This document shows positions 1-64,000 of a stretch of 64,000 bases of DNA, piece by piece (the stretch's first letter is position 1; the number at the start of each line of letters is the position of its first letter). This DNA is from Curvularia clavata (Eukaryota). Under the pieces are notes generated by a model. That model did not search any database, had not been told where the DNA came from, and saw nothing but the letters and a program-made list of their open reading frames with translations. The stretch lies in contig CP089274.1 of the NCBI GenBank assembly GCA_023920165.1, positions 434,001-498,000 on the forward strand, written 5' to 3'. Both the position numbers and the translations under genes were made by a program.

Positions 1-569
1 GCCCTGCTAGGCCCAATCTGCTTATCTCCGGCACGGGTATCTCCACGCAGACAACGGCCATGAATCGAAGCGAACGCATGGGCACTGGGTGCGATTCGCG
101 AGCATGCGAACAGGACGCGCCGTGGTGGTGTCGGGGACGTGTTTTGGAGCAAAGTCCGGTGGCGCGTTATTGGGCAGTACTAACTATCGATTGACCATGG
201 ATGAAACGCGCATGGGTCGTCGCCACCACTGTCAAGACGAGAACAGGATGACCTTTCTCTGCTCTCAAAGTCGTTACAATGTCCATGTACTGGTACGTTG
301 GCTGTGATAACGGCGGGGTATGGGGCAAATGTATTTCCCAACCGATGATACCCGTCACAACATGCATTTGCCTTGTCCCCGCCATCCTACCTCCACCAAC
401 ATCAGACAACAGGACCAGCCAGCACCGACATCCGGCGGAGACCGGATAAACACAATTGAATCCTGCTCACCGAAAGAGAAGGTTGACAAGGCTCCGTGTC
501 ACGTACATATACATGAACTTGACCATACTACGACGAGGCTAAAATAGGGACCCTTACCTATAGCATACC

Positions 570-1649
570 ATGACATTTACCGTCCTTTCCGACGCGGACA
601 TCAAGTCTCTTCTGTCCAACCTGAGCTCGGCCGACGTGGAAAAGCTCACTTCAAGTCTTAACCAGGCGCTCATCCAATACTCATGTAACAATGAATCTCC
701 TTATCAGCCACACCGGGCTAATGTCACTCGTTCGGATGGCCAGGTCAGCCTATTCATGCCTGCTACAACACCCTCTTCGATCGGAGTCAAGATTGTCGGC
801 GTCGCGCCATCGCAAACTCCGCCTCCTGGTCAGGTGCTCCAGCCTGCGTTAAAGAGTGTCCTCACAATTTGTGATGAATTAGGGCAAGCTGTCGGTGTCT
901 TGAATGCAGCCGAGCTGACAGCTTTCCGGACAGCATTGGGAAGCATGCTGTTGTATCGGTACAGAAATTCGACTGAAAACATAATCGTATTTGGGGCAGG
1001 CAAGCAGGCCGAGTGGCATATTCGGCTTGCTGTTCTGCTCAAGGCCAACGACATCAGGACCATTACCATTGTGAACCGGTCACAGGCGAGAGCGAAACAG
1101 TTGGCCGATTCACTCATCAAATCGGGGATCAGCTCCCAAATCCAACTTAAAGTGTTTGACAACAAGGAGAATGCGCTTGAGGGATTGGTTAAGGAGGCGG
1201 ATGTCATGTTTTGTACAACCCCGAGTACTGAGCCTCTATTTCCTGCTTCGTATCTCGCCTCAGAAGCAGGCAAACCCCGCTTCATCTCTGCCATTGGCTC
1301 CTATCGCCTCGACATGCAGGAAATTGATCCTGTCCTCCTCAGTCAAATCACTGACCCTTCGGGGCCATTTGCGTCTCAAGTCCACAATGGTTGCATTGCT
1401 GTTGATAGCATCAAAGGCTGCATGGATGAGGCTGGAGAGTTAGTCAAAGCGGGAATTGCCACAGAGAAGATGCTGGAGGTAGGAAAGATGGATGATCTAC
1501 GGAAATCTGATGACGTGAAAAAGTGGCTGGAAGAGGGCTTGGTGGTTTACAAGAGTGTGGGTGTAGGAATTATGGATATCGCAATTGGAAAGGCTTTGCT
1601 AGATTTATCGGCGGAGAAAGGGGTAGGAGTGCATTTGGATAGTTTTTGA
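570..1649 (+). CDS. Ornithine cyclodeaminase/mu-crystallin family protein (PrnX-like, NAD(P)-binding)
   Basis: Intronless 359-aa ORF with LFMPA, GVKIV, LTAFRTA, Rossmann VFGAGKQA, ISAIGSY and C-terminal YKSVGVGIMDIA motifs typical of the OCD/mu-crystallin family. Confidence 0.85.
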   Translation: MTFTVLSDADIKSLLSNLSSADVEKLTSSLNQALIQYSCNNESPYQPHRANVTRSDGQVSLFMPATTPSSIGVKIVGVAPSQTPPPGQVLQPALKSVLTICDELGQAVGVLNAAELTAFRTALGSMLLYRYRNSTENIIVFGAGKQAEWHIRLAVLLKANDIRTITIVNRSQARAKQLADSLIKSGISSQIQLKVFDNKENALEGLVKEADVMFCTTPSTEPLFPASYLASEAGKPRFISAIGSYRLDMQEIDPVLLSQITDPSGPFASQVHNGCIAVDSIKGCMDEAGELVKAGIATEKMLEVGKMDDLRKSDDVKKWLEEGLVVYKSVGVGIMDIAIGKALLDLSAEKGVGVHLDSF

Positions 1650-1887
1650 GATGCAAATCTCCAAGAGAATCAAAAGATGGAGAAAAAAATGGGGTGAGAA
1701 TCCATGGTAGTGTCGGTTTAATGCGGCTACAGGCACACGAGCCAGCCCAATCGCGACCCCTCAATTTTGCCCCGCCGAAATTTTTGGAAGTCTTTCACCC
1801 CGCCATGTGACGACGCGCCCGCAATCGCTCTTGTCTTCGGACACCCCGCGAAATCGTTTCTACACTTTCAATCAGGCGTCACACACC

Positions 1888-4800
1888 ATGGCGTCCACCG
1901 AGGATCCCTACCTCATCCTTCCGGGCTCGGTTGCCCATTCTGACTTTCGCCTCCAGCGCCTGGCGCAAGAAATCGGCGCGAAGGAAGTCCGCTCGCTGTG
2001 GCTGCATTTTGTCAACCCGCTGAAAAAATTGAGTGAGGATGAATTGAAAACACTACAGCAGATTCTGCACTATGGAGAGTACCCGAACTCGAACGACCGC
2101 CTGGCTCAGATCCTCCTCGACGCTGTCCACCGTGGCGGCGAGCCTCGTGATGGCGAGACGGTCCTCTTCTACATCTGCCCACGCGCCGGTACCATCTCGC
2201 CATGGAGTTCTCTTGCGTCAATGATTGCACGAACATGCACCCTCGACCAGGCCGTCAAGCGCATCGAGCGCGGTATGGTCATTGCAGCCACCTTTGATCG
2301 CACCCTCGAGGCCAGCGAGATCCCCAACCGCGACCAACTTTACGATCGCATGACTCAGACCATAAGCCGCACTGCTCCTAACCTCAATGCTATCTTCGGA
2401 GAGAGCGAGCCTGCTCAGGCGACAACCATCAGCTTCGACGAGTACCACAGCGCCCATGCTGCATTGGAACACGCCAACAGGGAGCTGGGTCTAGCCATGG
2501 ACAAGTCTGAGATTGACTACCTTGTTGAAGCGTACACACAGGAGTTGAAGCGGGGACCAGTAGACGTGGAGCTTTTCATGTTTGCCCAGGTCAACTCTGA
2601 GCACTGCAGACACAAGCAGTTCAACGCCGACTTCACCGTTGACGGTATGCGCAAGTCCATGTCGCTGTTCGGCATGATCCGCAACACACACCAAAAGAAC
2701 CCTCAGCACGTTGTTAGTGCGTACAGCGACAATGCGGCAGTTCTCCAGGGTGAAGAGGCCAGCTTCTGGGCACCTAACGACCTCACTGGTGAGTGGGCTG
2801 GCACCAAGGAGACTGTGCACATTCTCTGCAAGGTCGAGACTCATAACCACCCGACTGCGGTATCGCCCTTCCCTGGAGCTGCCACCGGATCAGGAGGTGA
2901 AATCCGAGACGAAGGTGCGGTTGGACGTGGTTCCAAGCCAAAGGCAGGTCTAGCAGGCTTCACTGTCTCGGACCTCAACCTCGAGGGCTTCGAAAGGCCA
3001 TGGGAGCTCAAGGATGTGGGCAAGCCTGCTCACATTGCCAGCAGCCGCGACATCATGCTTGAGGCGCCCATCGGTAGTGCGCAGTTCAACAATGAATTTG
3101 GCCGTCCATGCACTACGGGCTACTTCCGCACTATGCTCATGCGTGTCTTCACAAACGAGAAAGAGTCGGAAATTCGAGGATACCACAAGCCCATTATGCT
3201 AGCAGGTGGTGTAGGCACAGTCCGACCACAGCATGCACTTAAGGACCCTGACGTTGTCCCGGCTGGCTCGCATCTCCTCGTCATTGGTGGCCCTGCTATG
3301 CTCATTGGTCTTGGTGGTGGTGCGGCTTCCAGTATCCAGTCTGGAGAAGGCAAGGTCGATCTTGACTTTGCTAGTGTACAGAGAGGCAACCCAGAAGTGC
3401 AGAGGCGCGCACAGGAAGTCATTGATGCCTGTCGCTCCATGGGCGACAAGAACCCCATTCTCTTCATCCATGACGTAGGCGCAGGTGGTCTCTCCAACGC
3501 GCTCCCTGAACTGGTACACGACTCTGGTCTTGGTGCCATTTTCGAGCTACGCGAAGTAGACAGTGCTGACAAGAGCATGAGCCCGCTGCAGATCTGGTGC
3601 TGCGAGGCCCAAGAACGATATGTGCTGGCAGTTGCTCCTGATCAGCTAGATCTCTTCAAGCGCATCTGCAACCGAGAACGTTGTGGCTACTCGGTCGTTG
3701 GTACGGCTACCAAGGAGCAACGCCTTGTCTTGAAGGACAGGGATTCCAAGGAGAACCCAACACCCATCGATCTTCCCATGACCACTCTGTTCGGAAAGCC
3801 ACCCAAGATGTCGCGCATCGTCGAGAGCCGCAAGTTGAGGTTGCCAGCCTTTGACAGCAGCTTGTCAATGTACATTCCCGACACGCCCAAGGAGGGCTTG
3901 ATCAGCGAAGCTGTTGATCGCGTGCTCACTCTGCCAGCTGTGGGCTCCAAATCATTCCTTATCACCATTGGAGACCGAACAGTCGGCGGCCTTACGGTCC
4001 GAGACCAGATGGTTGGCAAGTGGCAGGTACCTGTAGCCGATGTTTCGGTAACAGCTACGTCACTGTTGGCCGGAGTGAAGACGGGTGAGGCCATGACAAT
4101 GGGTGAGAAGCCCACTCTGGCGCTCATCTCTCCAGCAGCGTCCGCCAGGATGGCCGTGGCAGAATCGCTCATGAACATTGCCGCAGCTAGTCTTTTCGAT
4201 AGGCTGTCCAGGGTCAGACTCTCAGCCAACTGGATGTCTGCTAGCAGTCACCCTGGAGAGGGTGCAGCTTTGTATGAGGCAGTCGAAGCCATTGGCATGG
4301 ATCTCTGCCCCAAGCTTGGCATATCTATTCCAGTCGGAAAGGACTCCATGAGCATGAAGATGAAGTGGTCAGAGAACGGCGAGGCAAAGGAAGTCACAGC
4401 ACCTATGTCTCTGGTCATTACAGCTTTCGCGCCTGTTGACCGTATTGACCGCACATGGACACCCGCCCTGCAACGTGTCGAGGACGTTGGTGAGAGCATC
4501 ATCATGTTCGTTGATTTGGCAGCCGGCAAGAAGCATCTCGGTGGTTCTGCTTTGGCTCAAACTTTCGGGCAAATTGGCGATGAGGCTCCTGACGTCTATG
4601 ACGCCGATGTTATCAAGGACTACTTTGATGCTATCGATCAACTCCACGAGTCTGGTATCGTCCTTGCCTACCACGACAGGTCCGATGGTGGTCTCTTCAC
4701 CACGCTTGTTGAGATGGCGTTTGCCGGACGAAGTGGACTTGAGATCATGCTGGATGGTGTTGCGGCATCAAGCGATTCCAAGGATGTTTTGGAAGCTCTT

Positions 4801-5988
4801 TTCAACGAAGAGCTCGGTGCCGTTTTCCAGGTCAGGAAGCAAGATGAGGTTGCTTTCAACCGCTGCTTCGCCACCTGCGGACCTCCTCCAGGCATGATCA
4901 AGAAGATCGGTCGTGTACCCAAAGCCTCAAAGCAGGACATCTCTTTCTACGTCGGCACACAAAATGTCTACCGCAACAGCAGACAAAAACTTCAGCAGCG
5001 TTGGGCAGAGACCTCGTACCGCATGCAGAAGCTCCGCGACAACCCTGTCTGTGCCGACGCCGAGTTCAACAGCATTCTCGATGACAAGGACCCAGGTCTC
5101 TCATACAACCTGACCTTCAAGCCTGCTGAGAACATCATGCCTTTGATGTCCAACCTCAAGTCACCTTTCACCGCTAAACCTCGTGTGGCTATTTTGAGGG
5201 AAGAAGGTGTCAATGGCCAAGCTGAGATGGCTTTCGCTTTCCACCAGGCTGGCTTCTCCGCTATTGACGTACACATGACTGATATTATTTCGGGTCGCGT
5301 GTCGCTTGCAGGTTTTGTCGGTCTTGCAGCATGCGGTGGTTTCTCGTACGGCGACGTACTCGGTGCCGGACAAGGATGGGCGAAATCGGTGCTCCTACAC
5401 CCCAACACCCGCAAGGAATTCCAGGAGTTCTTCACGCGCCCCGACACTTTTGCTCTAGGTGTCTGCAACGGCTGCCAGTTCATGAGCAAGCTCAAGGAAC
5501 TGATTCCAGGTGCAGAGCTATGGCCAAGCTTCGAGCGTAACGCTTCTGAGCAATACGAAGCACGTGTCTGCATGGTCGAAGTGCTCGACCCCAAGGGCCC
5601 CAACACCCCACCATCCGTCTTCCTTCACGGCATGGCTGGCTCCAAGCTTCCCATTGTCACAGCTCACGGCGAGGGCCGCGCTCACTTCTCTTCCTCGGCA
5701 TCTTCGTCATCTACTCCCCAAACACTGTACAATGAGAACCTTGTATCTCTCCGCTACGTCGACAACTACGGCAAGCCGACGGAAGCATACCCATACAACC
5801 CCAACGGCTCGCCAATGGGTATCACCGGTGTGAGGAGTGCTGATGGACGTGTGCTCGCGCTCATGCCGCATCCCGAGCGAACCATCTTGAAGGAGGTGGC
5901 GAGTTACCTGCCCAGGGATACAGAGGGCTGGGGCGAACTTGGACCTTGGTCTCGCATGTTCAAGAGTGCTAGGCGATGGGTCGGTTAA
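1888..5988 (+). CDS. ADE6: Phosphoribosylformylglycinamidine synthase (large PurL type, FGAR amidotransferase)
   Basis: Intronless, from ATG 1888 (cacaccATGG). Motifs QVNSEHCRHK, KVETHNHPT, GAATGSGGEIRDE, IHDVGAGG; glutaminase GVCNGCQ and MPHPER. Confidence 0.97.
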   Translation: MASTEDPYLILPGSVAHSDFRLQRLAQEIGAKEVRSLWLHFVNPLKKLSEDELKTLQQILHYGEYPNSNDRLAQILLDAVHRGGEPRDGETVLFYICPRAGTISPWSSLASMIARTCTLDQAVKRIERGMVIAATFDRTLEASEIPNRDQLYDRMTQTISRTAPNLNAIFGESEPAQATTISFDEYHSAHAALEHANRELGLAMDKSEIDYLVEAYTQELKRGPVDVELFMFAQVNSEHCRHKQFNADFTVDGMRKSMSLFGMIRNTHQKNPQHVVSAYSDNAAVLQGEEASFWAPNDLTGEWAGTKETVHILCKVETHNHPTAVSPFPGAATGSGGEIRDEGAVGRGSKPKAGLAGFTVSDLNLEGFERPWELKDVGKPAHIASSRDIMLEAPIGSAQFNNEFGRPCTTGYFRTMLMRVFTNEKESEIRGYHKPIMLAGGVGTVRPQHALKDPDVVPAGSHLLVIGGPAMLIGLGGGAASSIQSGEGKVDLDFASVQRGNPEVQRRAQEVIDACRSMGDKNPILFIHDVGAGGLSNALPELVHDSGLGAIFELREVDSADKSMSPLQIWCCEAQERYVLAVAPDQLDLFKRICNRERCGYSVVGTATKEQRLVLKDRDSKENPTPIDLPMTTLFGKPPKMSRIVESRKLRLPAFDSSLSMYIPDTPKEGLISEAVDRVLTLPAVGSKSFLITIGDRTVGGLTVRDQMVGKWQVPVADVSVTATSLLAGVKTGEAMTMGEKPTLALISPAASARMAVAESLMNIAAASLFDRLSRVRLSANWMSASSHPGEGAALYEAVEAIGMDLCPKLGISIPVGKDSMSMKMKWSENGEAKEVTAPMSLVITAFAPVDRIDRTWTPALQRVEDVGESIIMFVDLAAGKKHLGGSALAQTFGQIGDEAPDVYDADVIKDYFDAIDQLHESGIVLAYHDRSDGGLFTTLVEMAFAGRSGLEIMLDGVAASSDSKDVLEALFNEELGAVFQVRKQDEVAFNRCFATCGPPPGMIKKIGRVPKASKQDISFYVGTQNVYRNSRQKLQQRWAETSYRMQKLRDNPVCADAEFNSILDDKDPGLSYNLTFKPAENIMPLMSNLKSPFTAKPRVAILREEGVNGQAEMAFAFHQAGFSAIDVHMTDIISGRVSLAGFVGLAACGGFSYGDVLGAGQGWAKSVLLHPNTRKEFQEFFTRPDTFALGVCNGCQFMSKLKELIPGAELWPSFERNASEQYEARVCMVEVLDPKGPNTPPSVFLHGMAGSKLPIVTAHGEGRAHFSSSASSSSTPQTLYNENLVSLRYVDNYGKPTEAYPYNPNGSPMGITGVRSADGRVLALMPHPERTILKEVASYLPRDTEGWGELGPWSRMFKSARRWVG

Positions 5989-6457
5989 GGTCTGACTGGA
6001 GTGTCAATTGCATGGGTCAAGGTTGGCGTTATGGAATGGTTATAGAGTTGCATTTATCTTTTTGTTCATGGTATATGAAAATAACAAGTGGTCACTACTT
6101 GCAAGTCTGCATGAGCACACGTTATTGTTGTTTGTATATTCTGTCCTTCAATCCTAGGAAGTTATAGGAAAAGAATGAAAATTCTGTATTGTTGCAAGAC
6201 AGCTGGTTCCGTCTTCGTATTGAATTATTCAAAACATAGTCGTTGGTGAAGTCTGGTTGGATAGTTGACCTCGTTTCCAAGCTGTATCAATGAAGGTAAA
6301 ATTCGAGAAGGACACAAGTTTGTTACAAAAGTCATTTTAAAGAAAATATTGATATTTGAGATAAAGGAAAATCGGATTAGTATGCGTTAAGCAAAATATA
6401 TACTTGTGAACCCGTCATATCCAGCTAAACATTCCACGTTGATGAGCAATCCACTTC

Positions 6458-8170
6458 TTAGTAGGAGTCGCCCTTGTAGTCACCAGAGTTACCACCAGCT
6501 CCAGCGCTGCCGTTGGCACCACCGCTGGCACCACCGGAAGCACCGCCAGAAACGCCGCCAGAGACACCACCGCTGGCACCACCGTGAGCACCACCGCCAA
6601 CACCGGCACCAGCGCCTCCCTGAGCACCACCACCAACGCCTCCAGAGACACCGCCGTGAGCACCACCGCCGACACCAGCACCAGCACCGCCGCCGACGCC
6701 GCCAGAGACACCGCCAGAGACGCCGCCGTGGGCACCGCCGCCAACACCGGCACCAGCGCCGCCCTGAGCACCACCACCGACACCACCAGAGACACCGCCA
6801 GAGACACCGCCAGAGACACCGCCGTGGGCACCACCGCCGACACCAGCACCAGCACCGACACCGGCACCACCGCCAACACCGCCAGAGACACCGCCAGAGA
6901 CACCGCCAGAGACACCGCCGTGGGCACCACCGCCGACACCAGCACCAGCACCGACACCGGCACCACCGCCAACACCGCCAGAGACACCGCCAGAGACACC
7001 GCCAGAGACACCGCCGTGGGCACCACCGCCGACACCAGCACCAGCACCGACACCGGCACCACCGCCAACACCGCCAGAGACACCGCCAGAGACACCGCCA
7101 GAGACACCGCCGTGGGCACCACCGCCGACACCAGCACCAGCACCGACACCGGCACCACCGCCAACACCGCCAGAGACACCGCCAGAGACACCGCCAGAGA
7201 CACCGCCGTGGGCACCACCGCCGACACCAGCACCAGCACCAACACCACCGTGGGCACCACCACCAACACCGGCACCAACACCAGCACCGACACCGCCCTG
7301 AGCTCCTCCGCCAACGCCTCCAGAGACGCCGCCAGAGACACCACCGTGGGCACCACCACCAACACCGGCACCAACACCAGCGCCAGCTCCGCCCTGAGCT
7401 CCGCCGCCAACGCCAACACCGGCTCCGCCGTGGGCGCCGCCGCCAAGGATGCCGCCGATAAGACCGCCAATGCCGCCCTGGGCTCCTCCGCCAACACCGG
7501 CACCGGCACCGGCACCAGCTCCGCCCTTAGCTCCGCCGTAGCCGTAGGTACCGACACCAGGAAGGCCGCCGATGATTCCGTTTACAAGGCCGCCGACGCC
7601 AGCACCGCCCTGAGCGTTGCCCTTGGCAGCTCCGTAGCCACCAAGACCGCCGAGAAGACCGCCGCTGGCACCACCGCTGGCACCACCGTGAGCACCAGCA
7701 CCGGCACCGCCGCCGAGGAGGCCACCAATATTAGGGATAGGGAGGCCAGCACCACCGCCAACACCGGCACCGGCACCGCCACCAAGGATGCCACCAAGGC
7801 CACCCTTACCACCACCACCGAGGAAAGGAAGGCCGATGCCGCCGTAGCCAGAGCCAGAACCAGAACCAGAGCCAGAGCCGTAGCCTCCAGCGCCAGCGCC
7901 AGCGCCGCCATGGGCACCTCCAGATGGGGGAGTAGAGCTTCCGGAGCTAGGGGTAGAGGAACCACCGTAGCTGGGGCCGGAGCCAGAGCCTGAGGGAGAG
8001 CCAGAGCTGGATCCTGAACCAGGTGTGTTGTCATAGGTAGGGCCGGTGCTGGCAGGAGCAGTCGATAGAGGAACTGAAGGCTGGACGCCGGTGCCGCCAT
8101 ACTTCTGAGGGTGAGGAAGGGCGGTGACAATGCTGGCAAGAGCCAAGATCTGAGCAGTGTGGTACTTCAT
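6458..8170 (-). CDS. Secreted glycine-rich repetitive (fibroin/elastin-like) protein, probably cell-wall or extracellular
   Basis: 570-aa ORF with signal peptide [19 protein letters not shown], an S/G/P-rich linker, then G/A/V/S/H repeats. It is the only frame with an ATG, a signal peptide and a unique N-terminus. Confidence 0.8.
6720..7250. repeat. Coding tandem repeat, 96-bp unit (32 aa [32 protein letters not shown]), about 5-6 copies, with a nested 12-bp subunit (gacaccgccaga)
   Basis: The anchor ccgtgggcacc recurs with its T at 6729, 6825, 6921, 7017, 7113 and 7209, an exact 96-bp spacing. The central copies look identical. Confidence 0.92.
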
Positions 8171-11100
8171 GTTTGCTGATTTCGATTGATCGGGATTTTA
8201 AAGAAGAAGGATAGTAGACTGATTGTTGCTTGAGAATTTAGTAGAGCGAAAGTGAGTGCACTGCACAAACGAAAGACTGTAGGAGACTGATGGAAGGAGA
8301 AAGCGAAAGTATGGAATGTTGTGGATGATTCTTTTTTCGAGGTCCGGACAGCCCATCTTATACTCAGAGATGCTCGAGAATAGCGGTCTTGCTGTTGACC
8401 ATGGTCGTGGCGTTGGGCTGGCACTACCGCTATTCTGGTCATGTTTCGAAACATGGCTCCCACCCAAAATGGAGCTACTATTTTCAACGAAGAGTACTAA
8501 AAGAGCGTTAGTGCGCCAGGGGGTCTAGACTATGGCCGTTTCAAGCACACGAGAATACGCTTTCTGAATGGTGCACTGTCGCTTGCTGCGGGATCGACAT
8601 AGTGGCCTGCGGGTGATGGTCCAGATGTGGTGCAGGGGAATGGATGCGGGTTTCTTCCCGCCGAAAGTCGTCGATCCAAGTAGAGGCCTATGCTTTCGTA
8701 CGACCAAAATCCATGATCGATGTTAGTCATGCTCTATTTGTCACTTGATGAATCGTATTGTATGCAAACGATTGTGATCGGCTATGCTGACTATTGATCC
8801 AGCGGGTGTCTCCGGCCTCCCGCAAGGTAGGCCTGGAGTTGATGGGCATCAGGTATTGCATGTAAATGTCATCTCTTAGAGACTTCTGTCCGGTATGGAG
8901 TTCTCCGACAGCTTGTACCGATAGAGTTGGATTGACGCAACTTTGGTCGCCCCTTTTGGATTGCTATGGCTGCCATAGGCGTGGGTACAATTGCCGTCTG
9001 CGTATCGAGAGAAAGATATTTTTAACCGGATATGCTCAAACGTATCCACCGGAATCGCGCACAGAACTCGATATGGCGATGAGAAGAGTGCCGTAGAGGC
9101 AACCGTGCCTGAGGTGAGGTCGAACAGAGAGGAGAGCAAAGGGAGAAGCTCTGTGCATTGTGGAGACGGAGACGTCCGGGCGTCGGGGCTAACCGCTTAT
9201 GGTAATCTAGCGAAACTCAAAGTTCGCATCGTCGTTTCTTCCAACCTTTCTGGTCTTCATGCCCGCTCGTTAGCCTCCGTTTGTTTGTAACAAAAATGCC
9301 TGTTCAGTGATTGTCCGCTATCGTTTCAAAAGCGATGCCCCAGGCTACCGCTTAGTTGCGCTCCGTCGCATGGCTACCCATCGTCGTGCTCACTCCTTTA
9401 ACGCCATTGTCTATAGCCAAAACCCTAGGCAGGACAGTAGCGTCAATGCTAGCCATCTACCTCGAAACTCATGGTCTGTGAATCATGCTTCCACCTTCTC
9501 CTTGGGCCGGATCTACATCAACCGGGACGGAGACATCAGCAACGGCTAAATCAGTGGGAATAGCGAATAGCACCCTATCGTCGCCGGTTGTGACGTGCGC
9601 AAGCCCAACACCACGAAGTATAGCCACAACCGCATGGTGAAACTTCTTTGCATATGATTCACAGGTGCAAGCTTTGGAGCACGTGAGATGTGTGGACGAA
9701 TATAGAAATCCCAAGACCTTCTTCAGCAGATGGCCTGATCCTGCTCGGTCAGGGTACATGCTAGCATTTTGTGCCTGAGTCGCAATTTACAGTTGTCCCG
9801 GGGTCTCCTCAGTTTCATCAGCAGCGATGAATGCCATGGCAGAAATTACAACCATGAAAGATCGACTCTCCCAAAATCTGACCAATTCTCTCAATGCAAC
9901 TCTCCATATGCAACCTCGTAAGCTTACAGACTATCGTTTCGACGGTCAATAGCCTTCATCCATGTGGATGGTATGTCCGCTGACCGGCCAGCCTCGCCCA
10001 TGCCAAGAGGACCATACCATGTGTCAGCCTCTAGCGAACTCTCGTCTGCACCTGCCAGCGTAAAGTTCCGGTGCACGCGAAGGAACCCCAAAGTTCAGTG
10101 ACGGTGCCTGACTAGAACAAGCTCGGCGTGGCGCTAAAGGTGTGACACAATCCACACCTGCGTGAAAGTCCTCACCGCTGTGCATTCATCGACCAAGCTC
10201 AACATTGCTTGCAGCGCCTTTTTTTCAGGAGAAATAGGAGCTTGACATGTAGAAAGATGAGAAAGGTTGACTAAATGCGAAAAGTAGGTTGCGCTAGCCA
10301 TATCGTCTACCACTATTCGTCCGGTGATCGAAATATCACACGTTTCCAGCTGATCCTCCGAGTTTGTAATGCACACAGATCATTTGCAGAGCGCTAACCA
10401 GGTGCCCGGCACCCTGCGTCTCTACAAAGTTTCGTGACGCTAAGTATTCTTCAACTTGAACATCGATCCAGATGCTTCCTTTGACCCCCTTTCTCATCCT
10501 GACAGAAGTCTCTTTGCGCACGATGTGAATCATAGTTTTTTTTCACTCAACACGTCAGCACCGCTCATATCTCCGGAAGTTTGTCTTCGTTATACCATTT
10601 GTGACTATTTGATAGCTACGTATAGTTAGTGTATCAGAGCAACGCAAATCTATAAAAAGCTAAGATCTTCCAATTGCGATCGCCATGATCTATCTTCTCT
10701 GTTTCTGCTTCTTGACAATCATGACTTCACCACATAGCGATGCTGTGTTCACGAATTTGAAGCAATGCAAAAGGGTGTTAAGAGATTTGGGTTGTGTCCA
10801 ACGACCGTGATGTGTTTATGTTTTGTTTTCTGTACCGCACTGCACTAGCTTTCCACCGCACGCAACGATTGATGTGCGACATTGCTTTTCGTCAACGGCC
10901 AGGTCTTGTGTACGAAAAAGAAACGAGGAAAGCCCTCAAGGAGTGATAGTATAGTGTGTATGTAGTTCCGAAGGAAAAGGTTTCGTGAATACCTTTTGGA
11001 ACATGTACATGACTGTGGAATAAACATATAGCGCGTATCTTCCAGGATAGAATTGCTGGCAATTCCATCCAGGCGTATATATTTCTCAATGCGCAGATGA

Positions 11101-12871
11101 TGTTTCTTCCCTTAAAGCTACGTAGTGTGAAATTTGGAAGAAATAAATTCTTCGCAAAGATCGCGACCACCAGTCGTTACAATATCGGGTCGGAAACATC
11201 AAATAGTCAAATCAAAGTTAGGAAAGGAATCTCACGTCGACCGACATCATGTTTGATTGTGATTCTTTATTTGGCGTACCATAGATCAGCAATTTCATAC
11301 CATGGTGTAAAGCAGATGGACATCATTTTTGTTGCAAATCAGCTGGAGAGACAAAAGGAAGAATATGGATAACTCGCATGATGACAATGCTAAGTACGTG
11401 ATCAAGAAATAGCTGTTTCTATTTATTCTCAGTGATTATCTCGAAATTAGGCATCTTGACTAGATCATCTTGTTTACCGCCAGAACGCAATTTTCGTAAT
11501 TTGTTTTGGAATATGTTTTTACAATACAAAAAGGATGTTAATATTTTAAAAAAAATACCAACTGCGCTATCAAGATTGTGTGGTATATATTTGTTTCCTT
11601 ACCTTTTTAGCCCTTGGGGAATCTTAGGAAATGATTTTTAGATCACTTTGTAAAGCTTTTGCTGTGCCTCACGCGTTTTTTTTTGTTGAACAAGGTCGGT
11701 TCTACTACAACTCGTATTTTTTTCGAGTAAAAGGATACAATCATCTACGATCTCACTCAATATGACTTCTGCTATGACTCAAATTCTCAAATAATTCAAT
11801 ATGAAATAGATCTTTGGGCTTATGCGAAACTCAATTTGTTCCGCGTGTAATGAGTTTTGTTCGTACAGACAGAGGTCTGCTACTAGTTTCGAGGCCCAAT
11901 GTTCGATCCTCACATTCAAAAATACAACCTTGGCAACATTCATGCATTATAAATCAATTTCATTTGACACTGCAACAAGATAGGCTTTGACCAGTCTGGA
12001 GCAAGCTTATTGATAGTAGGGAATACATATAGAGTGGACGGCCGTCGAAACACGTGACTAGTTCGAATTGTTAAGAGAGCAAAGTTACAGTGTATCTGCG
12101 ATCCTGCTAAACTTTGTGAGAAAGCTCTTTTTGGTGTCTAGAAAGGCGACTATGCAATTTTTGGTGGCGCAACAACTTTTTAAGATATCTTGCTCCCCCT
12201 CATGAGCTTAGTATACTTGGGTCACTCATATCGCGAATTGTTCAGCGTGCTGGGTGGCACGATGAATCTCCAACTGTAATACGCGTTTGCATGGATTCAA
12301 TTCTTGTGTGTACGCTTTCTATCCCCACAATCAACAATCCTAGACCGTGAACACGGTTTCCATCTCTCGCGTCGCTTGCAGGCAGCAGATGGCGGTGTAC
12401 ACCCGAGGTTTAGCCGGATGAGCCCCTGGTCATGTTTCAGGGGTTCATCCATCCGCCCAGCCACCAGCCACCACTGACTTTATTGAAAGCCCGGGCTACC
12501 TTAGATCACGACATCGGGATCACCTGAGGCTGGCTTTAGGCGACTGAAGAGAAGTATCCGTCTTCAGCCTCGCTTCTCCTTTGTCAACGCAGCTAAGACT
12601 CATTCCTTGTGATTTGTATTTCGCATCAACACAGTGGGCCGGTCAGACCGGGCTAGGCTTTTCTCAATCGAGTCTTGCACGTATATCGGCATCTTGCGAA
12701 TTAATGGAGGTTCCCACTTTTGGTGTATTACCTAATCTAATCTAACTCCGATCTAAGAGAGTGGGAAAGCGTTTGGTGGTATCAGACCGGACTCCCTGTA
12801 TCACCCAAACAGCAGGTATTTCTACAAATACAAATAGCACATTGTGCCTGCAAACCAGTGCCCTCGACCCT

Positions 12872-14749
12872 TCATTTATCCCCCTCAGCTTCCTTCTCAG
12901 TTTCCGCATCTTTCTCCAGATCCTTGTTTTCTTTGGTGGACGGTCCAGCGCCTTTCTTGATACTCCTCCACTCCACCATGAATGTGGCAATGATCACAAA
13001 AGCGCTGAGCGCTGCTGATAGGATAAAGACTCGAGTCAGGGAATAGCTGTAAGCATCGATTACTGTATCGATCTCGTTGACAGGTACAATCTTGCGTAGG
13101 TCCGTTGCACCAGTGTTGATGACAGCTTGGGTATTGAGATCAGCAATGCCTGAAAGCTGCTTGACAAGCTGTTGGGAGAAGATGTTCTGTCCAACGGCAA
13201 GAAAGATAGCGCCACCTTGTTGCTGCATGAACATGATGTTTGCGATACCCAACGAAACATCCCTCTGTGGTAACACGGTCTGTGCAACTAGGTTGGTTGA
13301 CTGTAAGCCAAAACCGAGTCCTATGCCGAAGAAGATCTGGTAGCCAATCCATTCATTGGAACCGGAGTGAGGTGTTAGCATGGAAAGGAGACCGGCGGCG
13401 ACAGATGTTAAAATAGGCGTCATAAACATGGACGGATTGTAGTATCCGATTTTTTGAGTGATGGCTCCGTTGATGATGCCGGTCAGTACAAGAGATACGA
13501 CCATTGGGATCGTGCGCACACCACCTTGCATGGCCGATTGGCCCTGCGCTGCTTGGAACCAGATTGAGATGTAGTAGAACACGTTCATCATGCTGCCAGA
13601 GATGATGAAGGCGAACAACATGGCTCCAGCCATGCTGCGGTTGCATACGACACGGCGAGGCGCCATTGCTGTCTCTGGCATCTTGAACTCCACGATCAAG
13701 AATGCTATGAAAGTTACAGCGAAAGCAACGAAAAGGCCAATGATCTTTGGTGCCGACCACGGGTCTGTTGTTCCTCCCCACTGTAGCGCAAGAATCAGGC
13801 ACACCATTGAAGGTGCGAAAAACAAGAGACCAATGGGATCGAGCCGTTTAATTTGAGCGAAGATGGACAGGGTAGTCTTTGGCGGAGCTTTGATACGAAG
13901 GAAGAATAGAACAGCAACGAAGGTGAAAGCGCCAATAGGCAGGTTGATGTAAAAACACCAACGCCATCCGAGGCTCCTGTTGAGGAATGAGCATATGTTT
14001 AGCATGGAACTTGAAAAAAAAACCTTACCTGGAATCGGTGAAAGTGCCACCAAGAAAGGGACCAAGAACAGACGATACACCAAAGGCAAGGCCGAAGAGT
14101 CCAGTGAAGACAGGCCTCTTTCGAAGTGGTACAAGCGAGACGGTAACCATAATGGCACCATTACTGATACCAGCAGCGCCAGCACCAGCGATAGTCCTAC
14201 CGATAATCACTGATGATGTGGTTAGCCAATATACCACTGTAAACTTTGGGCAGTCGTTCTCACAAGCTGTAGACGAAGGCGCGGCCCCACAGACCACGCT
14301 TCCTACCTCGAATATGATTATTGAAATTAGGAACGTCCATTTTGTATTGTATATTTGGTACAGCTTCCCGAAGAATGGACCGAAGATGGCACACGCAAGC
14401 ATGTATGCACTGCCATACCATCCGATGTCTGCAATAGAGTCGAAGGTATTTGTGATCGCTGGTATAGCGGTGGCTTCATCATGTTAGGGAAAGAAATTGT
14501 AGTCTGAAGTTGGGGATACTTACCGATGATCATGCGGTCAAGTGCAACGAGGAAGAAGCACATATATATTGAGATAATGATAAGCCAAAACTTGACCGAT
14601 TTGGGGTTAAAATTCTCCTCAGTGTCTGCGTAGTCATTTGAAGTTGAAGCTTGGGATTTCGTAGGCTTTTCCGGTTCGGTGTGTGATGCAGAGCTAGGGG
14701 TAGGAGTTCTTTCCATTGTGGTGTCTGGAACGCCGTTCGTGCGTTTCAT
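12872..14749 (-). CDS. MFS drug/toxin efflux pump (14-TM DHA2 family, AflT/GliA-like), 4 exons
   Basis: Introns 14474-14523, 14210-14263 and 13977-14028 (all GT-AG) join LDRMIIATAIPAITNTF, GSVVCGAAPSS, LIIGRTIAGAG, GPFLGGTFTD and WRWCFYINLPIG, which are typical DHA2 motifs. Confidence 0.9.
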
Positions 14750-15396
14750 TTTGTGGTGTAATGTGTAATACAGTAGCTATCAGTATGAATACAAGAGATC
14801 AGGAATTTTGATATCTCTTATATCCAAATGGTTTCGGTATGCAGATCGATCCGAAAAGGTTGCCTAACTATTCTGGTAGTTTTCGGGAAATAGTAAAACC
14901 CGACGAAAAGCCCCCAAAACGATCTTGAGCCCTTTTCCGATTGACATGAGAATACTGAAGATAGTACATTACATATTAAAATTTATGTGTAATTATAGTC
15001 AAACAAGCCTCACTTGTCGCTGTTGTTGTACATGTGTCGTCAAAGGGTTGATGAATAGTATCAGATCACGTGACTAGATCGGGCGTTTGATTTTCCCGAA
15101 AGTTGCGTTTTCAAGGAGAAACCATTGCCCATTGGCTGGTCACACATGGGCTCAGACGATACCGAATATGAACTGCAGCATCATAGCATCATACTACAGC
15201 GTTTACAGAAAGCGTCATCATTCTCTGTCGCAAGATGTGGTGGATGGGCCACTGAAGCGCGTAATCAGCGCTCAATAAGTCGCTTTGCAGAAAAAGCTAA
15301 AAAATCCTTTTTGAGACGACGAACATGCTGCATATATATTTCATTTTGTCTATAAATTCTATTGTGATTGCAAATGTTGGCAAGCTATCTAGTTGC

Positions 15397-17117
15397 TTAT
15401 GGCATGTTTGGGTTTGGCGGTCCCTTAGCTAACTTGAAGTGGCCTGGGTGCAGGTTTTGAAACACCTGTGCTGGGTCGTACTTCTTACTCACGGAGATAA
15501 GTTTTGCAACATTATCTGCTCCGTAGGTAGCGATTGGATCCATGAATTGAGAAGCGTAATTCATATAGATGTAGTCGTTGTCTACACCTCTCCTCTTTGC
15601 TTCAGCTTTCACCTTCTTAATAATGGTCGAGAAGAACTTGAAGATGGTAGCTTCACCTTCCGCGCTAGCGAACGATGAGCTCATATTCATGATGAAAATT
15701 GGGCCCTTGGCAGGTGAGAGACCTAACGCGTTTCCACCATTCTTTTGCATACCCTTCAATTGACCCTCGGTGATGGGCTGGATCGAGATAGTCGGGAAAG
15801 CGCCCTGGACGCTTTGAACATCGGAGATGAGTGAGTAAAATGTATCGACCAGGAAGGTAAAAAGCTCCCGATCGACCTTGAAAGTAGCATCCCATTGAGT
15901 TTGCAAGGAGCCGAGCGTGTCGTTTGGTGAACCACTATTCAGCTTGATTGTGAGATCGCTGTGGTAACTGATATCCGTATTATCCATAATCGGCGTAAGC
16001 GCGCTGAAGTCAGAAAAGACCGTGGCGTTGGCTACTGGCTGAGCGTAGTGAGTTTGGAGGATGGCAATCTTACCAACACCAGGAAGATTGCCAAAAGATA
16101 CAATCTCAGCAGCATCGGTATCCTTCGAAGACCCAACGGTAGCAAAGTTGAAAACAGCATCGAGGATGGCCTTGAAGTTGTTCTCGGTGAAGATGCGTTG
16201 ACCGCCCCACATCTTGCCTTGGGGGAAAGCATCGAGTTTGAAGTTGGTGACAATACCAAAGTTGTTACCACCCCCGCGAAGAGCCCAGTATAAGTCGGGG
16301 AACTCGGTGGGACTCGCATTCACAACCAGGCCAGACGCTGTGACAACCTCGTAACTCGCAACATTATCACAGGCCCAACCCCGCTTGTTAGAAAAGAACG
16401 AAATACCACCACCAAGTATAAGACCTGGCACGCCGACTGGAGCCATCTATTGCGTTGTTATTAGGTATTTCTCTCATTGTGAAAAAGTGGCTCACCCTGC
16501 CTCCAACGACACTGACACCAGACTGCTCGATCGTCTTGTACACGTCGACCCATCTTGTACCAGGGCCGACATTGGCATATTTCTTGTCATTTGAAACGGA
16601 CACCTGATTCAAGCGCTCCATGGAGACAGTTATGCCTCCCTCAATACTAGATGCCCCAGCAAAAGCGGCATGGCCACCGCCTTTCACAGCAAATGGACAT
16701 TGAGTCAACCGAGAAATCAGTACCAATGAGGACACCTCGATCGTGTTTGATGGCTTGAATACACATCTTGGGTTCACAGAACCTTGCTGGATACTCCAGT
16801 AGGCGCCAGTAAACGCATCGTATGCAGTCGAGTTTTCTGATAGAAGCTTATCGCTACCGTAGATAAGCTTCAAGGATGAGCACTTGTAGTTGGTCAGCAA
16901 ATTCGAGGTATAGAGCAGTCTTTTATTGAAAACCTACAGCGGTGGAGCACCCGCTCACGGGCGATCGTCCCGTTAAGGCAGCCAGCTCAGGGATGGCAGA
17001 GACGTTGACACCATTTGATATCAACGCTTTGGTGACATTGAAGTCTTCCGGCTCAAAGACACCTGTCTGTGCCGAGACAACTGCAACAAGGGCACTTAGC
17101 TGAAAGAGGCCCTTCAT
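15397..17117 (-). CDS. Secreted FAD-linked oxidoreductase (berberine-bridge/6-hydroxy-D-nicotine oxidase-like), 3 exons
   Basis: Signal peptide MKGLFQLSALVAVVSA. Introns 16883-16937 and 16447-16495. FAD motifs FAVKGGGH, VGVPGLILGGG and DLYWALRGGGNNFGIVT; C-terminal YMNYA...KYDP. Confidence 0.9.
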
Positions 17118-18466
17118 GTTGGAACTGGTAGGAGAGTCGAAGGAAGCCAGGCAGTTCCAAGATACCCAAATCCATGTGGCGCAGTGAGGGTTTAATTTAT
17201 TGCTGGCTGTTAAAGTTGGGGAAGGTTCCGCGGAAGACGATTGGGCTGCATGCGGGGCTCATCTCGGTTGCGATCTTGTGCTTTAGACATGGGACGAACA
17301 ATTACCGGGTCAGTTAGAGGCGAGGTTTACAATGTTCAACGGCGGTGGCGGAGCTTCGGCCTTGGTCGCACCTAGGTAAGTTAGTAGTGCTGCACAGGGA
17401 ATCCTTCGCAGCACCAACATTGCAGATCCGTTGCATATGTTCCTGCGTGTTGGTCTCATATAATTTGGTCTCGACCCTGATACAGGAAATTCTACCTTCC
17501 AATCTCAGGTGACAGTCAAGAGACGGGAGCGGAGCGCAGCGGGACGGGAGGTAAATCAAGCCGAAGGCGACATCCTCAGCTGCCAAGGGACCCCGAATGC
17601 CAAGCATTCCCTCAACGCGACAACCACACCACACAACGTCGGGCCGTCACCTGAATCCATGGCATCTTGCCTCGCTTAGCATGTTGGCATCCTCCTCTGT
17701 GAGCCGCTCATGAATCCCGGTGGCTAATTATCCAATGACATGCCCAACTGTGACCCAGCGGCGTGGTCAGCAAGAATCCGGCTGCCCCATCAGGCGTCTA
17801 TTCCCGCAATTAATTCCTTGTCGCATGCTTTAGTCAATGCGGATTCGAAAATAGGACGGCTCACCAAGCGGACCCTCTTGGGATGGTCTTGGGTCCAAGG
17901 ACATGTTCCTATCTCTCTGAGTTCATTAGGGACTCACGTCAATGTCATATTGGTAATAGTTCTCAGGAGGGTTGTTCCTTCTATTCTGTGGAGAACGCGA
18001 CATGAGAAACGACACCGAGTAGGTAAAAGCGGCACAGCCGGCACTTAGTTGACGCCCATATCATATAATGACCGCCACAGCAATCTCCCTCCTTAACGAC
18101 AATCCTTCTCATGCATTCATGTTTTACTCTAAACCTTTTTAGGAAAGGCCCAGAGAATCATTGGTTCTGGACTCTGCATACGCCTGGGTTGTCTAGAGAA
18201 TACGAGTGGAAGACTGTTGGATGGATCCTTGCACAACTAACAAAGATGGCGGTCGACTTCCAATAAGACCCTCATATGATGGCAGCTTTCCCAGCTCTTC
18301 CGAAAAGGTACCATCCTTTGGCTTGCATGTCAGTTTTGGATACGGAAGGTTCCGCAACCCCAAGTTCCAAGATACGCAGCCCAACACCCCCATAAACACC
18401 CCACTTGTTCGTTAGCCCTGATACTAAGTATGAGACGTCCAACTGCCAACTTTGAGGCTACCTCCA

Positions 18467-19686
18467 ATGTCTGCGGCGCAAAAAACTCCCATCACCAGGG
18501 ACGAGCTGGTGCGCACAAACGCAGCCATGCTCGTCCTGACTTCGTTATTCATCTTGTCACGTGCGGTCCTCCAAGTTGTTAAACGCAGGCCTTTCGAACT
18601 GCCAGACTTTTTTATTCACCTTGCCTTCGCTATTTTTGTCTCCATGTGGACTTGCTACATCCTCACCATTCCTCCTATGTTCCGAGTATTCGACGTGCTT
18701 GGCGGCCTGGCTCGCCCGTATGTTACAATGCTGGACGATGCCGCAGCCATGCTCAGGTTGCTCACATCTGCCCAGATGTGTTTTTATACACTTCTATTTT
18801 GCGTGAAGATGTCTCTTTTGACACTTTACCGAAAGCTTTTGACTGGCATGCCGACTGTCTACAACAAGATATGGTGGAGTACCGTAACGTTCTGCGTTGT
18901 GGTAGGTAGCTGTTCCGGCAACTTCCAGGCGTTGCCATTGGTGCTGATATGACTACAGTCATGGATCGGCAGTGTATTCACTAGTATCTTTACATGCGAT
19001 AATCTCAACGAGAAGTTCTCAAAAGGAAAATGCGGAGGGACATCAAATGAGCAACAAAGGATCATATTCAGCCTCTATTTTGCGTACTCGGTAGACGTGG
19101 CTACTGACCTGGCGAGTACGTCTAGAAGTTGAATGCAGCCATGGACAAACTTGCTAACACTGTCAGTCATGTTCCTTCCTTTACGCCTCACGTGGAACTT
19201 GCAGATGCCCAAGAGGGAAAAGATTGGCATCTTCATATTATTTGGCAGCGGCTTTATCTGCATAGCTTTCGCCACACTCCGCGTTATACGCCTAGGCGTT
19301 GATGATCACGGAAAAGCTACTATGCCAGAACCTAAATGGTTGATATTATGGACTGTGGTAGAGTGCGCGATGGGTACGTCATCTCAGGGCGAACTTGGTC
19401 AGATCTACTATATGTATCACTAACAAAGAATGTAGCGATCATCATTGGATGTTCTCCCGCTTTTGCAAGCCTCATCCGTCAGCGACTAGGCACGCCAGAA
19501 CCATCATACGATACCCAAGGCTACGTCAAACATGGGAGCAATGACGTGAAGCTGAGAAACATTGCTTCATCTCCAAAGCGGCCCAGGCACGGCGATCTAG
19601 ATGCTTATGGAGACGATTTGCACAGTAGCCAGGAAGAGCTCACCAAAAATATTGAGCGAATCACGATCGAGCGGACTGTTCACTAG
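18467..19686 (+). CDS. PTH11-like (fungal rhodopsin-domain) integral membrane protein without CFEM, 4 exons
   Basis: Introns 18902-18958, 19116-19166 and 19374-19435. Motifs KMSLLTLYRKL, DVATDLAIMFLPL, LQMPKREKIGIFILFGSG and WTVVECAMAIIIGC-P. Confidence 0.85.
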
Positions 19687-20397
19687 ACCCATCGGGTATC
19701 AAAGCAAAACTCAAAACACACAGCGCCAGCAGTTTGTGGTGTACCAGATCACACATCAAAAAGGATGAACGAGGCGTGGTGCAAAAACTATTCGGGCATG
19801 TATCAATTCACCTAATATGAAGCATGCATGGATATGGCTGAATATCATGGCCCCACACCAATGGCGTCGTTCCGTTTCTCTTTCGTAACATCTATCTCGA
19901 GAAACAACGTCCCCGATGTTTTTGCGGCGTGTTTATATGATCTTTTCTATGTTCCGTATAAAGCTGGGAAGCTTGAGGGCACTGTTTCGGAACGAGCTGT
20001 TCGAAAAAAACACCACCACATAACCAAGATTGTGAGCTACTATATCGGCTTCTTCGAGACTAGGTTCGGAATAGGATGCTATTATACCCTGCTAGCCGTG
20101 CTCAGAAAAAGCTTGCTTGGCGGAGAAATGAGATATACGTCAATCTTCACGACACAAAAAGAAGGCACCAATAATGAATAGAAACAGCATCTTCTTTGCC
20201 ATCCAATGCAGGCTACCCTGCAGTTTGGACTTGGTATACTACAGCTCTCCCCCAAAATCTTCCTACTATTCTCTCATGTCAATTCGGACAGATCTTTAGA
20301 TGACAAACATATATGCGCCTTCTTCACTCTTGATTTCCCATCCCGTTGCTGCTTCCAAAGCATAAAGTACAATTCGAGTTGTGCGTAGGAAAATCAT

Positions 20398-20748
20398 TTA
20401 AGCACCCTGCCTGCGACGGCAGAGAGGGCGGCCCCTCTCGAGGGTGTTGGGGTCGCAAGTCAGCCTGCTATCCTCGATGCAGGTCAATTGTGCGCCGCCT
20501 GTAATACATTGATTAGGTTCTTGACTTTCTTTTCCCAGTTTTTCAATCTCTTTAGACTTACAGTTGTTGATGCTGTCAGGAACGCAGCGACCACTCTGGC
20601 CGTTGACGTTGCAAACATCCTGCTTCAAACTTGTGTTCGCGACGCAGCAAGCGCCGTTAGGAACAGGGCGGTTGGCATTGGGACCCTGAGGCATAGCAAC
20701 CGCAAGAGCGGAGATGGCGAGAACAATTGCAGAGGTGGTGAACTTCAT
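20398..20748 (-). CDS. Small secreted cysteine-rich protein (95 aa after splicing, 8 Cys), effector candidate
   Basis: Signal peptide MKFTTSAIVLAISALAVA. In-frame 63-nt GTAAGT...CAG intron at 20499-20561. Mature GACCVANTSLKQDVCNVNGQSGRCVPDSINNCGAQLTCIEDSRLTCDPNTLERGRPLCRRRQGA. Confidence 0.85.
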   Translation of the reverse strand: MKFTTSAIVLAISALAVAMPQGPNANRPVPNGACCVANTSLKQDVCNVNGQSGRCVPDSINNCKSKEIEKLGKESQEPNQCITGGAQLTCIEDSRLTCDPNTLERGRPLCRRRQGA

Positions 20749-21648
20749 TTTGAGTATGTTGTTGGAATGGGTTTTGTGAGGTAATAATGTTTATGTCAAG
20801 AAAATGGATTATGAGTTGAAGACCGACCGGCGGAAGAGGAAAGAATTGAAACAGCGAAGAGCAGAAAAGAGTAGTAGAGAAGGCTGTAGTTGAAGATGCT
20901 GATGAGGCAAATCCCCAGGCGGTCCAAGGCACTTCTTATACGCCTGAGCAATGGCTGAAGCTCCCTCGGCAACGACTCACGATGCATTGTTGGATGCGCC
21001 GCAACACCCGTTCGCAGCTTGCTTTCAGGCGCGGAATGCCCGCCAAGGGCAGATATCGAGACAATCAAGACAAACACAAAACAATCCGTTCGGCTGCGAC
21101 GGCCTAAAGGATACGGCGCAGTAACCTCATGCAGCCTGCAGAAACCTGTGCATGAGCGAGCGCAAGCCATGCCGCTCAGGCGTCTTTACTGGAAAGAGAT
21201 ATCACGATACGCAGATCATACAGGAAATCCAGCAGGTTAGAACTTGGCCCTTCTTTCATTCTTCGAGACGTGGAGAATGTAAGTGGGAGGGGTCTAGATA
21301 TGAAACTGTTATGCTGTTTGGGTGGCGGGTTTGAAACGCTAGTTTCCGCCGCACCTACCACCAGAACAGCGGGCGACTGCTGTAACCGACTTTTCTATCC
21401 ACCAATCTGCTGCAGTCTTTAGGGCGGACCTGGAAGAACATCACTCACACTATGGTCTTGCGACCAAACACATGTAAAAGGGGGATTTTATGCCAAACAC
21501 AACTTCGACCCTGTAAATTCCCGATCATGTAACAATACTTCTCATTCTGAAAATGTTCCAATCTTACCTATCCTCTATCCTTCTACTCTTCTGAAGCCAG
21601 CCTCTTCATTCGAGCACACAATCTAAGCTTCAAACATGACACAACACA

Positions 21649-23214
21649 TCAGAGAAGGTAAAACTCTCCCTCCGCTCCCTCTTCGACGACCAAGGTATCG
21701 ATGATGAGATACATGTCCAGCTCCTCATTCGACAGAAGCTCCTCCTTCTGCATCTTGCTCAATGCCCCTTTGTTCCGCAGCCTCTGTGGAACGTGACTCT
21801 CATGGACCCGCCACTTCAGAGGCCTGATTTCCTCGCTGAACCATTTAGCGAAAACAGCTATGTAGTCATCAATCTTGGGCTTCTTGTGAGGATCCGGCCC
21901 TACACGCGAGATATAGCCATGCATCTTATAGGCCGCATCGAATAGGCGTCTTTCATGGGAAGGGATCTGTGATACAAATGCCTTGCTCACAGAGATGAGG
22001 TCCAGCCCATGGAAGATGGCATTCACCTCTGTGTGCCGACCAGGACCCACCCTCGCAGACAAGACGCAGCTCAAGCCGTTGAGGAGCCATGCGTAGGCCG
22101 ATAGCTGCGGCCGTACGCCTTGTTGTTGCAGAAGTCCCTGGAAGGTTGGAGACAAATGCCTATCAATAATCTTCTGTGCACTTGGGAAGAGCCAATCAGT
22201 ACAGGTGATCATGCGATGAACCATGAGGTTCGCGGAACTAGCGCACATGACAATCATATCGAAAGTCGGATCTTTGGGGGCTGTGCCGTTGGCCCAGCCG
22301 CCCCATGGAGTTCGGTCGTGACGATGCATGTTGACGACCATGCAACGAGCTTGCTCATACAGCTTCGGCACACATGCGGCCATACCTTGCCTTGCCTTCG
22401 TGTCAGCCATAGAGATCAGATCCATGATGTGGATAATGACCTCAGAGAATGTGCCTTCGCTAACTACATCGCGCGGAAGGGGGATTGATGCCTCGATACT
22501 CCGAGCTTGTTGTTCGTCTACGTTTCCGATGACTGATATCTCATTGAGAGGACCGTGAAGCCTGCGGAACTCCTCCAAACAGCTCTTAATGACAGAACAA
22601 GGATATCCTTCATTCACATGGATGAGAACGCTAAGACCATGCTTCCCGCGCTCGACACGGAACTCTTCGTTGGTGTGAGTGTTCTTGAATGGAGCGCCGT
22701 GTAGTAGGCGTGGCACGTTTGCAAGCTCAGTTATCCTCAGAGCTGTGACAAATTCGCTGATTTGACTGGCTGGCAACAGAAAGATTTGACGAGGATTCTC
22801 GCTCTTGGAGAAAATCCTCGTCCTGTGATGCGTGAATGCCGAGGCCCTTGTGTATGGCTTGATGCGAATGTGCATCATTCCAGACGGTAGATCCTGGGCT
22901 GATTCCGGATCAACTGCAATCATCTCTAGCACCGGAGAGGCCCAGAGAGTCAAAAGATAGGCTTCGTCCATGTCTACTAGGACCCACTTGTTAGCCTGAT
23001 CAAGCACGCTCTTCCCGAGCACATGCAGCTTCTTGCTGACACGAAGTACTTGTGGCTGAATGTTCGGATTGAAGGCATACCTTAGCAGATAATTCCGCGA
23101 TCGTAGTTGAGTCATGGAGCCATCGGTCTTGTGCAGAGCTAAAAGCTCCTCCATGATCTGGGAAGAGACCTCGGTTGGCAGTAAGTCAAGACGATTGAGG
23201 CTTTGAGAATTCAT
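21649..23214 (-). CDS. Hypothetical protein with an F-box-like N-terminal motif
   Basis: Intronless 521-aa ORF. N-terminal LDLLPTEVSSQIMEELL and QVLRVSKKLH resemble the fungal F-box-like L-P-x-E-[IV]...LLRV[CS][KR] pattern. Confidence 0.65.
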   Translation of the reverse strand: MNSQSLNRLDLLPTEVSSQIMEELLALHKTDGSMTQLRSRNYLLRYAFNPNIQPQVLRVSKKLHVLGKSVLDQANKWVLVDMDEAYLLTLWASPVLEMIAVDPESAQDLPSGMMHIRIKPYTRASAFTHHRTRIFSKSENPRQIFLLPASQISEFVTALRITELANVPRLLHGAPFKNTHTNEEFRVERGKHGLSVLIHVNEGYPCSVIKSCLEEFRRLHGPLNEISVIGNVDEQQARSIEASIPLPRDVVSEGTFSEVIIHIMDLISMADTKARQGMAACVPKLYEQARCMVVNMHRHDRTPWGGWANGTAPKDPTFDMIVMCASSANLMVHRMITCTDWLFPSAQKIIDRHLSPTFQGLLQQQGVRPQLSAYAWLLNGLSCVLSARVGPGRHTEVNAIFHGLDLISVSKAFVSQIPSHERRLFDAAYKMHGYISRVGPDPHKKPKIDDYIAVFAKWFSEEIRPLKWRVHESHVPQRLRNKGALSKMQKEELLSNEELDMYLIIDTLVVEEGAEGEFYLL

Positions 23215-24441
23215 CTTTGTTGGTTTGAAGGAATTTGATCAAAACAGTTGTTGTTAATGTGTTGTCGAGGAAAGTAGGCTGGAACAATTCTTTTGGTTTT
23301 ATAGTGAAAATCGTAGACTAACGGTACATTGTTAAGCCAAAGTATTAGCAGCACAGCGAGAGACATTGTGTCGGAGTAGTGAACAGTCCTCACTTGAATA
23401 AACCACAATGTATCTGAGATAATGCGAGAGCTGGGTACCTTCCCGGCTCAGGATTAAAAGGAAATAGAGAAGAATTGTAATTACCAACTTCAGTATTATC
23501 CGCCGTTTTGTAGGTATCCCGAGACACAATGCAGGTACTTGGACTTCAAAACAATTCTATCAGCCAAAAAATCTACTCGGTGTATTCATTTGATGCAGGT
23601 AAATATTCATATACTGGCCATGCCGCGTTGATTACCTATGAACAGAAGGGGTGTTCTAATCCGTCATTCAGTACACATCAATCCGTAGCGACGCAGTTCG
23701 CATAGTGCTGCATGTTAATTCCGGAAACCTCTTCACCAACTCGTTCTCAGACTTGGCTGAGGATATTCCGGCTCCTATAGATGGGAGCGCTGCTGTAGCA
23801 GGCACAATTATGTAATGTTGTACCCTGGTGGGTACCCGAAGCACGAGTGAGCGAGCCATCACGTGATTGAAACTAATTGTCAGCTGGGGATAAACATTAC
23901 GTTACAGCAGTCTGGTCAGCATCAGCGGATGTGGCTGTGCATCAAAGCCGGCTCACGCATCATCTTTCCGTAAGATACGACTCCTAGCACTCGAGATGAG
24001 ACTGGCTGCGCACTTCGAGCCCAGGTTGCAGAGGGCGAACAAATGAGATGCAGCCTCTGAGGTGCGCTAGGTCCATTCGCTTCTGGAACCAGACGCCCAG
24101 ACTCTACGCGTAGCCCGACGCATCCACTCTACTGACCACTCCAACCATTGGTGGTGAGCTATGCGCATCGATGGCGCAAGACTCGTGACGCAGGACTCGT
24201 GACGCAGGACTCAGCTCTTGGCTTCGCAGTTGTGAGCACCCCTCGACCGGCAAATCCTTCCTGTTGCGAGCTTTTGCTAATGCCAGGATAAGCACTGCGG
24301 CGGAAACTATGCTGTTTTTATGTTGTATTGGCCACACACTGTCTAGAATTGTTATGAGTGTATTGACGCGACATGGCAGTTTCACACGACGGGAACATAT
24401 ACGTACTATGTGAATCTGTTACTATACTGTGCATCCAATCA

Positions 24442-27400
24442 CTATTCGAGCAGAATATCCCTCTCCACTGGCCCTGCGTTCATAAAAGCAGCCACATGAA
24501 TTCTTCCCACCGTCACTCGTTGTGCCACGCCGCCAGCAGAGTCTCGCACAATCATCATCACGTTGAACAGGCCCCATGGCATTGTCTCGTCGTATAAACG
24601 AGTATCAAAGTGAAGCAGCGGATCCACGTGTCCTGTTTCCTCATCCTCGTCCTCTGAGCTCACATGCTGCGTATGAGCAAAAGGCATTGTATACACACTA
24701 CCGAGTTCAGATATGGGAGTAGACGTCAGTAGCTCGCGTCCTATCCGAGGATCGCTGTTGCCGCTGGCACGAGATATGACTATGAACTCGGCTCGATTGT
24801 CATCTCCGACGCTGTCGAAGATATTGTGGTCCCCCTCCGTCATTGTCTCCAGATCTGGCAGGTAGACATAGCCAGCGTAGAAGCCCTCGTTATTTACTAC
24901 TCTTGCGTGGTATACTTTGTGCTTGTAGTCGTGGTTCTCAGCCCGGCGGCGCACGCGTCTGTCAATGCGGAACCGAGCCGATAGCGTGCGAATGTGAAGC
25001 CTGTGCGACGAGTGAAGCGCAATTCGATGGTCTCGATGGAACGCAGGCGCCGCTTCGGATACCGGATGCAGCCAGCGGCGGCCGTTGTCTGCGTCGTCGA
25101 TCCATGTCCAACCACTCTCAGCTTCGTCCACCGTCCAGCGCCCGGCTCGAGCGCGATATGGCATTCGATATTCAGTACCCGTGAGCCATAGATCTTCTTC
25201 ATCAGCGTCTGGATCTGCAAGTAAATTACGCCATAGGAGCGGCGAGCCGAGCTCAGACATGGGATAGGAGCGCTCGATGAGCCACGGCCACGCAGCCTGT
25301 CCGATCCACCCTAGCCAGCTCCAGCTCGGAAAGAGGGCTTTGCCAGTCGTCGTGTCTACTCGTCGTCTGCTCTTGCCGAGAGCGCTCCACATGAGGCTCG
25401 CAGCCAGCTCTGTGTCCGGTAAAGCGTGAACGAATGTTCCACGAAAAAGACCCTGGATTTCATCCAGCACTCCGGCCATCGCCCTCTCAGCATCCTCCTG
25501 AAGCGTGAGGTTTCTAGAGGTATAGTCCATGACTACAACGGCAAATATGTCCATATTGCAGCTTCGCCCGATTTTAGAAACCACTCTATCGTCCTCGCCT
25601 TCATAGAAAAACATGCCGCGGTGGGCAGTTCCCTCATCCCACCATGCATGGCGGCAATTCTCGTCCTCAGCTGTTGATGTATGCCAGCACCACCAGTTAA
25701 CTCCATGGTCTGAAATCTGCAGCTTACGTTGCGATAAGACCTTCTCTTGCATAGTCCACCCGCGGGTGGACCACGTTGACTTCAAGATCTGCTCGCCACA
25801 GGGCAGTATGTTTCCGAGTGCAATGCCGCCCACTACTTGCGCGGCTTGCTTCAGCGTACGTGTATTGTGCTCGATACCGGGAATGCCGTAGTCGGCATCA
25901 TCTCCGCAGCACACACAGACGGTAAGGATGCTATTCTTGTAGACGCGGCCCATCTTGCCAATTTGTGTGGCCTTGTCCACCGGGTCGTCCTGTATAATAC
26001 AAAGAGCATCGACCCACAGGTAACGTTCGCCAATCTGGAGTGTCAATGTGATGGAGTCTCTGATAGTCTTAGGTATTCTGTCCATCAGTGACAGCAAGGC
26101 ACCGGGTTGTGTCATGGCATCGTACGTATCTTTGAGCAATTTGACCTGTTCAGCCTCGCCCCAAGTGTAGCTCAGAGTCACGTATCTGACATTGTGATTG
26201 AGCTCTGTGACGCACATGTTGAACACATCGATTGCCCTCACAGTTGTGGCGTGCTGGTAGGGACTCCTGACGTCTCGCAGATCGCACTGCCTAATAACAT
26301 CTCGAATCCAGTTGAAGTCTATCTGATCGGGCTGGAGGAGCAATCTGCCACAATTTGGGGAATTGCGCACAATCGGGCGGATAGCCATGCTAACTTCCGG
26401 TTTCAGCACAACCGACTGCTTCGATGCAGTGAGCAGGGCTTTGTTCGAACAGAGGTACAGTGCCGGTTGGCAATGTGACGTTTTGAATCGTACGGGGCAT
26501 AATGAATACAAGTCTCCGAATTTGGCACTGATCATCTGGTGGCTGAGAGTGCGCTTTTCGTCTTCATCCATATTTCGTGGAAGATCTTTGACGATATCAA
26601 GTGCGATGATTTTACCAGCGAGCTGACAGAATCCGCAGCCCTGATGCTCTATTATCATTCTTCCCAGCGTCCCGAGCATGATGTAGTCACGCGGTTTGGG
26701 CGGAACTTCAGTCTCCTGTTGCCTGAATAGTGCAATGAAGTTAATGTGCCTGCAGGTTGCGCAGAGATAACCCGGAGTGCCTTGGGGTTCGACATCCGGA
26801 TTCTTGATATACCACATCGGAACCATGCTCGCCGGCATGTAGTCAAAGCGTCGGTTGAGGTTGACTCCGCCGACTGACGTATTTGGTCCAGGATCGATCG
26901 ACCGCATGCTTTCTTGGTTCATATCATTAGTTGGGTAGTCTTCTTCGTCTTCTGATTCGTCAATTGTATGGACAGATGGTGGTGTCGTGCCTCCCACTCT
27001 AAACTTGCTGCCCATGACAAGAGAAGGAGGTCTTATCCGGGATCTGCCTTCGCGGATCTCGTTTAGTACTGAAGCAGGGATCACAATAATCGTTGGTCTG
27101 TCGTCTTCGCTGTCGTCATCTACCGTAACGTATTGTGCGGTGATGTTCCTCTCCTCGCGACTCCTCTGACTCGCACTGGAAGAATATCCACTCTGAACGG
27201 GATGTACCTGAAGGTCGTTTTCACTTATATGCGTAGGATATGCAGATGATTGCAACGGTTGATCGACATAACTCGGTTGTGATCGAGCTTGTTGCTGCTG
27301 TCCTACAGCAGATTGTCCTCGACCATCATTCGTGCGGTGAGGAGGCTGCGCGACGGGCTTTCTGTAACCAAAGGTCGATGATGGGGGAGCCCATCCTTCA

Positions 27401-27705
27401 GGGCCACTCCCACCGCTAGAATGAGGGTGCAAAGCGTATTTTGGTGCTGCAGGACGGACGGTAGGGTTGACCGTAGACGCACTGTAGGCTGGGTAAGCCG
27501 GTCGCCCACTCTGACCTCCCCCGCCTTGCTGCCCGCAGGTTAGATTCGGTGTCTGGACATAATTGTTGGTCGAGTTTACGGAAGAGAGTGTCTCTCCAAG
27601 ATGGTCTGCATATTGCTGTTTGTTCTTCGAACTCCTAGAGAATAGCCCCTTCACTTTTGTGCTGAACGATGTATCGTTACCTCGCGTCTTCCTCAACCGC
27701 GACAT
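24442..27705 (-). CDS. HET-domain (heterokaryon incompatibility, PF06985-type) protein with a long disordered N-terminus
   Basis: Intronless 1087-aa ORF with HET blocks YVTLSYTWG, IPKTIRDSI, RYLWVDALCIIQDD, MGRVY and WSTRGWTMQEKVLS, then YTSRNLT and FPSWSWLGW. CxxC pairs lie upstream of the domain. Confidence 0.9.
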   Translation of the reverse strand: MSRLRKTRGNDTSFSTKVKGLFSRSSKNKQQYADHLGETLSSVNSTNNYVQTPNLTCGQQGGGGQSGRPAYPAYSASTVNPTVRPAAPKYALHPHSSGGSGPEGWAPPSSTFGYRKPVAQPPHRTNDGRGQSAVGQQQQARSQPSYVDQPLQSSAYPTHISENDLQVHPVQSGYSSSASQRSREERNITAQYVTVDDDSEDDRPTIIVIPASVLNEIREGRSRIRPPSLVMGSKFRVGGTTPPSVHTIDESEDEEDYPTNDMNQESMRSIDPGPNTSVGGVNLNRRFDYMPASMVPMWYIKNPDVEPQGTPGYLCATCRHINFIALFRQQETEVPPKPRDYIMLGTLGRMIIEHQGCGFCQLAGKIIALDIVKDLPRNMDEDEKRTLSHQMISAKFGDLYSLCPVRFKTSHCQPALYLCSNKALLTASKQSVVLKPEVSMAIRPIVRNSPNCGRLLLQPDQIDFNWIRDVIRQCDLRDVRSPYQHATTVRAIDVFNMCVTELNHNVRYVTLSYTWGEAEQVKLLKDTYDAMTQPGALLSLMDRIPKTIRDSITLTLQIGERYLWVDALCIIQDDPVDKATQIGKMGRVYKNSILTVCVCCGDDADYGIPGIEHNTRTLKQAAQVVGGIALGNILPCGEQILKSTWSTRGWTMQEKVLSQRKLQISDHGVNWWCWHTSTAEDENCRHAWWDEGTAHRGMFFYEGEDDRVVSKIGRSCNMDIFAVVVMDYTSRNLTLQEDAERAMAGVLDEIQGLFRGTFVHALPDTELAASLMWSALGKSRRRVDTTTGKALFPSWSWLGWIGQAAWPWLIERSYPMSELGSPLLWRNLLADPDADEEDLWLTGTEYRMPYRARAGRWTVDEAESGWTWIDDADNGRRWLHPVSEAAPAFHRDHRIALHSSHRLHIRTLSARFRIDRRVRRRAENHDYKHKVYHARVVNNEGFYAGYVYLPDLETMTEGDHNIFDSVGDDNRAEFIVISRASGNSDPRIGRELLTSTPISELGSVYTMPFAHTQHVSSEDEDEETGHVDPLLHFDTRLYDETMPWGLFNVMMIVRDSAGGVAQRVTVGRIHVAAFMNAGPVERDILLE

Positions 27706-29546
27706 TCTTCGCTTCGTGCTAGCACACTTAGGATCTATAATGTTCGAATGGCGGAGCCTGCGTGTACTAATGTACAGATTTGTGGAAACGATGATGTGTG
27801 AAGAATCGAGAAGGTGGTGGTTGAGCTAAGCAGTGGTCAACACCTTGATCCTGGCATGCAGTTGAAGCGAGGGGGCTCCCATTGTCAGGCTGCCATTTCG
27901 GCAACAGACTCTGGGTTTTGAGCCTTTTCTGCCTGACGGGCTTGTGGCTTCTGCGTGCCAAGGGACGTCGCGCAATCGCTGGTTCCAGCCCGTCTAAAGT
28001 TGCGCTTTGCGGAAGGCCAAGTCAGCTCAGACAATAGAAAAAAAGCCACACTTGTTTCTTTTAGAGATGGTTCCGTATCGGTATAGCCTATGGTGTCGTA
28101 CTGGCCATGATAGGATACAGCGAAATCTTGCATCTGGGTTGCGAACACGGAGAAACTCATAGATATCACGAAAATAACCTATGTCGCCGTAGCATCCCAG
28201 CACCATATGATTCTATGCCCAAACCCACGTTTTGGGCGCACGAAGTTCCTGTTAACCGTCTCAGACGTGCTGAAGCAGAAGTCGCTATGTATGCTAGCCT
28301 TTGAGGTCGGCAACGAAATGATCGACAGTGCCAGTAGCTGGATCACAGGTTGCGTTACTATGTGCTTATACTTAACAAGAACCATCTGTGGAACAGTGTC
28401 TTATAATGGAATTTTAGGCAAGTAAATGAAACAGCGAGTTTTGGAATTCAGTGTTTGAAATCGACTCACTACGTTGTGTGTCTTGCTTCGCAGTGGGTAA
28501 CCTTATTCTAGGGCAGTTTTCAGCTGTAGACTTGGCTTGATATCCAATATGGCTTCCATTGGTTAGATTGTTAGTCAAAATCTTAGTTCGGAGTAAATTA
28601 TACGCTACTTGTGTTGCAGCTGCGGGGTCCATCCCGCAGCTGGAACGAGAAGCTGCTTCGATCTCAGGAACTGACTAGAGTGGCAATCATTTATAAATAA
28701 GCGCACGACGATCGCCATAGGACTAATATTAGTTTCTTACTTCCATAGCGAAATCTGAATATCCAGGGTTGGGTACAGCGCTGCATAGCATAGGCTTGGA
28801 CTTTAGTACTGCATAGAGCGCGCAGGCAACAACAAATTATATTTTTTATATTTTCAATGACAAGAGCAGGACATAGTAGACTCAGAAAATCTAGAGAGAA
28901 GATCATAGACAAATCCGATGCACTTGGAGAATTGAAGCTGCTTAATCTCGAAGTATTTGCAGTCCGTCATGTGACGGTGTGCGTCCCGTGATCCAGAGGC
29001 GGACGTTGTAGTGATCGTTGTATCAAAGCATCAAATGAGCGTGTGGAACACATGAAAAGTGAAATGATTGTTTGTTCAATTTGCATCGAGATATATTGAC
29101 CGTTGCCATCGTACCGATAACAAGCTTTTCGTCCAACAGTCCTGACATTGTGCGTGCATAATGACGGTGATAGCTTGCAATTTATCATCCATCCTAAGAT
29201 CAGTAATGTATATGGGGTCAAAGTCGTGGCGATATTCATTATGTGAATGGGGTCCAGTTGAGGGGATGTAGAGTTCTCTGCTTCGTAGGAAGTACCAGCA
29301 TTCCATATATGGGTTCAGCAGCAAGCTCGTCAGCAACTTCGCTGTTTTGAAGAATCATGTAAACCAAAAGAGTGCGGTTATCAGTAAATGGATAGCCAGC
29401 ATGGGGGTGGTGCGATATGATGATCCTAGGTGAAGCCTACCATTGTCAATGATACCGCGTGAGTTTAACAAAGCTGCAGTACCAAAGCAACAAAGAAACG
29501 GCATAGTAAACTACAGAATATTTCATCTATGAAACAATCTCCATCT

Positions 29547-30567
29547 CTACTTCTCAAATTGCTCCGCCCCAAGCTGCCCCTTAAGATCCATCTTCAGCAG
29601 CCCGTCCCTCTCAATCTCGTCCTTCCTCTTGACCAATTCATCCACATCCCAATTGACGCTGACAAACCTGCCTCCCAGAAAACTCCTATCGACACCCTCC
29701 CAACCTGCAAGCCAGACACCCACGCCGCCAACAAGCTCTGGTGTGTCGAGCGCAAACTTCCAGAACATGTCAACCGTCATGTCGGTTTTTACAATACCAG
29801 GGTGCACAGCGACGGCGAAGACGTTGGGGTTCTCGACCGTAACATATGTCATGAGTTCGAGAACGGCGAGTTTGGAGATGCCGTAGGCGCTGAGATTGGG
29901 GAAGACTTCGTATGCGGCGCCGGTAGTTAAAGTGATGATTTTGGCGGGGGTGGAAGGGGAAGGGAGGCTCTTGAGGAAGTGTTGAGTCATTAGAAAGGTG
30001 CCACGGATATTCAGACTCTGTATTTTCAGCATTAGGTAATGTATTCAAAGTGACTGGGGCGATGCTCATACCATCTCGTCCCACCACATGGCTTGGTCAA
30101 CGTCCTTGACTGGCCCAATAGCCTTGAAGATTCCAGCATTGTTGACGAGAACATCAGCATGGCCGTACTTCTCCTTGACCTTTTCAAAAAGATTGGCGAC
30201 TGATTTCGGGTCCGCAATGTCGGTAGAGACGGAGAATGTTTCAACCTCGGGGTAAGACGCAGAAACGGACTTTGCGACTTCAGCAAGTTTGTCTGCATTG
30301 CGTGCTACAAGAACTATGGCTTTCGCGCCGGCAGCTGCGAATGATGGTACAAAACCCTATCGATTTGGTTAGGGATGTAGACTGAAAGTGATATAGGAGT
30401 GTACATACTCGAGCTCCTAACCCTTGGCTGGCACCTGTAATGATGATCACGTGGCCCTTTTGGGACAGAGAGCTTTGCTTGGGGTCGATAGCAGGATACA
30501 AATCCCGATGCACGACGGGGACAAATTGCTGAAGCTTCACAAAGTGGTCATCGGGAAGGTTCTCCAT
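29547..30567 (-). CDS. Short-chain dehydrogenase/reductase, 3 exons
   Basis: Introns 30357-30408 and 30018-30071. Motifs ITGASQGLG, VLVNNAG, catalytic YGISK and HPGIVKT. Confidence 0.9.
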
Positions 30568-31013
30568 GGTTGCGACAGGTATTCGAGATAGATGTATCTA
30601 ATGTGACAAGGTTGTGGATATGTTGAAGCGTCGATGTTTCTGAGTTGCCTGAAATACTGTCGTACCATGCCGTTTTATACTCACCTTGCCCTTGGACATC
30701 GTGTACCCAAGTTCTATCGCTACAGGTACTATTGGTACAATCCTGAGTAAGCCCTATTACCAAGCTTCCGCGGGGCGTTTCCAGAAAACGATTAGGTGGA
30801 CCCAACATTGATTACGTGCGCTCTGCAATTATTATATAACTCGGCACTAAAGGACAAACATTGAGCCGCCTTCTTTGAAATACCATTATAGTTGCCTGAT
30901 GCCATAGGTCAAAACGTTGGGGCTGAGGGAGGAAGTAACCCGGTTGATGAGAAGGTCACCAAAAAGTGGAGCGTGGCTGCATGGGCAGGGATGAGCGTAT
31001 TCCTAATCTAGCG

Positions 31014-32652
31014 CTAGTGCTCCTCTGCAGAACCCTCCAAAATGCCAGTAGGCAAATTGTCGGGTGGAGGGGCATTTGCAGCATGATGATTTACAATCTG
31101 CATGACCTCATCTCGAATGAGGTCGTCGGTACCAGCAAAGACCTTCTCCACCCACAAAACTTGTTTCACTATCTTCATGAGCCCATCCCATTCTTGCAGC
31201 TGCATACCGCTCATCAAAATGCCGAGCATCAATACAAATTGGCTTCTCTCGGCCAAGTCCTTGGTCTCAATGGCGGCGAAGTAAAGCGTCCAGATGAGCA
31301 AGGGCTTTAATTCGTTCCATTCAATCATGTTTCTCAACAGCACCAGTAGCAAGTTGCGAGACAGAGCAGCGGTCCGTACTGGCGACTGGCCAAGTGTTCT
31401 CCAAAACGGTGATAGGAAAAGTAACGTGCCAAGCCGACAAACTTCTTCCATGACGTGTTCCCGATCGTTGCCTTGGTGTAAGGGCCGTATCGATAGCAGA
31501 CGATAGATGGTCGGCTCCATCCAGCTCCCACTCGTGATAGCCAGCATGAGTTGTCTCTCGTTGAACATGCGATCGAGAGATATTAGCTGGACTATATCAT
31601 CAAAGATTGTGATCCAGTCTAATTGCATGGGTATTTGTTGTTTCCATGCCAGAGATATGGGATTGCAGGGCCGTGGTGAGTTTGGTGGTGACTTGGAGTC
31701 TAAAAGCCATTGCTCTGGCATAGGAACGACGGGACACCGATCTTGGAAGAAGTTCCCAAGCAGATCTGCCCTGCTCGTAAGTTAGCATAATTTCATGGGA
31801 TTGGATTTCAATCAAATCACTTACCAGCTTACTGTGATTCGCAAGTATTCTGTTTTGATGGAACCATAGCCACCTCTGAGTTGTGCCACTCTTGCTAATG
31901 CATCGGCGTGCCTTTGCCATTCGTTGGTTCCAAAGTTCCCGAGCAAAGCCTACCACACGTCAGGTATGCGCCCACGTTCATCTGTACGAATGACCTACCT
32001 CATGAATCATAAAGGAAATCACGGAAGCTATGAGCTCGTCACTGTTATGTTTCGTTGGGTCTTTCATTATTTCGGTAGTGTGTCGAAGAGCCTTGTGATG
32101 ATGCTTCAGCGCGATAGCGTCATCCCGCGAAGGAAAGTATCCATGCTGCTTCTCAAATAGAAAATTTTGGGAGTTGGCAAGCATGTTATAGAAAGCGGTC
32201 AAATAATTGAGCCCGACCGGGTACCAAGAGCCTCGCAGATTGGTTGGGTGATTGTTGTTGTTGTCGGCAATCAATACTATTACCAGTCAGAAGAGGAAGA
32301 CTTGCCATTTCGGGAATATGCACCTACCATTGGCCAGCAATGCTCGATCAGAATCGTCAAGCTCAACAGGGTAGGGGCCAAAAGGATCAAGCTGGCCGCC
32401 GCCAAGCCGATCGATATTGACTTGGTTCTCAGTTGGGTTTCGGAGCTCAAGGACGATTTCATGACGCGCGCGTTTGGTTTTAGGTTTCCTCCTTGCCCTA
32501 CCAACCTCAGTCATGGCAAGGCGGCGGATGCGAAGCTGTGTCTCCTCATTTTTGAGATCATCCGGATGCTGAAGATTGACAAAGTTGAAACTCGGTTTAG
32601 TAGAGCGGTCCATGGCGTTGAACGAGGCTCGCTGCTTACAGTGTGTCGTCAT
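31014..32652 (-). CDS. Fungal transcription-factor-like protein (Fungal_trans_2/DUF3468-like region) lacking a Zn2Cys6 cluster, 4 exons
   Basis: Introns 32277-32327, 31950-31998 and 31771-31824 give a continuous frame. N-terminal FNFVNLQHP...IRRLAMTEVGRARRK, LDPFGPYPV, H..AL.....QLRGG and WADL. Alternative start ATG at 32613. Confidence 0.7.
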
Positions 32653-33895
32653 CAGTAGAGCCTCGTCGTTACCTTATATATTGTGCACGATGAGAATCGC
32701 CGCCAGGAAGAAATTATGTCATCACTGTTTAACGTCGAGGGCTATGGCGATGGCGATTCCCATGTGGACCGGCAACCGAGTTGGGGGCGAGATACCGGCT
32801 CCGTGGACCTGCAGCGAACTTGGCGAGGCACGCCATTTTCCAGGTGGGCACAAGCGGTCAGACCATGGGTGTGTGTATGCAAGCAAAATAGTGGCAACAG
32901 ACGTGAATTATCAAGATGCCAATGTCAGGTCCCTTGATGGAGGTTGCAATTCGGAGACACGGTTAATGCGCTTCCGAAGGACATGTGCCAATTAGTAATA
33001 AGAATTACTGGGCATCATCCATGAGTAATCCGACAAAGTTGGGTGTACAAGTATGCAGTGCTCCCATTACGGAATTGTTGGCCAAGAGAACAACAACAGT
33101 CATCTAAGATACACTTGGGTGTCGTGCGGATTCGTGCGGAGATGCACACTTCCATCGCGAGTTGTTTCGATGATTCAGGACAAGTCCCGGAGCCGCCGAA
33201 TGTTACATAGCTCAGCACTAAAGGGTTTATTAAGATATTACCTAGCTCAGTCGCATGTCAAGAAGCGAGCCAAGAGTTGTCCGGCCAGTGCGACTGACTG
33301 CTAAGAAAGCGTGGCAGAGCAGATACACGACGCGCAGTTGGAGCAGTTCTTATGACAAGTCGACGAGTGGAACGGCTGCCACAGCTCTAGTACGGATCGG
33401 GTCTAGTGCGCCAAGCAACCTCCCCATAACATCGCAAATTTGTCGCCAACCCTTTTTGTTTTCTTCAACGCACCATCAGACAGTTCAGCCACCCATCTCA
33501 CCCGCGTCTTTACGTCTTGTATCGACGCGATCCGAGTTATCCAATTGGGCGGCTGCGATATAGCGCTGCGGAGAAGGAACACAGGTGCTCCATTAGAGCT
33601 GGCTGCGCATTTTTTTGGTTGCGCAGGCGGTGTCATAGGAGCCGTACATACTTACTTGACTCTGGAATATTCGCCTCATTGCGCTTTGAAATCAGCACGG
33701 CGGAAATATCGCGATCAACGGGACGCAGAATGCGGAATTGCAAGCCGGATGTGATTCACCAGAGCATCCGGTTGCCGAAACATCTATGCGCTTCGACTTG
33801 CATCGATACGTATCGTACCTGATCTCAACAAGTCATGATGGAAACAATGACGGTTCATTTTGAACCTGGATGGCTGTAGATTCAATCCTCGTCTG

Positions 33896-35407
33896 TCAAG
33901 CTAGATCTACCTCCCGCCCTCTGTTCTTCAGGATGACCTGTATGCAGTCTACCTTTGCCATACCATCTTGCCCTTTCGTTTGCTGCTCCATATCCTTTGC
34001 TACCCACACATGCTCGATATCCCGCATTACCCTTCTCAAGCTTGGAAAGCGCTTGACTGCATACATTTCCTCAAAACGATTCCGAACAAACTGTCGTTGT
34101 GTGCTGTCGATAGCCTCACAGCCAGCGGTAAAAAGCGGCCATATGTGTGCAGTGGTCAAAGGAGAGCGAACATCCACTTGCTGCAAGTACGCCAGACATT
34201 GGTCAATGTGATCCATGCTGATGGGATTTGGGGCGCCAATATCAAGCCATGTCCGGTACAGATAGATAAAAGCTGCGTGGCGGTACGCCTCAGCTGTAAG
34301 CTTGATGTCTGGGGTTTCCTGTTCGTCTTCTTGCTTGCAGGTAGCAAAGTCCATGGCTAGCAACTTCTGTTGGATATGCGTGCCAGTGGTATTTTCGTCT
34401 TCCGTCAGAGCAGGGACTGATGGTGACAGTGACCGTCTCATCTTAATGGTGTGCTGCAGTTTACTGGTCTGGGCGACTACCAAAAGTACGTTCGCAATAC
34501 TGGCCAAGCTGTGCTCTCCTTCTATCGCCGTAAAGTCGGTCTCGTGATCTAGTAAGGGGGTTGATCCTCTTGACACGGATGACAGGATATCGTGATACGC
34601 GAAGAGACTCATTAGAAACTGTGCACCTGAGCCGGCCAGCCAATCTTCTCCTTGGCTCCGGACTATCATTGCTTTCGCACCCGCCAAATGATTGGCAACA
34701 GTTGCTTCCTCATCTTCACCGAAGAGGCGCGCGGATACTTGCATCATCATAACAGTCGCCAGCGCTGGTTCGGCATTCATTTCGGAAGGGTGTTGAATCA
34801 TGCGCTGCAGCTCATGTATAGCGTCTCTTTGATGGCGATATCTCTGAAAATACAAGAATGGGTCTTTTGATGATGTTGCAAGGTGATTTGCAGCCATTGA
34901 AAGAATGGTAGATCTGAGTGCAGGGGATTGGTATGCCATAGCCGTCAGGTGTCGCTGGAAGGGAGTCGAGATTCCCATGTTAGGAGCGACAGATATGAGA
35001 GTGGAAAGCTGGTCTACCCAATAATCGAGGAGCCACCTATCCTCCGGGGATAGGCCATACGCCAATGCAGGACTGTTGAGTGGTAACAAAGGTAGACTTT
35101 TCGTCGATCCTGGTGACGAGAGCGAATTGTCAGGACTGGAAATTATCAAAGGCATAGATGAGAAACTGTTGACTGAAGCCGGACTCAAGGGGTGAGCTTG
35201 CTCAATGACTTTTTTCTTCCGACTCTTTCGCGGTGGCTTTGCTGGGGTGTTGACAGCATCGTCCTGCCACTTCAACCGGACGCCATAGCCCTTGCAAGTA
35301 ATCTTCAGTCGCATACAACGACCGCAAAATGGCTTTTGTTCATCGCATTTATATCCGGCTTCTCTGCACGTCCAGCATCCAGTCCTCGATCTCTTATGTG
35401 TTGCCAT
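33896..35407 (-). CDS. Zn(II)2Cys6 transcription factor with Fungal_trans_2 domain
   Basis: Starts MATHKRSRTGCWTCREAGYKCDEQKPFCGRCMRLKITC (six-Cys cluster). C-terminal HLAGA, YHDILS, AEAYRHAAFIYL and WPLFTAGCEA. Confidence 0.92.
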   Translation of the reverse strand: MATHKRSRTGCWTCREAGYKCDEQKPFCGRCMRLKITCKGYGVRLKWQDDAVNTPAKPPRKSRKKKVIEQAHPLSPASVNSFSSMPLIISSPDNSLSSPGSTKSLPLLPLNSPALAYGLSPEDRWLLDYWVDQLSTLISVAPNMGISTPFQRHLTAMAYQSPALRSTILSMAANHLATSSKDPFLYFQRYRHQRDAIHELQRMIQHPSEMNAEPALATVMMMQVSARLFGEDEEATVANHLAGAKAMIVRSQGEDWLAGSGAQFLMSLFAYHDILSSVSRGSTPLLDHETDFTAIEGEHSLASIANVLLVVAQTSKLQHTIKMRRSLSPSVPALTEDENTTGTHIQQKLLAMDFATCKQEDEQETPDIKLTAEAYRHAAFIYLYRTWLDIGAPNPISMDHIDQCLAYLQQVDVRSPLTTAHIWPLFTAGCEAIDSTQRQFVRNRFEEMYAVKRFPSLRRVMRDIEHVWVAKDMEQQTKGQDGMAKVDCIQVILKNRGREVDLA

Positions 35408-35718
35408 GGTAGCAGGTGGTACATGTTTGCTTGCGATCACATTGTGCGGCCCTTATTCATCAGCACGCAATCTACAGCATGCTACCGAGTCTCTAAAATA
35501 TGTGTTAGTGTCCAGTGATAGAGCAATAGGTGTGGTAGTTGAACCAATATGCAAATGTGCAGAGAACGCGAGGTGGAGAGTGGCGAACCGCACTAGTTGA
35601 TGCTAGTTCCCGTCAAGATCCAGAGGCCGAGGCTTTCACAATGGGACCATCGTAATGTCCCTACCATGTCTGTGGTTATTAGCAACAACATTAACGTGAT
35701 ATCTTCAAAGTATTAGAG

Positions 35719-36967
35719 CTACAGTTTTGAAGTATCATTCCACACCAATCCGCCACGCTCCTCAATGTAGTGCCTCCCTTTGCTCCACCCCATCCACGTA
35801 CTCAATGTATCCTCTCCCCCACTACCAGGCTTCAGACCTTTCTCGCTCCATCCACTGCCCTGCCAGCCAATACCTTGACCCTCGGCCGCAGATCTGTCAT
35901 CACTACCCTCATGAACAGCATAACCAGGCGAAGTCTTCAAAGTAACAGCAGGTCGTTGATCAAATCCTTGCTCCTCCAACTCTGCTTGGGTAAAGACAGG
36001 CGTGCAACACGCGTCTGTCCCATCGAAAATGGCCTCCCACTCCGCGCGCGTCTTCTTCTTAAACTCCGCTGCGAAGAATTCCTTCAACTTGGGCCAATCA
36101 GCCCTGTTATCCCTGGTCCCAGGTAGATCAGACGGTTTGAGACCCATGCCCTTGAGCAGCGCTGCATAGAATTGCGGTTCAATCGCTCCAACCGCCATGT
36201 ACCGTCCATCCTTAGTCTCATATGTGTCGTAGAAAGGTGCACCACCATCGAGCATATTTGTGCCCCGCTCGCCCTTCCAAACCTCCGTCTTCAAGCCCAA
36301 ACGAGGCATCGTGGCAAGTATGGCGCTGCCATCCACCATGTTTGCTTCCACGACTTGTCCGAAGCCACTGCGTTCTCGCGCCAGGAGGGCAAGCAGTATA
36401 CCGAGGAAACACATGGCGCCTCCTCCCGCAAAATCGCCGACCACGTTGCCTGGTGGATACGGTTTCTCGCCCTTTCTCCCAAACATGCTGAGCACACCCG
36501 AAACAGCAATGTAGTTGATATCGTGCCCCGCCATATGTGCGTACTTTCCATCTCTCCGGAAGCCCGTCATGCGCGCAACAATCAGTCGCTTGTTCAACTT
36601 CAAAAGGACTTTTTCCGGGTCCAAGCCTGCTTTCTCAAGCACCCCGGGCCGAAAGGGATCAATGAGAACGTCGACTTGTGGTATGATTTTCTTGATGAGC
36701 GCGAGGCCAGCAGGCGACTTTAGATTTACGCATATCGACGTCTTGCGGCGCGTAAGTTGGTCACTGGTTGGGCTGGCGGGTGCGCGGTCGATACGAAGGA
36801 CAGATGCGCCGTAGTCGGCCAGGAGCATGCCAGCAAAGGGTCCTGTTGCGTTTTTCTTAGAACATGAGAATTTATAATACAGAAAACGTATATTGTTTAC
36901 CTGGAGCAAGTCCCGCGAACTCCAGCACGCGTATGTTGGCAAGCGGAGGCGGTTGGGGTGCAGTCAT
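35719..36967 (-). CDS. CaiB/BaiF CoA-transferase family III, alpha-methylacyl-CoA racemase-like, peroxisomal
   Basis: Intron 36843-36900 joins [22 protein letters not shown]. Motifs [27 protein letters not shown] and [14 protein letters not shown]-terminal SKL (PTS1). Confidence 0.92.
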
Positions 36968-37956
36968 GATGAATCTGTAATGTCCTTAACAATTCCTACG
37001 TTTGCGGTTGGTAACACTGGAATTTCTCAAGTTGAACACCTAAGGGGAAGCGAAGATCAAGTAAGAACTTGTTCATGTTCGACGTCGATATGGTTGACTG
37101 CACTCCACGGTTAAGCATTCCCGCGGGGAAGATGCCGAGGTGCAGCTGCGGAGAGATGAGCTACGCGCACCCTGCGCGTCGGTACAGTGACAGGGATGTC
37201 TTACTTCATAAATAGTTACCCACATACTTACACGGCCCTAAAACAGTCATCAACCGTTGAATTATAGACAATTTAAGAAGTCTCAAACAGCACACTATAT
37301 GTAAGGCAGATTAAAATTGAATGCATATAGAAAAGGATGCCTCTTCATAATACAACGCGTACGAACAATCATCTTGGCCAACTGACCAACCAGCTTTAAC
37401 ATCAATGCATCATACAGGATTCCATCATTCTCACAACGATGGTCCTTTTTGCGACCGTTACAGTCTGCAAGAAACCCTTGGTATATTACCTGTGTAGTTG
37501 TGAATGACACAATTACACAAAGATAGGCCGCTTGCCGAAGGCACAGCCTGAATGAAACCGTCATCCATATTAATTGTAGAACCAAATGCGAGGATAGAAT
37601 GATGAGGAGTATCTTCCGGGTATCTGAACACGCATGTCACGTGCCATATGCATGCAGCCTACTTGATATTTCTCCAGCTTACTGGCACTTCTCCTAGGCA
37701 TCAACATGGGACGTGCACTCCGCAGACGGTTCCGTGAACAAAACATGAACTAAGTCAGAAGATACTTCAGCACAAGAGATTTATCCGTTCAGTTCATAGA
37801 CCAGTCATTCGTACTTTCTTCTCTTGGCTGCTTTCCTTGCTTAGCTCGACTACCGACAAACGTCACTCTGCACCAGCTCCAATGTCCCTCAATTCCAGCC
37901 GCACACTCGATTTAAGATAGCTTTGTCTCATAATCCTACGAGCCAAACATTCCAGT

Positions 37957-39246
37957 ATGACACCCAACCTCCCACCTCCGACAGCGACCAGCATGCCACC
38001 CACATACACCATCAATCTTTCCTCTGCGCCATTGGTACGCTACAAACTTGTCGCAAAGTCCTATTCCTCCGTCCTGCGCCAGATTGCCAACCTCTACACC
38101 GAGGCCATCTCCAATCTTGGCCTGCCAGTGTCACTGTTTCATTTCCTCGGCCGCCTCCTCTTGTATCGCCTCTACAGCCAGGAGCAAACCGAAGAGCTAC
38201 GAGGCATCAGTCAAGCCAGCCGTGTCCCAATGTACCTTCTCGTCGGGTACAACGTCTTCCTGGACCTGCTCCTTGGCTGCACAAGCGGCGGCATGCTGGT
38301 TCGAGACTCCTGGGCAGGGATAGGAGAGGGGATCGAAGAAACGACCATGATGCATTTCCGGACACTGGACTGGCCCATGCCCGTACTACGAGATGCCATT
38401 GTACAATTCGAATATATCGAGACGACTGGTGGAGACGTTATTGCGCGGACATTGGGATACGTAGGTTTCGTCGGTGTACTAACAGGCGTGAGGAAAGGCC
38501 TCAGTGTTTCGCTCAACTTTCGCCCTTACCACAACGCATCTGGCGTATCTATAGCCAACTTTTCATACTACTGGAACACGCTCATGGTGCTCTTGGGCCG
38601 ACGCCCCAGTATCTCGACCATCCTCCGCGACTTCTTACTCCCAAGCACCACCGTGCCACGCAGAGGACTAACAAGGCGCGGTCTAACCGCTCAAGAAGTC
38701 GAAGAAGCAGAGAAAGAATTAATGTCTCACAATACTCCACCACATACTCCACAAGCTATATCCAGTCTCCTACCTACCCTCCGCACACCAGCCGCATACC
38801 TCATCTTCTGCACGCCCACGGAGACAATCATATTGGAAAAAGACCTCCAGACTACAAAAGCCCTGCGCTCATCGTCCTTCCTCAGCGCCACAAACCACGA
38901 TCTAGCGCTTGAGACAGATCCCTTGGACCCTTCTTCCCATACACAAGCACAGAAAACTCGTACTCACGCATTTCTTCAAGCAAGCATGCACGACATCCTG
39001 GCCGAAAGCATCGAGCGGAAGCACTGTCTGACAGCGAAATGGGCTGCGTGGAGCCAGCGACAAGCACGGCAGGCGAAGCGTGGTCAGCCTGCTGCAACGG
39101 GTGTGACGCTGGTGACGCTGCGGCGGTGGGTAGAGACGTACCCGGTGTGCAATGAAGTAACGCATTTTGCGTGTATTATGGATCCGAGCCAGGGTGTTTT
39201 TCGGTGGGTGAGGAAGTTTGAAGTGGGTGAGATAGGGGAGGGGTAG
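37957..39246 (+). CDS. Acid ceramidase / N-acylethanolamine acid amidase-like Ntn-hydrolase
   Basis: 429-aa ORF with YTINLS, EELRGIS, nucleophile GCTSGG, HFRTLDW, GFVGVLTGVRKGLSVSLNFR, TNHD and THFACIMDP. Start may be the ATG at 37993. Confidence 0.85.
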   Translation: MTPNLPPPTATSMPPTYTINLSSAPLVRYKLVAKSYSSVLRQIANLYTEAISNLGLPVSLFHFLGRLLLYRLYSQEQTEELRGISQASRVPMYLLVGYNVFLDLLLGCTSGGMLVRDSWAGIGEGIEETTMMHFRTLDWPMPVLRDAIVQFEYIETTGGDVIARTLGYVGFVGVLTGVRKGLSVSLNFRPYHNASGVSIANFSYYWNTLMVLLGRRPSISTILRDFLLPSTTVPRRGLTRRGLTAQEVEEAEKELMSHNTPPHTPQAISSLLPTLRTPAAYLIFCTPTETIILEKDLQTTKALRSSSFLSATNHDLALETDPLDPSSHTQAQKTRTHAFLQASMHDILAESIERKHCLTAKWAAWSQRQARQAKRGQPAATGVTLVTLRRWVETYPVCNEVTHFACIMDPSQGVFRWVRKFEVGEIGEG

Positions 39247-39384
39247 AGTTCACTAGGAGGAGAGCTATGGGGAAGGGAGAGAGGGAGAAGAGCATGCCGT
39301 GATATACATCATATATTTCCCCACATATACTCATACAGCTCCAAATACATGTCATTTCCCTCAAGGTACATAAACTTCCCGTCT

Positions 39385-40278
39385 CTATGCCCTCGCCTTC
39401 CTCGCCTTGGGCTTACTAGCCTTCTTACCCGCATTCCTGAGCCTCTTCCTCTCCATATTCGCCTGAATGCGCGTACTCCTCTTCCGCCACGCCGTCCACC
39501 TATCTCCCGGCACAAACTCCTTGACCTTCACACCTGCACGCTCTGCCGCACGTCCAATCTGCCAATTAGCCTCGCGGTATGCATATCCCTTGCCGACTGT
39601 GAGACTGAGTCCCTTGTTCGCTGTCTCGCGCGGCGTCTCGCGGATACTACTTGCGCTTGCATCGCCAACCTGCAGATCCGACACGACAATTGCGTCCGCT
39701 GAGGCGGGCTTCGCGGACGATGTAGCGGGCACAGGAAGCATATTCAGTCGTCTCCGTCTCGCGGCGTTGGGCGGATACGGCAGCGTGTGGTCTTTCTCCA
39801 GCGCAACACCAATGTACTGTCTCTTTGGGTGCTTCCTTGGATCGCGGTAGTACCGTACGTAGCCCGACTCGGTAGCGAAGATGCAGTGGTCACGCCCGAA
39901 TTTGCAGTTTTCACCGGGAAACCATGATGTCCCTCGTTGGCGGAAGATGATGTTGCCCGGAATTACGTATTCGCCTTGAGACAAAAGTCAGCGTTTCCAG
40001 CTCTAGGTACTTTTGGGTCCTTGTCCTTTGAGGATTCCTCAGATAAACGCACCTCCGCTCTTCTTGGCTCCCAATCGCTTTCCCGGTCCGTCTTTTGCTC
40101 CGTTGGCTCGTCCCTGGGCCTGATGTGCTGAATGTCTTACGAAAGAAAGAACTGGGGTGGGTGCTGTAGAGCCATTGGCTGTGCGAAGGGTATCGAGAAC
40201 ACGGGTAGAGGGTGCAATGAATGCCGCAGATGTCGCTATCGATGCGCGGACGGGCGCGAATATCCGTGGGAGCAGCAT
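39385..40278 (-). CDS. MRP7: Mitochondrial large ribosomal subunit protein bL27m, 2 exons
   Basis: Mitochondrial presequence-like N-terminus, then [30 protein letters not shown]...GRDH (L27 signature). Intron 39975-40052. Confidence 0.92.
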
Positions 40279-40604
40279 GGCCGCTCTGTTGCTGGAGAGG
40301 CGGGCATCTGAGTTGCATTGGACTTTTCGACATGTCCGCTTGGCCCGTGCACTTCAACTCCGCACATCTCGCCGCATTGCTATCTCACATTACGATCGTC
40401 TTTCTGACTTGCAGTAAAACAACAAAACACAATGTTCTCGATTATTTCATGTCCATGATAGCTTACATATCTTATCCTTTAATTGTAAAATGGGCAGACT
40501 CATGACGGAAATCTAGTATGCTAGCACCCCGAACACCTTGCGCAGAATGCCAACCCATAGAACAGACACGTCTAGCAACAAGACCCGCTACCCAGAGCAT
40601 TCGC

Positions 40605-42972
40605 CTACTGCACTTGGTTGACAATCTCTTGTGCCTTGGACAGGCTTTCCACCATCTGCTGGCAGTCCTTCCTCCTCTTGACTGTGTACTCAGACTCCTT
40701 CAGCAGCTCATCCAGCTCGTCCGTCTTGTACATGTTGGTGAGAAGCTCGCCTTGCATGTTCTCCTTGGTCCACTGTACGAGGTTCAACATGATTGCCTTT
40801 GGCACCATGTCAATCATTGTCCGGCGGACGATATTGAAGTAAGATGTGATCAACAGCTCTGCAGAATAATTAGCATGATGACTTGCACCGGTTCATTTAT
40901 CATTACTTACTAATGACCTCGACTTCCTGAGACTCCTTCTCAGAAAGAGTTCCAGATGCCTTCAGGGTAGGTGGTGGGGGCTCCATAGCAGCCATCTTCT
41001 TCTTGTTCTTACTAGCGAAGAATGAGCCGAAGAAACCACCCTCACTAGAATCCAGCGTGGGCGAAATCGACCGCGGGGGCACGCTAGGTGGCAGTGGCTT
41101 TCCAGTCTTGGGATCCACCTGCTGGGGCTTGTTGCTGTTGTGTCGCTCGTGTACAATAGCCATGGCACGCGAACCATTGATAAAGTCTGGGTGACCGGTG
41201 TTGATGTAGACCGACTCCATGGCAACGAGATCCTTAACAAGCTTGTTGGTTGGCTCCATTGCCTTCTTGAAGAATGAAACAACAACCTGATGCAACTTCT
41301 CCTTAAGAGCAGGGTACCTTCGGAAGGAGTTCTTGCTGAGCAGTTGGCCCAGGATGCGAATCAACTCATCGTAGACGAGGCTGACACACTTCAAGCTAGG
41401 GTCTTCTAGACGCTTAATCTGTTGCTTGACAATGAGCTCAAAAGCAGTGGTTCCGACAAACAGTGCTGGAGATGAACCAGAGGAGTTGTACAAGACTGTT
41501 CGAATGTCCATGTCCTTGACTTGGTCAAAGGGGTCGACAGCCTTCACGCCATTGGCGTACAGCTCGTGGTAGACGAACGAGATACGGGCACCACCAGAAA
41601 GCTCAACAGCAGAAAGCTCCTGGTTGTTTCCTTCAAGCACACCACGGTATTCATTGGTGAACTCTGTGATCATGTTGAGCACGATGTTGGAGCTGTTGCC
41701 TAGCATGGAGTTGCCAAGTGACGAAAGCTCGGCCTGGTACTTTTGTAGCGAAGAGGAGATACGGGCTTTGATATCGGGAAGGGTTTGCTTGATGTGCATC
41801 ATGAGAATCTACGTCTGTTAGCATACCACCATCGTTTGCGTGAAATAGCAGAAGCCTACCAAATTCAGTTTGCGGGCCAGGTAAGGTGTACCGCAGTAAG
41901 CTGCCTTGTTGCGGTATGCCTTGTGGTTCTCGAAGAATTGCCTTTCATGCTCGAGCGCATAGGAAATCGCCTTCTTATTCTCGATATCCCTCTGGCCTCG
42001 GTTCACCACAGGAACGTAACCCAACCGCAGAGGGATAATGCGTCCAGCGAGAATGTCCACTACGTCGGTTCCCTCGTCCATCAAATCGACCTTTGTCAAC
42101 ACACCAATCGTCCGTTGTCCCTCTGGATCGACTTCTCGCGCGAGCTTCAGACCATCCGAGTTGGCCAAATCAGTGTTGGCCGCGGTGACAGCCAGAATAA
42201 TGGCATTGGGCTTGCTAATCTGCTTGAGAACCATCTCACGGATCTGTCGCTCGATATCCCTAGGCTGGTCACCGACAGGCACCTTGGTCAGACCTGGCAA
42301 GTCGACCAAGGTGAGTGTGAGGACGTTTGGCGAGTATATCCTCAGGTTGATAGGTGCTGGCGAGATGCCTGCATTGCGACCAGTCTTTGACTCCGTCTCT
42401 CTTACAATCTCGTCTCTTATCTTGCCAAAGTCGTGGAATTTTTGGCCAGGGATATGCAAGAACTCGCCCCACTCGTCGACATTGTTCTCCTGCTCTGTAG
42501 TCTTCGCTCCCTCACCGGTGCCGTTTGCTTGCGAGCTCGATGCGCGATTGATGAGTTGGAGAATGAGCGGCCTTCGGGTGACGATACCGGTTCCTCGAGG
42601 CAAACTAGCGGGCTATCGTTAGTACCCCCCATCCCCTAAACCATGTTGTAAACCACAAGCACTCACAAGTCTCGGCCGACAATGTTCTCAAGTACTGAAC
42701 TCTTTCCACTAGACTGGGATCCTACGACAGCAATCTGGGGGAGGTCTATGGGGTTTTGGACCTGGCTCAGGCATCAGTATACGTGTTGGGACACCGCTAC
42801 GAGTGCCTAGACTTGGGGGCGACGTACTCCGACAGTTGTGAACACATCCTGAAGCTTGTTCACAAGGGTAATCAGCCCTGGGTCATTTACATTGATTCTG
42901 CAGAAGTGTTAGTTCTCGGTGCGGCGAGGGGTTGCCCAAGGCATGTGCCTACGCATTCGGATTTGTCGCCAT
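40605..42972 (-). CDS. VPS1: Dynamin-related GTPase Vps1, 6 exons
   Basis: Introns 42898-42952, 42762-42827, 42605-42666, 41809-41859 and 40859-40910. Motifs [59 protein letters not shown]; Vps1-type GFFGSFF insert. Confidence 0.93.
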
Positions 42973-43658
42973 GGTTGGCGGTAAAGGTGGAATTCGCAGG
43001 AGTCTCTAGGATGCGCCTTAATCGGGGTATATGGGTATCGGTGCTGTTATGTAGAGCGTGTGCGCCTGTTTGTACAAGGCGAAGGTGTTTGGGATCTGGG
43101 GATGTTGCTTGTGGGTTGCGTAGCTGTCGCAGATGGTAACGCTTCAAGTGCCCGAGCTTGGGTTCCGCCAAAGACGCCACACGACTCAGCCACAAGACGC
43201 GGCCTGCAACCCAAAAAACTTGAATTCAATCAGTCTGCAAGCGTGGTCAACCGAAGGCAGAAGGATGCGCAGTGTTTTCAGGTTCTGGAAATCAAACTAT
43301 TACTCTCGCCTTCGCCAGCCACTCGAGGCACTGTTTCAGTTCTCTGTTCAGGAACTGCATGGGAGAATTAGTATCTTTTGCGACACACGTCATTGGGCTA
43401 TCATATGACCAAGGACGGATACACTCGACCGCCTTCATGACAACACACACACATGAAGCTTGCTATGTCTATCTCTTGCCCACGTGGCAAAGACATTCTT
43501 TTTACAAGCATGTGATTCGCAGCGCGCCACAGGACGCGAAATAGCGTCGTCAGCGGATCAGGCAGCCGCCATAACCAAGTGGGATGCAGTGCACATTCTG
43601 TATTTGTATAGAGACACTAGAGACACGCTATGAAAATACCACCTCTATCCAAATGCGT

Positions 43659-46000
43659 CTACTCGTCGACAACTGATGCAAACTTCTCCGTCATCTTCTG
43701 GAGTAGTTGTTCATACTGCGATCTAGTTAGCAAATGTCTCTACGACAAAAAACAATAGGTGGACTTGCCTTCTTGGTGACAGCCTCCTCGCCATCGCTAG
43801 GCAGCTCAAACTTCATTGAGCGGAGCTGCGACTGGATGTCTGAAGTTGCGTCTCGGATCTTGGGCCATGAGTGTCCTTGGGACACTGCCTTCTGTGCCTC
43901 ATCATGGAAAGCCATCATGTTCTTCATCATCCACTCAGTCTTCCACAGCGGACAGAACTGGTCGTAGTCTGAGTATCCGTTTTGCTGTAAGAAGTCCTCC
44001 TTGAGCAAGGTCGCCACATCGAGCGTGATCTTGTCGCTGTCGCCCAACGCCGACTTACCCACAAGCTGCACAACCTGGTCGAGATCGTCGGATGTTGTCA
44101 GAAGCTCCTTGATACGATCGCGCAGCCGGGGGAACTCGGGGTTGTTCTTCGCATAGAACTTGTCCAGAGGTGTCGTATACTTGCTGTAACTGATCGATGT
44201 GTTGACTGACGGGAAGTGCTTTCGCTGGGCCAGCTTCTTGTCCAAACCCCAGAAGACTTGCACAATGTTGAGCGTACTCGTGGTGACAGGGTCAGAGAAA
44301 TCGCCTCCAGGGGGACTGACGGCACCGACAATCGACACACTTCCGTATCGCTCGGGGCTGCCCAGAGCCTCGACACGTCCGGCACGCTCGTAGAAAGACG
44401 CAAGCTTCGCACCCAGATAGGCAGGGAAACCTTGGTCAGCAGGCATTTCTCCCAAACGTCCAGAAATTTCACGAAGCGCCTCTGCCCATCGAGACGAAGA
44501 ATCAGCCATCATGGCAACATTCTTACCCTGGTCGCGAAAATACTCGGCAACGGTAACTTGATCATGCTGTTAGCGAATTGAATTTTGAATTTCAAAGTGA
44601 CTGGTTTTACGTACTACCAGTGTAAATCGAGGCCTCACGAGCAGCGACAGGCATGTTCGAAGTATTTGCGATAAGGGTAGTGCGCTTCATGATAGGCTCT
44701 TCCTTACCGTCGACGTTGATGGTAAGCTGAAAATAGTCAGTATTACGCTCATGACGTAGAATGGATATAGTTAGGGTCGCAATACCTCTGGGAAATCCAT
44801 CAATACTTCAGCCATCTCGTTTCCTCGCTCACCACTATAAAAGACGAAGTTAGGGTACGTTTCACATGCTCGAGGAAAATTGAAGACTTACCATCCAACG
44901 TAAACAATAATGTCACTGTTGGAGAACTTGGACAGAGATTGAGAAATGACCGTCTTGCCGCATCCGAAAGCACCAGGAATGCACACGGTACCACCCTGGA
45001 CACTAGGGAACAAGGAGTCGAGTACACGCTGACCGACAATAAGTGGCTGGTCCGAGGACATCTTCTCGTTGGAAGGACGGGGCACTCGGACGGGCCACCT
45101 GTGCATCATGCTGTACTCGGTCTTGGTGCCGTTGAAGTCGAGCTCGAGGATCTTCTCGTCGACAGTGTAGCTACCCTTCTCGGCAATTCGAGTGATAGTA
45201 CCCTTCGCGCGTGGAGGCAGAAGAATCTTGTGTTCGCTGAGCAGACTGTTCTCGAAGACGGTACCAAAGACATCACCACCGGTGATGTGGTCGCCAACCT
45301 TGAGGGAACCAGGTGTGAAGTCCCACTTCTTCTTGCGGTCGAGGGCGGGCAGATCGATACCGCGGGGAATGTAGATGCTCTCCGCATCGTCGGCGATACC
45401 CTTGAGGGGACGCTGGATACCGTCGTAGATGGTTTCCATAAGACCAGGACCGAGCTCGACCGACAGCGGCTGTCCAGTGCGGTAGACGGGGTCACCAACA
45501 GTCACACCAGCTGCGCAGCATTAGCCAAGTCCTCATCCCAACCACGAAATGTCGGCGGGGTGCGTACCAGTCTCCTCGTAGACTTGGATAGTGGCCTTGT
45601 CATTTTCGATTCGAATGACCTCACCGACGAGGTTCTCATAGCCGACACGGACCTGCAACAGTCAACAGAAACTCCATTGATGTGGCGCGTCGCACATACA
45701 AGCTCGTACATGGCGCATCCGATCATGTTCTCAGCAATGATAACGGGACTGGGCGGGTCAGTATGCGGTTTGGGCGCTACCAGGTTCAGACGTACCCAGA
45801 GATGGAGAAGATGGCGCCTGTATGGGGTCAGCACATTCCTCATCGCAAATCCTGCGCATTTGTGTTATTATCCATTGCTTACCATGCTCCTCGCCGCCTT
45901 CCGACTTCTGGTCCTTCTTCTGTCCTTTCTGCGCCGCCCAGTTAGCTTAGCTGCTTGCGCAAGATGCCCGACAACCTCAGGCGATGCTTACTGGAGGCAT
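43659..46000 (-). CDS. VMA1: V-type ATPase catalytic subunit A, 10 exons, no intein
   Basis: Introns 45929-45991, 45818-45882, 45749-45795, 45653-45699, 45511-45567, 44835-44891, 44727-44785, 44557-44614 and 43716-43768 (GC-AG). P-loop [33 protein letters not shown] and [14 protein letters not shown]. Confidence 0.96.
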
Positions 46001-46053
46001 CTTGGCTATCTTTGTATCTTCTTCGCTATCGCTAGCTTCCTGTAGGGTGATAT

Positions 46054-46077
46054 GTGGTGGTGGTGGTGGTGGTGGTG
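46054..46077. repeat. (GTG)8 microsatellite, just upstream of the VMA1 start codon
   Basis: Read directly as gtggtggtggtggtggtggtggtg. Confidence 0.85.
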
Positions 46078-46641
46078 CGTGGGCCGTAGTAGCAAGCTCT
46101 CGTTGCGGTGATATCAGCGGGCTCACAGGCAGCGGCACGCGGTGAGGCTCGACGTCGTCCTGATGGGTGGCGATGTGAGCTCCGGATATCGAGAGCTGGT
46201 CAATGTTCTTCTTCTGCACAAGGTCGTACAAAGATGGCCGAGGACGCAAGCGAGGACGCAGACCGAGTTGCATTCAATCGATGTTGGTTGCAGGACGGGT
46301 GGAGGTTGAGCTTGGACGACACGCTAACGCTTGGTGGGGACATTCCTTGTCATCTGCCACCAACTTCGCCTCGCAATGCTGGGGAAGTGCAAAGATGCGG
46401 GAGAGTAATACATGTCATAGTTTTGTTCTGTTCAGCTATGTAGTCTATCGACTCTGAAGCTCTGGGACTATCACGATGCAGAGTTGGCTTCGTTGATCTG
46501 GTGCATCTACGTCATCGGCGAAGCTCTGTTCCGAGCTGCGTCGGCAATATGCAGCTGGTAGCTACATACGCATGTTGCATACCTCTCACAGCCCCTCGGC
46601 AGTGTTTCTTTTCTTCTTCGACTCTCTTGCAGCATACTGTT

Positions 46642-47906
46642 TTATCGGGAATATCTGTCTGTATCGACTGAAGTGTCGTTCCGCTCTCCACGCTCTCTAT
46701 CCTTTGCAGCCTCCGCCATGCTAGCCCTCATCAAGTGTACGCCTGTCAAAGCCCTGAAAGCCCTCCTGTCTTCTGCCACAGAAAGTGGCTGTTCAGAAAT
46801 GACATAGGGAAGAAAGCGTGTAAGCAAGGGCTTCATCACGATTAACGATGCACAGATGTTGACCTCAATGGATGAGAATATTGTGTACGTGCCGGATTCT
46901 GTAGGCGTTCAGACTCTTATTAGGTTCAGGAGGTCTCGAGAAACTTACTCATAACCTCACCACGGCGCACCGTGTGCTGGACCAAAACAAGTCGCAGAAG
47001 TGTTACGACGCAAACTCTGTGTTAGATGTCAGTACACAGGCACATTCATATGTTTATGATACCCGCAGCACACCCAACCCAAAAACAAGCAGTAACACAA
47101 GCTTCTGTCATCTGAGCAGCCTCAGAAGGCTAATGACCGGAAGGGGCAGTATCCAGATTGCGACATCGATTGCGATGCCAATAATGCTCGCTGACCAAAA
47201 GTGCCCCTCTTTGTTCATGCAAGTGCCCTTTATCGTGGTGTCCCAATGGCTTTGGACTAATTTACAGAGAACATTGCCAAATACACCCAGCCGTTGGCCC
47301 CGACTACCAGAACCAGGAGAATATAGCAGCTCCGTACAATATACAGGACGTGAGAAGAGTCGCATATACTGAATAATCAGTGAAGCTTTGATAAGGTTGC
47401 TCCCGAGATGGTAGAGTACAGACTGAGCGAGCACAAGCTACATTCAATTAGTCTGTTGAATCCAAGAGATAGTCAGACATGTATACATTCAGCATAGTAG
47501 GGAGCAACGCGGGGTATGTCTCATTCTCTATGTGATCTGCAACATCAATGCTGACCCCTATACTGTGATTAGCTAACTTTTCGAATTTCAATGGCCTTTG
47601 GTGATGCTTACCTCCCCCAACGGTTGCCATGAAACCTATAGAGCAGATCTGCAGCGGTTAGACGTTCTCATTGACGCAGCCAAACACACTGACCATAGCA
47701 GCTGTTATAAAGTAGTCTTCCAAAACGACCCTAGTCGGATTGAAAAAGAGTCGGCTGCACCACTGTAGACCGACAATATGACAAGCTGAATTTTTTGAAA
47801 GTGTACTGTGAGACGTCACACGTAGGTACACCCTTGCGATGCAATGCAATTCATGGCCGTTCCAGAGCGGCGTACTCGAAAAGCATACTGCAGTCGTGGT
47901 TGGCAT
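46642..47906 (-). pseudogene. Degenerate PTH11-like (rhodopsin-domain) membrane protein gene
   Basis: Recognisable fragments LEDYFITAAM, IKASLIIQYMRLF, IDVAIWILPLPVI, LRLLR*QKLVLLLVFGLG (in-frame TGA at 47108-47110) and IEVNICASLIVMKPLL. The intervening segments are eroded. Confidence 0.7.
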
Positions 47907-48881
47907 GATGACGCAAGACCACCCAGATTAACGTTTTCCAGTCGCGTACCCATTGCAATTCATCAACCATGATTTGAGGTATGCAATACAGCAACAAGTA
48001 CCCATTGTATGTACCAATATGTCTTTTGAGACCAAAGGTGCTGAGATGCTAGCGTCACGCACTACAATGAAGCACAGAATATGGTTCATTGCGGGTTTAT
48101 TGCTGGTTATCTAGGAACCCGGAACACGCGACTGTAGCTGTATTCAAGCCTTCTGGGCACAGCACTTGAGGAGCATTCCATCCTCTTCATCGCACTGTTT
48201 TTGTTATTGTTGTCGTCGTCATTGTTCAAGGCCATTCTCCTAAATCCAGAACCTAACAGTGGTGATACTGGAGAATACTCTCAAACTACTGTCTCGAGTC
48301 GTGGACTGGAAATAGACGCAGGACTAGACGGCTACGCAAGAGGGGTTTTTCGGAGATTATTTCTAAGCGATATGGGACTACTCGCTCTACCCATGCATCG
48401 GTACAAGTGTTTTAGACCGCATAAAGAACAAGTTTCCCAGGGTGGCCTGTTCGTAGTCTGACAAGGAATTTTGTTCAGCAGCAAAGAGGATTGATTAGGC
48501 ATTTGTCAGGTGTCTTTGTTACTCACAGACCAGTCTCACTACGACAGCTAGTCTTTGCAAATGATTCAGCAAAACCCGAATCACAGAGCCAAAACAATCT
48601 GTGTACAGTAATTTGCAAAACCGCCCTCAAACTTTGTGCAAGAGAGGATTTGAAAAAACTCCTGTCGACCTAGGTCTCTCGCCTCCTAATCTCTACCATA
48701 TCATAGAGATCAAATATATGCTAGCCGTAACACAGCTAGTTCACGATCACAACCCGTACTTGTATGTGAAACAGGTCTAACTAGTTAGATATAAAACACG
48801 AAGCTATAACAAATTGCTAGTTCTGTGTTCACACTTGCTCTAGAGTAGTTGTTCAAGCCTATGTATCAAACCAGCATTAAC

Positions 48882-51521
48882 CTATTCGGTCTCCCACTCC
48901 TCTAAGGCTTCTAACGAGGCCTGAACTTCGGGGTGGCTAGTTTTCTGTACTTGCTGACGCTGCTGTAAACACTGTCTCATTAAGACCACAGCATCTGCTG
49001 TCCGACCTTGTGCTTTCCATGTGTAGGCCAGGTTGTGCATGCAATTTAATGTAAAGGGATGGTCTACTCCAAGCTTCGTTTTGGAAGTCTCCATCACCTG
49101 CACCTGTAGTGTCTCAGCCTCGTCTAACCGGCCTTGGTCCCGATATGTCGACGCTAGGTTGGCTATACTCCTTAGCGTTTCTGGATGGTCTACTCCGAGC
49201 TTCGTCTTGCGAGTCTCTAACACCTGCACTAAAAGCGCCTCAGCCTCGTCTAACCGGCCTTGGTTCCGGTATGTCGACGCTAGGTTGGCTATGCTCATCA
49301 GCGTATCTGGATGGTCTGTTCCGAGTTTCGTCTTGAAAGTCTCCATCACCTGCACGCCTAGCACCTCAGCCTCGTCTAATCGGCCTTGGTTCCAGTATAC
49401 TAATGCCAGGTTGTGCATGCTAGTCAGCGTTCCTAGATGATCTACTCCAAGCTTCGTCTTGGAAGTCTCTAGCACCTGCACATACAACGCCTCAGCCTCG
49501 TCTAACCGGCCTTGGTTCCAGTGTATTAACGCTAGGTTGGCTATACTCATCAGCGTGTCTGGATGGTCTATTCCAAGCTTCGTCTTACGAGTCTCCATCA
49601 CCTGCACGTCCAGCGCCTCAGCCTCGTCAAACCGGCCTTGTTCCCGATATGTCGACGCTAGGTTGGCTATACTTCTCAGCGCTTCTGGATGGTCTGCTCC
49701 AAGCTTTGTTTTAAGAGTCTCCATCACCTGCACCTGCAGCTTCTCCGCATCGTCCCATCGCCCCCCAAGTTTGTATGCTAATCCAACCATGCCTACACTC
49801 TCTAGCGTGTTCTCGTGTTCTCGCCCTAGCACCTTCTTCCGCGCCTTCATTGATTGTAGAGCAAGGGTCTCTGCCTCAGCTGCGTTCCCTTTCTCGTATG
49901 CATACCATGATGCTCGATAAAGTAAAGTCGCCCATTCCACTAGTAACGACTTCTCTTCTGGCTGCTGCGCCATAGCAGATTTTGCGTGTGCATACAGCGC
50001 CTGGCATGTTGGCCAGTTTTCATACTCCCCTGTCGGAAATGCTGCGCAGAGGTTGCTAATAAACCGCTGCTTCCACCATTCAAGTTTGCCGTTCGCCGCA
50101 AGCCACTTGCGCATTGCAAGCTGTACGAGTCTGTGCATTTGAAATGTGGCGCCATCTTCCACGATAGATATGAAACAAAGATTACGGAGCGCTATAACAT
50201 CGTTCTCGAATCTGTCCTCTCTGCTATTGGATTGCGCCTCATCTTGCTGAGCGGTAGGCTTACTTCTAGTACGGCGCAGTAGATGTTTGAAATGCGTCTT
50301 TAATGATTTTTTCTGCCTGACGGAATGACTGCTTGCCCTATTTGTCTTCTGAGCGTCATGTATAAGCGATTCGGGAATGCCCTGCCGGTCGAAGAAGCTC
50401 ATGAGCGACAACAAGTCTGCCGCCGATGGCTTTGTCTGCCGCAGATGCTCAAAGGATATCTGCCACGTAATGATGATCGAATTCTTAGCCTCTCGGTCTC
50501 GTCGAAGCTGTCCTGCTTCACAGGCTAGCAAACTCGTCTTTCCATGGTCGCTACGCCGAAACTCGTCAAGGTATTGTACTGAGGAGCAGCGAGGCTTTCT
50601 TTCAGAAATGTACGCAGCAGCCTGCACAATGGCGAGCGGCATGTTCTCCAGCGCCGCCACAAGATCAGCAATACTGTTCCTGTCGTTGTCCTCCCGCGCT
50701 CCCAGCTTCTTCTCGAACAGCGCTATCCCTTCGGCTTTGTCCATTGGCTCTACAAAGACGATGTCGCGCTGCTCCACCAGCTTCAGTGCAGCTTCCTTAT
50801 TCCGCGTCGTGACGAGGATCGAGCCATGATCGCAGTGAGGGAGGTGCTCGCGCAGCGGTGGGTCAGTCCCACTCGCATCACCAGTCTGACCTTGACGACC
50901 AGTCCTATTTTCAAGTAGAAAGCGAGGATCGTCCACGTTGTCTAGCACGAGCAGCCACCGGTGCTTGCTACTGCACAGCCAGTCGTGCACCAGCTTGAAG
51001 ATGTTGGCCTGTGGGTCTTGTCGCCCATAGATCTTGACCCGGTCGGCGATATCGCGGAAGCCCTGCTCAAACCGGGCCGCGTTGCTGGCATGCACCCAGA
51101 ACACCCAAGTCTCGGGCGACCGCTCGCGCGTGCGGTAGGCATACTCAATAGCAAGCTGCGACTTGCTTCTCTGCTATCAGCATGCGGTGCTAGATGAGCA
51201 GGCATGTGCTTACCCTACGCCGCCAAGGCCGACAAGCGCAGCCCGCGCATTTGGCGCAGCGCATATCTGGTCGACCTGATCGAGTATCGTGCCGCGCTCG
51301 ACAAAGTCAGCATCACGGGCGAACGGTATTAGGATCGATGGGGGTGGTGGAGTCTCTTGTCGCTCTTAAGGCGGGGTGTGTTAGTACTTGCTGAGGCCTG
51401 CACATCTAGAGTAGTCCTGCAACTCACCAAGTGGCAGGTGGAATGTAGCATCGACGTTGCCGTTGATGATACCGCCCTGGATACCATAGTTCTTATCGCG
51501 AAAGGATACCGTTGATGCCAT
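48882..51521 (-). CDS. Fungal NLR-like STAND protein: N-terminal amyloid signalling motif, NB-ARC and TPR repeats (about 842 aa, 3 exons)
   Basis: Exons 51428-51521, 51214-51364 and 48882-51165. Spliced MASTVSFRDKNYGIQGGIINGNVDATFHLPL|ERQETPPPPS..IPFARDADFVER..Walker A GLGGVG|KSQLA, FWVHAS, Walker B LLVLDNVDD, ILVTTR, PLAIVQAAAYI, MHRLVQ, then 42-aa TPRs. Confidence 0.92.
49000..49830. repeat. TPR-encoding tandem array, 126-bp unit, about 6-7 copies with high internal DNA identity
   Basis: The anchor gtctccatcacctgcac occurs at 49087, 49339, 49591 and 49717, all multiples of 126 apart. Protein unit approximately DHPxTLxSIANLAxxYxxQGRLDEAEALxVQVMETxKTKLG. Confidence 0.92.
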
Positions 51522-51751
51522 GATACTGCAGGAGAACTGCGGTGTACAGTACTGCGAGATCTCAGATGGGCTTCAGCCTGGCGGCTTGCTGGCAGGACTC
51601 TCAGCCCCTACTTGGCAACCTTAATGCTACTAAAACCAATTGCTTTACGCCTCAGCTGAGGATGTCTCTTCCGTATTTCCTCTGTTCATAGCATCAGTTC
51701 TGCTATAGTCGCCTCTCGACTCGTTTTTCTTTGATTTCTGCCAAACACAAG

Positions 51752-52655
51752 ATGACGGATCCTTTCAGTACTACTGCTGGTGTCGTGGGTATCACTGTGG
51801 CAGCCTTGCACGGCATACGCCTACTTATAGAAGACTTGCAGCAGCTCAAGCAGGCTCCCAAAACTATCAAACGCCTCTTAGCAGATATGCAGTCAGTCGA
51901 AACGTCGCTCAAACTGCTTCAAGATGTCGGAGAGAGAGAATGGGATCTCCTTGGCGCAAGCATCCTAGAAGACTCAAAGACGACGATTAGCAGCTGCATG
52001 CAAGCATGCCGTCTGTTCAAGTCCGACCTCCAGCGCTGGACTCGACACTCTGAAGGCGGAAAACTGACGTGGCAGGATCGAGCAAGCGTCGGATTCTTTA
52101 AGCAAGGGCAGGTCAAGGCTATGTCAGAGCAGCTTCAGAACTGCAAGCTCTCGATCAATTTAGTCATAAGTATAGGGACGTTGTGAGTGGCTACATATAT
52201 ACTTCTGTTGTGCCATTTTTAGGCTGACCTTTCTTTGTAGGTATAGCTCTGTTCGCCATACCCATATAACGGAAGAGGTCAGGAAAACCATGTCTCTCGT
52301 ACAGGCCGAGGTGAAGGGTGCTATTTCCACAACAGACAAGCAGCTGGTGGTACTAGAGAGCCAGTTGAAAGAGCTGGATCTTAGCAGCGATGATGATGAG
52401 GAGGCCGGAGATAATGAAGGTAAAGCTGCGGCAATGCAACAGTTAGAAGAAGAGCGTAAAGCGCTCGAAGCATCGCGCACGCTCTTGGATAAGCTGATAG
52501 CAAAAGCACAAGAAGATGCTGTTGCCAAAGCTAGTACAAAGAGCCAGGATCATTCAACCACTGTGACTACAGTGACGTTTGGTGATGGGAACTCTGGCCT
52601 ACAGACTGGCGTCCTCCATGGAGGAGTCCATGGGGCTGTGTTTGGGCAGAAATAA
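51752..52655 (+). CDS. HeLo-like/SesA-type cell-death effector with C-terminal amyloid signalling motif (281 aa, 2 exons)
   Basis: Exons 51752-52182 and 52241-52655 (GTGAGT...CTGAC...TAG intron). N-terminus MTDPFSTTAGVVGITVAALHGIRLLIEDLQQLKQAP is typical of Helo_like_N/SesA helical domains. C-terminus TVTFGDGNSGLQTGVLHGGVHGAVFGQK. Confidence 0.85.
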
Positions 52656-54991
52656 GTATATGTACATGGGGCTATAGTGGAGGGATAGTACCCTAAGTCA
52701 ACAAGGGTCTTTGAACATGCACAAAGGTGAGAGCGGTTTTGCAACCTACTGTACCACGTATTGCGATACGAATATGACTTGTCTAAAAAAGGCACAAAGT
52801 TGTCCGTGTAAGAACTTGCCTTATTTAGAAGTGACTTTACGGGCTGCGAGCGGTGGTCAAACAGGCCCAGGTTAGCGAGAATACGATACAGACGTGGCCA
52901 GAGGAGATGAAAGCAACTAGCCGAATACAGCAACTGTCTATTCAGGAATCTGGACGGCGACGTGGGATGTGGTTGATATCACCACTTGATAGATGAGCCA
53001 AGCCTCCAGAAGGACATTAGACGGTCGGTGCTTGGCACGTGCTAGGTAGAGTGGATTGGCTTGTAGCTGCAACGGAATTTGTCACTCTTCCAGGAAGCGG
53101 TGAAGAGCAGGGAGCTGAGTTATATGTAGGGTTCTCGACCACGACTTCCTAATCAGCAAACAGTCGAATCACAGGAGCGGTGTGGGTCCTGGATGGTAGT
53201 CGCGCAATGCCCTACGGTATGTTTTTTGATCAGGCGTGGGATAGAGTAGGAAAATCTCTTGAGGCGCTGTACTAGAGCCGTGGATTGTGGCCAGATGGCG
53301 CAACACTAGGTTGTGCGAGGCGTCGAACACGCGCATGTCTAGTGATGCAGCAAGGGGAAAAAGAAGTGCATATGGATAAAGCTTTTTCGATGCAAAAGCG
53401 CACGCGGGAGTTGAATGTGAGTGCCGCTGCAGTGGTGGTTGGACAGGGCAAGGCGGGAGGCGCTTGGGCCCGCTAGCGTCGTCGACGGCTATGAGATTTG
53501 GAATACCACGCAGTCCCGAGCGCATGGTAATCGTCGACAATGATGCGCCCATCTCCTCCCACACGGGCTTGGGGCGTTTCTCGAGCAATCTAGTATTTGT
53601 CAAACACTGCTTCGGTTTCCGACTTGATGGCATCCGGTGTCCGCCATTCTGGGTAGCCTGCCCGTTGCCGTCATGTTGCCACTCGTCCATTGGTGGGTTA
53701 CCGGTGTCCACCAACCTTGCATGCTTTTGCGCTTCCATGAATAGTCTACTGGCGTACATGGCTGACCGCTTTCCTTGTGCAGCGAGTCTTGTTGTTTCGT
53801 CGCAGGGCTCGATATCTCAAACACGTAATTTGAATGGAGCCGCCGCCCGGCAGGCTTGCCATGCCGGAACATGTTTCGGACTACATGACTCCGCACGTAC
53901 GCAGTATTTGTTGTAAATAGATAAGCATCTAATGTGACAAATTCATTCAAGCCGTATATCTTTCTGCAAAGGGCCACATTTTCCACTCCATTCAATCGTG
54001 TCGTCAATCGTCAAATTCAAACCTTGGTACCATCTCCACTTCCACAACGCCAATGAACCCCGTGTCTCTTCACCAGTCGTCACATCCCTTTCTGACGCCT
54101 ACGCGTGCGTCGGACATTTCGACATGGACATTGTCGGTCCCAGAGCGAAACTCAGTCTCGTCCACCGAGTCCGAGACCCGGTCCCGCGAGGCTGCTATTG
54201 AAGCCTACCGACAGATGAAAGCCGCCCTCTTCTCGAGGTCTCTCCAATCAACTCTCTCCCGCTCTAATTGAGCGCCGCTTACGCCGCCGAGAAATCACAA
54301 CAGCACCGTTTTAGCGGATCGCTGCGTTACGAATTACGAAGTACAAATTATTAGCACGACATGTTATGAACCGAGGTTATCCTCCAAAACACGAGTCTCG
54401 GCAGGCTAAAGTCTCGAATAAATCTCAGGGCGTTATATACAACCAGCCATCTCTTAGGATCTTTTAGGGTCCTTGCAGGAATGAATCCATTATACCTTGG
54501 TGGCCGGTGTTTGGAGTATGTGATATGTAACTAGAACAAGTTTTTCCTTTGCTGTCTGGGTTTCGGGTTAATTCAATGCGTAATAACAGGCCTCAACTCG
54601 CGGCGCTATTTCTTAATATCCCTTAATATAGTCACATGTGCCACATGGATTACCAACTCGAAGTTGTTCCCGTGAATGACATCTCATTCAGCACATGTTT
54701 GACTATCCTTGCTGTTGTTTGGAGATCGACCCAAGGGGTTACACGCCGACAAGAACGGGAATGATGGTTACACTCATCGATCAAAAAACCCAGCCGCTTG
54801 GCTGGATAGGCTAATGTGTGTGCGTGCGTGCCTGGCAGGTTGCATCATAACCATATCCGCTTATCGATAGACCATGGCCCGTGCACCAAAAGTTGGTTGA
54901 ACGCGACTGCGAAAACACGATCAGATAACTTTACTGCAATCACGCTTCACCTCACCACAAAAATACAGGACGCCAAAGCTGCGCTGCAAAT

Positions 54992-55902
54992 ATGGCAGGA
55001 ACGACGCCCAAGACAATGTCCAAGGGACTAATGGGGATGAAGGTGAGCTGCTGCGCTCTCGCGTCAATAAAACATTTGCTAACCCATCAATAGTTTATGC
55101 AGCGTGCTGCCGCAAAGTCTTCGCCTTCCTCGTCCACAACACCCAATGGACCCCCAGCAAAGAAAGCGCGTCTTTCGAATGGTGCGCCTGTCACGGGAAC
55201 TTCGGATCAGGAGATTATACAATCAGGGATCGATGCCGAAGAGGCTAGACATCAAGCAGCACTGGACAGGGCAGCGCAGCATGCGGGTGACACCAAGTGG
55301 GTGCTGAGCTTTCAAGATCCGCTGGAAGGAAAGCGTCAGGATGCCATGAAGGTACGGCACGCGGGTTATGCGGAGATTGATGCGGAGGACGATTCAGAGG
55401 AAGAGGAAGAAGACACCCGGCCCGTAAGAATGCAGTTTGGTGGTGGTGTCAAGAGGACAGACGTGTGTATCACATGGCTCAGTTGTTTTCCTTTGCTAAT
55501 GGCTACTAGACTTCGGTGCCCATGGTAAAAGCAGAAGACTCGGAATCCGAGGATGAATCCTCGTCAGATGATTACGACTCAGATGACGCTGCAGCAGATC
55601 TTATTCGACAGACTAAGCGCGAAATGGCTGCGGAAAAACGAGAAGCGAAGAAGAAACGCACGGGTACGGGCGACAGCACACCAAAAGGAACGCCAACACG
55701 ACAGGATGAGAATAAGGGTCTGAGCGGGTTAACATCCATCTCCGGCGGTCGACGATCAGGAGGCCTCAGTGGTAGCTCTGGCCGTATGAACACCATGGAA
55801 TGCTTCAAGTGTGGAGAGATAGGACATATGGCTATGAATTGCTCCAAACCATCAGGTCCACGAGGATCTTCAGGCAGGGGAAACGGCAAAGGCCGGAGGT
55901 AG
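54992..55902 (+). CDS. MPP6-like nuclear exosome cofactor with C-terminal CCHC zinc knuckle, 3 exons
   Basis: Introns 55043-55093 and 55463-55509. Spliced MSKGLMGMK|FMQR matches the MPP6 N-terminal motif; RMQFGG; CFKCGEIGHMAMNC knuckle; basic G/R tail. Confidence 0.75.
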
Positions 55903-55991
55903 GCACAGCGCGCTTGCTCGATATATTTGTACGCCTTGTACGGTTCAATGATACCCCACGGAGACTCGGTCTTCGTTGCTTGCGAGTTCGA

Positions 55992-56497
55992 TCAGCCAAC
56001 CTTTTCTCCGTTCTCAATCAACATGTACTCGTCGCCCACCATCATCTTCATCTGGCTGTCGTCCATGAAGTTTTCATGGTCGCCGTTCAGAGAAGCACCC
56101 TCCTTGTCGTACATGAACTTGGCCAGGGCGAGATAGTCGGGGAAGACAAAAGTGCAGATGGCGTCATAATCCATCAGTTTTGCGTTTCCATGCATGATGT
56201 CCTGGATGACCTTTCGATCGCGCTGGAGATGGTACGTCTGTCGCAGTCTCAGCTTCCGAACTATTGCAAGCATCTTCACAGGAGAGTAGATAGGAGCGAA
56301 GAGCCTACAAGGCTGTAGCTGATGATGCCATGGCGCTGGAGGATGGGCACGGCCCTTTGGGCATGGTTGTTATTGTAGTATTCAATGAAGTCTTCGTCGG
56401 ACATGCCATCCTTCTTCTTGATGTAAATGGTCGCCTTGACGACCTTTCTGAAGCCCACCGTGTTCGCATAGCCTGCCTGGAATGCTTTGGGTACCAT
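55992..56497 (-). CDS. EthD-family (dimeric alpha-beta barrel) protein, 2 exons
   Basis: Intron 56238-56308. KKKDGMSDEDFIEYYNNNHA, DYDAICTFVF and DHENFMD are EthD-like patterns. Confidence 0.8.
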
Positions 56498-56822
56498 GTT
56501 GGCGGACGGGTAATTGCAGCAGCGCCGGTGATAGGATCGGCCGCCTTATCGAGAATCAAGGCCCACTCCACCCTTATGCTGATCGCTCCCGAGCAGTCGG
56601 ACCTCCGCCCTGGGTCGTCATCTCGACAGAGCCTCGCGCCTTCGCCCTCCCCCGCTGTTTTCCTTTTCCACTCAATTTGTCTCACCGCCCATTGCTTTCC
56701 GTGGGCACACTAACTCTTCTTGGTCGATTGCGAGGTTACTGTTACAGCAATTGGGAGCAGTACCCTACTAACAAAGCCCGCCCTTTCACGGCCTCCGGCT
56801 GGCTCCACGGCTAGCCTTGTGG

Positions 56823-59800
56823 ATGCTCCGCTCCCTAGGCGCACGACAGTCGCTGGGAAATCTGTCGTTCGTACCACGACTCCAAACCATCACACTCCCA
56901 TCCACGGCTGCCAGGTTGGCCGCACAGCACACAGCGCCGTCAGCAAATTGCCCAGTGTTCTTCACGGCCGCCACTAGCCCCCGCCAGCCACGCCGCATAT
57001 ATAAGCCTTTGTTCCCGCTGGCCATTGTCGCCACGTCACCTGCGACCCGGCGAAGCCTTACAAGTCTGTCAGGAAAAAGAAACCAGTCTGCCAACATGGC
57101 TGAAGCGCTCGAGAGGGAGGCTATTCGAAAGAAGATTGAGGATCTAGAGAGACCGCAGCTCGACGACCGCTCCTACCGAATCATCACATTGCCCAATCAA
57201 TTGGAGGTCCTTCTTATACACGAGGCTGAGACCGACAAGGCTAGCGCAGCGTTAGATGTGAATGTAGGCAGTTTCAGCGATGCGCCCGACATGCCGGGTA
57301 TTGCCCATGCAGTGGAGCATCTGCTGTTCATGGGCACCGAAAAGTACCCAGAAGAGAATGCCTACAATCAATATCTGACGCGCCACGGTGGCTATTCGAA
57401 TGCATTTACTGCCTCCACCTCGACGAACTACTATTTCGAACTCTCCTACTCCACCCCCTCACCCACAGCCAGCACAGCCGCGACACCAGAAGCCTCGCAG
57501 ACAAACTTGTCAGAGTCAGCAGGTGAATCGCCACTACGAGGGGCGTTGGATCGATTTGGACAATTCTTTATTAGTCCGCTGTTTTTGGAAGACACGGTGG
57601 ATCGCGAACTGAAGGCGGTGGATTCAGAGAACAAGAAGAACCTTCAAAACGATACTTGGCGTATGCACCAACTTAACAAGGCGCTTGCTAATCCCAATCA
57701 CCCTTACAACCACTTCTCCACCGGTAGCTACAAAACGCTGCACGACGACCCTATAGCGCGAGGCGTCAGGATCCGCGATGAGTTCATCAAATTCCACTCG
57801 ACCCACTACTCAGCCAATAGAATGAAGTTGGTAGTCTTGGGTAAGGAGAGTCTTGATACCTTGGAGTCATGGGTAGAAGAAATCTTTGCAAAGGTGCCGA
57901 ACAAGAACCTAGAACAGAATCGCTGGGATGTACCTGTCTATACAGAAAAGGAGCTCCTGACGCAGACCTTTGCCAGGCCAGTTCTACAGTCTCGGTCACT
58001 GGAGCTTCAGTTTGCTTACCGTGACGAGGAGAACTTCTATGAATCACATCCTTCAAGGTACCTCAGCCACTTGCTCGGTCATGAGGGTCCTGGAAGCATT
58101 CTCGCACACATCAAAGCGAAGGGATGGGCAAACGGATTGGGGGCAGGAGGCTCGACCCTCTGTCCAGGCTCGGGCCTGTTCACTGTAAACATCAAGTTGA
58201 CCGAAGAAGGCCTGAAAAACTATAAGGAAGTTGCAAAGATTGTTTTTCAATACATCGGTCTGATGCGCGATCAGCCACCCCAAGAGTGGGTGGTGGAGGA
58301 GCAAATGCGCATCAGTGAGGTGGAATTCCGTTTTAAGCAAAAGAGCCCACCCAGCCGGACTGCTAGCGGGCTAGCAGGCATCATGCAGAAGCCGTACGAC
58401 CGCAAAATGTTGCTCAGTGGACCGGCCGTCATCAGAAAATTCGATGCCAAACTAATCAGCGAGGCCATGTCTTATCTGCGACCCGACAACTTTAGAATGA
58501 CCATCATCAGCCAAGACTTCCCAGGTGGTTGGGACAAGAAAGAGAAGTGGTACGGGACGGAATACAAAATTGAGCGGATACCAGAAGACGTGCTCGCTGA
58601 GATCAAAGAAGCCTTTGAGAGCAAGAACCGACCAGCAGAGCTGCACTTTCCCCACAAAAACGAGTTCATACCAACTCGTTTGGAAGTTGAAAAGAAAGAG
58701 GTTGCTCAACCAAGCAAGGAACCCAAGCTCATTCGTCACGATGATAATGTTCGCATATGGTGGAAGAAGGACGACCAGTTTTGGGTGCCCAAAGCGAACG
58801 TTCATATATATTTCCGCACGCCCATGACCAATGTCACAGCACGCATCACACTTTTGTGCACTCTTTATCGCGAGCTTGTCAACGATGCTCTAGTAGAGTA
58901 CGCCTACGACGCCGACATTGCGGGTTTGGTGTATGATTTCACCAATCATGTCAGTGGTCTGTCAGTGACTGTTAGCGGCTACAATGACAAACTGCACGTA
59001 TTGTTGGAGAAGGTTTTGCTCCAGATTCGGGACCTCGAGGTCAAAGAGGACCGTTTCAACATTATCCATGACCGCATGCTACGGTCGTTACGCAACTGGG
59101 AGTACGGACAGCCGTTCCACCAGGTCGGCACTTACTCCCGACAGTTCAAGAGCGAGAAGTGCGTTATGAACGAAGAGCTCCTTCCAGAACTGGAGAACGT
59201 GACAGCCCAAGACGTACAGCAGTTCTTCCCACAAATCCTTGCCCAGTGTCAAATCGAGGTCCTTGCGCACGGAAATCTATACAAAGAGGAGGCCCTGAAG
59301 ATAACCGATCTCGTAGAAAATATTATCCATCCTAAACGGCTTCCAGCAAACCAGGTGCCCACCCGTCGCGGCCTCCTTTGGCCTTCAGGCAGCAACTTCA
59401 TCTATGAAAAGCAGCTAAGCGACCCGGCAAACGTCAATCACTGCATTGAGTACAGTTTGTATGTTGGACATCGATACGACAACGTCACTCGGGCCAAACT
59501 CCTGCTTCTTGGACAGATGACCGACGAGCCTTGTTTCAACCAGCTCCGTACCATTGAACAGCTGGGTTACGTTGTATTTTCCGGATCCAGCTTTCACGAC
59601 ATCTGGTCTGGTTACCGCGTTTTGATTCAAAGCGAGAAAGACTGTCGATACTTGGAGGGTCGTATTGAGAATTTCTTGAACACTTTCGAGGGAACGCTCA
59701 AGGAGATGAGCGATGAAGACTTTGAAAGCCACAAGCGAGCCATGATCAACAAGCGCCTGGCGAAGCTCAAGAATCTCTCATCAGAGGACAACAGGTTCTG

Positions 59801-60441
59801 GAATCATATCTATAGTGACTCGTATGATTTCCGCCAAGGTCAGTCTTTCCATGTTGTTATTATTGTCATGTGGTGCTAACGATAACACAGCCGATGTTGA
59901 TGCCGAGACCCTTGAGACGCTCACAAAGAAGGACATGATCGATTTCTACAACCACTACATCTCGACATCGTCTTCGCAGCGCGCCAAGCTGTCAGTACAC
60001 CTTCAGGCGCAAGCGAAGGCCAAGGAGCCATCAATCGAGGAGAAGAAGACTTCAGCTGTTGCAGCACTCCAGATCATTCTCACCGAACATAAGCTTAAGT
60101 TTGATGAACAGGCTTTCCAGACTCGTATCGCCAACGTATCATCGAATGACGATATCTCCAAGGCTGTGAGCAGCTATTTGACAGAAGACCTCAAGGCGGA
60201 AAAGGACATTGCAAACAAGGTCGTAGACGAGGCAAAGGCTGCGCTGGGTGTTGCAGACTCTGGTTTGCCAGCAGCACCACGACCACTTGACGCCGCTGCG
60301 GATCTAGGGAGTGTGGTGGATGCATCGCACCCTGTTCTCATCAAGGACGTCCATGCCTGGAAGGCGAGCATGCAGATCAGCACGGGTGTGCGACCTGTAC
60401 GGAATCTGGAGGAATTTGTTGATGTTGTCGAGAAGCTCTAG
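56823..60441 (+). CDS. STE23: Insulysin-like M16A metallopeptidase (a-factor processing enzyme Ste23), 2 exons
   Basis: Inverted zinc motif HAVEH-LLFMGT, NAFT, AVDSENKKNLQND, GHEGPGS and FNQLRTIEQLGYVV. Intron 59839-59890. Two in-frame ATGs, at 56823 and 57096. Confidence 0.93.
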
Positions 60442-60864
60442 GCAGGGTGGGACTCTCCAATTGTACCAAATAGCTACATACATTAGACATGTAGATGGAA
60501 TGGCGGCCGAGAGCATGTCTTTACAGCGTAGCAAGAGCAGTAATATCGACAGCCTTTCCCGCAAGCGTTCCACTGCATATGTGCCTTCCCGTGAATTTAG
60601 CTCTGCAAGGGCCTAGCAACTTAGCGCTGATGTTCGAACTATCAACGGGAAGCATGAGGCTCCACAATTACCGAAAGCAAGGCACGCGATGAATGAGGCT
60701 CGGCCCGCTCGACCTCCGACAACGTCGTCATACTCGACAAGTCATCACCACGTCCCCCAACATGGAAACTCAGCATACACTCGCGCGCAAAGAGCCAATT
60801 GGACCTGGCGGGTGAGCGGCCACTCAAAAAGAGGCGGAAGTAACCCCAAAGACTCAAAGAAATC

Positions 60865-61569
60865 ATGTTGCGACGAACTCTCCTACGACCGCCTGCGCGT
60901 CTACCAACACCATCTCAATGCGCCGTCCGCAACCACCGTCTTCGCCACTACACGACACCCAGCTCTCCTCCCACCTCGCAATCGCAATCGCGAATCCAGC
61001 GCTTCAACCGGCGCCTCCCCAAATTCCTTCACAAATACACCAATGCGCTCGGCAATGCACCCGTCACACACATAACTTCCTTCCTTATCCTACACGAACT
61101 CACTGCCGTAATCCCTCTCTTCGGTCTCGCCGGCTACTTCCACTACACACATTGGCTTCCGCCCTTTGTCGCAGAAGGCGCATGGGTCGCCGCGGGCGTC
61201 GAGCGCTTCGGACGGTATTTCCGGCGTAAGGGCTGGATTCGAAGTGAGGAGGCGGATGAGGCGGAGAGGGAGGTGGATGAGATGAGGAAGATGAGGGGCG
61301 TGGACAAAGCGTGGAAGGTGGGCGAGGGTGGGGTGAGGTTGGTGGTGGAATTTGCGACGGCGTATGCGGTGGTCAAGATGTTGTTGGTGCCGAGGATTGT
61401 GTTTAGTGTGTGGGCGACGCCGGGGTTTGCGAGGGGCGTGGTGGCGCCGGTTCTCAGGCGGTTTAGGGGAGTTTTTGGACGGAAGAAGGTAGCGGAGAGG
61501 GGAGTGGAGGGGGCAGGTACGGGGGCTGTGGGAGGCGGTGTGACGAAGAGTAGTTCGGGGAAGAGTTGA
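60865..61569 (+). CDS. MRX11: Mitochondrial FLILHELTA-family protein (MIOREX component Mrx11-like)
   Basis: Arg-rich presequence-like N-terminus, the literal SFLILHELTAVIPL motif and ATAYAVVKMLLVPRI. Confidence 0.8.
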   Translation: MLRRTLLRPPARLPTPSQCAVRNHRLRHYTTPSSPPTSQSQSRIQRFNRRLPKFLHKYTNALGNAPVTHITSFLILHELTAVIPLFGLAGYFHYTHWLPPFVAEGAWVAAGVERFGRYFRRKGWIRSEEADEAEREVDEMRKMRGVDKAWKVGEGGVRLVVEFATAYAVVKMLLVPRIVFSVWATPGFARGVVAPVLRRFRGVFGRKKVAERGVEGAGTGAVGGGVTKSSSGKS

Positions 61570-61897
61570 GGATGTTGAGGAAAGCAGGATCACTCTGTAC
61601 GTGATGAGCTTTTCTTCTTCTGCTTTGCTCTTGAGATTGTGGCTGCTTTTGGGCTTGTCTTGAAGGAAAGCAAAATCTCTTGAAGCCTATCCAGAACTTT
61701 ATGCGTGGTAAGCGTTTCTTGCGAACTCTCGATGTTGTTGTTGCTCGAGAAATTGAGAGAAAGGTCTGAATCGTCCTCCCGTCTTCACTTACACGTCATG
61801 GGTCTCCGTTTGCGTCCTTGTCTCCCTGTTGTCCCGTCCTTCTCACTTTATTCGTCTTCAGTCTTATTCAGTTCCTCCTACACATATAGCCAACACC

Positions 61898-63278
61898 ATG
61901 TGCTTCAACGCCTGCGACGATTACGAGTACGAATCCAGAGTCGAAGTCCGCAATGGGCAGCGATACTACACAACCGACTACTATCCAGGCCTGGGCATGT
62001 GTCGTAGGCGTAGATTTGGGTTTGGCGGCCCATACTACCCTTCTCGATACTACGCACACCCGCCGAGTGGTCGCTATGCGAGCAGTATGATCGCTCAATA
62101 CGGCAGTGGCTACTCTCATGCCCCAGTCCCACGAGGCTTTGTCCGAGGCTACCCAGGCTATGCCTCTGGTTACGCATATGGAACAGGATATCACATCGGC
62201 GCTCGCGCTGTTATGCCGGTCAATTCTGCAATGGTAAGTTTGTGCTCTTTCCTGCGTCCGATTGCGCTTCTTGCTGCCTTTCCTCCACCACACCGCTGCC
62301 TTGCTCGGCCATTGTCGGCCCTTGCGATGTGAAAGACATCACGTGGGCCTCAATTCCCGTTCTCAACACGCAACACTCGTCTTTTGTTTGTCTGATGCGC
62401 CCTCACATTGGCCTTCACCTTGCCTCTTTCCTTGCTTGACCGCACTACGCGCTCTCATCCCTACCCAGCCCATCTCCTTCCTTGAATATCACCGCACTCA
62501 TTCACATCCCCACTGCTTTACCAATTGCCGAGCACCCGCCACCGCAATGGAACAGTACCCGAAGCCTCGCCATCAGTACATCTACAACCCCCGCTATGGT
62601 CAGCGAGGCGTTCTCACCTACGCTGGCCAGGCTCCCAATGGTGCCGCGCCCGCTGGCGTTATCGGAGCCGGCTATGGCTTGGGCATTGGCTATCCCGGTG
62701 TCGTTGCTGGTGTAGCCCCTGGCTATGGGGTGGGTGCTTATCAACCTGCGGTATACAACACTCGTCCCTTTTTCCAACATACTTACACCAGTTACTATCA
62801 TCCTTATCTGAGCGGTGGTTATGGCTATTACAATTACAACCTGTATGGCTCGCTATATCCACTTTCTAACTTTTATTTCCCTTACCAGAGGACCTACTAT
62901 ACCACTGCCCCCAGCTACGGCTACACAGCACATGTATATCCACCCGGACCGGCCGCCTACCATGTCACGAACGCTCAAGTCCCCGCTTATGCCTCACCCG
63001 CTGCACATGTAGTAAGGGAAACGAGGCCCGCCTATTCTTCACGAGTCTCGACACGCGAAGATATTCAGATGGAAAACCGCCGCATCGCAACTGAGCGCGG
63101 TGCCTACAGTCCGCGAAGGATACGGCCGGCAGATGCTCGCGATGACGACCCGTTTTGGTGCCGAGAGGTCAATGGCGAGTGGCATCTTCGCTCCTACTAT
63201 CAGATCGAAAACGAGTGTCATCCCGGTCGGTGGATGATGGATGCCGAGATTGGTTTCTTGGTCTTTCATCGCGCGTAG
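61898..63278 (+). CDS. Tyr/Gly/Pro-rich low-complexity hypothetical protein with a small Trp/Cys-containing C-terminal domain, probably 2 exons
   Basis: ATG at 61898 (caccATG). A phase-0 donor ATG|GTAAGT at 62234 and acceptor CAG at 62468 join in frame with the 62262-63278 ORF. It could alternatively be two genes, the second starting at MEQYP. Confidence 0.6.
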
Positions 63279-64000
63279 ACGCAAGTTAACTCGGGCGTAC
63301 GGCACTGTCTGCAGTAATACTCGGACACTACCGCCGAGACAAGGAGTGTAGTCGGCTCGCTCTATCTGCAGTGTGTTTGTCGAGATACACGCGGCCCTCT
63401 CGTCTTATGTTCTGCCTTTCTATTTACGGATACCCTTTCTTTTTTTCTTTTTTTTTTAAATCTGGCATTCAATAGCATCGGGGACTCATCATATTGGCGC
63501 CTGGAGTTCGAATGGGGGTGCAGATGCAAAGCAAGTCTTTTGGAATCCAAATTAATACAACCCGCAAGACCTGAATCCCAGCTACAACAACGTGAACATC
63601 AAGGAAATTCCTGATCCCAGCTGCAACTTCGGCACTGCTTCCACTGGCCTGAGAGATGAAGTGGCGTGAAAATAAGAGATGTACGAAGTAGAGTAGTAAT
63701 ATAAAAAATGATTTGCTTCGAGGTCATCCTTGCATTTGAGTCTTTTGCTCATTGCATAGGGTTCCATAAGTAATACCCAAGGCTTCGAGCCGTACGACAG
63801 GTAGGAGCTGTCTAAACTCAGTATGTCGATATCAAACGAATTGTGCTCTTGGATTGGTGTGCGAGATATTGTGCGAGATATCCAAATCAATTTTCAGGTG
63901 CATCAATTGGCCGAGGTGAGATGGCTGGTAAAGCATTACTGGACCAGCAATTATTTGCCAAAGAAAAGAAAAGAAAAGAAAAACCAACAACCATAAGAAA

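Follow-up and report, generated by a model that had tools for sequence, protein, structure and literature searches.

Two genes transcribed divergently from a short spacer in Curvularia clavata raise the question of whether they encode an immune receptor and a cell-killing effector coupled by a shared amyloid motif, as in the experimentally characterised pnt1/hellp pair of Podospora anserina (Bardin et al., 2021, mBio, PMC7885112), and, if so, whether the pair differs in kind from known modules. The window, that is, the whole 64-kb stretch of DNA analysed, contains the following features of the receptor (NLR) side:

51521→48882, minus strand: NLR gene (NB-ARC/TPR) with 3 exons (51521-51428, 51364-51214, 51165-48882); product 842 aa
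51428..51521, minus strand: NLR exon 1, 31 codons plus 1 base, with the start codon and the entire N-terminal PP-type motif
51365..51427, minus strand: NLR intron 1, 63 nt, GT..AG, starting at ORF nucleotide 95
51214..51364, minus strand: NLR exon 2, a proline-rich linker followed by the start of the NB-ARC domain
51166..51213, minus strand: NLR intron 2, 48 nt, interrupting the Walker A codons (spliced product GLGGVGKS, residues 77-84)
48882..51165, minus strand: NLR exon 3, remaining NB-ARC, linker and TPR domain; stop codon at 48882-48884
49057..49733, minus strand: tandem array of TPR_10 type, 126-bp (42-aa) units, 5.4 copies, 81% DNA matches

Removal of the two introns (63 and 48 nt) yields a product that is identical in every letter to the GenBank Curvularia clavata protein P0044, whose name in GenBank is only "TPR domain protein". 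A model including the motif exon was thus already public, and the pair, which the preliminary description had called hidden, is not so on its NLR side. That description's assignment to the NB-ARC/TPR receptors is borne out by profile matches of P0044 to NB-ARC (30.9 bits, cut-off 23.5), TPR_10 (294.5 bits) and TPR_12. The reading frame is intact and all ATPase motifs are kept: besides Walker A, exon 3 encodes Walker B (LLVLDNVDD, residue 153), TTR (residue 198) and the MHR motif (MHRL, residue 425). Six 42-aa TPR units, anchored on LGxDH, can be recognised in the protein. N-terminal of the P-loop (residue 77) there is the short motif alone, and a Pfam search of exons 1 and 2 matched no family; the spliced receptor indeed lacks an N-terminal effector domain.

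The spacer and the gene on its other side comprise:

51522..51751, no strand: spacer between the divergent start codons, 230 bp
51752→52655, plus strand: effector gene with 2 exons (51752-52182, 52241-52655) and one 58-nt intron; product 281 aa
51752..52182, plus strand: effector exon 1, HeLo-like (HELL) domain, PF17111
52183..52240, plus strand: effector intron, 58 nt, GT..AG, starting at ORF nucleotide 432
52241..52655, plus strand: effector exon 2, helical linker, acidic stretch and C-terminal PP motif; stop codon at 52653-52655

The effector had been described as HeLo-like, and PF17111 covers its residues 2-139 with 61.7 bits (cut-off 27.2, E=8.4e-17). Its most hydrophobic 19-aa stretch spans residues 8-26, and this N-terminal hydrophobic helix appears intact. 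The protein aligns over its full length (281 columns) with annotated orthologues of 281 aa at 76-78% identity. Among database proteins of at least 252 aa there is no 100% match to it, and the 144-aa ORF that results from the unspliced gene is absent from the protein collection. In an AF2 model of an effector orthologue nearly everything before approximately residue 250 is helical, while the motif region is of low confidence. When the model of the orthologue P0001, which is not the window's own protein, was compared with 48161 chains, its N-terminal bundle superposed on the four-helix bundle (4HB) of MLKL (4btf, Z 10.4, rmsd 2.4, 98 residues), and the top 30 also included Rx-CC (4m70, Z 10.7), a second MLKL 4HB (6ux8, Z 9.8) and NRG1 CC-R (7l7v, Z 9.3); for helical bundles such matches are decisive only at Z ~13, lower values being common. 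A Foldseek search against the PDB gave no match at E<=0.001, and a sequence-profile search of the PDB none below E=0.17. The likeness to MLKL has a limit in the wiring of the mammalian pathway, where the amyloid motif resides on the kinases upstream of MLKL and not on the executioner (PMC5485727).

Both gene models agree with start codons that lie 230 bp apart and diverge, as previously stated, and their splicing is reflected in contigs of a close relative. These contigs, from runs X1, X5, X9 and X10, are transcript-like and differ in ~4-7% of their letters across the pair; their RNA label is a guess, and in X9 and X10 parts of the stretch lack cover. NLR intron 1 is skipped exactly (51365-51427, joint 51364->51428) by X1 and X5, and the effector intron (52183-52240, joint 52182->52241) by X1, X5 and X9, and a loose end of X10 reads into effector exon 2. 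The 48-nt NLR intron is removed as well, with loose ends at 51166 and 51214 that read across the joint in X1, X5 and X9. All three introns of the pair are thus spliced out in the relative's contigs, with the RNA label of the latter guessed. X1 and X5 also traverse the 230-bp spacer, which presumably serves as a shared promoter of the two genes. The spacer contains the palindrome CCTCAGCTGAGG at 51650-51661. In the accompanying survey, a TCAGCTG element was found repeatedly near -100.

The feature that would couple the two proteins is a motif at the N-terminus of the one and the C-terminus of the other:

51453..51515, minus strand: NLR-side PP motif, residues 3-23, S-T-V-S-F-R-D-K-N-Y-G-I-Q-G-G-I-I-N-G-N-V
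52566..52628, plus strand: effector-side PP motif, residues 253-273, T-T-V-T-F-G-D-G-N-S-G-L-Q-T-G-V-L-H-G-G-V

The ungapped 10/20 identities reported earlier were recovered from the sequences with the motifs as quoted, and the best ungapped segment, NLR 3-23 against effector 253-273, extends over 21 aa with 10 identical positions and a BLOSUM62 score of 56. Shuffling the NLR N-terminus 1000 times gave a mean score of 22 (sd 3.7, maximum 38), so that 0/1000 shuffles reached the observed value. When the 64-kb window is translated in six frames, the core N.G[ILVM]Q.G has exactly 2 matches, namely the two termini. Profiles built from one side also detect the other among the 1885 six-frame peptides of the window: 60 NLR-side motifs from other species retrieve NLR exon 1 (E=7.7e-11) and the effector C-terminal ORF (E=6.4e-8; next best E=2.5), and 33 effector-side motifs retrieve the effector (E=4.9e-13) and NLR exon 1 (E=8e-6; next best E=1.5). 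Both motifs retain N0, G2, Q4, G6 and G10, which in the effector agree with 32-34 of 34 family C-termini. The strict form NxGxQxGxN, in the wording of PMC9815663, is found on neither side, as the distal N of the NLR stands at +9 instead of +8 and the effector has H at +9. N at +9 is also present in 51/61 NLR relatives and 22/34 effector relatives, and judged from these sequences the window motif is a spacing variant, NxGxQxGxxN, that retains the NxGxQxG half.

Comparison with characterised systems places the pair closest to PNT1/HELLP. PNT1 is an NB-ARC/TPR protein of 971 aa with a prion-forming region at residues 1-31, encoded by a gene reported to have a single intron, and HELLP has 271 aa and a C-terminal PP motif (PMC7885112). 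The window NLR has the same layout, with NB-ARC and TPR domains behind an N-terminal motif region of about 31 residues, and in both species the neighbour is a HeLo-like protein of ~270-280 aa that ends in a PP motif. Common to both are also the repeated TPR units, a two-gene cluster that lacks a lipase, and the intron positions: the first NLR intron starts at nucleotide 95 in each, and the effector intron at ORF nucleotide 429 in hellp and 432 in the window (PMC7885112). Differences concern the host, which by the names of the best matches belongs to the Pleosporales whereas Podospora belongs to the Sordariales; the NLR, which has 842 aa and a second intron in the P-loop as opposed to 971 aa and a single intron; and the motif, whose distal N is shifted by one residue and replaced by H in the effector. 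The likeness to the Podospora proteins themselves refers to their published description and intron positions, while sequence comparison reaches the Chaetomiaceae, where P0041 from Corynascus, the nearest homologue encountered in the Sordariales, shares 42.5% identity across 280 columns. Thus arrangement and intron positions match pnt1/hellp, and at the sequence level the reading as a pair of NLR and amyloid effector is supported.

Related systems share some of these traits. In Chaetomium globosum, CgPNT1, CgHELLP and CgSBP form a three-gene PP cluster (Daskalov et al., 2016, as cited in PMC7885112 and PMC5485727), which resembles the window pair in that an NB-ARC/TPR NLR and a HeLo-like executioner both bear the PP motif. 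A third PP-motif gene, coding for an SBP lipase, is absent from the 64-kb window because the core motif occurs there just twice. NWD2/HET-S and FNT1/HELLF follow the same logic as the window pair, in that a neighbouring NLR and HeLo or HeLo-like effector have a terminal amyloid motif in common. Their effectors, however, contain two 21-residue HRAM repeats that form a β-solenoid (PMC4518210, PMC7885112), whereas the window has a single PP-type motif; the effector tail contains no second repeat, and each protein has one motif copy, with the core once per gene. NWD2 moreover is of NACHT/WD type and not NB-ARC/TPR. With the RHIM of RIP1 and RIP3 the window motifs share the G-x-Q-x-G core, but the full core of RHIM reads G-(I,V)-Q-(I,V)-G, and after Q the NLR has G and the effector T; the (I/V)-Q-(I/V)-G tetrad is replaced by I-Q-G-G and L-Q-T-G, respectively. 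The term "glycine zipper" does not occur in PMC7885112.

Whether linkage and motif are maintained together was addressed in homologues. N.G.Q.G occurs in 37/43 effector homologues of at least 252 aa, nearly always at the C-terminus, and the internal occurrences in 2 of them belong to aberrant gene models. Among the matches listed, 53/120 NLR homologues have the motif inside their first 80 residues. The names of motif-bearing homologues come from several ascomycete classes; ten representatives of 50% clusters are named, including Xylaria, Fusarium and Penicillium, and Podospora is absent from these ten. A search with the alignment of Sordariomycete matches against proteins of 500-2000 aa returned one fusion-like protein. 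In metagenome contigs, a divergent NLR lies upstream of the effector in 26/35 loci with sufficient flank, and the ATG-ATG gaps range from 157 to 381 bp (median 230, n=27). The 16 distinct linked motif pairs have 175 identities as compared to 144±6.4 after permutation, and 0/100000 permutations reach 175, a test that ignores shared ancestry. In an earlier set of 9 annotated same-contig pairs co-variation was weak, the identity sum being reached by 1647/20000 and the BLOSUM sum by 436/20000 permutations. Three motif subclasses are apparent among the metagenome pairs: QAG-I-I-N-G, Q-[IV]-G-x-S-x-x-P-I and Q-Q-V-G-V-N-x-G-T-I. The expectation that orthologous pairs stay adjacent with co-varying motifs thus held in the metagenome loci.

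The window pair itself lies near the lower end of similarity among the 16 linked pairs, with 8/18 identities in an 18-aa frame and its own partner at rank 10/16. Its NLR motif has R at -3, seen in 1/61 NLR motifs (50/61 relatives have G), and G at +5, seen in 2/61 (53/61 have A). Rare residues of the effector motif are G at -1, T at +5 and L at +8. Between the NLR motif of the window and that of L048, which is among the closest relatives sampled, the flank I-I-N-G-N-V-D-A-T-F-H is identical, whereas the region upstream of and around Q differs strongly (F-R-D-K-N-Y-G-I-Q-G-G versus F-G-D-A-N-A-G-F-Q-A-G). The pair might have moved to a private amyloid specificity that insulates its receptor-executioner channel from other PP-motif NLR paralogues of the genome, but we consider such a shift unlikely. 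If true, a few altered motif residues might suffice for a fungal genome to keep several PP channels orthogonal, and the co-variation by subclass in the metagenome pairs would be a wider signature of private channels.

Also unlikely is the alternative that the module belongs to the PNT1/HELLP family while the linked receptor seeds the effector poorly or not at all, its motif drifting or going private, and unlinked PP-motif NLR paralogues mainly drive the effector, so that many receptors would serve one executioner. The low similarity and rank of the window pair and the rare R and G of its NLR motif fit this scenario, as does the unlinked C. clavata paralogue P0076, which matches the effector motif better (10/18 identities, BLOSUM 61) than the linked NLR does (BLOSUM 46); activation of one effector by different NLRs has also been proposed in a review (PMC5485727). 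Yet neither side has lost N0, G2, Q4, G6 or G10, the cross-profile matches remain significant, the NLR reading frame is intact with all ATPase motifs, and another linked pair, L028/L029, likewise has 8/18 identities. Furthermore, cross-seeding is reported between the PP prions of P. anserina and those of C. globosum, and in part between these and the prions of human RHIM (PMC7885112); seeding therefore tolerates considerable divergence. No cross-seeding is reported between PP and HET-s-type/HRAM motifs (PMC7885112).

It is very improbable that the pair or its effector was recruited, with allelic variants in the population, into allorecognition (heterokaryon incompatibility) in the manner of het-s/het-S instead of serving a response to non-self organisms. 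The het-s system derived from such a module (PMC7885112), and a HET-domain ORF is located 21 kb away in the window, so that the region carries other incompatibility-type genes; but the HET-domain gene is mechanistically unrelated, and the N-terminal hydrophobic helix of the effector seems to be intact. A chance or low-complexity likeness between mere neighbours, to which a short and G/N/Q-rich motif could lend itself, is rejected with near certainty by the shuffles, the two-site core count and the cross-profile matches of independent profiles to both termini, and also conflicts with the divergent pairing in 26/35 loci and the co-variation of linked motifs.

The pair thus very probably represents a cell-death module of the PNT1/HELLP (PP-motif) type, made up of an NLR gene and an effector gene. 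From the experiments in Podospora and Chaetomium (PMC7885112) we infer that amyloid forms, that the receptor seeds the effector, and that the latter is targeted to the membrane and kills. By analogy, the NB-ARC/TPR receptor would sense a ligand via its TPR repeats and oligomerise via its NB-ARC ATPase, which would gather the N-terminal PP motifs of 20-30 residues into an amyloid nucleus. This nucleus may then template the homologous C-terminal PP motif of the adjoining 281-aa HeLo-like protein, whose HeLo-like domain would refold and expose the hydrophobic N-terminal helix (residues ~8-26). The refolded protein would be targeted to the plasma membrane and cause cell death.

As such, the pair is a further member of a large, already described family; it is not new in kind and raises no new question on how such systems work. 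The accompanying survey adds that the divergent arrangement with ~230 bp is recurrent in fungal metagenome contigs, that both intron positions appear conserved, that linked motifs co-vary by subclass, and that a TCAGCTG element recurs near -100, although these four points may already be in print. In public records such genes carry names that mislead ("TPR domain protein", "kinesin light chain", "Cytochrome P450", "azaphilone pigment cluster protein L N-terminal domain"), which is why annotation fails to recognise modules of this type. With the pair described here, a plant-associated fungus of the Pleosporales joins the species with an apparently intact and transcribed necroptosis-like module of the PNT1/HELLP type.

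The minus-strand NB-ARC/TPR NLR and the divergent HeLo-like effector of the window, each with a PP motif, form a pair that belongs to the already described PNT1/HELLP kind. Their genes are modelled as follows:

51521-51428, 51364-51214, 51165-48882, minus strand: NLR gene, 3 exons (introns of 63 and 48 nt)
51752-52182, 52241-52655, plus strand: effector gene, 2 exons (intron of 58 nt)

In these models the start codons lie 230 bp apart, the distance already given in the preliminary description. The NLR product (842 aa) is identical to the database protein P0044, named "TPR domain protein [Curvularia clavata]" in GenBank, a record that already includes the N-terminal exon. Among database protein homologues no identical entry was found for the 281-aa effector. 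Its splice model is supported by end-to-end alignment with annotated 281-aa proteins of other Pleosporales (76-78% identity). Evidence for splicing came from contigs of two small sequencing runs, X1 and X5, from a relative and not the source strain; across the pair, the contig pieces of this relative differ from the window in roughly 4-7% of letters. Contigs of both runs omit precisely 51365-51427 and 52183-52240, each bounded by GT..AG on its own strand, and the joint across 52183-52240 is also present in run X9. For the 48-nt NLR intron, loose contig ends at 51166 and 51214 read across, and one contig of X10, a run labelled as metatranscriptome, reads from 52182 into effector exon 2. Because the joined forms lack the introns, these contigs derive from RNA, although for X1, X5 and X9 the label as RNA is only guessed. 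One contig each in X1 (record 6) and X5 (record 15), covering 51267-52661, spans both genes: it extends from exon 2 of the NLR over exon 1 and the spacer into both effector exons and lacks the introns on either strand. Such contigs suggest overlap of the divergent transcripts at their 5' ends in the spacer, a contig over two genes not being proof of a single transcript. The spacer also contains a 12-bp palindrome, CCTCAGCTGAGG (51650-51661), roughly 100 bp ahead of the start codon of the effector. Of 24 distinct NLR-HELLP spacers, nine have a CAGCTG, mostly within TCAGCTG (1.2 expected from shuffles), namely those of the window and of the metagenome loci L010, L016, L018, L020, L040, L042, L044 and L048. 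In seven of the nine this element is 83-117 bp upstream of the effector start, and it may act as a common regulatory site of the bidirectional promoter. Another cell-death-type gene, a 1127-codon open frame with a HET (heterokaryon incompatibility) domain (24442-27825, minus strand; PF06985, E=4.1e-31), is located 21 kb from the pair.

The shared motif is well separated from chance similarity. An ungapped alignment of NLR residues 3-23 with effector residues 253-273 has 10/21 identities and a BLOSUM62 score of 56, which none of 1000 shuffles reached (mean 22, sd 3.7, maximum 38); the count of 10 identities in 20 residues reported previously was correct. Across the six frames of the window, the pattern N.G[ILVM]Q.G matches the NLR and effector motifs only. 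When profiles built from the motifs of other species were run against the six-frame translation (1885 peptides), the NLR-side profile found the effector tail (E=6.4e-8; next best match 2.5) and the effector-side profile found NLR exon 1 (E=8e-6; next best 1.5). The PP core is given as NxGxQxGxN in PMC9815663. The window's pair has the conserved half, N-x-G-x-Q-x-G, and lacks the strict pseudopalindrome; its motifs also lack the RHIM tetrad (I/V)-Q-(I/V)-G. Counted from the first N, a distal N stands at +9, one residue further than in the published core, in 51/61 NLR and 22/34 effector motifs of the relatives collected. It is present in the window's NLR, and the window's effector has H where it is expected.

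Domain searches assign both proteins. The full NLR matches NB-ARC (30.9 bits; cut-off 23.5), TPR_10 (294.5 bits) and TPR_12 (271.1 bits), and contains a Walker A motif at residue 77 (GLGGVGKS, complete only after the second splice), a Walker B motif, LLVLDNVDD, at 153, TTR at 198 and MHRL at 425. Its TPR part consists of 5.4 copies of a 126-bp unit with 81% DNA identity. Only the motif precedes NB-ARC, which agrees with the preliminary description of an NLR devoid of an N-terminal effector domain. Effector exon 1 matches PF17111 (E=8.4e-17, 61.7 bits), a family currently named PigL_N whose accession is listed as Helo_like_N in PMC9815663. The most hydrophobic 19-residue stretch of the effector, residues 8-26, matches the N-terminal position described for the membrane-inserting helix of HeLo-type proteins (PMC7885112). 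An AlphaFold2 model of the effector orthologue P0001 (38 aligned homologues, mean pLDDT 71.9) is nearly all helix up to about residue 246, with low confidence in the motif region. Foldseek of this model against the PDB gave no match at E<=0.001, and a PDB sequence-profile search gave nothing below E=0.17. An exhaustive structural aligner placed potato Rx-CC (Z 10.7), MLKL (4btf, Z 10.4, rmsd 2.4 over 98 residues; 6ux8, Z 9.8) and the NRG1 CC-R domain (Z 9.3) in the top 30 of 48161 chains, all scores of the orthologue's model and below the level that the aligner calls decisive for helical bundles. These model-based matches are compatible with the published relationship between HeLo-like and 4HB domains (PMC7885112, PMC9815663).

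According to Bardin et al. (2021, PMC7885112), Podospora anserina PNT1 is a 971-aa NB-ARC/TPR NLR; its first 31 residues form a prion and activate HELLP, a protein of 271 aa that combines a HeLo-like domain with a PP motif at its C-terminus, the latter forming the [π] prion. As far as described there, the window's pair agrees with PNT1/HELLP in architecture, motif placement, protein sizes and intron positions: introns are given at ORF nucleotides 95-148 of pnt1 and 429-475 of hellp, and the corresponding starts in the window are 95 (first NLR intron) and 432 (effector intron). A third PP-motif gene is absent from the six frames of the 64 kb, as in published descriptions of Podospora and unlike those of Chaetomium.

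Linkage of the two genes extends to other fungi. When metagenome contigs were scanned with the effector alignment, 63 loci emerged, and 35 of these cover the effector N-terminus together with 400 bp or more of upstream sequence. At 24 of the 35 an ORF that starts divergently carries a PP motif, and at two more there is a divergent NB-ARC match without a pattern-recognised motif, so that orthologous pairs are adjacent at 26/35 eligible loci, a check proposed in the preliminary description. The two start codons are separated by 157-381 bp (median 230, n=27). Among the remaining nine loci, L049 (3000-5453) has its PP-motif NLR 200 bp downstream of the effector and in tandem with it, L026 (4001-6023) resembles a fusion, with NB-ARC coding sequence immediately after a HeLo-like region (query residues 1-234) on the same strand, and no NLR was seen at the other seven. 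At L010 (2409-7528) a single effector lies between two PP-motif NLRs. The motifs of linked partners also co-vary, the second point proposed for checking. Over 18 residues, the 16 distinct linked pairs, the window's included, total 175 identities (144±6.4 after permutation; reached by 0/100000 permutations), and the eight residues after Q alone share 79 (54 permuted; 0/20000). Because these permutations are uncorrected for shared ancestry, the co-variation reflects a few coordinated shifts and not 16 independent events. Three subclasses recur on both partners: Q-A-G-φ-I-N-G, Q-[IV]-G-x-S-x-x-P-I and Q-Q-V-G-V-N-x-G-T-I. A smaller earlier test with nine annotated same-contig pairs was weak (1647/20000 permutations reached the identity sum, 436/20000 the BLOSUM sum).

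No linked pair is less similar than the window's (8/18, a value shared with L028/L029), in which the true partner ranks 10/16. Rare residues occur in the NLR motif (R at -3, 1/61 relatives, with G in 50; G at +5, 2/61, with A in 53) and in the effector motif (G at -1, 1/34; L at +8, 1/34; T at +5, 3/34). C. clavata has at least two PP-motif NLRs; the second, P0076, is an NB-ARC/TPR protein with an N-terminal motif on another contig, 58.7% identical to the window's NLR. The effector motif is closer to this unlinked protein (10/18, BLOSUM 61) than to its linked NLR (8/18, 46). These features could point to a weakened NLR-effector coupling or a private specificity, yet the invariant motif positions are all kept, and both are therefore rated as minority possibilities only.

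A PNT1/HELLP-type signalosome is the best-supported reading of the pair; its sequence-level steps are observed, and its biochemical steps are inferred from work in Podospora and Chaetomium. The TPR repeats would sense a ligand, leading to NB-ARC oligomerisation and amyloid nucleation of the N-terminal PP motifs, which would then template the C-terminal motif of the effector; the HeLo-like domain thus activated would attack the membrane and kill the cell. The initial observation of two genes sharing a terminal motif is borne out by gene models, shuffles and cross-profiles, and its interpretation as an NLR/HeLo-like cell-death module is supported, in agreement with PNT1/HELLP architecture, motif placement and introns.

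The family is widespread. N.G.Q.G is present in 37 of 43 effector homologues of at least 252 aa (35 C-terminal, two internal in aberrant gene models), the other six comprising four near variants, one truncated and one aberrant protein; their names cover Dothideomycetes, Leotiomycetes, Lecanoromycetes and Sordariomycetes. Searched with a profile, 1.84 billion cluster representatives gave 1364 clusters at E<=0.001, of which 600 stood at <=1e-10 and 157 at <=1e-30. Of 147 newly listed representatives, 35 have 138-148 aa, matching the length of exon 1 (143 codons), and several stop at profile position 144; they are taken for probable exon-1-only calls and a sign of a conserved effector intron position. 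Many database entries are likewise fragments of about exon length, apparently cut at conserved introns. Among the representatives listed, only 11 of 35 full-length proteins have the strict motif, which indicates that the HeLo-like family is broader than its PP-bearing part. Some HeLo-like relatives of about 300 aa (P0252, P0259, P0262, P0279, P0297, P0300) have another G-rich tail instead of PP (for example ...RGGRGI-VG-A-G-...-F-F), which may be another amyloid signalling motif class. On the NLR side, [NDS].G.Q.G occurs within the first 80 residues in 53 of the 120 homologues listed (3687 passed E<=0.001), and many motif-less ones among the 120 are fragments starting inside NB-ARC. In public entries (P0001-P0043, P0044-P0163, P0165-P0311) the effectors go under 'Cytochrome P450' or 'azaphilone pigments biosynthesis cluster protein L N-terminal domain-containing' and the NLRs under 'kinesin light chain', 'TPR domain protein' and similar, names that hide an NLR/HeLo-like effector family.
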